DNA of 32,000 nt from Guillardia theta nucleomorph. Lineage: Eukaryota > Protista > Cryptophyta. The translations under genes were made by a program, and so were the position numbers. The notes beneath the pieces are model-generated. The model was not told where the DNA came from. It did not search any database and was given only the letters and a program-made list of their open reading frames with translations. The DNA is taken from positions 60,001 through 92,000 of the forward strand of contig AF165818.4 in the NCBI GenBank assembly GCA_000002975.1, written 5' to 3'. Below, one piece after another: positions 1 through 32,000 of this stretch (position 1 is the stretch's first letter; every line of letters begins with the position of its first letter).

Positions 1-101
1 AAATTAGTTTTAATAATATTAGAATTTTTTCTTTTTAAGTTCAAAAAACATCTTTTCCTGTTCTTCCTTCTTGAACAGGTAACGTGGTGTTTGTATTTCA
101 T
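1..101 (-). CDS. rpl26: 60S ribosomal protein L26 (uL24), 5' part; runs off the window start
   Basis: Not in the ORF track. ATG at 101 reads MKYKHHVTCSRRKNRKRCFLNLKRKNSNIIKTN, matching the RPL26 N-terminus (MKxxxxVTSSRRKNRKxHF). Confidence 0.85.
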   Translation of the reverse strand, partial: MKYKHHVTCSRRKNRKRCFLNLKRKNSNIIKTN

Positions 102-139
102 TATATTATTGTCGGATTTGTAGTTCTTTATTTACTTAA

Positions 140-421
140 ATGATAATTGAAAAAAGATACCGTAGAAAAATATATGAAGAATTATTCAAAGAAGGTGTTT
201 ATATTGTAAAAGATGAAAGATTTAATTATAACTGTGAAAAATTCATAGCTTTAAAAATACTTAAAGGCCTCCTTTCAAAGGGTTTTGTCAATGAAATCTA
301 TTCATGGAAGTATCATTATTTCGTTTTAAATCAAGAAGGACTCGAATATGTTAGAAAATTATTAAATTTACCTAATGGCGTAGTCCCAAATACCCATAAA
401 ATTCCAAATGTATCTAATTAA
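140..421 (+). CDS. rps10: 40S ribosomal protein S10 (eS10), 93 aa
   Basis: IYEELFKEGV, SKGFVNEIYSWKYHYFVLNQEGLEYVRKLLNLP...VVPNT match the S10/plectin domain. Confidence 0.95.
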   Translation: MIIEKRYRRKIYEELFKEGVYIVKDERFNYNCEKFIALKILKGLLSKGFVNEIYSWKYHYFVLNQEGLEYVRKLLNLPNGVVPNTHKIPNVSN

Positions 422-468
422 AATAAATATTAAATAATAATATCAGTATCATAAATTTATTATTTATA

Positions 469-1233
469 ATGTGCTTACTTAATTTCATCAATGTCACCTA
501 CTTAAGACAAAATCTAAATTTATACAACAAATCTCATTCCAAATATTATTTCAAAAAATTTAAGAAAAATTTTATAAGTTCGTTAAAACTAATGCAGACT
601 GGTGCTCAAAATTACGATGGTGTTAGAATAGGACCACCGCCTGATTTACCATCTTTATTATTGCACAATAGAATCGTTTATTTAGGGATGCCATTGGTTC
701 CTGCTGTGACTGAGTTGATTGTAGCTGAGTTTTTATATCTACAATATGAAAATTCAGAAAAACCCGTATACATGTATCTCAATTCTACCGGAACAAGCAA
801 TCCTGATGGATCTTCAGCTGGTTTTGAAACTGAAGCGTTTGCAATAGCGGATACTATGAATTACATTAAACCACCAGTTCATACTATTTGCGTTGGCCAA
901 GCGTTTGGAACATGTGCCATGTTATTATCATCAGGAGAACCTGGGCAAAGAGCAGCTTTACCAAATGCAACTATAATGATACACCAGCCAACTTCAAGAG
1001 CAAGAGGGCAAGCTTCTGATATCGCCATAAAAGCTAGAGAAGTTTTATATAACAGAAAACAATGTTTTGAAATACTAGCCGAAACATCCGGGCAATCCCT
1101 CGAAAAGGTTATGAAAGATGCAAGTAGAACTAAATATTTATCCCCAATGGAAGCAGTTGAATATGGAATTATCGATAGAATTTTAGATACTCAAAAGAAA
1201 AGTGATGGTAAACCAAGTTTCTTATTAATTTAG
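469..1233 (+). CDS. clpR: Plastid-targeted Clp core subunit, non-catalytic ClpR type
   Basis: PPPDLPSLLLHNRIVYLGMPLV and FETEAFAIADTM are ClpR signatures. GQAFGTCAMLL replaces catalytic-Ser AASM. About 40-aa basic N-terminal extension. Confidence 0.9.
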   Translation: MCLLNFINVTYLRQNLNLYNKSHSKYYFKKFKKNFISSLKLMQTGAQNYDGVRIGPPPDLPSLLLHNRIVYLGMPLVPAVTELIVAEFLYLQYENSEKPVYMYLNSTGTSNPDGSSAGFETEAFAIADTMNYIKPPVHTICVGQAFGTCAMLLSSGEPGQRAALPNATIMIHQPTSRARGQASDIAIKAREVLYNRKQCFEILAETSGQSLEKVMKDASRTKYLSPMEAVEYGIIDRILDTQKKSDGKPSFLLI

Positions 1234-1252
1234 AATTAAATAAGTTTTTTCA

Positions 1253-2176
1253 TTAATATTTTTGAAAAAATCCAGCAATCATTCTTGAGGATGGATTAGT
1301 ATTTCGTTCTTTATTTAAAAACTCAAGAGATTTAGAGTTGGGAAAAAATCCAAACTTAGAAAACTCTATATTTCCAGAATCAATCAACGACAACATTTCA
1401 ATTAGATCTATAACTTTAATATTAGGTTTAACAGGTTGATCCGGATTGCGAACTTTCATTAATTCCCATGCATAATTAAAGTCTTCTAATGAAAAAAATA
1501 ATGGTGTAATTTCATCGTTTCCTCTATTAATTTTAACACTTTCGTTGTAAAATAAAGGTATTCCCCTAAATTTAGAAAATATGTTGATATTATTGATGAT
1601 ACCATTCGCATTTTTTATTTGTTTTTGATCTGGATAAAATTTAAATATCATTTTTAAATCCTGACCATAGTTATCTTTTAAACCACTAGAAGAGTTACCA
1701 GAAGAAACCATTTTATAAGCTTTATCAAATCCCATAATAGTTATTCGTGCATCCAATGACTGATGATTTTTCTTCATATTTTTAAGCAATTCAAGTGCAT
1801 CTTCGTGAGAAAAAAAAATTAAACCAATTTGATCACCATTGGAAGTATTAGCTAAATAAGGTTGCCCTGTTCCGTTTGTAACTGCAAATACAGGTATTTG
1901 AGTCATTTTTTGATGTAAATTTTTTTCACTATATTTGAACGCAGATGTTATTCTAGGAGAAAAAAAATTATTTTGAAAATCAAATAAAAAAAACGGAGAT
2001 AAAGCTAAAAACAATAGTTTATAGAGATTTTTTTTATTTAATACTCTAAATCTGTCTTCTCTTGAAAAATTGACATTTTTTTTTATATTTTGAATTTTTT
2101 TTTTTGGATTAGAAATTTTTAAAAAATTCGCTCCTTGGTTGTTCAAGTTTGACTTGAGTAAGTTTATAAACAACAT
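1253..2176 (-). CDS. tic22: Plastid import component Tic22
   Basis: IPVFAVTNGTGQPYL...IGLIFFSHEDA, FRGIPLF and PLFFSLED are Tic22 motifs. First in-frame ATG is 2176 (MLFINL...); the track start at 2314 is a TTG. Confidence 0.9.
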   Translation of the reverse strand: MLFINLLKSNLNNQGANFLKISNPKKKIQNIKKNVNFSREDRFRVLNKKNLYKLLFLALSPFFLFDFQNNFFSPRITSAFKYSEKNLHQKMTQIPVFAVTNGTGQPYLANTSNGDQIGLIFFSHEDALELLKNMKKNHQSLDARITIMGFDKAYKMVSSGNSSSGLKDNYGQDLKMIFKFYPDQKQIKNANGIINNINIFSKFRGIPLFYNESVKINRGNDEITPLFFSLEDFNYAWELMKVRNPDQPVKPNIKVIDLIEMLSLIDSGNIEFSKFGFFPNSKSLEFLNKERNTNPSSRMIAGFFQKY

Positions 2177-2285
2177 AATATATATTAAAAATAAAGTTAA
2201 AATTATGTTTATAAACTTTTCATCGTTTATTCGGTACTTTCCATTAATTTTATTAATTAAAAACTTACATAAATTATACTGATTT

Positions 2286-3104
2286 TTAAGAAGGCAAAAA
2301 AGACCCCAATTCAATCCATGGTTGGAAAAATATAAGGTTCATTTCATGGGTATATAAGGATAAATTTTTTTTATTAAAACGAAATAGTATATTATACATT
2401 TTTTCACAATATAATTCACCTCCTTTTAAAGAAAAATTATTAAATGAATGAAATTTTCTAATATTAAATTGATAAATATACATATTGTTTTTATTAAAAT
2501 AATTGAATTCATTATGTAAATTAAATTCAATCTTGTTGTTTATTAAATTTACATTTAAGCCAATTGTTTTAAGTTTTTTTATGATTTCAAATTCTTTTTC
2601 TAAGTCATTCTTTTTATTGGACCTCGATGAATATGATATTTTAGTTATTAAAAATTTTTCTTTTAAATTTTTAAAAACACTAATTGAATCCCCTTCCATT
2701 ATCATTAAATTATATTCGAGTTTTCTTAGGTTATCTCTTAAAGTTTCAACGGATTGTTTTAAAAAAGTTAGTTTTTTTTTTGAATAATTTTTTATTTCAT
2801 TTTTATCAAAGCAATAGACTAAATAATAATCATTGTTATTTGTCTTTAGTAATTCGATAAGTTTATTATCATTAATTCTTAAATCATACCTGAACCAGAG
2901 TATAATTTTTTCAGAATAAGAATAATTATGATAAATAAGTTGTTTAAAATTTTTAATATCAAAGAAAATGCAGTCTAGACTAAGAATATTTTGATTTTTT
3001 GCTTTAATGTTAAATTTTCTGGAATTTTTTTTAGATAATTTTAAATCTTTATACTTAAAAAAAATATAGAAAAAAATATAATAGGTGCTATACAAAATTA
3101 ACAT
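2286..3104 (-). CDS. Photolyase/cryptochrome-family protein, C-terminally truncated (PHR2-like)
   Basis: IILWFRYDLRINDN (WFRxDLRxxDN), LVYCFD, FLKQSVETLRDNLRKL...L.I.EG, GGE and terminal QPWIELGS (SPWLxxG). Confidence 0.75.
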   Translation of the reverse strand: MLILYSTYYIFFYIFFKYKDLKLSKKNSRKFNIKAKNQNILSLDCIFFDIKNFKQLIYHNYSYSEKIILWFRYDLRINDNKLIELLKTNNNDYYLVYCFDKNEIKNYSKKKLTFLKQSVETLRDNLRKLEYNLMIMEGDSISVFKNLKEKFLITKISYSSRSNKKNDLEKEFEIIKKLKTIGLNVNLINNKIEFNLHNEFNYFNKNNMYIYQFNIRKFHSFNNFSLKGGELYCEKMYNILFRFNKKNLSLYTHEMNLIFFQPWIELGSFLPS

Positions 3105-3255
3105 ATTGAATTTTTTTTTTTGTTAAAAAATTCTTATTTTTCAGATTGTTTATGAATTAATTTTTTTACAATTTAAATTTTTCTGAGAAATTACTTTGAT
3201 AAGCTTTAAAAGGTAAAAAATTTTTAAAATTTAATAACAATAATAATTTTATTTT

Positions 3256-4926
3256 ATGATCAAACCCATAGTATCTATTATAGGAGCTCCTAAATCCGGT
3301 AAAAACACATTATTTAGAACCTTGGAAAAAACTATTAAAAATGATATTATACTCAAATCTAAAAATTTGATAGAATTCAAATTAAAAAATGAATTTGATG
3401 TAATTTTATTAAAAGATTCAAATGAATACTTTTCTTTCTTTAATCTTGTAGATATTTCTGATATTTTATTTGTTATGATTGATGCATATTTTGGAATAGA
3501 ATATGAATTATTTGAGGTTATATCCGTTTCTAGGAAAAAAAAAATTAAAATTGTTTTCATTTTATCACATCTTGATATTTTTACCAATTGGAAAAACCTT
3601 AAAAAAGCAAAAAAAACTATTAAAAACCGAATTTTATCAGAGACTAATATTGATTCAAAATTCACATATTTGTCAGGGATTAAAACCAATGGTTTTTATT
3701 ATGAAAAAGAAATCAGAATGATTCTTCGAATTTTTGAAAAAAATATTTTAGAAGATATTCATTCAAGAAAAAAATTTTTCATTTTTATTAATCCTATTTT
3801 ATTTTCTAAGACTAAGAATATTTTTAAAGGATTTTTGATAGGAACGAAAATGGACAAGAAAACAAATAAGGGATATATTACTAATATTGGAGATATTGAA
3901 ATAATTTCATTTGATAGATTAAATTATTTTCATTATTACCAAAAGTTTAGACTTAATTTAAACAAAAAAGAAAATACTTTTACAATATTTGTATTTAGTT
4001 TTTTATATTGTTATAATTATAAAGATGTAACTGATTATTCACCAGAAGAAAAACTGACTAATGAGAAAATTGACTCAACAATAATAATAAAAAAAATTTA
4101 TAAGCCAGATTTTTACAAAGATATATTTTTGAATAAAAATATTAAAAAAAAAAAAACTAAAAGTAAAAATTTTTATTATATATGGAAAATCACGTTCAAA
4201 ATTTCGTGTATTTCTAAATTTAAATATTTTAATTCTGATAGTCATTTAATTTTTACTTTTAAAAATACAAAAAATGAACGTTGTGTTGCTATTGTTGCTA
4301 AAATTAAAAAACATAAATGGTGTAAAAAAATTTTAGAATCCCATTCTAAATACCTAATTTGGATATCTTTTTATTTATTTTATTCTCAGGTAATATTATG
4401 TAAACAAAATTCAAAAAATTTAAACATAATTAAAAATAAAAGCAAAACAACTAAATTTTTAAACATAGTTTTGTACGGTAGAGAATTTAATGCTGGCTCA
4501 ACATTGATAGGAATAGATAAAACAACGTTTTGTGTTAATAATTTTAGACAGAACACCTTTCTTATTTTATTTAGTGGATGTATTATAAAATGTGCAAAAA
4601 AATTAAAAATTTTTAATAAATTCGAATTAAATTATAAAATTATTAAAACCTTTAAGAAGACTGGACTGTTAAAAATTAAAAACACTTCAAATATTAACTT
4701 TAGTTCATTAATTGGTTCATTAATTTTTACTAAAAATAAAAATAAAGGTATAGTAAAATCTCTTAAGTCGTCTAAAAAATTTTCAGTTCTGAGAGCATCA
4801 TTTATTAAAACTTTAAATGACAAAGATGAAGTCTATTCAAAAATATGGATTCCCATCAAAACTAATTTTTTTTACCAGGATTTAAATGTATTTTTACCAT
4901 TTGATTTTAAAGAAATAAATTTATGA
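3256..4926 (+). CDS. bms1: Ribosome biogenesis GTPase BMS1-like, reduced (556 aa)
   Basis: P-loop IIGAPKSGKNTL, DILFVMIDAYFGIEYELFE, ILSHLD, YLSGI, and C-terminal KIKKHKWCKKIL (RLKKHRWxKKIL). Confidence 0.85.
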   Translation: MIKPIVSIIGAPKSGKNTLFRTLEKTIKNDIILKSKNLIEFKLKNEFDVILLKDSNEYFSFFNLVDISDILFVMIDAYFGIEYELFEVISVSRKKKIKIVFILSHLDIFTNWKNLKKAKKTIKNRILSETNIDSKFTYLSGIKTNGFYYEKEIRMILRIFEKNILEDIHSRKKFFIFINPILFSKTKNIFKGFLIGTKMDKKTNKGYITNIGDIEIISFDRLNYFHYYQKFRLNLNKKENTFTIFVFSFLYCYNYKDVTDYSPEEKLTNEKIDSTIIIKKIYKPDFYKDIFLNKNIKKKKTKSKNFYYIWKITFKISCISKFKYFNSDSHLIFTFKNTKNERCVAIVAKIKKHKWCKKILESHSKYLIWISFYLFYSQVILCKQNSKNLNIIKNKSKTTKFLNIVLYGREFNAGSTLIGIDKTTFCVNNFRQNTFLILFSGCIIKCAKKLKIFNKFELNYKIIKTFKKTGLLKIKNTSNINFSSLIGSLIFTKNKNKGIVKSLKSSKKFSVLRASFIKTLNDKDEVYSKIWIPIKTNFFYQDLNVFLPFDFKEINL

Positions 4927-4941
4927 ATAGTATTTAAATTA

Positions 4942-5643
4942 TTAATTCGAAATTTGAGTATTATTAAGAATTGATAGGTCTTCCTTTGAAAATATTTTTA
5001 TTTTTGGTTGGGTGTTTATGGTAGCTATTACAATTTCAACTAATTTACTAGTTACTAAATTATAATAGTTCAAGCAATTTATAACTAATTTCAGAAGAGT
5101 TTTAGTTTCCAAATTAGAACACCATCTTGCTCTAATATACTCTTTAATATCTTTTGAAGATTTACCAATTGAAGAAAAATTTACATCATTGATTTCACCG
5201 CTTGTATTTATTTCAAAAAGCTCAGGGCCGTCTTTATCTATTCCTAAAATATTTAATGAAACTCCCAATGGCCTAAACCCCGATGATGATGTAAAATTTT
5301 GCAAAAAACTCGACAAGTCTTTTGATAAAGAAGCAGTAGATATTTGATGTCCATATTTGTGTTGAAAATCTCTACATATTGATCTAGCTTTAGAAATAAC
5401 AATAATAATATCTGATTTTAAACCTGAGGCTGATAAAATGATATACTTATTTATAATGAACACCTTTGGTTCAATTTGAGTAAAAATATTTTTTTTATTA
5501 CTAATATCCAGCGTCAATGTTAATAATAAATTATTTCCTTTAACTGATATAACGGTATTACTTTGAAGGACTGCTTTCGAAGCATATTCAATCTGAGAAA
5601 TTTTACCTTTTGAATTAAATGATGATAAATTATAACTTGACAT
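4942..5643 (-). CDS. prsA2: 20S proteasome alpha subunit, alpha-2 type
   Basis: SFNSKGKISQIEYA, SGLKSD, LQNFTSSSGFRPLGVSL (alpha-2 QEYTQSGGVRPFGVSL). Confidence 0.85.
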   Translation of the reverse strand: MSSYNLSSFNSKGKISQIEYASKAVLQSNTVISVKGNNLLLTLTLDISNKKNIFTQIEPKVFIINKYIILSASGLKSDIIIVISKARSICRDFQHKYGHQISTASLSKDLSSFLQNFTSSSGFRPLGVSLNILGIDKDGPELFEINTSGEINDVNFSSIGKSSKDIKEYIRARWCSNLETKTLLKLVINCLNYYNLVTSKLVEIVIATINTQPKIKIFSKEDLSILNNTQISN

Positions 5644-5666
5644 TAAAATAGATAAAAATTATTTTA

Positions 5667-8246
5667 TTAATAATTAACATATATTAGAAATTTTTTAAGT
5701 ATTTTATGTATTAACAAAAAAATATGATCTTTCCTCATTTCTAATTCCCTAGAAATTGAATTAATTTTTTTCTTTTGCATTCCTAATCCTATTAAAATAA
5801 GTATTTCTGAAATCTTCAATTTATTTACTGTGAGATTTTTAAATAGTAAAATTTTACTAATTTTTTTGAAAATATAACCTATGTAATCAAAATCCAAATT
5901 TTTTTTGGTAATAAACATTTTAATTTTTTTTAACTCATAATAGCTTAATAATTGATTATTAAAAAAACAAAATGATTTATCTTTATATCTATTGATCAAA
6001 AAATCATTAATCATATAGAAAATTACTTTTAGTTCTAAATCTTTAAATTCTGTATCAATTAGATTAACAAAGTTTCTAACAAATTTTTTTTGAATATTTA
6101 AAAACCAATTAATATTAATTTTATTAACTTTTAAATCTCTAATCATTATGAATGAATATTTTGTAAAATAAAGATCTCTATTTTTTTTTATAAGAATTGT
6201 TTTAAATTTATTTTTATTCCAAAAAAAAAAAAGTCGAGAGTTCAGATTAAATGAAACTCCTATGTAATCAACTTCTGGAGTTATTCTTGACTTTAAATCA
6301 ATAAAAAGAGATGGATAAAATTGTACTATCTTTTTTTCTTGAGAATGTTTAGAATAAAATTTATTAACTTCATAGTTGTGTGCGTGTTTTTTTTTACAAA
6401 ATTCTTCAAGTTGCTGAATTATCCTAGATCCAAACCCGAGATTTTGAATACCTGAATGTACACCGATTCTTACAATTCTGATACCTGATAATTCTGCAAA
6501 ATTAAAGTTGAAATAATATTTTGAAATAATCCATGGGATAAGATCCCCATTTTCTGAGAATTGATATTGGAATTTTTTTTCAGCATAATTTTTTGAAATT
6601 TGTCCTTCATACGAAATTTGCACAGCTGCTAAAATGTCCGGAATTAAAGACAATGAAATATCTTTTTGATGAATTAAAACAAATATTCTGTGAAATGGCG
6701 AATCACACATTAGCTGCAAGTCATCTGGTGAATTTTTATAATGTGAAAAGAAAAAAATATTGACAATTTTATGAAGAATTTTTCTAGATAATTTATGATT
6801 TGAAAATAACGAGTTCCTATCAACTAGGTATAATTTACACGAAAATGGATCAGGACATAAATTTAATGTATTCAAAGGAAATAGTTCTTTGAAAAAAAAA
6901 TAGTCGTTTATCCATTTTTCTAGATAATCATCTGTTGAATATCTAATTGGTTCTGATAGAATTATTTCTTTATAATAAATAATTTTGTTAATATATCTGG
7001 TTTTATTTTCTAAATTTATGTCTTTTTTAATCCAATCTAAAAATTTAACATTGAATGATCTGCCTGAACCTTCATAACCTTCATAGGTGGTGCTAAAAAT
7101 CGTAATAAATGGCCCGGTAAATGTTTTAAGTATTTCAAATTGAAATGTTGCAGATTCCTCAATAATTAATAATTCAATGAAATCTTTTTTTTCATTAATT
7201 TCCTCGGGTTTTACAAACTTAATAAATTGTTTGTGAGTATTAAATATATTAACTTTATGAATGCATTTTTTTCTTTTATTGAATATTATTTCAAAGTCTT
7301 TATTTTCTTTTAAGCCTATTGTTTCAAGACCTAAAATCAAAAAAGCGTAAAAGGTGTTAACATTTTCTACTGTAGTAGATGTTATAAAAATATTCGAAAA
7401 TCCATAAGCTATAGCTGAACAACAAGCTAATCCTAAAACTGAGCTTTTCCCTCGTCCTCTACCTGAAGTCATAATTATTCTGGAATATTTATTTTTATCA
7501 GCGATAGATTCTGTCAAACTTAAAAATGCTCTTGCTTGATCAAAAGTTTTAGTCTTTTTAATTAAATTATTAATAGGCTGAACATTAGATATACTATCAA
7601 CAAGTTTTATATATAAATTTTTTTTTGACGTATTAGCACTTTCAATTCCTTTGTTTAATAACGAAATTTTACTTTTATATAAATCAAATTTGATATAGTC
7701 ACTATCTATAAAAAAAAAGACAGGACAGTTTTTCAATGCATATAAAAAATTTTCTATAAATCTTCCTAATAAATTTAAATAGATTTTACTTTTTGTGTTT
7801 ATGTTTATATAATTGTCTTCCAGATTAAAATGTTTTTGCTTTTCCAAATGATCAGAAATCAAAATGATAACACCTCCTCCTTCAATAGTTTCAACAATTC
7901 TTAAAAAAATATTCGGGGTAATTGCTTTTAAATCTTGAAGTATACAGATTCGGAATGAATTACCAAGAATTTTTTTGGAATCTTTATAATATAAATATCT
8001 TACTTGCGAATTTTCAAAAAATTCTCTTACTAAAATATTTTTTTTTGATTTTTTTAATTTTTCAAAAGAATTATGATCATTATAAACCCAGAGTATATTA
8101 TTTTTATTTTTAGACGTGTATTTAGACAATAAATAATGAATTTTTGCAATTTCATGTAACACATTACTTCCTGAAATTAAAAATATAGTTCTAAATGAAT
8201 TCTTGTTGGATAATTCTAACAATTGATTTAAATAAAAATCTGACAT
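5667..8246 (-). CDS. kre33: RNA cytidine acetyltransferase KRE33/NAT10
   Basis: LQDLKAITPN..RIVETIEGGG, Walker A GRGRGKSS, STTYEGYEGSGRS, EPIRYS, SHYKNSPDDLQLMCDSP, GDLIPW, GIRIVRIG, acetyl-CoA motif QNLGFGS. Confidence 0.97.
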   Translation of the reverse strand: MSDFYLNQLLELSNKNSFRTIFLISGSNVLHEIAKIHYLLSKYTSKNKNNILWVYNDHNSFEKLKKSKKNILVREFFENSQVRYLYYKDSKKILGNSFRICILQDLKAITPNIFLRIVETIEGGGVIILISDHLEKQKHFNLEDNYININTKSKIYLNLLGRFIENFLYALKNCPVFFFIDSDYIKFDLYKSKISLLNKGIESANTSKKNLYIKLVDSISNVQPINNLIKKTKTFDQARAFLSLTESIADKNKYSRIIMTSGRGRGKSSVLGLACCSAIAYGFSNIFITSTTVENVNTFYAFLILGLETIGLKENKDFEIIFNKRKKCIHKVNIFNTHKQFIKFVKPEEINEKKDFIELLIIEESATFQFEILKTFTGPFITIFSTTYEGYEGSGRSFNVKFLDWIKKDINLENKTRYINKIIYYKEIILSEPIRYSTDDYLEKWINDYFFFKELFPLNTLNLCPDPFSCKLYLVDRNSLFSNHKLSRKILHKIVNIFFFSHYKNSPDDLQLMCDSPFHRIFVLIHQKDISLSLIPDILAAVQISYEGQISKNYAEKKFQYQFSENGDLIPWIISKYYFNFNFAELSGIRIVRIGVHSGIQNLGFGSRIIQQLEEFCKKKHAHNYEVNKFYSKHSQEKKIVQFYPSLFIDLKSRITPEVDYIGVSFNLNSRLFFFWNKNKFKTILIKKNRDLYFTKYSFIMIRDLKVNKININWFLNIQKKFVRNFVNLIDTEFKDLELKVIFYMINDFLINRYKDKSFCFFNNQLLSYYELKKIKMFITKKNLDFDYIGYIFKKISKILLFKNLTVNKLKISEILILIGLGMQKKKINSISRELEMRKDHIFLLIHKILKKFLIYVNY

Positions 8247-8312
8247 TAATTTTAATTTTATTACAGGCTGCTTCTAGAATATTCTTTATTTTATAAAACT
8301 TATTAAACAATT

Positions 8313-8445
8313 ATACTTACCTAGCATTCAAAAATAACTAAAGTTATTTTTTCAATATATTGTATCTGCTTCACATTGATTTGATATTTTGGCTCTAATT
8401 GTTAAGAATGCTAAATTTTTTTTACTGTGGTGATTTTTCCAATGT
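8313..8445 (+). ncRNA. U1: U1 spliceosomal snRNA (compact, divergent); 3' end uncertain
   Basis: Starts ATACTTACCT. Closing helix TAGCATTC (8322-8329)/GAATGCTA (8406-8413) encloses three contiguous hairpins (8330-8351, 8352-8379, 8381-8405). A U-rich Sm-like site AATTTTTTTT (8414-8423) follows. Confidence 0.8.
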
Positions 8446-10047
8446 GTAGATAATTGATCTATTAACATCTTTGTTACTTATTAATTTGTTATACTTAATA
8501 AAAGAAATTATGATTGTTAATGTCATAAATAACATGAAATGATTATATAATATATCAGATACTATATCGAGTTTATTGAACATATTTTTAAATATCAGAT
8601 TGTAAAATATCAGATTTACAAAAGAGTAAAAATTTAATTGAACACATTTTCCTCTCATATTACAAGAGTGGTCTTTAATCATAGTTAGGTTTCCTAATCC
8701 AAAATAACCCACGTTTTTAAAAGCTTGATAATTTTTAATCTTATCTAAGAAAATTTGTTTTCTAAAATGTGAAACATCCAAAACTCTAGTATTTTCCATA
8801 TACAATTCTTTATTATACTTTTTGCTGATAGAATTACATTTAAGATAACTATTTTCATTGAGATCTTTAAAATAATCTAAATTTTTAATATTTTTTGTCA
8901 AACAATTATATCTCCTTAAACTATCGATATCAGAATCGACATTTAAGTTGAATAAAATTTTAAAATTCAGAAAAAAATTAAAATATAATACTAAATGAAA
9001 TATTATTCTACTTTCATAATTTTGAATATTGTAAAATAAAATATTCATCCAACTTATATATAAATTAAAGACATGTTTTATCTTTACATCTTTATTTTTT
9101 ATCAGGATAGCATTTTTGAATACTTTTGGATGATATTTGTTTTGCAATAATGAAAAATAGATTATTTCATCAATTTTATTTTTGGAAAAATGATTATTAT
9201 CAATTAAACCAAAACCATAATAATTAGTTAGACTACATTTATATTGCGTTAACTCTTTATAATTAATTACCTCAACATAATAATCGCATGAGGTGGATAA
9301 ACAAAAATCTTTTTTTATAGTTTTAAAATTTAATCTAAGTATACCCAATACTAAAATTTTAATATTATTTTTAATTGGATAAAAAAGTTCATCTTTAATC
9401 AACAAATTTATTTTTTCAATTTGATTAAAAATTTTCGATTCATTCAAATTCAAAAGGATTTTTTGAAATTTTTGATATTTAGACTTTTCCAAAATTAGTT
9501 CAAACTGAGAGAACTTTTTACAATTTTTACAAATAGTAGGTTTTAATAATTTATCTTTATCATGATTCAAATAAAATTTTGAATCACATAATTTACAAAT
9601 ATAAAAAGCTTTTTTGATCTTAAGATAAGGTTGAAATACATTTAAAACCGATCCTTTTATGATAATCAACTTATTTACATATTTTAAATTCAAACATTGA
9701 CCTAAATTGTTATATATTTGACTGAAATTAAAAAAATTAACTTTAAAAAAGCTTTTTCTTGAAATAAAATTTTTTAATTTTATCAATATTATATTATTTA
9801 AGATTTTGTTAAAACATGATATTATCTCTAATGGAAAATTAATTATCAAGAAAAATAATGAAGGTTGATTCTTACACATTTCTGTAAAATCTATCCAAAA
9901 AATTTTGTCCTTGAAGAAATATTTTCTAATTAATAAATTAGATGTTTCGAGAAAGTTGTTATTATTATTAAAAAAACCAGAGTAAAAGTTAAAAATTGAT
10001 TCTATTATAAACTGATCAGTTAACAATTTTGAGAAAAAAATTATCAT
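8422..10047 (-). CDS. mcm4: MCM-family protein, MCM4-like, highly divergent
   Basis: FPLEIISCF, NKLIIIKGSV, Zn finger AFYICKLC...PTICKNC, SKYQKFQKI, ILVLGIL. AAA+ motifs not recognisable. Paralogue assignment is tentative. Confidence 0.7.
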   Translation of the reverse strand: MIIFFSKLLTDQFIIESIFNFYSGFFNNNNNFLETSNLLIRKYFFKDKIFWIDFTEMCKNQPSLFFLIINFPLEIISCFNKILNNIILIKLKNFISRKSFFKVNFFNFSQIYNNLGQCLNLKYVNKLIIIKGSVLNVFQPYLKIKKAFYICKLCDSKFYLNHDKDKLLKPTICKNCKKFSQFELILEKSKYQKFQKILLNLNESKIFNQIEKINLLIKDELFYPIKNNIKILVLGILRLNFKTIKKDFCLSTSCDYYVEVINYKELTQYKCSLTNYYGFGLIDNNHFSKNKIDEIIYFSLLQNKYHPKVFKNAILIKNKDVKIKHVFNLYISWMNILFYNIQNYESRIIFHLVLYFNFFLNFKILFNLNVDSDIDSLRRYNCLTKNIKNLDYFKDLNENSYLKCNSISKKYNKELYMENTRVLDVSHFRKQIFLDKIKNYQAFKNVGYFGLGNLTMIKDHSCNMRGKCVQLNFYSFVNLIFYNLIFKNMFNKLDIVSDILYNHFMLFMTLTIIISFIKYNKLISNKDVNRSIIYTLEKSPQ

Positions 10048-10161
10048 ACTAATATCGGTTCAAAAGAGTTTCTATTTAAATTAAATATTAATAAACAATA
10101 AATTTTTTAAATTATCTTAAAGTAAAATTTTAAGAGGAATAATAATGATATTTTTTTTAAT

Positions 10162-10677
10162 TCAAATTTCATCAGATTTAGTCAAGAACTTTATAGAATA
10201 ATATTTTAAAATGTCAGTATAATTTTCAGTAATAAAATACTTGTTTTTTTTAAAAAAAAAATATGAATTGTTGGATGTTAACTTACATAATTTAATAAAA
10301 ATTAATTTAAAATTCGCAAATATCAAAAATGCATTTTCATAAAAACATATTATACTTATAAAATATTTGAACAATATGCAATTAATTCTATAGTTATTTT
10401 TTAACATTTTATTTATCAAAACAGCACTAATAATTTTTATTTTTTTTTCAGTGAAATTAATTGTATTGTAAATTATCAAGAACTTTTTAAGTATTAATAA
10501 AATTGAAGTAATTGGTCTTAGTTTAAATTTCATACTAAGATTTTTCGAAAAACAAAAATCTATTTTATATTCCCGATCTAAAGAAATGTAAAAATAAGAC
10601 TTTAATAGGTTTAAATGTCGTTTACTACCTTTCGAAGCTTTCCATCCATTAATAAGTATAATTAAATTAAAAGTCAT
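10162..10677 (-). CDS. Hypothetical protein (171 aa)
   Basis: ATG-started ORF filling the gap between genes; no motif recognised. Confidence 0.6.
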   Translation of the reverse strand: MTFNLIILINGWKASKGSKRHLNLLKSYFYISLDREYKIDFCFSKNLSMKFKLRPITSILLILKKFLIIYNTINFTEKKIKIISAVLINKMLKNNYRINCILFKYFISIICFYENAFLIFANFKLIFIKLCKLTSNNSYFFFKKNKYFITENYTDILKYYSIKFLTKSDEI

Positions 10678-10710
10678 TTTATTTCTAAATAATTTAATAT
10701 ATATTTAACC

Positions 10711-11409
10711 ATGTCATTTAATATATTTTTATCACCAGAAGGAAGGCTAAAGGATTTAGAATATGCTCAAGAGGCAGCAAATCTTGGTTCAACGAGTTGT
10801 GGAATCAAAACAAAAGATTTTATTTTCATATTATCTGAAAGGAAAAAAAAAAAATCTTTAGATTATCTTAACGATCAAAAAATTTATGTTCTTGATAAAA
10901 ACAAAGGATGTTGCGTCTCGGGACTGATTTCAGATTCAAGAAAAATAATTGATAATGTAAGGATTTATTGTGAGAATAAATATTTTTTAATAAACTCATA
11001 TCCAAGTATAGAAGAATGTTCTAACCTTATAAATAATCTCATAACTTCCTATAATACAAATAATGATGTAAATAAAATTTCACCAAGACCCTTAGGTACA
11101 TCGTTTTTGTTATTTGGAAAAAGCAATAAAAAACTTGAATTGATAAAAGTAGACCCATCTGGACGCTATATAAAAGATAAAATTTTAGCAATCGGGGAAG
11201 GATCGAAAGACGTTTTGATTATTTTACAAGAAGGCTATAGATCAAATATGAAAAAAATTGAGGCTAAAACTTTAGCATTTAAAACTCTCAGAGCAATATC
11301 AGAATCAATACTCAATGAAAAGAACGTCGAGGCTGCTCAAATATCTGAATCTAATACTTTGCGAATACTTTTTAAGGAAGAAATCAATCAAATTCTGAAA
11401 TTAATTTGA
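10711..11409 (+). CDS. prsA5: 20S proteasome alpha subunit, alpha-5 type
   Basis: LSPEGRL..LEYAQEAANLGSTSCGIKT, SGLISDSR, RPLGTSFL, VDPSG, AIGEGS. Confidence 0.88.
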   Translation: MSFNIFLSPEGRLKDLEYAQEAANLGSTSCGIKTKDFIFILSERKKKKSLDYLNDQKIYVLDKNKGCCVSGLISDSRKIIDNVRIYCENKYFLINSYPSIEECSNLINNLITSYNTNNDVNKISPRPLGTSFLLFGKSNKKLELIKVDPSGRYIKDKILAIGEGSKDVLIILQEGYRSNMKKIEAKTLAFKTLRAISESILNEKNVEAAQISESNTLRILFKEEINQILKLI

Positions 11410-11441
11410 ATTATCTTACTACCTATTCATAAACATATATA

Positions 11442-12017
11442 ATGAGCGATATTTTATTATTCAACAAGTGGTCTTCTACTAATATCGTAATAAATGATAT
11501 TTCATTAATACCATATATATCAATAAAAGATAAAAACGCAGTTTTTATTCCTCATTCGTCGTTAAATTATAACAAAAAAAAATTCAGAAAAGCAAAGTGT
11601 AATTTAATTGAAAGATTATTATGTTCTTTAATGATGAATGGAAGAAATTCCGGAAAAAAAATAAAAGCAATAAATATTATTAAATCGTCTTTCGAGATGA
11701 TTCATATTTTAACTAAAACAAATCCAATCCAGATACTAGTTGATGCTGTAGCTAATTCTGGACCAAGAGAAGATTCTACCAAAATAGGTTATTCAGGAAC
11801 TGCGAGAAGACAAGCGGTAGACGTTTCTCCATTAAGAAGAATTAATATTGCACTAAAATTAATCACAGCAGGCGCAAGAGAATCAGCTTTTAGAAATTTA
11901 AAATCAATATCTGAGTGTCTAACAGAAGAACTCATAAATGCAGCTAAATGTTCATCAAATTCATACGCAATTAAAAAAAAGGATGAAATAGAAAGGGTAG
12001 CCAAAGCCAATAGATAA
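11442..12017 (+). CDS. rps5: 40S ribosomal protein S5 (uS7)
   Basis: [48 protein letters not shown]. Confidence 0.99.
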
Positions 12018-12033
12018 AATTAAATTTTTAAAT

Positions 12034-14031
12034 TTATTCATTTATTAATAAATTATTTTTATATTTTTGTCTTAGATTTGTAAATTTATCAAATTGACTT
12101 TTTCTATTTATTAAACAAAAATTTCTTGATCTAGATAAAATATAAATTGATTTTTTCAGCTCATTTCCTGAATTTTTATTTAGACCGATTATATCAAAAA
12201 AAACTGATTTATTAAGATGATGTTCACTTTTTAATAGTTTACTTTTATAAATTTTAAGTTTTAAATATTGAATCGTATATCGTCTTATATTGATATATCT
12301 AAAAAAAAAACTGTAAGCAATTATAAATGAAAAGTCGGAAAAAAAGTTTTTTCTATTTAGGCAACTTGAAAGATATTGAATTGAAATTAATAAATTAATC
12401 AATGAAGAATTTTTTTCATATCTATATGCTTGCAAATATTCAGAAACAGCATAGCCTTTACTCCCAAAGTCTGAACATAAATTGCCTGTAAAAATTATTC
12501 CCGGAAGAGTAAATGGGTTTTTTTTTAATATTCTCAATGAATATTTTAAGGTTTTTGAAAGACTAAAACCAATTTTTTTTTGAATTTCAGAAAAATAATG
12601 CCAATATTTTGTAGAATCAGAAAATCTCAAACATAGTTTTCTTATTAGATTATATGAAAATTTGTATTCAGCATAATTAAGAGAGTTGTATATTAAAATA
12701 TTATCAATTTTACAGTTTTCAATTGAAACGAATGATTTAAAAAATCTAAGAAATCTTATGATATAGTTGAAATTATTCATGTGCTTATCAATATCATTCA
12801 TAAGAATTTTTCTAATAAAAGTTTTAAAATCGTTTTTAATCAGATAAGAAATTTTTTTAAGTTTTTTATTTTTCTTGTAAAATTCAGAAATATATATAAA
12901 AAGATAATATACTAACTTTTTAAAACTCAGAAATTTATTTTTTTGATATAACAATTCGATGATTTTTATTAGATAATCGATATCAATTTTAAAATTTTTT
13001 GGAAAATTTTTTTTTTTACCACTATTATAATTCAACTTTTTATTTATTTTTTTTTTAATGAGTATATAATAATAATGAATTTCCTTTCTAACTAAAACAT
13101 TTTTCGATAACTTAGTTAACGTTCTCAAAAATAAGACTGTGTTTTTTTTGGAAAGATTAAAAATTTCAAAAATTATCATGGTTTTAAATTTTTTATTACG
13201 AAAAAGTTTAAAATAACTAAAATCATAATCTAATGTAACAAATAAGAATTTGAAATCGAATGATTTTTTCTGTTCGTTTTGTTCTGACATTTTAAATAAT
13301 GATTTGTAATGTTTTTGTTTTTTTGAAGATGAATATAATGTTAAAAAAAATTTTTTATTTAAATAATTATGGTTTAATAAATTTAGCATCATACTGGGTA
13401 GATTTTGATGACCTTCAGTCTTTAAAAAAATTTTCAATCTATTATTTTTAGTAGAACTTGAACTAAAAAGTGAATATTTTATCCATTGGAATAGAATTTT
13501 TTTGTAAAAAATACTATTAATATTATGTAATTCATTAGCAATTAATAGAATTTTTTTTGAATGTTTAAAGGTAAAGATATTATTTTTTAAGACGACTTCT
13601 GATAAAAAAATTAAATAATATGTTTTAAAATTACTAAAAATTTTATTATTGATTTTATGTTTTAAATGAAATTTAGCATTTTTTTTGTCTGAAAATCTGC
13701 AAAAATATTTTGAAAAAAACAGAAAAACATCAATTTTCATATTTCTATGAAAAATATTTGTTATAGTATTTAATATAAAATAAATTCTAAGCCAATAGGC
13801 TTGATAAAAAAAATCATTTTCACATTTAAATTTTAAAGAACAATTCCTAATATAAATAAATTTTAATTTAACATAGTTAAAAAGCATACCTGTTTTAAGA
13901 AAAAATACTTCTATTTTTTGAATAATTTTTAAATCTATTTTTTTATCGTCAATTCTACTAAAAAATGCTTTAAACTTACTAAAATTCCTAAATGATATAA
14001 TCTCATTAATTATTTCAAAATCACATGTCAT
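12034..14031 (-). CDS. Putative TFIIIC TPR subunit (Tfc4/GTF3C3-like), divergent
   Basis: C-terminal GNLCSDFGSKGYAVSEYLQAYRYEKNSSLINLLISIQYL...AYSFFFRYINIR aligns by eye with GTF3C3 GHNAFVSGSFKHALGQYVQAFR...GFSFLNRYLSLR. Confidence 0.65.
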   Translation of the reverse strand: MTCDFEIINEIISFRNFSKFKAFFSRIDDKKIDLKIIQKIEVFFLKTGMLFNYVKLKFIYIRNCSLKFKCENDFFYQAYWLRIYFILNTITNIFHRNMKIDVFLFFSKYFCRFSDKKNAKFHLKHKINNKIFSNFKTYYLIFLSEVVLKNNIFTFKHSKKILLIANELHNINSIFYKKILFQWIKYSLFSSSSTKNNRLKIFLKTEGHQNLPSMMLNLLNHNYLNKKFFLTLYSSSKKQKHYKSLFKMSEQNEQKKSFDFKFLFVTLDYDFSYFKLFRNKKFKTMIIFEIFNLSKKNTVLFLRTLTKLSKNVLVRKEIHYYYILIKKKINKKLNYNSGKKKNFPKNFKIDIDYLIKIIELLYQKNKFLSFKKLVYYLFIYISEFYKKNKKLKKISYLIKNDFKTFIRKILMNDIDKHMNNFNYIIRFLRFFKSFVSIENCKIDNILIYNSLNYAEYKFSYNLIRKLCLRFSDSTKYWHYFSEIQKKIGFSLSKTLKYSLRILKKNPFTLPGIIFTGNLCSDFGSKGYAVSEYLQAYRYEKNSSLINLLISIQYLSSCLNRKNFFSDFSFIIAYSFFFRYINIRRYTIQYLKLKIYKSKLLKSEHHLNKSVFFDIIGLNKNSGNELKKSIYILSRSRNFCLINRKSQFDKFTNLRQKYKNNLLINE

Positions 14032-14046
14032 TAATTTAATATATAA

Positions 14047-15090
14047 TTAAAAATATATATGAAATCTTCTTGACATAAATTCTTTGTGTTTATTCGAAGA
14101 ATATTTGAAATGAAGATGATTTTGACCACAATAACTAGATTGATATAACAATAACAAAGATCCTATTAACCCGCAAGATTTAACCAATGAAAAATTCTTT
14201 TTACTATCGATTCTAAAAATATTCATTAAAATTTTCAATGAAATATTTCCAGAAAATTTCAATGATAAAAATATGCATGAAAGAGAAATTATTTCAAAAT
14301 TGTATCTTAATGTATTAATTTCTATAAGACATAATTCAAGACATTTATTGGAAAAAAAAATAGAGTCTAATTTAAGACATAAAATCTTCATCCACAATGA
14401 AAGAAATGACTGTGGTGATGGTAAATTAAATTTAAATCTTAAAACAAAACAAATCAACTGTTCCATTTTTATGATATCTTCTTTTGAGTAAGCATTGTCA
14501 CAAATATATATAAAATCTCGAATTTCAGGAGCATATATTTCTTCGTATTTGGAAGCTATAAACATAGAGGTAATACCTAATAATTGTAATTTTTGTTTAC
14601 CAATTTTCTTAAGACACAAAAATCTATCAATAATATTTATTGTTAAAAAAAGAGTTTTACTAAGGAGCTTAAATTTATGATGAACATCAATTATCCAATC
14701 AATCAAAATTTTTCTCATATTCTTGTTAATTTCTGTTTGCACCTTCATCACATTTGTGAAAGGAATATATAGAAATTGAATCTTTCTAAAATTGAATAAT
14801 ATATTTAAAATAAGTTTTTCAAAATTTAAAACATTTCCTGCTTCCAATAAATTATCAAAAAAAGAATAAAAATTTATATGACAAGATTTGTAATCAAATT
14901 TTATTCTTTTTTTGATTTCAACCGAAAATTTAATCATAAAACACCATAAAAAATTTCTTGTATTGTTAATATTTAATGACTCGTGTACGTTTTCATATAA
15001 TAAATATAAAAAATGCACTATTGTATTGTTTTTTTTTTTTATTTTATAGTTGAATAATGTTTTTAGATCATCATATAGCAATAATTTCAT
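14047..15090 (-). CDS. cycB: Mitotic B-type cyclin
   Basis: Cyclin box MRKILIDWIIDVHHKFKL...TLFLTINIIDRFL...LQLLGITSMFIASKYEEIYAPEI. First ATG at 15090; the track start at 15126 is a TTG. Confidence 0.93.
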   Translation of the reverse strand: MKLLLYDDLKTLFNYKIKKKNNTIVHFLYLLYENVHESLNINNTRNFLWCFMIKFSVEIKKRIKFDYKSCHINFYSFFDNLLEAGNVLNFEKLILNILFNFRKIQFLYIPFTNVMKVQTEINKNMRKILIDWIIDVHHKFKLLSKTLFLTINIIDRFLCLKKIGKQKLQLLGITSMFIASKYEEIYAPEIRDFIYICDNAYSKEDIIKMEQLICFVLRFKFNLPSPQSFLSLWMKILCLKLDSIFFSNKCLELCLIEINTLRYNFEIISLSCIFLSLKFSGNISLKILMNIFRIDSKKNFSLVKSCGLIGSLLLLYQSSYCGQNHLHFKYSSNKHKEFMSRRFHIYF

Positions 15091-15227
15091 AATTTGTTTA
15101 TAAATTTGTAAATGTACAAAAACCAATATTATTTTTATTAAACTTTATAGAAAAAGAAAAGCTGATAAAAATTTGTTTTAAAAAAATATAATCAAATTTT
15201 TATATTTTAAGGATTCAATAATATCAT

Positions 15228-15581
15228 ATGAAATCTATACTAAAGTTCAAAAAACCAAAAATAAAAAATATAAATAATATTTCGAAAATCAATAACATAA
15301 ATAAAAATATTCAAAAGAGAAATTTTATATACAAGCAACTTATATATCCTGTAACTAGTGAATCAGCCATGAAGAAAATACAAACATCGAATACCCTAAC
15401 CTTTTTAGTTGAACCGATGAATAACAAAAATTCGTTAAAAAAAATTATTTCAAAATTATTTAAAGTTAAAACGATAAAAATTAATTCTTTAATATCAATG
15501 AATGGAAAAAAAAAAATATTTGTTAAGTTAGGTCCAGAACATGATGCATTAGATGTAGCAAATAAAATTGGATATATATAA
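15228..15581 (+). CDS. rpl23A: 60S ribosomal protein L23a (uL23)
   Basis: YPVTSESAMKKI..NTLTFLV, GKKKIFVKL..HDALDVANKIGYI. Confidence 0.97.
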   Translation: MKSILKFKKPKIKNINNISKINNINKNIQKRNFIYKQLIYPVTSESAMKKIQTSNTLTFLVEPMNNKNSLKKIISKLFKVKTIKINSLISMNGKKKIFVKLGPEHDALDVANKIGYI

Positions 15582-15636
15582 AATAAGTTAAAAGTTAAAT
15601 TTGTAATAATAATTCAATAATATATTTTGTAAATTT

Positions 15637-17871
15637 ATGGAATTTAAAAAATTTGAAACAAGAATTTATAATGAATTTAATAGAATAATTTGGAATTTTT
15701 TATCTCATGAAAATTTATTAGGTAAAACAATTTTTAAAAAGATTAAACGAACAAAATTCAAAAATAGTAATGATAACTTTAGTATTTCAATATATTTAAA
15801 TTTTGAAAATTTAATAAAGTTTAGCGACGAATTAGCTGATTATTGCATTTGCAATTATTTTGAAACAAAAAGTCTGGTTGAAGGTGTATTGTACAATTTA
15901 AATATTGATAAAAAAAAATTGAATTATAGGTATCGTAGTACACAAAGAAAGTTAATAATAAATATTCTAGTATTTTACAACTTACCATTTCACGTGAACT
16001 TAAAATACTTAAGTAAATTTAACACAAATTCTTGCTTATTAATCGAAGGGGTTGTTATTGATATCGAAGAAACTTACATATACAACTCAAATTTTTTTTT
16101 TGAGTGCAGAAACCCTTCTTGTAAAATTAAAAATGAATTCAAATATAGTATTATATTTAAAAACTATATAAATTGTAAATTTTGTAGATTTGCGAATACA
16201 AATATTCAATTCTTTAAAAATAATAACATAAATTCCTGTAAAAAAATTAAAATATTAAAAAATATAAGGAATAAAAAACGATCTGGCGAAATGATTAGTT
16301 TGATTGTTTTAGTTGAATCATTTGAAAATAATGTAATTAAAGTTGGGGATTATATACTGATGTCAGGTTATTTTATTGCAAATTCTGATTTTGAAGACCG
16401 AAATAAACAAATTTTTGAATCATTTGAAAGATATACAAAAAAAAATTTTTCATTATATTTAATATTTTATGCATTTCACTTTTTTAAGTTTGATTTTAAG
16501 AAAATTGAAAATTGTAAACATTTTAAAAGATTTTTGTTTAGACCAAATTTAAAATATTTTAATAATCTAAAATACATCATGAAAAACTTTAAAAAGAACA
16601 CTATTTTTAAGGTAAAAATTTTCAAACCATTTTTTACTGATGTAAATAATTATGACATTTTTATGATAGTTGTTGGCTGTATCCTAATCCAGAGTTTTGA
16701 GGAACAAAATAATAAATATAAAACTTCATTGGCAAAGATCAATCTATGTTTAATACAAGAACAATCAATAAAAAATAGTAAATCTTATAAATTTTTTTCA
16801 GATTTTATTGGTAAAGATCTATCCGGCTCAATCGCTAATTTTTTACGAATAAATGAGATGAGATATGAATTGAATTCAGAAAATAATAAAATAATCCTTG
16901 ATCAAATAAAAATCAACAAAAATATATTATTATTGAAAATGGATTTAAAAAGCTATCTTGAAAATATAAATTTTATTACTTTTTTAAACAAAAAGAAGAT
17001 AAATTTTATCAGAAATAATAAAATTTATAAAACCATTTTAAATGTCTTTATCATAATATTTATCGAACTGGTTCAGAATTCTGAAAATTTTTCATATTTC
17101 AACGGAATGTTAAATGAAGTTGAACAATTTGTTGATTTTATATTTGGAATTAAAACAAAGAACAATTTTGATTATTTTTCATATAGAAATTATTGTTTTT
17201 TAAATAATCAACTAATCTATAACCAATCGAATCGGAATTATTGTTCTTTTATTAAAAAAAATCATCTTATAATCTCTAATCTAACTTTTAGTTCTTGGAA
17301 AAAAAAATCAAAGTTATTTCTAATTAGATTCTACTTGTTTTATACTGATTTTTTCAAAGAAATAAATCTTGATATATTAAAAGGTATGCATTTTAATTTG
17401 CGTAAAGTATTTAGAATTTCAAAGGTAATTTCACAATTAATGATCGATTCTAAATTAATTGAATTTCACTTTAAGATATTTTTAAGAGCATTTTTACTTA
17501 CTTTCATAAAAAAAAACAATCTATTGAAGTCTGAAAACGGCCAAACCTTACTAAAAAAAATTTATGAAATTCTTTTTAATAAACGTTTATTCAATTTTTT
17601 AAAACATTATTCAGATAAAAATTCATTTGAGCTCGTGTTACAGATAAATAAAAACATCAAAGTTAAAAATGATATCGAGTATTTTTATCAAAATGAATTT
17701 AAAACAATATACTTCAATAAAGTTAAAATGAAAGGAAAATTTTTTGAACTTAAGTTCAGAACAAAAGAAACAAATCATCTAATGTTATTAAGATATATAA
17801 TTTTAATAATCCAACAAATTTATTTTAATTCGCACAGAACAGGATTCGAACCTGTGATGGATAACCAATAA
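15637..17871 (+). CDS. MCM-family protein, MCM5-like, highly divergent
   Basis: LNFENLIKFSDELADY (MCM5 EDLASFDEDLADY), LLIEGVVI, Zn finger ECRNPSC...CKFC, OB-fold IKVGDYILMSGYF. ATPase motifs degenerate. Confidence 0.65.
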   Translation: MEFKKFETRIYNEFNRIIWNFLSHENLLGKTIFKKIKRTKFKNSNDNFSISIYLNFENLIKFSDELADYCICNYFETKSLVEGVLYNLNIDKKKLNYRYRSTQRKLIINILVFYNLPFHVNLKYLSKFNTNSCLLIEGVVIDIEETYIYNSNFFFECRNPSCKIKNEFKYSIIFKNYINCKFCRFANTNIQFFKNNNINSCKKIKILKNIRNKKRSGEMISLIVLVESFENNVIKVGDYILMSGYFIANSDFEDRNKQIFESFERYTKKNFSLYLIFYAFHFFKFDFKKIENCKHFKRFLFRPNLKYFNNLKYIMKNFKKNTIFKVKIFKPFFTDVNNYDIFMIVVGCILIQSFEEQNNKYKTSLAKINLCLIQEQSIKNSKSYKFFSDFIGKDLSGSIANFLRINEMRYELNSENNKIILDQIKINKNILLLKMDLKSYLENINFITFLNKKKINFIRNNKIYKTILNVFIIIFIELVQNSENFSYFNGMLNEVEQFVDFIFGIKTKNNFDYFSYRNYCFLNNQLIYNQSNRNYCSFIKKNHLIISNLTFSSWKKKSKLFLIRFYLFYTDFFKEINLDILKGMHFNLRKVFRISKVISQLMIDSKLIEFHFKIFLRAFLLTFIKKNNLLKSENGQTLLKKIYEILFNKRLFNFLKHYSDKNSFELVLQINKNIKVKNDIEYFYQNEFKTIYFNKVKMKGKFFELKFRTKETNHLMLLRYIILIIQQIYFNSHRTGFEPVMDNQ

Positions 17872-17911
17872 GATTTCGAGTCTTACACCTTAACCACTCG
17901 GTCACCTGTGC
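17831..17911 (-). tRNA. trnS: tRNA-Ser (anticodon CGA)
   Basis: GCACAGGTGACCGAGTGGTTAAGGTGTAAGACT-CGA-AATCTTATTGGTTATCCATCACAGGTTCGAATCCTGTTCTGTGCG: full cloverleaf, long variable arm, G discriminator. Confidence 0.97.
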
Positions 17912-18345
17912 TAATTAATAGAACAACCTATCGATTTACATGTTCCGATTAATTCTTTAAGTGTACCATCTAATTTGACTGCTCCTGAACGTTTTCTAAG
18001 TATTTTCGCAATTTTTATCAGATCTTCATGTTCAATTGCTCCATTATGCTTAATATTTTTTACTTTTTTTCGATCTCTTTTAGGTTCATTTAATGATCTA
18101 ATAATCAATGATGATGATGATGGGACAACCTCCACGGTAGCTTGCCTGTTTTGGACTTTTAATTTACACATAATTTTTAAACCTTGCCATTCTTTTGTGG
18201 AATTAGAAAGCTGCTCTCCAAGTTTTTTAGGTGATAACCCTAAAGGACCGATCTTTGGTGCAAGAGATGAAACGGATCCTACTTCACCGCCTACGGTTCT
18301 TATAAGTATCTCTGTAACTTGATTGCTATCAATTTTTGGTGGCAT
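17911..18345 (-). CDS. rpl12: 60S ribosomal protein L12 (uL11), C-terminally shortened
   Basis: MPPK..., GGEVG..SSLAPKIGPLGLSPKK, VQNRQA, EPKRDRKKVKNIKHNG. ATG at 18345. Confidence 0.98.
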   Translation of the reverse strand: MPPKIDSNQVTEILIRTVGGEVGSVSSLAPKIGPLGLSPKKLGEQLSNSTKEWQGLKIMCKLKVQNRQATVEVVPSSSSLIIRSLNEPKRDRKKVKNIKHNGAIEHEDLIKIAKILRKRSGAVKLDGTLKELIGTCKSIGCSIN

Positions 18346-18385
18346 ATACAATAACTTTAACGTATTTTAACATAATTTATTAATT

Positions 18386-20308
18386 TTGAGATATTTAAAT
18401 TTATTTGACATAATTCAAGGTGTTTTAAATATACAAAAAGAATTTTCTTTAAATAAAAACATTAAAAATTATCAAACTTTAGATTTAAATGAATTATTTA
18501 TTCAGGAGAAATTTTTGTTTAATATTACTATCAAAATGATTATAATTAACTATATAACCGAGACTTATAATATTAAAATAAAAAATCTTTTTATTAAGGA
18601 AATCATAGACAAAAATTTAACTAATGATTCTGACAGATATTTTATAAATATTGCTTTACACATTGATGAAAATTTGATAGATGAGAATTCATTAGTAACT
18701 GCCTCAAAGATTTTTTTTAAAAAAATCAATCTGATCTCTAAGGATAACTTGCATTCAAACGTTGAAACTCATTTAAATTTTTTAACCACATTCAATTTTT
18801 TTACAATCGATTATAGTTTTTTTGAATGCTTTATAACAAATTTAAAGTCTTCATTTGATTTCACAACAGATGTGTTCGGTATTAGTTTTGACGATAAAAA
18901 TTTAATTTCAAAAAATATTAAACTTAGGAGTAATATCATCAAAACTAGTTTGTTTTATTTTAATCAGATATTCAAAAAATGTTTTTTATTTACAGAAGTA
19001 ACAAGTTACCTATTTTTTATTTATCAAAAAAAAATTATTAATTATTCAGACTCTGAAATTAAAGAATTATTATTTCATAAAAAAAGACAAAATTTCTATT
19101 TTAGTAATTTTGATTATGATCTTAAAAATTTAAATAATAGATCTAGAATTTTTTCAAAGCTGAAATTTAGAACATATTTCAGAGATTTATTGGAAAATTT
19201 AGCGAATAAAAATATTTATGTAATCAAATGTATAGTTCTTATTATAATAGAAATTGTTTGGTTTATAGAACTGAACAACTGTAAAAATTTTATAGATTTT
19301 AATCTTATAGGAGCGTTATTTCAATATGTTAAATTATTAAAAAATCAAATTCTACTAACATTTATGTACACATATGCAAAAACAATCATTTTCAATGAAG
19401 TAATTTTTAAGAAAATTCTATCAAAATTTTCTAATTTCTTTTTAAAGATGATTTTTTACACAAATAAAAATCTATGCTATTTATTTTTTTTACAATTTAT
19501 TAGTATGAAAATTAATCAAACCTATTTTAATAATAATGATCATTTTATTAGATTACTAAGTTATTATTTTTCAAAAAATTACTCAATATACTATAAGTTT
19601 ACGAATTTGAAACCATTTTTTTCTCCCTTCCTTTTCCTCAAAATTCATAATTTTTGTTATAATGATTGTATGTTCTATAATCTTAATTTATGTGTAGTTC
19701 TAAAAAATGAAAAAATAATTAAACTCAATGAACCAACTAAAATATCTGTTTTACAAATTATGAAAAGTCTATTAATAAAAAATAATTTTAAAATTTATAC
19801 TATTGATATTAGAAAGAAAGGAACGGATTATTACGAAAATATGATCTATTTTTACATTCATGAATCTGTAAATCTTAAATTTTCGATATCTTCTATTCAA
19901 ATATTAGTAGATAACGGTATTATTTTATTTTCAATTTTCCAAAGAATTCTTTCCTCTTTTAATTATTTTTACAAAAGAAAAAAATTCATGAGATCGCTAT
20001 TGATAGATAATTTCATTTCAAATTTACATAATATCTCTCATTTTTTGATTGAAATTAAATATCGATTTATTTTACAAATTAAAAAAATAACAAAAAAAAA
20101 AAAAAAAATATTATTTTTATTTAGGAATTTTATAAATTTAAATAAAAATATTAAAATAAAAATTAAGAAAGATGTTTTATTTTTTAAAGAAGGATTATCA
20201 TTTTCTCATATTAAGAAGCATTTTCTGTTTGATAATTTTATCTTTAATAAACATAAAATGATAACTTTATTTTGTATTACGAACAGTGCAATTATAGACT
20301 TTATTTAG
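18386..20308 (+). CDS. Hypothetical alpha-helical protein, possibly exportin-T (Los1/XPOT)-like; start uncertain (TTG 18386 or ATG 18536)
   Basis: 640-codon ORF. EKFLFN...YITETY...YFINIALHIDENLID and FRTYFRDLLENLAN resemble exportin-T segments by eye. Confidence 0.5.
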   Translation: MRYLNLFDIIQGVLNIQKEFSLNKNIKNYQTLDLNELFIQEKFLFNITIKMIIINYITETYNIKIKNLFIKEIIDKNLTNDSDRYFINIALHIDENLIDENSLVTASKIFFKKINLISKDNLHSNVETHLNFLTTFNFFTIDYSFFECFITNLKSSFDFTTDVFGISFDDKNLISKNIKLRSNIIKTSLFYFNQIFKKCFLFTEVTSYLFFIYQKKIINYSDSEIKELLFHKKRQNFYFSNFDYDLKNLNNRSRIFSKLKFRTYFRDLLENLANKNIYVIKCIVLIIIEIVWFIELNNCKNFIDFNLIGALFQYVKLLKNQILLTFMYTYAKTIIFNEVIFKKILSKFSNFFLKMIFYTNKNLCYLFFLQFISMKINQTYFNNNDHFIRLLSYYFSKNYSIYYKFTNLKPFFSPFLFLKIHNFCYNDCMFYNLNLCVVLKNEKIIKLNEPTKISVLQIMKSLLIKNNFKIYTIDIRKKGTDYYENMIYFYIHESVNLKFSISSIQILVDNGIILFSIFQRILSSFNYFYKRKKFMRSLLIDNFISNLHNISHFLIEIKYRFILQIKKITKKKKKILFLFRNFINLNKNIKIKIKKDVLFFKEGLSFSHIKKHFLFDNFIFNKHKMITLFCITNSAIIDFI

Positions 20309-20398
20309 CTGTAGAACTTTTAATTTTTTAATTACATGGGTGATTTCTCGGATATTAATAAAATTTTAAAATAATTACATTAAATAATAATTGTAAAT

Positions 20399-21320
20399 AT
20401 GGTAAAAATTGTCAGCAAACTTCTTGGATGTGATTATAAAAATTTTTTTAAAATAAATTCATTTCCTAATTTTTTGTTATACGGTTCGTCGGGGACAGGT
20501 AAAACTTTCACTGGTAAGTATTGATATTCATTTTTAAGAGATATGTAAATCACAATCTTTAGTTGAAAATTTTTTAAAAACAGCAAGAAACAAAAATATA
20601 ATTTCTAGAATTTTGAAATTAAATGCCTCTCAAAATAACAGTATCAGTATAATTAGAAATAAAATAAAAATATTTTGTAGATCTTCAATTCAATCAAAAA
20701 AACTTAAAGTTGTTGTTATTGATGAAGCTGATTTATTATCAGTTATATCGCAGGAGGCATTAAGAAGAATTATTGAAAAATTTAGTTTATCATCAAGATT
20801 TATCTTAATTTGTAATTATCCAACAAGAATAATTGAACCATTACAAAGTAGATTTATTTTATTTAAAATTGAAAATTTGAATTTCGAAAATATAATTAAA
20901 TTAATAAAATTTTACATTTTAAAAAAAAATATTTGTTATAAATTAGATTTTATTGAGAATGACATACATTCAACTAATGGAGACAAAAGAAAGTTAAAAA
21001 ATTGCTTGAAATTAGATTTAAATCGTATTTTTATGCATTTTAACTCTAATCGAAATTTTATCATCAATGATTTCAATTATAGATATTTATTGGAATTACA
21101 TGACAAAAATATCGATAAAGAAATTATCGATGATTATTTATTAAATTTTTTTATTAAACGTGAGTTATTGAAGAATATTTCTGAAAATATTTTAGAATAT
21201 GAAATAGATTTAGATTATAAAATAAAATTTCTTAGATATATAAGTTATAAAAGATTTAATAAACATTTTAAAAGTGCAGTGATAAAAAATTATTTTCAAC
21301 CGGGGACTCCTGGGAATTGA
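20399..21320 (+). CDS. rfc2: Replication factor C small subunit; two exons (20399-20513, 20563-21320), 290 aa
   Basis: Exon 1 gives FPNFLLYGSSGTGKT (Walker A). Splicing joins it in frame to LKLNAS, VVVIDEAD, QEALRRIIE, RFILICNY, IIEPLQSR. Confidence 0.93.
20514..20562 (+). other. 49-nt spliceosomal intron in rfc2 (phase 1)
   Basis: GTAAGTAT...CAATCTTTAG. Removal gives G|TT (Val) and restores the reading frame. Confidence 0.92.
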
Positions 21321-21373
21321 ACCCAGAATCTCTCGTACCCGAAACGAGAATCTTACCATTAGACCAAAGTCCC
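21302..21373 (-). tRNA. trnP: tRNA-Pro (anticodon CGG)
   Basis: GGGACTTTGGTCTAATGGTAAGATTCTCGTTT-CGG-GTACGAGAGATTCTGGGTTCAATTCCCAGGAGTCCCC: 72-nt cloverleaf. Confidence 0.97.
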
Positions 21374-22048
21374 ATGTTGTTATTAATAAACAATTTTAAA
21401 AAGAGTAAAAAATTATTTAAATTAAGTAAAGAACTTTTTCATGTTTTTCCTGGAAAAATTATTACTTCAATAAGATTAATTGAAAAAATTATTACTAAAT
21501 ATCCTAACCTGTGTAAATTTTTGAATATTCAAACAATTTTTTTTTTTTCTTGCAAAAAAATTTCTTTCTTTTTTTCAATTATTAAGCCAACAACAGGTTT
21601 AATAATTATTTTTGAGGTTTTTAATTTTTCTCTAGGAATTGAAATCCATCGTAATAATTTTTCAAAAAAAAAAAACAAAAATATTTTTTTGATATTCAGC
21701 AATTCGATTAACAACCAAGTAGAAGGAAGATTGTTACACAACGTTTTCAACGAAACTTTCCCTTTTTCTGAATACGATTTTTTGTACTGCCTGACCAAAT
21801 CAAAGTTGTTGTTTCTTAATTACTTTGAGTATGATTTACTTAAACATTCATATGAATTTCGCAGCTATATTGTTCAGGTGTCATATCTAAATATTTCAAG
21901 AAAAATAAGAAAAAATAACTCAAAAAACCTTCTCATAAAACATGAATCAAAATTGGATTTAACTCATAAAATTCAAGGAAAAAACTTTTTGATTAGAAGT
22001 TCCGAAAATGGACCCAAATTAAGTTTAAAATTAGTAATTGTTAAATAA
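21374..22048 (+). CDS. Brix-domain ribosome biogenesis protein, Ssf1/Peter Pan-like
   Basis: YEFRSYIVQV..LNISRKIRK (Ssf1 FRHYxI...GxSR) and terminal IRSSENGPKLSLKLV (Brix ExGPRxxLxL). ATG at 21374; the track's extension is tRNA antisense. Confidence 0.7.
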   Translation: MLLLINNFKKSKKLFKLSKELFHVFPGKIITSIRLIEKIITKYPNLCKFLNIQTIFFFSCKKISFFFSIIKPTTGLIIIFEVFNFSLGIEIHRNNFSKKKNKNIFLIFSNSINNQVEGRLLHNVFNETFPFSEYDFLYCLTKSKLLFLNYFEYDLLKHSYEFRSYIVQVSYLNISRKIRKNNSKNLLIKHESKLDLTHKIQGKNFLIRSSENGPKLSLKLVIVK

Positions 22049-22058
22049 GAACCTAATA

Positions 22059-23657
22059 TCATAGATCTACATCGAAATTTAATGATGGTTGTATCCTGAA
22101 AGTTTTCACTTTGGATTGTCCTTCTTGTTCAGCAATATCCTTATCGTTGACAATTGAAAAATTCAAAACATGAGGCCCATGAGAGTAAGAAGATACCAAT
22201 TGAAAATTACCAAAGCCTCTTAACCTAGCAGCTGCAGTTAATCCGAATCCTACAATCATTCCTGTTTGTTTGAACGAGGAATTTTTAACTGATCTATTAA
22301 TTTTATTCAATGATAAAAGTTTATAAACAGGAGAATCGTTGAATTTTTGAGCAAAATCTGTCAATACTTGTTCCAATTCAATTAAAGCATTATTGATGTT
22401 AAGATTCAGTTCAGGTATTCTAAGATCTTTTGAGTTAATTACAAACCAGTCTTTAACTTTTTGAATTAATTTAGTTTTTTCAATTTCAAAATCATTATCA
22501 CTTTTTGATACAATGTCAATTAAAACATCTTTAAATTTATCTAATGCCTGAGTTTGTAACATTAGTAATTGTTTTGTAAATAGTTTTATTATTTTTTTAT
22601 AAATAGATTCAGATAGGTTTTCTGATTTTTGAATCATATAGTTGTTACAAGAAGAATTATTTGTTTCAAAATTAAATTCTTTGTTGAGTTTTTCAATAAA
22701 TTCTTTAACATTATCACCAAAATTCTTTATGTAATTTCCGCTATTAACAATTTTAGACCAGTTGTTTAATATTTCATAGCCTGTAGAAAGTAATTTATAA
22801 TATGTTTTATCAATATTTATTTCATATACAATTTCCTTTGATAAATTTTCTAAAAATTTGTCATCAATAAAAAAAACATTTTGAGAAAAATTATACAGTT
22901 TAGTCAATCTTTCTTTATCTAATTCGAGTAATGTTGATTTATTATTTAGCCGATATTTATTTTTGTTTGACAAATTAATTTCTGTAATATTTTTATCATT
23001 AAATTTAATTTTATCTGAATTATCGTCAACGTTTGTAAAAATAAATTTAAAACAAAAACATTCTAGAAATAAATCTTTATCTTCGATAGAAAATTCAAAT
23101 AAACTAAATGATTGATTAAATAAATCTAACATAGAATCCATTAAAAAATTTTTTATATCATGTTCACTCATAGAAGATTCTTTGATATTTATTAACATAC
23201 CAATTTTAATATCATTCGATTTATTTTGATGTAATTCATAAATTTTAAATGTAAAAATATATTTAATAATGAAAAAAAAATCTGAATTAAAAACTTTGTT
23301 ACCGATTAATTCCGATCGAATTAAAATTGTGTCAGTGACACCTAATAAAAAATTTAAATTTTGAATAAATTCTATTTGAACATTATCAAAAATTAAACTC
23401 AAATCAATCAATGATTTACTAAAAATAGTAGAATATATACTATTTTTTACGCAAATTTGATTTATATTATCATTATAAAAGTTACCATCGGATTTTTTTG
23501 AGTTTTTATAAAAAGATTTATTCGGGCAAACAATTTCAGATAAGATTTGGCTTTTAGAATTTATAGTTTTTTCTTTTAAAAGAACATTAGTAAAACTTGA
23601 AAATTGTGTATTACCATCGTTGGCATTCATAATTGAATAATATTGAGATTTATCCAT
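22059..23657 (-). CDS. Conserved 532-aa protein (ORF532/PPP1-like); Sey1/RHD3-derived body with a distinct C-terminal domain
   Basis: Compositionally conserved C-terminus (GFGNFQLVSSYSHGPH...RIQPSLNFDVDL). The body is collinear by eye with the RHD3/Sey1 GTPase remnant and stalk. Confidence 0.6.
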   Translation of the reverse strand: MDKSQYYSIMNANDGNTQFSSFTNVLLKEKTINSKSQILSEIVCPNKSFYKNSKKSDGNFYNDNINQICVKNSIYSTIFSKSLIDLSLIFDNVQIEFIQNLNFLLGVTDTILIRSELIGNKVFNSDFFFIIKYIFTFKIYELHQNKSNDIKIGMLINIKESSMSEHDIKNFLMDSMLDLFNQSFSLFEFSIEDKDLFLECFCFKFIFTNVDDNSDKIKFNDKNITEINLSNKNKYRLNNKSTLLELDKERLTKLYNFSQNVFFIDDKFLENLSKEIVYEINIDKTYYKLLSTGYEILNNWSKIVNSGNYIKNFGDNVKEFIEKLNKEFNFETNNSSCNNYMIQKSENLSESIYKKIIKLFTKQLLMLQTQALDKFKDVLIDIVSKSDNDFEIEKTKLIQKVKDWFVINSKDLRIPELNLNINNALIELEQVLTDFAQKFNDSPVYKLLSLNKINRSVKNSSFKQTGMIVGFGLTAAARLRGFGNFQLVSSYSHGPHVLNFSIVNDKDIAEQEGQSKVKTFRIQPSLNFDVDL

Positions 23658-23692
23658 AGGTCAATATTTCTAATTGGAGAAGTACAGGTACA

Positions 23693-24694
23693 ATGTTGTT
23701 TGATTTTGGAATTAGAGAGAAAATTTATCTATCAATAGTGTCAAAAAAAAAAATTAAACTCGTTAAAAAGAAAAATATTGAAAAAATTAAAAATTTCGAG
23801 TTAAATCTATTATCTCTTTTAGATAATTTAACAGAAAATTCGGTAATTGAAATAAATGAATTTGGAAACATAATTATTATTGATCCAGGTTTGTTAAAAT
23901 GCGGTTACTATTCTCACATTTGTAATGAAGAAAAATCCATTAACTATTATTTAGAGTTTATTTGTTACATTTTACCTTTATTTGATTCTTATCTTGAACT
24001 GAATTTTATCGGTTCTTTAAATTCTAGCACAGATCTGTCTTTAGAAATAATGAGATACATGATTATGCCCCTAATTAGAAAATTTTTTTCAGATGAGATT
24101 AGACTAAAACTAATTAACAACAAGGATAAAATTTCAAGATTATTATTATTATTTTTTTTTAAAAACAAAAAAAGTTTTAGTTTTCATGATACTAGTCAAA
24201 TAGAATCAATTAGAATGATTCTTTCATATTCATCTTTTAGCTCTCAAAATTTTTGTAAAGATTTGTATAAGTCTCGTGTTAAATTTTTCGGAAAAAATTA
24301 TAATTTTAAAATTTTCGAAAATTATTTTTCAAAAAGTCAGTGTTTTTTTTATTCATTAACAATAATTGGACTAAGAAAAAACGGAGACGTTGCGTGTGAA
24401 TCTCAAGTAACAAACAAAAAATTGAATTTTAAAAATTTAGAAAAGTTTATTATTTTATTGTCTAATAAATTTAAAAAGCAATATTTATTGGAAAATAATA
24501 TTGACGACAATAACCAGATTTTATTTTTAATATTTTTATTAAATTCAAAAGACAATTTAATTAAAAAAATTTTGATAAATAATTTTACAATTAGGTCAGT
24601 TAGATTTATAAGAATTGCAAATCAAATTTTAAATATTAAATTTAGCATAAAAGTAATTTCGAAGAAAAATAAGATAATAATTAATTATAACTAA
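23693..24694 (+). CDS. rcl1: RNA 3'-terminal phosphate cyclase-like protein RCL1
   Basis: FELNLLSLLDNLTENSVIEINEFG.IIIIDPGLL..G..SHIC...SINYYLE matches the RCL1 N-terminus. Confidence 0.88.
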   Translation: MLFDFGIREKIYLSIVSKKKIKLVKKKNIEKIKNFELNLLSLLDNLTENSVIEINEFGNIIIIDPGLLKCGYYSHICNEEKSINYYLEFICYILPLFDSYLELNFIGSLNSSTDLSLEIMRYMIMPLIRKFFSDEIRLKLINNKDKISRLLLLFFFKNKKSFSFHDTSQIESIRMILSYSSFSSQNFCKDLYKSRVKFFGKNYNFKIFENYFSKSQCFFYSLTIIGLRKNGDVACESQVTNKKLNFKNLEKFIILLSNKFKKQYLLENNIDDNNQILFLIFLLNSKDNLIKKILINNFTIRSVRFIRIANQILNIKFSIKVISKKNKIIINYN

Positions 24695-26309
24695 AAAAAG
24701 TTACATCTTTTCCAAAGCTATTTCTTGTATTTTCTTCATCATTTAAAGTAGATCTAGTTTTCATATTATCCAGAGTTAAGACAAGATTTGATTCATTAAT
24801 AAATGGAAGAATTACAACTCCCTCCCATAAATTTTTTTTTCCATTCATGTCTATTTTATACTCTAGAGGATAATAATCAATAACAGGAGAATCTTTTTTA
24901 ACCATAAGTCTTGAGAACGATATGGGCAAGAGGTTTCTTGAATTAGGGGGTAACACTGCTAAGAGTTGAACAAGTGGTTCAAATGGCTTACCCTTTTTAA
25001 ATTTGATTTTAATTTTTTTCAAAGATTTTAGATCTGAAGCTAGTGGTGCATAGTATTCTGGATAAAACCAATTCCAAGACGGACATCCTTTATGATAATA
25101 GTATAAACACCAATGTAGCCCTTCGATGTAGGTTTGTATCAAATCATTTATTCTTTCTTTATTATTTGAAACGGAACAATTTAATTTTTTCACGTAATAC
25201 TCCATTTTATAATCATTTGAACATAGATTATTTTCAATATCATTACCTTTATTTAAGAAATACAACTCTTCTGATTCAACTGAGAGTTTCTCGAAAAATA
25301 ATTCTGCTCTTCCAACATGAATTTTTGACTTATTTGTTAAATAACCATGTATATGTTTTTGAATTTCTTTGTATGATCTAACTAAAAGATTTAGACCACC
25401 GTATCCAATGTCTAAATGAGGAATGCCTGGAAGAAAATCATTTCCAATTAACATGCACATAAATACAAAATCATCAACAATTCTTTCCATATTATAATCT
25501 TGGTCCAGGAATTCCCTTGGTCTAAATTCTAAATATAACATTTCTCTCAACAAAGATATTTCAAGCAAATGGAAATCGTCAGAAGGTGATTTTTCAAACT
25601 CATAATTATATCCTTCTTTTACATTTGAAGTTCCTTTCCATGCTAATTTTTCTCTTAAAAGTGTAAAATTTTTTTCATGAGATACTAATCCTAACATAAT
25701 TAAGTCTGCATCTAAACCATAAAGACAATGTGATAATATCAAATCAGGATTATTTTTTAAATTTTTTAACTTTCGAATAAAATTCATTATTTTATGTTCT
25801 CCTTCTCCGGGAACTTCAGCCCCACTAAAAATGATATCACATCCAGTTTGCCATTCGATGTCAGTTTTAATTTTTTTTTCAAGCCAAATTTTAAAAGCAT
25901 ATGAAAGTTCTGCCATGAAAGATGTACCAGGTGTAATACAGTTAGAATCTAAAGTTAAATTTAATCTATTTCTATGATCAAAGTCACTTTTCTTTTCATT
26001 ATCTTTTATAGCTCTGAATCTTCGTGAACGTTGCTGATTCATTTTTGCTCTGGGTGCAACACCATCTATTGCCAAATATAATAATTTTTTAGGGTGAATT
26101 ATAGTGTAGAGATACTCAGTATAGTCAAAAATTTTTTGAAATAAGATATCTTTATTAAAATTTTGTTCGGACGCTATTTTTTGAAAACAAGTGTGAATTA
26201 TACCATTCATATCAAGGTAAAAACAATCGAATTCACTTTTTTCAAATATTTTTTGATTTATAAGAGGATAACGTTCTGATAGCCATCTAAAAAATTTTGG
26301 TACACCCAT
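24681..26309 (-). CDS. xrn1: 5'-3' exoribonuclease, XRN family, catalytic core only (XRN1-like N-terminus)
   Basis: MGVPKFFRWLSERYP, YLDMNGIIH, AIDGVAPRAKMNQQRSRRF, DSNCITPGT, VPGEGEHKI, YGLDADLIMLGL, GNDFLP, SWNWFYP..YAP, QLLAVLP. Confidence 0.93.
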   Translation of the reverse strand: MGVPKFFRWLSERYPLINQKIFEKSEFDCFYLDMNGIIHTCFQKIASEQNFNKDILFQKIFDYTEYLYTIIHPKKLLYLAIDGVAPRAKMNQQRSRRFRAIKDNEKKSDFDHRNRLNLTLDSNCITPGTSFMAELSYAFKIWLEKKIKTDIEWQTGCDIIFSGAEVPGEGEHKIMNFIRKLKNLKNNPDLILSHCLYGLDADLIMLGLVSHEKNFTLLREKLAWKGTSNVKEGYNYEFEKSPSDDFHLLEISLLREMLYLEFRPREFLDQDYNMERIVDDFVFMCMLIGNDFLPGIPHLDIGYGGLNLLVRSYKEIQKHIHGYLTNKSKIHVGRAELFFEKLSVESEELYFLNKGNDIENNLCSNDYKMEYYVKKLNCSVSNNKERINDLIQTYIEGLHWCLYYYHKGCPSWNWFYPEYYAPLASDLKSLKKIKIKFKKGKPFEPLVQLLAVLPPNSRNLLPISFSRLMVKKDSPVIDYYPLEYKIDMNGKKNLWEGVVILPFINESNLVLTLDNMKTRSTLNDEENTRNSFGKDVTFFSYN

Positions 26310-26359
26310 TATATATTTTTAATTTAAATATATATTTATTGATATCTGAAAATTGTAAT

Positions 26360-27352
26360 ATGAATTGTAATCATACATTCACTTTATTCATTATAGGAAT
26401 GGCAGGAAGTGGGAAATCAACACTTGTGAATAATTTAAGTAAAGAATTTTCAAACAATAATCATAAAAATTTTATCATAAATTTAGATCCTGCCTCTAAA
26501 AATCTTAATTATATTCCAAACATTGACATCAGAGATACTGTAGATTACAAGAAAGTTATGAGAATCTACAATTTGGGACCTAACGGTGCTATTATGGCAT
26601 CATTAAATTTATTTTCTACACGGTTTGATCAAATCCAAAAAATAATAAAAAAAAATTCTTCGAAAATTGAATTTATAATAATTGATACTCCTGGTCAACT
26701 AGAAGTATTTACTTGGAGTGCTTCTGGATCTATTATTACCGAATGCTTTCTTTCGAACTCACCAGTTTTGATACTTTATGTTATAGATTTATCAAAAATT
26801 TTAAATCCAATTAATTTTACGACTAATATACTCTATTCTTGTAGTACTTTATATAAAACAAAAATCCCTTCCTTGACATTGGTAAACAAAATCGATATAA
26901 CATCGATTGACTTTTTTATCGAATGGTATTGTGATTCTAATAATCTTGATACTTCATTTCAAGAAAATGGATTATTTATTGAAAGTTTTAGGAGATCTTT
27001 GTCTTTAGTTTTAGATTCATTTAATCAAAAAATAATTTACATCGGTATTAGTTCACTTAAAAATATTGGTCTAACAAAAATAAACAATTATATTAACAAA
27101 CTTAAACTTGAATTTGAATTTTTCTTTCAGAAAGAGCTTGAAAAAAGTGTGAAAAAAAATTTTAAAGATTTAATTTGTAAAAATAAAATTGATAGGAAAT
27201 TAGTTGCTCACAAAAGAAATTCTTTTAATATAAATTCAAATCTATTGTCAGAAAAAAAGGAATATTATTTAATTTTAGAATATTTACTTCATTTAAAATA
27301 CGAAAAAGATCTAGTTAAAGATCTAAATTTTGTGGCCATTGAAAGTGTATAA
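26360..27352 (+). CDS. gpn1: GPN-loop GTPase 1 (Npa3/XAB1)
   Basis: GMAGSGKST, NLDPA, IDIRDTVDYK.VM..YNLGPNGAI..SLNLF, DTPGQLEVFTWSASG, NKID. ATG at 26360. Confidence 0.95.
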   Translation: MNCNHTFTLFIIGMAGSGKSTLVNNLSKEFSNNNHKNFIINLDPASKNLNYIPNIDIRDTVDYKKVMRIYNLGPNGAIMASLNLFSTRFDQIQKIIKKNSSKIEFIIIDTPGQLEVFTWSASGSIITECFLSNSPVLILYVIDLSKILNPINFTTNILYSCSTLYKTKIPSLTLVNKIDITSIDFFIEWYCDSNNLDTSFQENGLFIESFRRSLSLVLDSFNQKIIYIGISSLKNIGLTKINNYINKLKLEFEFFFQKELEKSVKKNFKDLICKNKIDRKLVAHKRNSFNINSNLLSEKKEYYLILEYLLHLKYEKDLVKDLNFVAIESV

Positions 27353-27383
27353 ACAATTATATATTTTATTTGATATTTTATTA

Positions 27384-27911
27384 ATGAGTTCACATAAATA
27401 CCATTATCAAAATCCATGGACTTTATGGTACGATTCATCATCAAATAACGTAATCTCTTATGAATGGAATCAATTATTAATAAGAATATCCACTTTTGAT
27501 AATTTAGAAGATTTTCTTTTTTTATTGACCAACATAGCATATTTAACAGACCTCCCTCTTGGCTCTAGTTATCATGTGTTTAAGAACAATATTGAACCAA
27601 GTTGGGAAGATGAATCTAATAAAAACGGAGGAAAGTGGATTTTGTTACTACCAAAAAACAGTTGCTGTAACATAAACAAAATATGGGAAAAAAGTCTTAG
27701 TTTTACAGTTTTCTATGAAAATTGTAATTTAATAAATGGAATTGTTGGAAGCGTTAAGAAAAATCATTTAAGGATTTCAATATGGACATCAAAAAGCGAG
27801 GCCAAGAATGATCAAATTAATTTAGGAAAAAACTGGTACTTCTTTTTAAAAAACTATTTTGATGATTTTCATTTTAAAATAGAATATAGCCCACATAAAA
27901 GTTTCAACTAA
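27384..27911 (+). CDS. eif4E: Cap-binding translation initiation factor eIF4E
   Basis: WTLWYD, YHVFKNNIEPSWEDESNKNGGKW, INGIV, RISIWT. ATG at 27384. Confidence 0.95.
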   Translation: MSSHKYHYQNPWTLWYDSSSNNVISYEWNQLLIRISTFDNLEDFLFLLTNIAYLTDLPLGSSYHVFKNNIEPSWEDESNKNGGKWILLLPKNSCCNINKIWEKSLSFTVFYENCNLINGIVGSVKKNHLRISIWTSKSEAKNDQINLGKNWYFFLKNYFDDFHFKIEYSPHKSFN

Positions 27912-27912
27912 C

Positions 27913-28533
27913 TTAACTTTTATACTCAAATTTTTCAAACAATTTTTTTAAATTTTCTGTTTTACTTTCATTCAAAGAATATACACCCAAGCAACTTGTG
28001 CTTTTCATTCCTACAATTCTGCCTAATCTAGATTTATCTTTCACTATTACATATGGAATTTTCATGTAATCACAAAGTGATGGTAACCAGACTATACATT
28101 CTATAGGGCTCACGTCGTTAGCTATTATTACGAAAATTAATTTCTTTTTTTTGATCATGTTAGTAATTTTGTTAATTCCATGTGCAATAAGAATTTTATC
28201 AACATTCAGGCCATTTGAATTGACTTCTTTAGTTTTATTCAAATCAAATGTTATCTTTACTAAGTATGAAAACAAATTATCAGTCAAATTTTTACCTAAT
28301 ACCTTAGTAAATCTAAAGATTGGGAATGGAATTTTCATTTTAGTCGAGAAAATTTTCCTCTGCCTTTGAATACTTATATATTTAGGCCATATTTTAAATT
28401 TATAGATATCTTTTTTTTTAATTTTTTGTTTTTTTTTCGAACTCTCACTCTTTAGCAAACTTTCATTTTCTTCAAATAGAGATTTTTTGTCTATAGAATG
28501 TGATATTTTATGTATCTGATTTTTCAATTTCAT
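27913..28533 (-). CDS. rpl7A: 60S ribosomal protein L7a (eL8), shortened
   Basis: WPKYISIQRQR...KIP..I.RF, VIIANDVSPIE..VWLPSLC..M.IPYVIVKDKSRLG. Confidence 0.95.
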   Translation of the reverse strand: MKLKNQIHKISHSIDKKSLFEENESLLKSESSKKKQKIKKKDIYKFKIWPKYISIQRQRKIFSTKMKIPFPIFRFTKVLGKNLTDNLFSYLVKITFDLNKTKEVNSNGLNVDKILIAHGINKITNMIKKKKLIFVIIANDVSPIECIVWLPSLCDYMKIPYVIVKDKSRLGRIVGMKSTSCLGVYSLNESKTENLKKLFEKFEYKS

Positions 28534-28576
28534 AATATTTATGATTTTAATTTACGTTCTCCACTTATTATGACGT

Positions 28577-28978
28577 CTAAAATTTTTTGCCCCTAATAAA
28601 CAAAATTTTCATATTTAGAAAATCATCAACTTTAATTTCATTTAATTTGAATATTTGACCACCATTTTCGATAATTTTTTTTTTTACTGAGCTGGAAAAG
28701 TTTAATGCAAAGATTTTTAATTTTGGAGTTTTGGATATTCTCTCATCATTTAAAATCTTACTTACAGTCAAAATAGATTTGGTTGTATCTTTAAGTGAAA
28801 ATTTGATAAGTTTTGACAAAGAAATTACAGATCTAGACTTTCTGGAAGAATTGGTTCTTCTAATAAGTTCTTTTAGAAATTTTTTTTTGACATTTTCTCG
28901 TGGTAACTTCAGATTTTTAACAAAAGTTCTAAGATACAAATCAGTAGATTTTGTAGATTTGTTATACCTATTAGACAT
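28577..28978 (-). CDS. rpl18: 60S ribosomal protein L18 (eL18), shortened (133 aa)
   Basis: [22 protein letters not shown]...[11 protein letters not shown]...I...GG, LFIRG. ATG at 28978. Confidence 0.88.
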
Positions 28979-29054
28979 AATTTTGGTAATTAACTTATAT
29001 GTAAATAAAAGATACCGATTAGGTATATTATTATTTATTAGATACCAAATAATT

Positions 29055-29756
29055 ATGATGTTTATTAATAATTGTATCATCCACCACCAAAAAAATTTCT
29101 ACAAAAAAAAACATAATGTAACCTCCAACAATCTTATTAATATTAAAATGATGCCAATTGGGGTTCCTAAGGTTGCATATCGTGTACCAGGATCCCCATC
29201 GGCTGATTGGGTTGATATTTATAATAGATTGTATAGAGAAAGGATTATATTCTTGGGACAAGAAATTGACGATGAAATAGCTAATCAAATTATTGCAGTT
29301 ATGCTGTACTTAGATTCTGAAGATAATTCCAAACCTATTTATATGTACATTAATTCCCCAGGAGGTTCTGTTATTTCTGGTTTAGCAATGTATGATACAA
29401 TGAGACACATTAAAAGTGAAGTTATAACTATTAATGTTGGTCTAGCTGCATCGATGTCATCATTCATTTTAGCAGCAGGAGAAAAAGGAAAAAGGCTTGC
29501 TTTACCTCATTCTAGAATCATGATACATCAGCCAATGGGAGGTGCTCAAGGACAAGCTTCTGATATTGAAGTAGAAGCACAACAAATTCTAAAAATTAGG
29601 AAAAGCTTGACTGAAGATTATGCTGAAATGTCTGGTAGAAGTTATGAAAAAGTTCTACAAGATATGGATAGAGACAATTTTATGTCATCATATGAAGCTC
29701 TAGATTATGGACTTATTGATAAAGTTATAGAAAGTAAATTAAAATTTAAAAACTGA
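29055..29756 (+). CDS. clpP: Plastid-targeted ClpP proteolytic subunit (cyanobacterial ClpP3/plastid ClpP1 type)
   Basis: [11 protein letters not shown]...[23 protein letters not shown], triad AASM / MIHQP / DRD. About 31-aa presequence MMFINN...; the track start at 28731 is a TTG within rpl18 antisense. Confidence 0.96.
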
Positions 29757-29807
29757 TTATAATTTAGTTTTTATTTATAAATTTAATACCTTTAGCTTAA
29801 TCTTAAT

Positions 29808-31193
29808 ATGGAAAATCATATTAATTTAACCTTACTTAATATTATACATCTAATATCATATGGCATGAAATTAAAGATTAGACTATTTCTTCAGAATATT
29901 AAATATAAGAAATCTGCTAAAAATAAATATCTGATTTCTATTATTAAGTTCCAAAATTTAAGATTTATAGAAAATTTACGATACGTTTCAATTTATTTTT
30001 TGCTTTTCAGCCTTACAAATAATAAAAAGTTTTTTTTGATTAAATATATTGATTTCGCTTTGGTGATTTTTTCAGAAATTTTTTATAGTTCTCTAGAATT
30101 TAAAATTTTTAGTTACTTGAACATTGAAATTAAACCAAGAGTTCAAAAAATATTTTACATAGGGTTGATTTTAAAAAAAATTTTAATTAATCAAATTTTA
30201 AACCAAAAGTTATACAGATCAATAAGTTTAGATATTCTTAAATTAGTTTTTATAACAAAATTGATGTACTCTGATGATCTAAATGACTTTATAAATGATC
30301 ATATAAATAAAAAAATATATTTCTTTGAAGATTTTCTGACTACTTATTTAATAGATAAATTTTTCAATCTAAATAACGTGATTCGAAATTTCATCACTGT
30401 TAATAATTACATTGTCTATTATAATGAACTCTTTAAGTTAAAAAAAAAAAATTTAAGATATAAAAATATAATAATTAATATCGAACAAACATTGTTAAAA
30501 AGGTTCGTATTCTCTGATGATTCTGATCAGTTATCTTATCTTAAGAAATTTTTTTCTTTAAATATAAAAAATTATTTGTTTAAAAAATCTATTCTTTTTA
30601 TACAAATTAAAAATAGACTTAAAAATAAATTCATTAGTTCATTTAAAAATTTAAAAACACCAATATTTCTTAAACTCAAAAAGAAAAAAAAATTGTTTGG
30701 TAATAAATTGATCGAATCTTTTTTTAGAATAAAAAATCAAATTAACAATTTTTCTATTGAATTTTTTTCTAAAGATATAATAGACGCTTTTTTGTTGAAC
30801 AGCTATTTTAAGCAAACAAAAATCATTTCTATGCATAATTATTTACCAACTAAATTACAAAAAACTATTCAATATCTGTTAAATATTGTAAAATATTTAG
30901 TTTTTATTCAATTCATCAGTTTAAAAAGAGATTTTCTTAAACTAAGTTACTATTTTCATGACAATTCATTTTTTAAAAAAAATCTAAAAGTAATTAATAT
31001 CTATAGAATAAATTTTTTCATAAAAAGAAATTCAAGCAAAATTAATACAAAAATCGGCTATTACTGTAATTTTTTTTTATTAGTTTTAAAAACTAGTTTT
31101 TCAGTAAAATTGGTAAAAAGTAGGTTTTTAAGAGATAATAAAAATGAAAATTCCAGACTTAATTTGATATTTAAGAGAAATTACTTAACGTAA
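29808..31193 (+). CDS. Hypothetical protein (461 aa)
   Basis: Long ATG-started ORF, rich in F/I/K/N/L; no motif recognised. Confidence 0.7.
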   Translation: MENHINLTLLNIIHLISYGMKLKIRLFLQNIKYKKSAKNKYLISIIKFQNLRFIENLRYVSIYFLLFSLTNNKKFFLIKYIDFALVIFSEIFYSSLEFKIFSYLNIEIKPRVQKIFYIGLILKKILINQILNQKLYRSISLDILKLVFITKLMYSDDLNDFINDHINKKIYFFEDFLTTYLIDKFFNLNNVIRNFITVNNYIVYYNELFKLKKKNLRYKNIIINIEQTLLKRFVFSDDSDQLSYLKKFFSLNIKNYLFKKSILFIQIKNRLKNKFISSFKNLKTPIFLKLKKKKKLFGNKLIESFFRIKNQINNFSIEFFSKDIIDAFLLNSYFKQTKIISMHNYLPTKLQKTIQYLLNIVKYLVFIQFISLKRDFLKLSYYFHDNSFFKKNLKVINIYRINFFIKRNSSKINTKIGYYCNFFLLVLKTSFSVKLVKSRFLRDNKNENSRLNLIFKRNYLT

Positions 31194-32000
31194 TCTGTAA
31201 CTAAATTTTTTAAACTAATTTTAGAATTTCGATTTATAAATAGTCCTTTATTTGAAGTAAATGGTTGACAGTAGAATATTCTATCATCTTTAGACTGAAC
31301 AGTGGCTTTTTTTATGATCCAAGAAATATCAGCACCAGTGAAATTAATTCTTAAAAAAAAATAAGATATCAGTTTTGAATTAATTCCTGGTAAAACTTCT
31401 ACTTTTCTTATTGTTGTCTTAAAAATTGATATTTTTTCACGGTATGATGGGTAATTAACATTTAAAACATGATCAAATCTACCTGGTCTAAGAAAAGCTT
31501 TGTCAATAATATCTAATCTGTTAGTTGCTGCAATCAAAAAAATTTTACTTTTTCTATTGAAATTATCTATTTCAGATAAAAGTTGGTTGACAATTCTTTC
31601 TCCTGAATTGGAATCACCATGAAAAGAATCCCTTTTTAAAGCCAGTGAATCAAATTCATCGAAAAATATTATCGTTGGTGAATTTTCTTTTGCATTTAAG
31701 AATATTTTTCTAATTGCTTTTTCTGATTCTCCAAGAAATTTATCAAGTATTTCTGGGCCTTTGATGTATGAGAAATTAGCTCCCGATTCCTTTGCAGCTG
31801 CTTTTGCTATCATAGTTTTACCACATCCAGGTGGACCGTTTATTAAAATTCCATTTCCTTGTCCAAAATTACTTCCTATATGATTATTATATAAAATCGG
31901 TTCTATAATAAATTTACTTATAACTTTTTTTGTATTTTCTAACCCGCCAATTTCAGACCAGGTAACATCTGAAAAATTATGTGTAGTTATTTTATCAAAA
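31181..32000 (-). CDS. CDC48-family AAA ATPase, Rix7/NVL-like D2 domain; 5' part is outside the window
   Basis: Frame is open to the window end: DVTWSEIGGL, GILINGPPGCGKTMIAKAAAKESGANF..IKGPE, IIFFDEFD, AATNRLDIIDKAFLRPGRFD. Confidence 0.85.
   Translation of the reverse strand, partial: FDKITTHNFSDVTWSEIGGLENTKKVISKFIIEPILYNNHIGSNFGQGNGILINGPPGCGKTMIAKAAAKESGANFSYIKGPEILDKFLGESEKAIRKIFLNAKENSPTIIFFDEFDSLALKRDSFHGDSNSGERIVNQLLSEIDNFNRKSKIFLIAATNRLDIIDKAFLRPGRFDHVLNVNYPSYREKISIFKTTIRKVEVLPGINSKLISYFFLRINFTGADISWIIKKATVQSKDDRIFYCQPFTSNKGLFINRNSKISLKNLVTDYVK

Follow-up and report, generated by a model that had tools for sequence, protein, structure and literature searches.

Does the spacer between kre33 and an MCM-like gene of the Guillardia theta nucleomorph encode a U1 small nuclear RNA, and if so, is that RNA new and is its fold shared with related nucleomorphs? 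In the U1 snRNP, the 5′ end of the RNA pairs with GUAAGU at intron starts and an Sm ring binds a U-tract. A preliminary description of the DNA analysed here (the window, 32,000 nucleotides corresponding to positions 60001-92000 of G. theta nucleomorph chromosome 1) had proposed that this spacer, said to be among the longest in the window, contains a hidden, minimal U1 snRNA. According to our analysis, positions 8313-8430 of the window (plus strand) are almost certainly the U1 small nuclear RNA gene of the G. theta nucleomorph, encoding a 118-nt, A+U-rich, reduced U1. RNA sequences published for this nucleomorph occur without change in the assembly. The RNA has been published, and the same gene was traced to 12 relatives.

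The U1 locus and its 5′ end

The locus consists of the following two genes.

8313-8430, plus strand: U1 snRNA gene (GtNM-R1), 118 nt; published sequence, length and 9-nt 3′ overlap agree, and it is the best match of a covariance model (R2) built from 12 relatives only
8422-10047, minus strand: MCM-like gene, the syntenic anchor of U1; its stop codon (8422-8424) lies under the last 9 nt of U1

Nucleomorph U1, U2 and U4 were reported from small-RNA sequencing of G. theta (Asman et al. 2019, Genome Biol Evol 11:1117, PMC6461891), and GtNM-R1 is listed there (supplementary table 5) as a 118-nt U1 snRNA with a 3′ overlap of 9 nt with the downstream gene. Its 5′ end (AUACUUACCUAGCAUUC) and 3′ end (GAAUGCUAAAUUUUUUUUACUGUGG, last letters ACUGUGG), together with its length and overlap, place the RNA at 8313-8430 and the overlap at 8422-8430, the comparison being made by ends, length and overlap and not base by base. 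GtNM-R1 and the present locus are the same molecule, with both ends, the length of 118 nt, the 9-nt overlap, a cloverleaf-like fold and the lack of stem-loop (SL) IV in common and no difference in locus. The minimal U1 of the preliminary description was thus borne out by the published RNA, as was its suspicion that such an RNA might already be known and its claim that the 3′ end runs antisense over the MCM-like stop codon; the 3′ end that it gave, 8445, lies 15 nt too far. The word "hidden" fits scans of the Rfam type, which gave no match, but not the literature, in which the RNA has stood since 2019. The G. theta nucleomorph U1 is therefore already known, with expression data, and the locus itself adds nothing new. 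The spacer (8247-8421, 175 bp) ranks fourth among the ORF-free gaps of the window, in keeping with the length ascribed to it.

In the same study, U1 was missed by covariance-model searches and was picked manually from read peaks, folding and an ACUUAC motif. Reads of GtNM-R1 were present in all six small-RNA libraries, including those treated with TE, at 129-426 TPM, and the reads in the TE-treated libraries were taken by the authors as a sign of a capped 5′ end. Coverage stopped seven nucleotides past the Sm site, hence the absence of SL IV; a U1A-like site was recognisable in SL II and the U1-70K site was absent. Relatives were sought for U4 and the snoRNAs only, and no U1 homologues in other cryptophytes were reported (PMC6461891).

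The 5′ end of the RNA is the part that would recognise introns.

8313-8322, plus strand: 5′ splice-site recognition sequence AUACUUACCU, found by motif scans; complementary to GUAAGUAU at two introns

At the DNA level, this conserved U1 5′ end, ATACTTACCT, was present at 8313-8322 as the preliminary description had stated, and no second copy occurs in the window, where shuffles would yield 0.04 on average; the genome searched (551 kb; 551,264 bases in three contigs) has two in all. Where U1 RNAs have a single-stranded ACUUACCU, the G. theta RNA has AUACUUACCU, complementary to the 5′ splice sites of its own genome. The consensus of these sites in the G. theta nucleomorph is GTAAGT, and introns measure 42-52 nt (PMC6461891). 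Matches to GUAAGUAU were located at the introns at 20515-20563 of the window and near position 117943 of the third contig (C3), with 8-9 bp of perfect complementarity to the U1 5′ end. The second genomic copy of ATACTTACCT (C3:117943-117952, minus strand) was considered as a second U1 gene and rejected; it lies antisense to AG/GTAAGTAT at the start of a 44-nt GT...AG intron. Likewise, a match of model R2 at 20434-20521 (minus strand, 18.5 bits) was rejected as a U1, being antisense of the 49-nt intron at 20515-20563. Since the other genomic matches to the U1 5′ end are the antisense of introns, such matches represent the targets of U1.

Two further observations concern these introns. The candidate intron at 20515-20563 (plus strand, 49 nt, GTAAGTAT...TTTAG) splits an ORF that encodes a P-loop (..YGSSGTGKTFT/G), and the published C/D snoRNA GtNM-R13 lies approximately 70 nt from the C3:117943-117952 copy of ATACTTACCT, on the minus strand.

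Fold, Sm site and upstream region of the G. theta RNA

The structural elements of the RNA and the possible promoter element were assigned as follows.

8292-8298, plus strand: TATAAAA, possible promoter element, 15-21 nt upstream of the RNA 5′ end
8322-8329, plus strand: helix H, 5′ strand UAGCAUUC; 8 Watson-Crick pairs with 8406-8413, pair probability 0.90-1.00
8330-8351, plus strand: SL I, AAAAAUAAC / UAAA / GUUAUUUUU (arms 8330-8338 and 8343-8351); 9 bp, pair probability 0.71-0.97
8352-8379, plus strand: SL II as drawn, UCAAU/AUUGA with an 18-nt loop (8352-8356 with 8375-8379); 5 bp, canonical, pair probability 0.04
8381-8405, plus strand: SL III as drawn, UUGAUA/UGUUAA (8381-8386 with 8400-8405); 6 bp including 2 G-U, canonical, pair probability 0.02
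8406-8413, plus strand: helix H, 3′ strand GAAUGCUA, pairing with 8322-8329
8413-8423, plus strand: Sm-like site AAAUUUUUUUU, A3-U8, right after helix H

Helix H, described beforehand as 8 perfect bp between 8322-8329 and 8406-8413, is present as such, and 62 of 20,000 shuffles yielded 8 bp or more of closing helix at this position. The four-way junction in which it had been placed fared less evenly: all of its pairs are canonical and helix H and SL I are near-certain (pair probability 0.7-1.0), but SL II and SL III as drawn are disfavoured (0.02-0.04) because the ensemble favours a single long imperfect hairpin at 8352-8392, and the junction is not the minimum-energy fold of the 118-mer (-14.7 versus -18.4 kcal/mol). 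The overall fold z-score of the 118-mer was -1.87. SL I aligned to SL1 of the family model described below, and SL III adjoins the 3′ strand of helix H, matching the position of SL3 in the relatives.

The loops to which U1 proteins bind elsewhere are reduced. The UAAA of loop I is without a U1-70K-type motif, and loop II contains only AUUGUAU and CUUCAC as against the U1A site AUUGCAC; the UUCAC of this loop aligns with the conserved YCAC in the SL2 loop of the relatives.

The Sm-like tract, previously described as A-U8, was found as A3-U8 at 8413-8423. It is a variant site, AAAUUUUUUUU having no G in or beside the U-run, and the same type is present in all relatives, which carry AAAAUUUUUU at the equivalent position. 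Eight Sm/LSm-fold ORFs above the Pfam cut-off were found in the genome. No SL IV follows the Sm site in the published G. theta RNA, which extends only 7 nt past it (PMC6461891).

The TATAAAA noted beforehand at 8292-8298 is present. It is a possible promoter element of U1, and its occurrence is not significant in a genome of 22% G+C. The sequences upstream of U1 in the relatives and of U2 and U4 in G. theta are so rich in A+T that no shared promoter element could be claimed from their comparison. The octamer TATAAAAC at 8292-8299, 14-21 nt upstream of U1, was also found 22-29 nt upstream of G. theta U2 (C2:71450, minus strand), and TATAATA was found at -11 of G. theta U4.

Canonical eukaryotic U1 snRNA (Rfam RF00003) is about 166 nt in length. 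The G. theta U1 is like it in the 5′ AUACUUACCU, in a helix H that may likewise close a four-way junction with SL I, II and III, and in an Sm site 3′ of helix H. Unlike it, the G. theta RNA measures 118 nt with 22% G+C, has no SL IV and falls below any Rfam threshold; in its SL I, UAAA takes the place of the U1-70K-binding loop, its SL II is shortened with a degenerate U1A-like motif, and an A follows the A3-U8 of its Sm tract, whose U-run neither contains nor adjoins a G. The U1 RNAs of the Bigelowiella natans nucleomorph (102 nt) and Giardia lamblia are likewise miniaturised U1s of reduced genomes. That of G. lamblia also has no SL IV, as cited in PMC6461891; that of B. natans, whose nucleomorph is of green-algal origin, keeps a short one. 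Set side by side by description and not by sequence, the B. natans and Giardia RNAs and the G. theta U1 are independent reductions.

In the proposed mechanism, the single-stranded AUACUUACCU would pair with the GUAAGU(AU) 5′ splice sites of the 17 short nucleomorph introns and mark them for the spliceosome. Helix H would close a junction bearing SL I and one or two more stem-loops, and the A3-U8 tract after it may be the assembly site of a nucleomorph-encoded Sm ring. The RNA has no SL IV and stops 7 nt past this site, where the convergent MCM-like gene has its stop-codon region. Loop II might be bound by U1A, provided that this protein is imported, as suggested by the authors of the 2019 paper.

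Homologues in other nucleomorph lineages

Relatives were reached by way of kre33 homologues, which led to nucleomorph-like contigs, whose MCM orthologues led in turn to more contigs. The kre33/NAT10 beside U1 was most similar to a short NAT10 group that includes an annotated nucleomorph protein of Chroomonas mesostigmatica. On contig L004/L007, ACTTACCT was found not beside kre33 but just downstream of the MCM gene on the opposite strand, and each contig reached via MCM orthologues carried exactly one ATACTTACCT, 140-180 nt past the MCM stop and convergent to it. Scanning metagenome contigs with a pattern that combined the 5′ end and an A/U Sm tract yielded six further distinct sequences. The 12 distinct homologues are those of L007, L008, L010, L011, L012, L014, L020, L021, L024, L026, L027 and L031.

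In all 12, U1 is located between the convergent MCM 3′ end and ClpP (tblastn), with Tic22 and kre33 usually next. The N-terminal 224 aa of the G. theta MCM-like protein align colinearly with the MCM of the relatives (25% identity, E 4e-11). ClpP-Tic22 separates U1 from kre33 in the relatives (L007 4001-5905), whereas in G. theta this block lies at 481-2035 of the window, approximately 6 kb from U1, beyond kre33 and a proteasome gene. This is a local rearrangement in G. theta, in which U1 now abuts kre33 yet stays attached to the MCM gene.

The MCM-like protein itself is unusual. Only its N-terminal/OB part aligns with the 635-aa MCM of the relatives, and it is approximately 90 aa shorter; its sole precomputed Pfam match is MCM_OB, the MCM ATPase domain being absent from the matches. 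A protein word search with this protein returned only itself.

The 12 homologues start with ATACTTACCTGGCAAYAT and end with RTTGTAAAATTTTTT. RNAalifold on the 12 sequences gave helix H and three stem-loops with 37 pairs, of which 16 were changed on both sides (45 cells). Standard pairs were formed in 91.9% of cells, versus 44.6-56.1% when the 3′ partners were slid by 1-3 columns, and the observed covariation score was reached by none of 500 shuffles. Helix H is nearly invariant among the homologues (GCAAC/GUUGU, versus UAGCAUUC/GAAUGCUA in G. theta); where they have GGCAAYAT...RTTGTAAAATTTTTT, G. theta has replaced these sequences with compensated helix H changes. Their SL II is a two-part stem of approximately 50 nt with AUUCCAC, ACGCAC or AUUCAC on the 5′ side of the loop, sequences that, to judge by their letters, are reminiscent of the U1A site AUUGCAC, and it is this stem that mainly makes them approximately 13 nt longer than the G. 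theta U1. All 13 lineages have the same 10 nt at the 5′ end, which shows that the recognition 10-mer is under strict constraint. Past the Sm tract, a conserved hairpin was looked for in the 12 relatives and 0 pairs were predicted, so that the missing SL IV looks like a family trait rather than a peculiarity of G. theta. The homologues resemble the G. theta U1 in the 5′ 10-mer plus GCA, in where helix H lies, in having three stem-loops (in G. theta, as drawn) and an Sm tract of A and U only, in the absence of a conserved hairpin past that tract, and in facing the 3′ end of the MCM orthologue convergently.

The preliminary description had named as a check whether intron-bearing relatives conserve the fold, and these 12 syntenic homologues do, with a covarying four-way junction. 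They support that junction for the U1 family without favouring either of the two possible G. theta folds of 8352-8405. We consider it probable that they form, with the G. theta RNA, a cryptophyte-nucleomorph U1 family without SL IV and the U1-70K loop, situated beside the 3′ end of one MCM gene in at least 13 lineages, and that the alignment is the first proof of its structure by covariation. No report of U1 homologues in other cryptophyte nucleomorphs was found in the searched literature, in which G. theta is the only source of such a U1. What is added by the family, with its synteny and covariation, appears to be small, and it is not a new kind of thing. What the relatives supply is something that the 2019 description was without, its fold having rested on single-sequence prediction. 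If the family is true, its alignment and model offer a way to annotate U1 in other nucleomorph genomes, with the MCM-ClpP spacer as a landmark beside a working model. Metagenomic nucleomorph contigs hold enough material for discovering RNAs by comparison, and the same comparison might find the U5 snRNA that is missing in G. theta.

Covariance models were built from relatives only, R1 from six sequences and R2 from twelve, with G. theta left out. Both models placed 8313-8424/8425 first as a full-length match, R1 with 20.2 bits (E 0.028 in 62 kb) and R2, at 8313-8425, with 21.9 bits (E 0.022 in 45 kb, approximately 0.1 when scaled to 226 kb). The R2 score is weak and leads by a small margin, the next scores being 18.5 bits in the window and 18.1 and 16.3 bits outside it. 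The 226 kb, 41% of the genome, were covered with filters off, taking in all that remained of chromosome 1 as well as 30 kb of chromosome 2, and beyond them the scan was for the exact motif only. By itself the R2 ranking of the G. theta locus is only suggestive; its weight comes with the unique motif and the conserved position.

With Rfam, no U1 was obtained in G. theta at the gathering threshold in the window, at E<=10 in 8250-8500 (251 nt), or with RF00003 in the whole genome; the gathering threshold of RF00003, 69.5 bits, was not reached by the G. theta U1. The relaxed search that the preliminary description had recommended thus came back empty at E<=10, in agreement with the failure of covariance models in the 2019 paper (PMC6461891). 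Among the relatives, no Rfam U1 was found in seven loci scanned together at E<=1 or in the whole of L020. The homologue of L012 was matched end to end (model positions 1-166, 17.1 bits, E 0.016, 191 nt searched), a weak bridge to the canonical U1 family.

Alternative readings of the locus and other U1-like sequences

Any U1 5′ end, read in reverse complement, necessarily gives a perfect 5′ splice site, so the locus can also be read on the other strand. AGGTAAGTAT (8322-8313) would then serve as 5′ splice site to a 47-nt intron (8320 to 8274, ending ...TTCTAG) in the 3′ UTR of the MCM-like gene or the leader of kre33, and the U1 features would be coincidental. The AG at 47 nt falls inside the range of 42-52 nt for G. 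theta introns. Reads were placed on 8100-8700 from one raw-read RNA-seq run and three contig sets. The 80 raw reads, of poly(A) type, showed no significant starts, ends or joints, and a discrete start at 8313 or end at 8430 was not seen in them. Over 8268-8600 they ran approximately 10:1 in one orientation, the same as that of the few reads over kre33, as an intron in a minus-strand transcript would allow, and the contigs of one run break at 8269-8288. The contig sets, which run across the locus and agree with it throughout, may derive in part from DNA or from the source assembly. The spliced joint itself was found in none of the four runs, and a minus-strand intron leaves the closing helix, SL I, the Sm tract and the published discrete plus-strand small RNA unexplained; the 12 homologues, moreover, are conserved in the manner of a structured RNA encoded by the U1 strand. 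We regard this reading as very improbable. The one-sided reads over U1 are probably the 3′ UTR of the MCM-like mRNA running antisense, and since U1 and an antisense transcript are compatible, such a transcript could still exist beside a U1 gene. For expression of the plus-strand U1 RNA, the evidence is that of the 2019 small-RNA data (PMC6461891).

A different view would accept the small RNA as expressed and deny that it is still a working U1, taking it for a relic in decay or for a regulator that acts antisense on the MCM-like gene or kre33, with splice sites read by an RNA imported from the host cytoplasm. The molecule is indeed strongly reduced, with no SL IV, no U1-70K loop and no Rfam U1 match. 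Genes for U1-70K, U1A and U1C were not found in the nucleomorph genome; for the zf-U1 (U1C) domain and the U1-70K N-terminal domain, none of which was detected, the controls of both searches were uninformative. RNA import was raised by the 2019 authors since U5 is missing (PMC6461891), and the introns of G. theta nucleomorph genes are retained at a high rate (PMC6009652). Against a relic stand the invariant 10-nt 5′ end in 13 lineages and the covarying helices, which amount to purifying selection on a U1-type structure, the perfect 8-9 bp complementarity to actual introns, and the Sm proteins encoded in the genome. This second view seems to us even less credible than the minus-strand intron, and a working U1 is the reading preferred here.

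Some other sequences with U1-like or snRNA-like features came up in the searches. In C. mesostigmatica (CP003680.1), a U1-like stretch just upstream of kre33 (L003 4792-4670, minus strand) was tried and rejected; its z-score of +1.24 is no better than shuffles, it has a mismatch at +5 of GTAAGT, and it was unmatched by R2 at E<=1. This stretch has AUAGUUACCU, a closing helix CACGUU/GGCGUG, three small hairpins in its minimum-energy fold and an A-U8 tract, AAUUUUUUUUAA. On the same contig, L003 212-294 (plus strand) was matched by Rfam U4 (RF00015; 23.7 bits, E 0.23) and is probably the C. mesostigmatica nucleomorph U4 identified by Asman et al. 2019. The metagenome scan also gave two groups that are not nucleomorph-like, L016/L017/L028 (48% G+C) and L018/L025/L030 (30% G+C), carrying ATACTTACCTTGCAG... 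and ATACTTACCTCGCAA..., which may be U1 genes of other eukaryotes. Finally, L020 26-214 (minus strand) forms a near-perfect hairpin of approximately 190 nt, scored by plant MIR models at 87 bits versus a gathering threshold of 149, and is probably an inverted repeat.

What the first reader, a model, noticed from the sequence alone, without database searches (positions are those of the whole stretch)
22059..23657. ORF532 looks like a GTPase-dead Sey1/RHD3 ER fusogen with a new C-terminal domain
By-eye collinear matches to RHD3: FLLGVTDTILIR~FALAVSDIVLIN, IIKYIF~LLKTVF, DIKNFLMDSMLDLF~NLEPVLREDIQKIW, IVNSGNYIKNFGDNV...EFNFET~AVQSGPVSGFGRKL...EYDTEA, KSENL...LFTKQLLMLQTQALDKFK~KRQQL...TFQDVLGHLRAGALENFK, LRIPELNLN~AVIEQAKWD. 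The P-loop (GxQSSGKS) and transmembrane hairpin are missing. In their place is a Gly-rich, beta-like ~70-aa tail far less AT-biased than the rest. From recollection, nucleomorph ORF532 homologues (diatom sORF532, Toxoplasma PPP1) are periplastid proteins needed for complex-plastid biogenesis, with unknown mechanism. Inference: the red-algal atlastin-like fusogen was repurposed as a periplastid membrane scaffold or import factor. This is the best candidate for an undescribed system here.
Basis: partly seen in the sequence, partly recalled or inferred. Interest (0 to 1): 0.85.

Follow-up and report, generated by a model that had tools for sequence, protein, structure and literature searches.

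The report
Nucleomorph PTF3: GTPase-dead Sey1-like import factor
ORF532 really is a Sey1/RHD3-derived protein that has lost its GTP-binding motifs and membrane anchor, but it belongs to the published PTF/PPP1 family of plastid protein-import factors, so it is a sound annotation and not a new system.

Summary
The ORF at 22059-23657(-) is 532 aa. It has no P-loop and no transmembrane hairpin. It ends in a Gly-rich beta tail whose DNA is 35% GC, against 18-22% upstream.

Sey1/RHD3 homology is firm:
- hhalign against canonical RHD3/Sey1 gives 99% probability, E 7e-18.
- The AlphaFold model (pLDDT 83) matches Sey1p best (Foldseek 8.6e-10; VIA Z 17.5).
- Red-algal orthologues carry Pfam RHD3_GTPase and Sey1_3HB.

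It is not undescribed. This ORF (Gt1_532a) was called a Sey1 homologue by Zauner 2019. Its diatom homologue sORF532a localises to the periplastid compartment (Moog 2011). Baek 2022 showed that the red-algal relatives PTF1-3 bind transit peptides.

My tree and a pairwise BLAST (2e-49, running to the C terminus) make ORF532 the orthologue of Cyanidioschyzon PTF3. Toxoplasma PPP1 is probably orthologous to the paralogue ORF534/PTF1.

The tail is not new. It is shared by the whole PTF3 clade, red algae included, and is homologous to the PTF1 tail.

What this work adds:
- All G1-G4 motifs are lost, yet the G-domain fold is still predicted with confidence.
- The same decay occurred independently in ORF534.
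- The tail is modelled with high confidence as a four-stranded amphipathic sheet with a conserved polar face.

The scan also flagged ORF534 and ORF261 elsewhere in this genome.

The parts
22059..23657 (-). ORF532 (Gt1_532a) coding sequence including the stop codon; nucleomorph-encoded PTF3-type Sey1/RHD3-like protein
   Evidence: ORF list. The 100% self-hit lies on a 196,216-nt contig. The window is G000:C1:60001-92000 of a 551,264-bp, 3-contig genome.
22920..23657 (-). aa 1-246: degenerate large-GTPase (GB1/RHD3-type) domain. The fold is predicted to be retained, but G1 (P-loop), G2, G3 (DxxG) and G4 (RD) are all lost. An internal loop around aa 215-240 is disordered.
   Evidence: Alignment A4 with red-algal and canonical proteins. 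In the AF2 model, the strands and helices of the G domain mostly have pLDDT 73-94. VIA aligns model residues 1-264 to atlastin and GBP G domains with rmsd 3.7-4.0 A over 217-230 residues, Z 12-13.
22281..22919 (-). aa 247-459: helical stalk, equivalent to the first part of the Sey1 three-helix-bundle stalk. Contains the conserved FTKQLLxLQTQALDKFK helix.
   Evidence: hhalign to canonical RHD3/Sey1 runs up to residue 449. VIA aligns model 5-465 to Sey1p 27-501. The orthologues' Pfam Sey1_3HB hits cover only profile positions 2-~130 of 419. pLDDT is 86-98, apart from one block of 78 at 331-340.
22062..22280 (-). aa 460-532: conserved C-terminal beta module. Four amphipathic strands at 466-478, 486-493, 496-503 and 520-531. 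Invariant R478, G481, N504, Q523 and P524. It always ends at the free C terminus (...RxQPxLNFDxDL).
   Evidence: Cryptophyte alignment. 67-sequence family alignment and per-column hydropathy. AF2. GC and Gly enrichment. BLASTP to the C. merolae orthologue runs to the last residue.

Best explanation
[quoted passage not shown] PTFs descend from the dynamin-like ER fusogen Sey1/RHD3. They lost the transmembrane hairpin and most of the stalk before secondary endosymbiosis, and gained a conserved C-terminal beta module.

The protein is made on periplastid ribosomes and stays in the periplastid compartment, the remnant red-algal cytosol. There it most likely binds the transit peptides of plastid preproteins and hands them to the translocon of the third (outer-envelope) membrane.

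In the nucleomorph copy every nucleotide-binding motif has decayed while the G-domain fold is still predicted. It therefore works as a GTP-independent adaptor, a pseudo-GTPase. The conserved polar face of the C-terminal sheet and the stalk are the candidate binding surfaces.

Status of each step:
- **Shown here:** homology, domain anatomy, motif loss, orthology.
- **Taken from papers:** periplastid location (diatom homologue) and transit-peptide binding (C. merolae PTF3).
- **Inferred:** that the G. theta protein does the same, and which surface does it.
For: **Homology to Sey1/RHD3**
- The A1 profile hits red-algal proteins at 1e-73 to 1e-85 and canonical RHD3 (P0111) at 1.6e-13.
- Four red-algal hits were scanned against Pfam. 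The Galdieria, C. merolae and Pyropia proteins have RHD3_GTPase at 1e-46 to 1e-50 plus Sey1_3HB. The scanned hits and Porphyridium all have intact P-loops.
- hhalign gives 99.0%, E 7e-18.
- Foldseek's top hits are Sey1p 5ca8/5ca9 at 8.6e-10 and 4.8e-9. VIA gives Z 17.5 and 16.2.

**Orthology to PTF3**
- ORF532 sits in a clade (SH-aLRT 96) with the red-algal proteins, including C. merolae XP_005538016. This clade is separate from the ORF534 and ORF261 clades.
- BLASTP to the C. merolae protein gives 2e-49, end to end through the tail.
- That protein lies on a 1,232,258-bp chromosome. C. merolae gene names carry a chromosome letter, and I recall that its chromosomes are numbered by increasing size. 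On that basis it cannot be chr 9 (PTF1, CMI311C) or chr 4 (PTF2, CMD101C), which leaves PTF3, CMQ054C (PMC9407449).

**Function, from papers**
- PTF1 and PTF3 bind preproteins through the transit peptide and are cytosolic (PMC9407449).
- Diatom sORF532a-GFP is periplastid (PMC3101018).
- PPP1 knock-down blocks apicoplast import (PMC3228799).

**Motif loss:**

**Purifying selection on the tail:** near-invariance among cryptophytes and GC 35% in a ~20% GC genome.

**Transcription:** antisense-orientation RNA-seq reads and metatranscriptome contigs cover the ORF.
Against: - No experiment exists on the G. theta protein itself.
- With no GTP cycle, a targeting factor has no obvious release step.
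- Zauner 2019 favoured a plastid-division role for the nucleomorph Sey1-like proteins, on the basis of CMD101C.
- The PTF3 = XP_005538016 equation rests on chromosome size and elimination, not on a locus tag that I could read.
- RNA coverage is low and 3'-biased.
- The predicted ORF532/ORF534 complex gave no verdict.
Confidence: 0.75

Rival explanations
1. It acts in division of the complex plastid, as part of or a recruiter for the plastid-dividing machinery at the outer envelope, and not in protein import.
For: Zauner 2019 (PMC6559170) argues this for the nucleomorph Sey1-like proteins. The reason is that CMD101C, the C. merolae homologue of ORF261, was found in a proteome of plastid-dividing machineries. 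Dynamin-superfamily proteins commonly act in organelle division.
Against: The proteome hit concerns the ORF261/PTF2 paralogue, not the PTF3 type. PTF3 was shown to bind transit peptides (PMC9407449). ORF532 has no GTPase activity to drive constriction and no membrane anchor.
Confidence: 0.1
2. It is still a Sey1-like membrane tether or shaper in the periplastid compartment. It would hold or shape membranes or vesicles between the periplastid membrane and the outer envelope, with the beta tail as a peripheral membrane anchor.
For: It descends from an ER fusogen. The tail strands are amphipathic with a strictly alternating last strand. Zauner 2019 discusses vesicle-like structures in the periplastid compartment.
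Against: Fusion by Sey1 or atlastin needs GTP-driven G-domain dimerisation and a TM hairpin, and both are lost. The polar face of the tail is the conserved one (R478, N504, D505, R521, Q523, D529), which points to a binding surface and not a lipid-embedded one. C. merolae PTF1 and PTF3 are mainly cytosolic (PMC9407449).
Confidence: 0.08
3. It is a decaying relic with no function. The GTPase decay would be the first stage of gene loss in a shrinking nucleomorph genome.
For: All G motifs are lost. The N-terminal ~85 residues are poorly conserved among cryptophytes. RNA coverage is low.
Against: The frame is intact at 532 aa and is retained in all sampled cryptophyte nucleomorph lineages. The tail and stalk are nearly invariant and escape the AT drift. 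The G-domain fold is still predicted with confidence.
Confidence: 0.02

Closest known systems
PTF3 (CMQ054C) of Cyanidioschyzon merolae, and the PTF1-3 family (Baek et al. 2022, PNAS, PMC9407449)
   Same: Both have a Sey1/RHD3-like N-terminal 400-500 residues, no TM segments, and a conserved C-terminal region with invariant glutamines. The tail motif ...RP.G.GNFQL...GPH..N.S..ND.D.AEQEG....FR.QP...FD.DL is identical in register up to the last residue (BLASTP 2e-49). Both fall in the same clade.
   Different: The C. merolae protein keeps a canonical P-loop (GPRGSGKS) and the G3 and G4 motifs; ORF532 has lost all of them. ORF532 is encoded in a nucleomorph and works in the periplastid compartment, not a primary cytosol. 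It is about 100 aa shorter.
Sey1p / RHD3 (dynamin-like ER fusogen; PDB 5CA8, 5CA9)
   Same: The G-domain fold and the first part of the helical stalk match (VIA Z 17.5 over 410 residues; hhalign 99%).
   Different: ORF532 has no G1-G4 motifs. Its stalk is truncated, matching about the first 130 of 419 Sey1_3HB profile positions. It has no TM hairpin and no C-terminal amphipathic helix; a beta module stands in their place.
PPP1 of Toxoplasma gondii (Sheiner et al. 2011, PMC3228799) and G. theta ORF534 (PTF1 type)
   Same: They belong to the same superfamily, and the stalk plus the first three tail strands are homologous (hhalign 99%, E 3e-18, reaching into the tail). Both are periplastid and linked to import. 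ORF534 has lost its P-loop in the same way.
   Different: They are probably paralogues. PPP1's C. merolae match is on chromosome 9 (Table S5), which is PTF1. ORF534 and PTF1-type proteins carry the conserved Q-rich patch YLQMQQAQMQAIQQQQ and end ...GPANLGLSLNLNL. ORF532 lacks both features.
Diatom sORF532a (Moog et al. 2011, PMC3101018)
   Same: It was named as the Phaeodactylum homologue of this very ORF, and its GFP fusion is periplastid. Diatom members sit in the ASH (alveolates, stramenopiles, haptophytes) sub-clade of the PTF3 clade and share the tail.
   Different: It is nucleus-encoded with a bipartite targeting signal. Its tail variant is ...NDADAPE....GG.RPP..R.QPKLN.D.EL.

Membership tests
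Sey1/RHD3 (canonical ER fusogen) | GB1/RHD3-type large G-domain fold | tested here: met
   VIA Z 17.5 and 16.2 to Sey1p. The G domain alone aligns to atlastin and GBP with rmsd 3.7-4.0 A over 217-230 residues. Foldseek 8.6e-10.
Sey1/RHD3 (canonical ER fusogen) | Functional nucleotide-binding motifs G1 (GxxxxGKS), G2 (T), G3 (DxxG), G4 (RD) | tested here: not met
   In alignment A4, the G1 position reads VCPNKSFY, G3 reads LIDLSL, and G4 reads LINIKE. There is no P-loop regex match. Pfam RHD3_GTPase does not hit the ORF or anything in the nucleomorph genome.
Sey1/RHD3 (canonical ER fusogen) | Full-length stalk of three-helix bundles (Pfam Sey1_3HB, 419 positions) | tested here: not met
   hhalign stops at RHD3 residue ~472. 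The orthologues match only Sey1_3HB positions 2-~130.
Sey1/RHD3 (canonical ER fusogen) | [quoted passage not shown] | tested here: not met
   The highest KD19 mean is 1.25, against 2.3-2.6 with paired windows in canonical members.
PTF/PPP1 family (Baek 2022) | N-terminal 400-500 residues similar to Sey1/RHD3, without TM segments | tested here: met
PTF/PPP1 family (Baek 2022) | Conserved C-terminal ~200 residues with conserved glutamines, shared with PPP1/PTFs | tested here: met
   Q523 is invariant and Q363 and Q486 are nearly invariant across 67 sequences. The tail aligns to the C. merolae orthologue up to the last residue and to the PTF1 type by hhalign.
PTF/PPP1 family (Baek 2022) | [quoted passage not shown] | tested here: not met
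   It is lost in ORF532 and in all cryptophyte nucleomorph orthologues. The family as published tolerates this loss.
PTF/PPP1 family (Baek 2022) | Orthology to PTF3 specifically (not PTF1 or PTF2) | tested here: met
   The clade has SH-aLRT 96 and includes C. merolae XP_005538016. ORF534 and ORF261 group elsewhere. The link XP_005538016 = CMQ054C is inferred from the size of its chromosome and the gene names in PMC9407449.
PTF/PPP1 family (Baek 2022) | Binds transit peptides of plastid preproteins; needed for import | not testable with these tools
   Biochemistry exists only for C. merolae PTF1 and PTF3 (PMC9407449), and genetics only for T. gondii PPP1 (PMC3228799).

The most novel reading that the evidence does not exclude
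The invariant C-terminal four-stranded amphipathic module always ends at the free C terminus with a strictly alternating last strand (F-R-I-Q-P-x-L-N-F-D-V-D-L). It could be a docking element that pairs by beta-augmentation with the Omp85/Toc75-type channel or its POTRA domains in the outer-envelope membrane, mimicking a beta-signal. PTFs would then be the red-lineage functional replacement for the Toc34/159 receptors. The nucleomorph copies, in which ORF532 and ORF534 independently lost GTP binding, would show that this receptor function needs no GTP cycle.
Probability: 0.15. Interest if true: 0.6.

Novelty: already known. Interest (0 to 1): 0.25.

Why it matters
Red algae and all red-derived complex plastids (cryptophytes, diatoms, haptophytes, apicomplexans) lack clear Toc34/159 receptors. 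The PTF/PPP1 family is the current candidate for that missing targeting step.

The nucleomorph copy adds a natural experiment. The stalk and the beta tail are under strong constraint, while every GTP-binding motif has gone. This says which parts of a PTF are indispensable. The main value for the scan is a correct annotation (PTF3-type pseudo-GTPase) and the removal of an "undescribed system" flag.

Tried and rejected
**Searches that found nothing useful**
- Direct Pfam, NCBIfam and PDB-sequence searches with the ORF, and a PDB search with the A1 profile, gave nothing significant. The weak RhoGEF, INCENP and KH hits are noise.
- A PF05879 scan of the whole nucleomorph genome found nothing. Its controls also stayed silent, so this says little.
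- A phmmer-type search of the ORF against its own genome found only itself. The paralogues appeared only with the 67-sequence profile.
- A word-indexed search with the apicomplexan member P0075, meant to reach a named Toxoplasma protein, found only itself. The search with the PTF1-type alignment found red algae, ochrophytes and canonical Sey1/RHD3 proteins, but no apicomplexan.
- Paper searches for 'orf532', '287270' and 'PPP1 + apicoplast + 532a' were unproductive.
- No supplements are held for Zauner 2019, Baek 2022 or the 2025 SELMA paper.
- The ESM Atlas look-up of the tail gave no usable feature hit, and only TM<0.5 matches to the Atlas's own poor model.

**Weak or inconclusive runs**
- The first AlphaFold run, with 10 sequences, gave a poor tail (pLDDT <50). 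It was superseded by the 67-sequence run.
- Complex prediction of ORF532 (247-532) with ORF534 (275-534) returned no verdict. The score was 0.00 and the alignments were not used. This is not evidence either way.

**Ideas considered and dropped**
- I considered a transmembrane beta-barrel anchor formed by oligomerisation of the tail. I dropped it as the main reading because the polar face, not the hydrophobic one, carries the invariant residues, and because C. merolae PTFs are mainly soluble.

**Limits and operator notes**
I therefore make no claim that its fold is new.
Full report
**Source and the ORF**

The window is G000:C1:60001-92000 of a 551,264-bp genome in three contigs. It is about 20% GC. 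The ORF's exact match lies on a 196,216-nt contig, and its nearest relatives are nucleomorph proteins of Cryptomonas and Chroomonas. That identification is an inference; no record name was shown.

The ORF at 22059-23657 (-) is 532 aa with an ATG start. Its neighbours are unrelated housekeeping genes: an RFC-like AAA protein, tRNA-Pro, an Rcl1-like cyclase, an XRN exonuclease and a GPN-loop GTPase. Gene context says nothing about function.

**Checking the observation**

- No P-loop.
- No hydrophobic segment of TM strength: the highest KD19 mean is 1.25, against paired windows of 2.3-2.6 in canonical Sey1/RHD3.
- A C-terminal tail of about 73 aa with 9.6% Gly, against 1.7% upstream.
- Tail DNA at 35% GC, against 18-22% for the rest.

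The by-eye blocks are real. A profile-profile comparison of the cryptophyte family (A1) with twelve canonical RHD3/Sey1 proteins (A6) gives 99.0% probability and E 7e-18 over 342 columns. It aligns residues 99-449 with 121-472. It begins at NFLLGVTDTILIR and passes through the LFTKQLLMLQTQALDKFK helix.

**Homology**

The ORF alone hits nothing in Pfam, NCBIfam or PDB sequences. A profile of ten cryptophyte orthologues, searched exhaustively, finds 298 proteins.

The best non-cryptophyte hits are red-algal proteins from Galdieria, Cyanidioschyzon merolae (XP_005538016), Pyropia and Porphyridium ('SEY1-like'), at 1e-73 to 1e-85. The Galdieria, C. merolae and Pyropia proteins were scanned against Pfam. 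Each carries RHD3_GTPase (1e-46 to 1e-50) and Sey1_3HB. All four have intact P-loops. A canonical RHD3/Sey1 protein, with both Pfam domains and two TM segments, is hit directly at 1.6e-13.

With a 67-sequence alignment, AlphaFold2 gives mean pLDDT 83.4. Foldseek ranks Sey1p 5CA8 and 5CA9 first, at 8.6e-10 and 4.8e-9. VIA-align gives Z 17.5 and 16.2, with model residues 5-465 on Sey1p 27-501. The G domain alone superposes on atlastin and GBP G domains at 3.7-4.0 A.

**Anatomy**

*Residues 1-246: a large-GTPase fold without its chemistry.* Aligned with red-algal orthologues and canonical proteins:
- G1 (G.RGSGKS or G.QSSGKS) reads VCPNKSFY.
- The G2 threonine is gone.
- G3 (D.EG) reads DLSL.
- G4 (RD or HD) reads NIK.

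Other cryptophyte lineages retain scraps, such as the first P-loop glycine in Cryptomonas and an HD in Chroomonas. None keeps a full set.

*Residues 247-459: the helical stalk.* It matches only the first part of the Sey1 stalk.

*Residues 460-532: four strands.* These are 466-478, 486-493, 496-503 and 520-531, with block-mean pLDDT of 80-96 over 470-529. Across 67 family members the hydrophobic positions alternate strictly. The invariant or near-invariant residues lie on the polar side or in turns: R478, G481, G483, N484, Q486, N504, D505, R521, Q523, P524 and D529. Every full-length member ends exactly at this motif.

**Family and orthology**

The nucleomorph genome holds two paralogues, found only with the broad profile:
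- ORF534 (G000:C1:170034-171638).
- ORF261, on contig 3.

A tree rooted on canonical Sey1/RHD3 gives three separate clades. The ORF532 clade has SH-aLRT 96 and contains:
- the red-algal proteins above;
- a 100%-supported cryptophyte nucleomorph group;
- a group from alveolates, stramenopiles and possibly haptophytes (the ASH group): diatoms, brown algae, a raphidophyte, unnamed rows that may include haptophytes, Vitrella, and the apicomplexans Cardiosporidium and Theileria.

The literature names these proteins. Baek et al. 2022 (PMC9407449) found that three C. merolae Sey1/RHD3-like GTP-binding proteins associate transiently with importing preproteins: PTF1 (CMI311C), PTF2 (CMD101C) and PTF3 (CMQ054C). 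These proteins have no TM segments and share a conserved glutamine-containing C-terminal region with PPP1. PTF1 and PTF3 are mainly cytosolic, and GST fusions of both pull down preproteins only when the transit peptide is present.

The C. merolae member of the ORF532 clade lies on a 1,232,258-bp chromosome. C. merolae gene names carry the chromosome letter, and I recall that its chromosomes are numbered by increasing size. On that basis the chromosome cannot be 9 or 4, so the protein is PTF3. This is an inference by elimination. The pairwise BLASTP is 2e-49 and runs to the last residue.

Zauner et al. 2019 equate ORF261 with CMD101C. ORF534 then corresponds to PTF1. That fits its conserved Q-rich patch and a 628-aa red-algal member of about 67 kDa.

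**Is PPP1 the orthologue?**

Probably not; I put it at about 70% that PPP1 is a paralogue. Three points support this:
- Sheiner's Table S5 gives C. merolae chromosome 9 as PPP1's match. That is PTF1.
- Sheiner describes a conserved Q-rich patch in the C-terminal block, a feature of the PTF1/ORF534 type.
- Ochrophyte PTF1-type proteins of about 310 aa, with a signal peptide and no G domain, fit Baek's remark that diatom PPP1 lacks the GTP-binding domain.

Against this, the PTF3 clade also has apicomplexan and chromerid members. I could not obtain the Toxoplasma sequence to place it. Either way, PPP1 and ORF532 are homologous through the stalk and into the tail.

**Mechanism**

By orthology, ORF532 most likely binds transit peptides in the periplastid compartment and delivers preproteins to the third membrane. 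The periplastid compartment is the former red-algal cytosol and still translates nucleomorph mRNAs for plastid proteins. A cytosolic red-algal targeting factor therefore keeps its original job there.

The diatom homologue sORF532a is periplastid (PMC3101018). Depletion of PPP1 blocks apicoplast import (PMC3228799).

The G. theta copy cannot cycle GTP. The constrained parts are the stalk helix FTKQLLxLQTQALDKFK and the tail, which are the candidate binding surfaces. Whether the tail binds the transit peptide, the envelope or a partner PTF is not known. A predicted ORF532/ORF534 complex gave no verdict.

**What this work adds**

1. The nucleomorph PTF3 is a pseudo-GTPase with all four motifs lost, but its G-domain fold is still predicted with confidence.
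2. The same loss occurred independently in ORF534, whose red-algal counterpart (Bangiopsis) keeps GPQGSGKS. Within the ASH lineages it occurred patchily. Brown algae and a raphidophyte keep a Pfam-detectable RHD3_GTPase with a P-loop. Diatoms, Vitrella and the apicomplexans do not.
3. The tail is a discrete four-stranded module with a conserved polar face. It is homologous between the PTF1 and PTF3 types.
4. A glaucophyte (Cyanophora) has a related TM-less Sey1-like protein with an aromatic alternating tail. This agrees with Baek's suggestion that the system may extend beyond red algae.

**Expression**

In a stranded RNA-seq run of the same species label, reads in the orientation expected for the minus-strand gene cover the 3' third at depth 3-18 and thin out towards the 5' end. 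About 6% of the run was read. Metatranscriptome contigs cover 22317-23329 with few differences. This is weak but positive evidence of transcription.

**Verdict**

The Sey1/RHD3 ancestry, the dead GTPase and the missing TM hairpin are all correct. The claims of novelty do not hold:
- This ORF was listed as a Sey1 homologue in 2019.
- Its diatom homologue was localised in 2011.
- The family was given a biochemical function in 2022.
- The relation of the nucleomorph copies to specific red-algal paralogues was stated in 2025 (PMC12412216).
- The tail is ancestral to the family, not a new domain.

The scan's first stage also flagged ORF534 and ORF261 of this genome as Sey1/RHD3-derived.

Noticed in passing
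L003:1300-2904 (G000:C1:170034-171638, +): ORF534, the PTF1-type paralogue, has lost its P-loop in parallel. The red alga Bangiopsis has GPQGSGKSTLLN where ORF534 reads NPIKFNYNLIFEN. ORF534 keeps a conserved Q-rich patch (YLQMQQAQMQAIQQQQ) and a nearly invariant tail ...AYRPPDSN..GYQQGRT..PDEQ..LGPNGF..GPANLG.SLNLNL. It is probably the true G. theta orthologue of Toxoplasma PPP1.
   Followed up: partly
L004:1492-2277 (G000 contig 3, +): ORF261 is a stand-alone stalk (PTF2 type) with no G domain and no PTF1/PTF3-type tail. It groups with 416-552-aa proteins (P0141, P0144, P0154).
   Followed up: partly
window 21302-21373 (-): tRNA-Pro (CGG) lies between the RFC-like ORF (20613-21320) and the ORF at 21317-22048. 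Both mechanical ORFs run into it, so their listed ends (…QPGTPGN / MNPESLVPETRILPLDQSP…) are partly translations of the tRNA gene. A second tRNA, Ser (CGA), is at 17831-17911 (-).
   Followed up: no
window 23693-24694 (+) and 24681-26309 (-): An Rcl1/RNA 3'-phosphate-cyclase-like ORF and an XRN-type 5'-3' exonuclease converge and overlap by 14 nt at their 3' ends. This illustrates how tightly this genome is packed.
   Followed up: no
proteins P0268-P0273: These are short (302-325 aa) PTF1-type proteins with an N-terminal signal peptide, a Sey1_3HB match in P0268 (the one scanned) and the PTF1 tail, but no G domain. They look like the ochrophyte or diatom form described as 'PPP1 without GTP-binding domain'.
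   Followed up: partly
proteins P0118, P0150 (Cyanophora paradoxa and a relative): A glaucophyte has a TM-less Sey1-like protein with an intact P-loop and a tail of alternating aromatics (…MTNFNFSFGFNFQFGPGGY). This suggests the PTF-like branch is older than red algae.
   Followed up: no
proteins P0043, P0039 versus P0050, P0056, P0075, P0142, P0201: Within the ASH part of the PTF3 clade, brown algae and a raphidophyte keep a Pfam-detectable RHD3_GTPase with a P-loop. Diatoms, Vitrella and apicomplexans do not. GTPase loss has therefore happened several times.
   Followed up: partly
window 22046-22227: RNA-seq depth in the orientation of the upstream plus-strand gene (43-64) continues about 170 nt past its stop into the 3' end of ORF532 on the other strand. 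This suggests convergent, overlapping transcripts.
   Followed up: no
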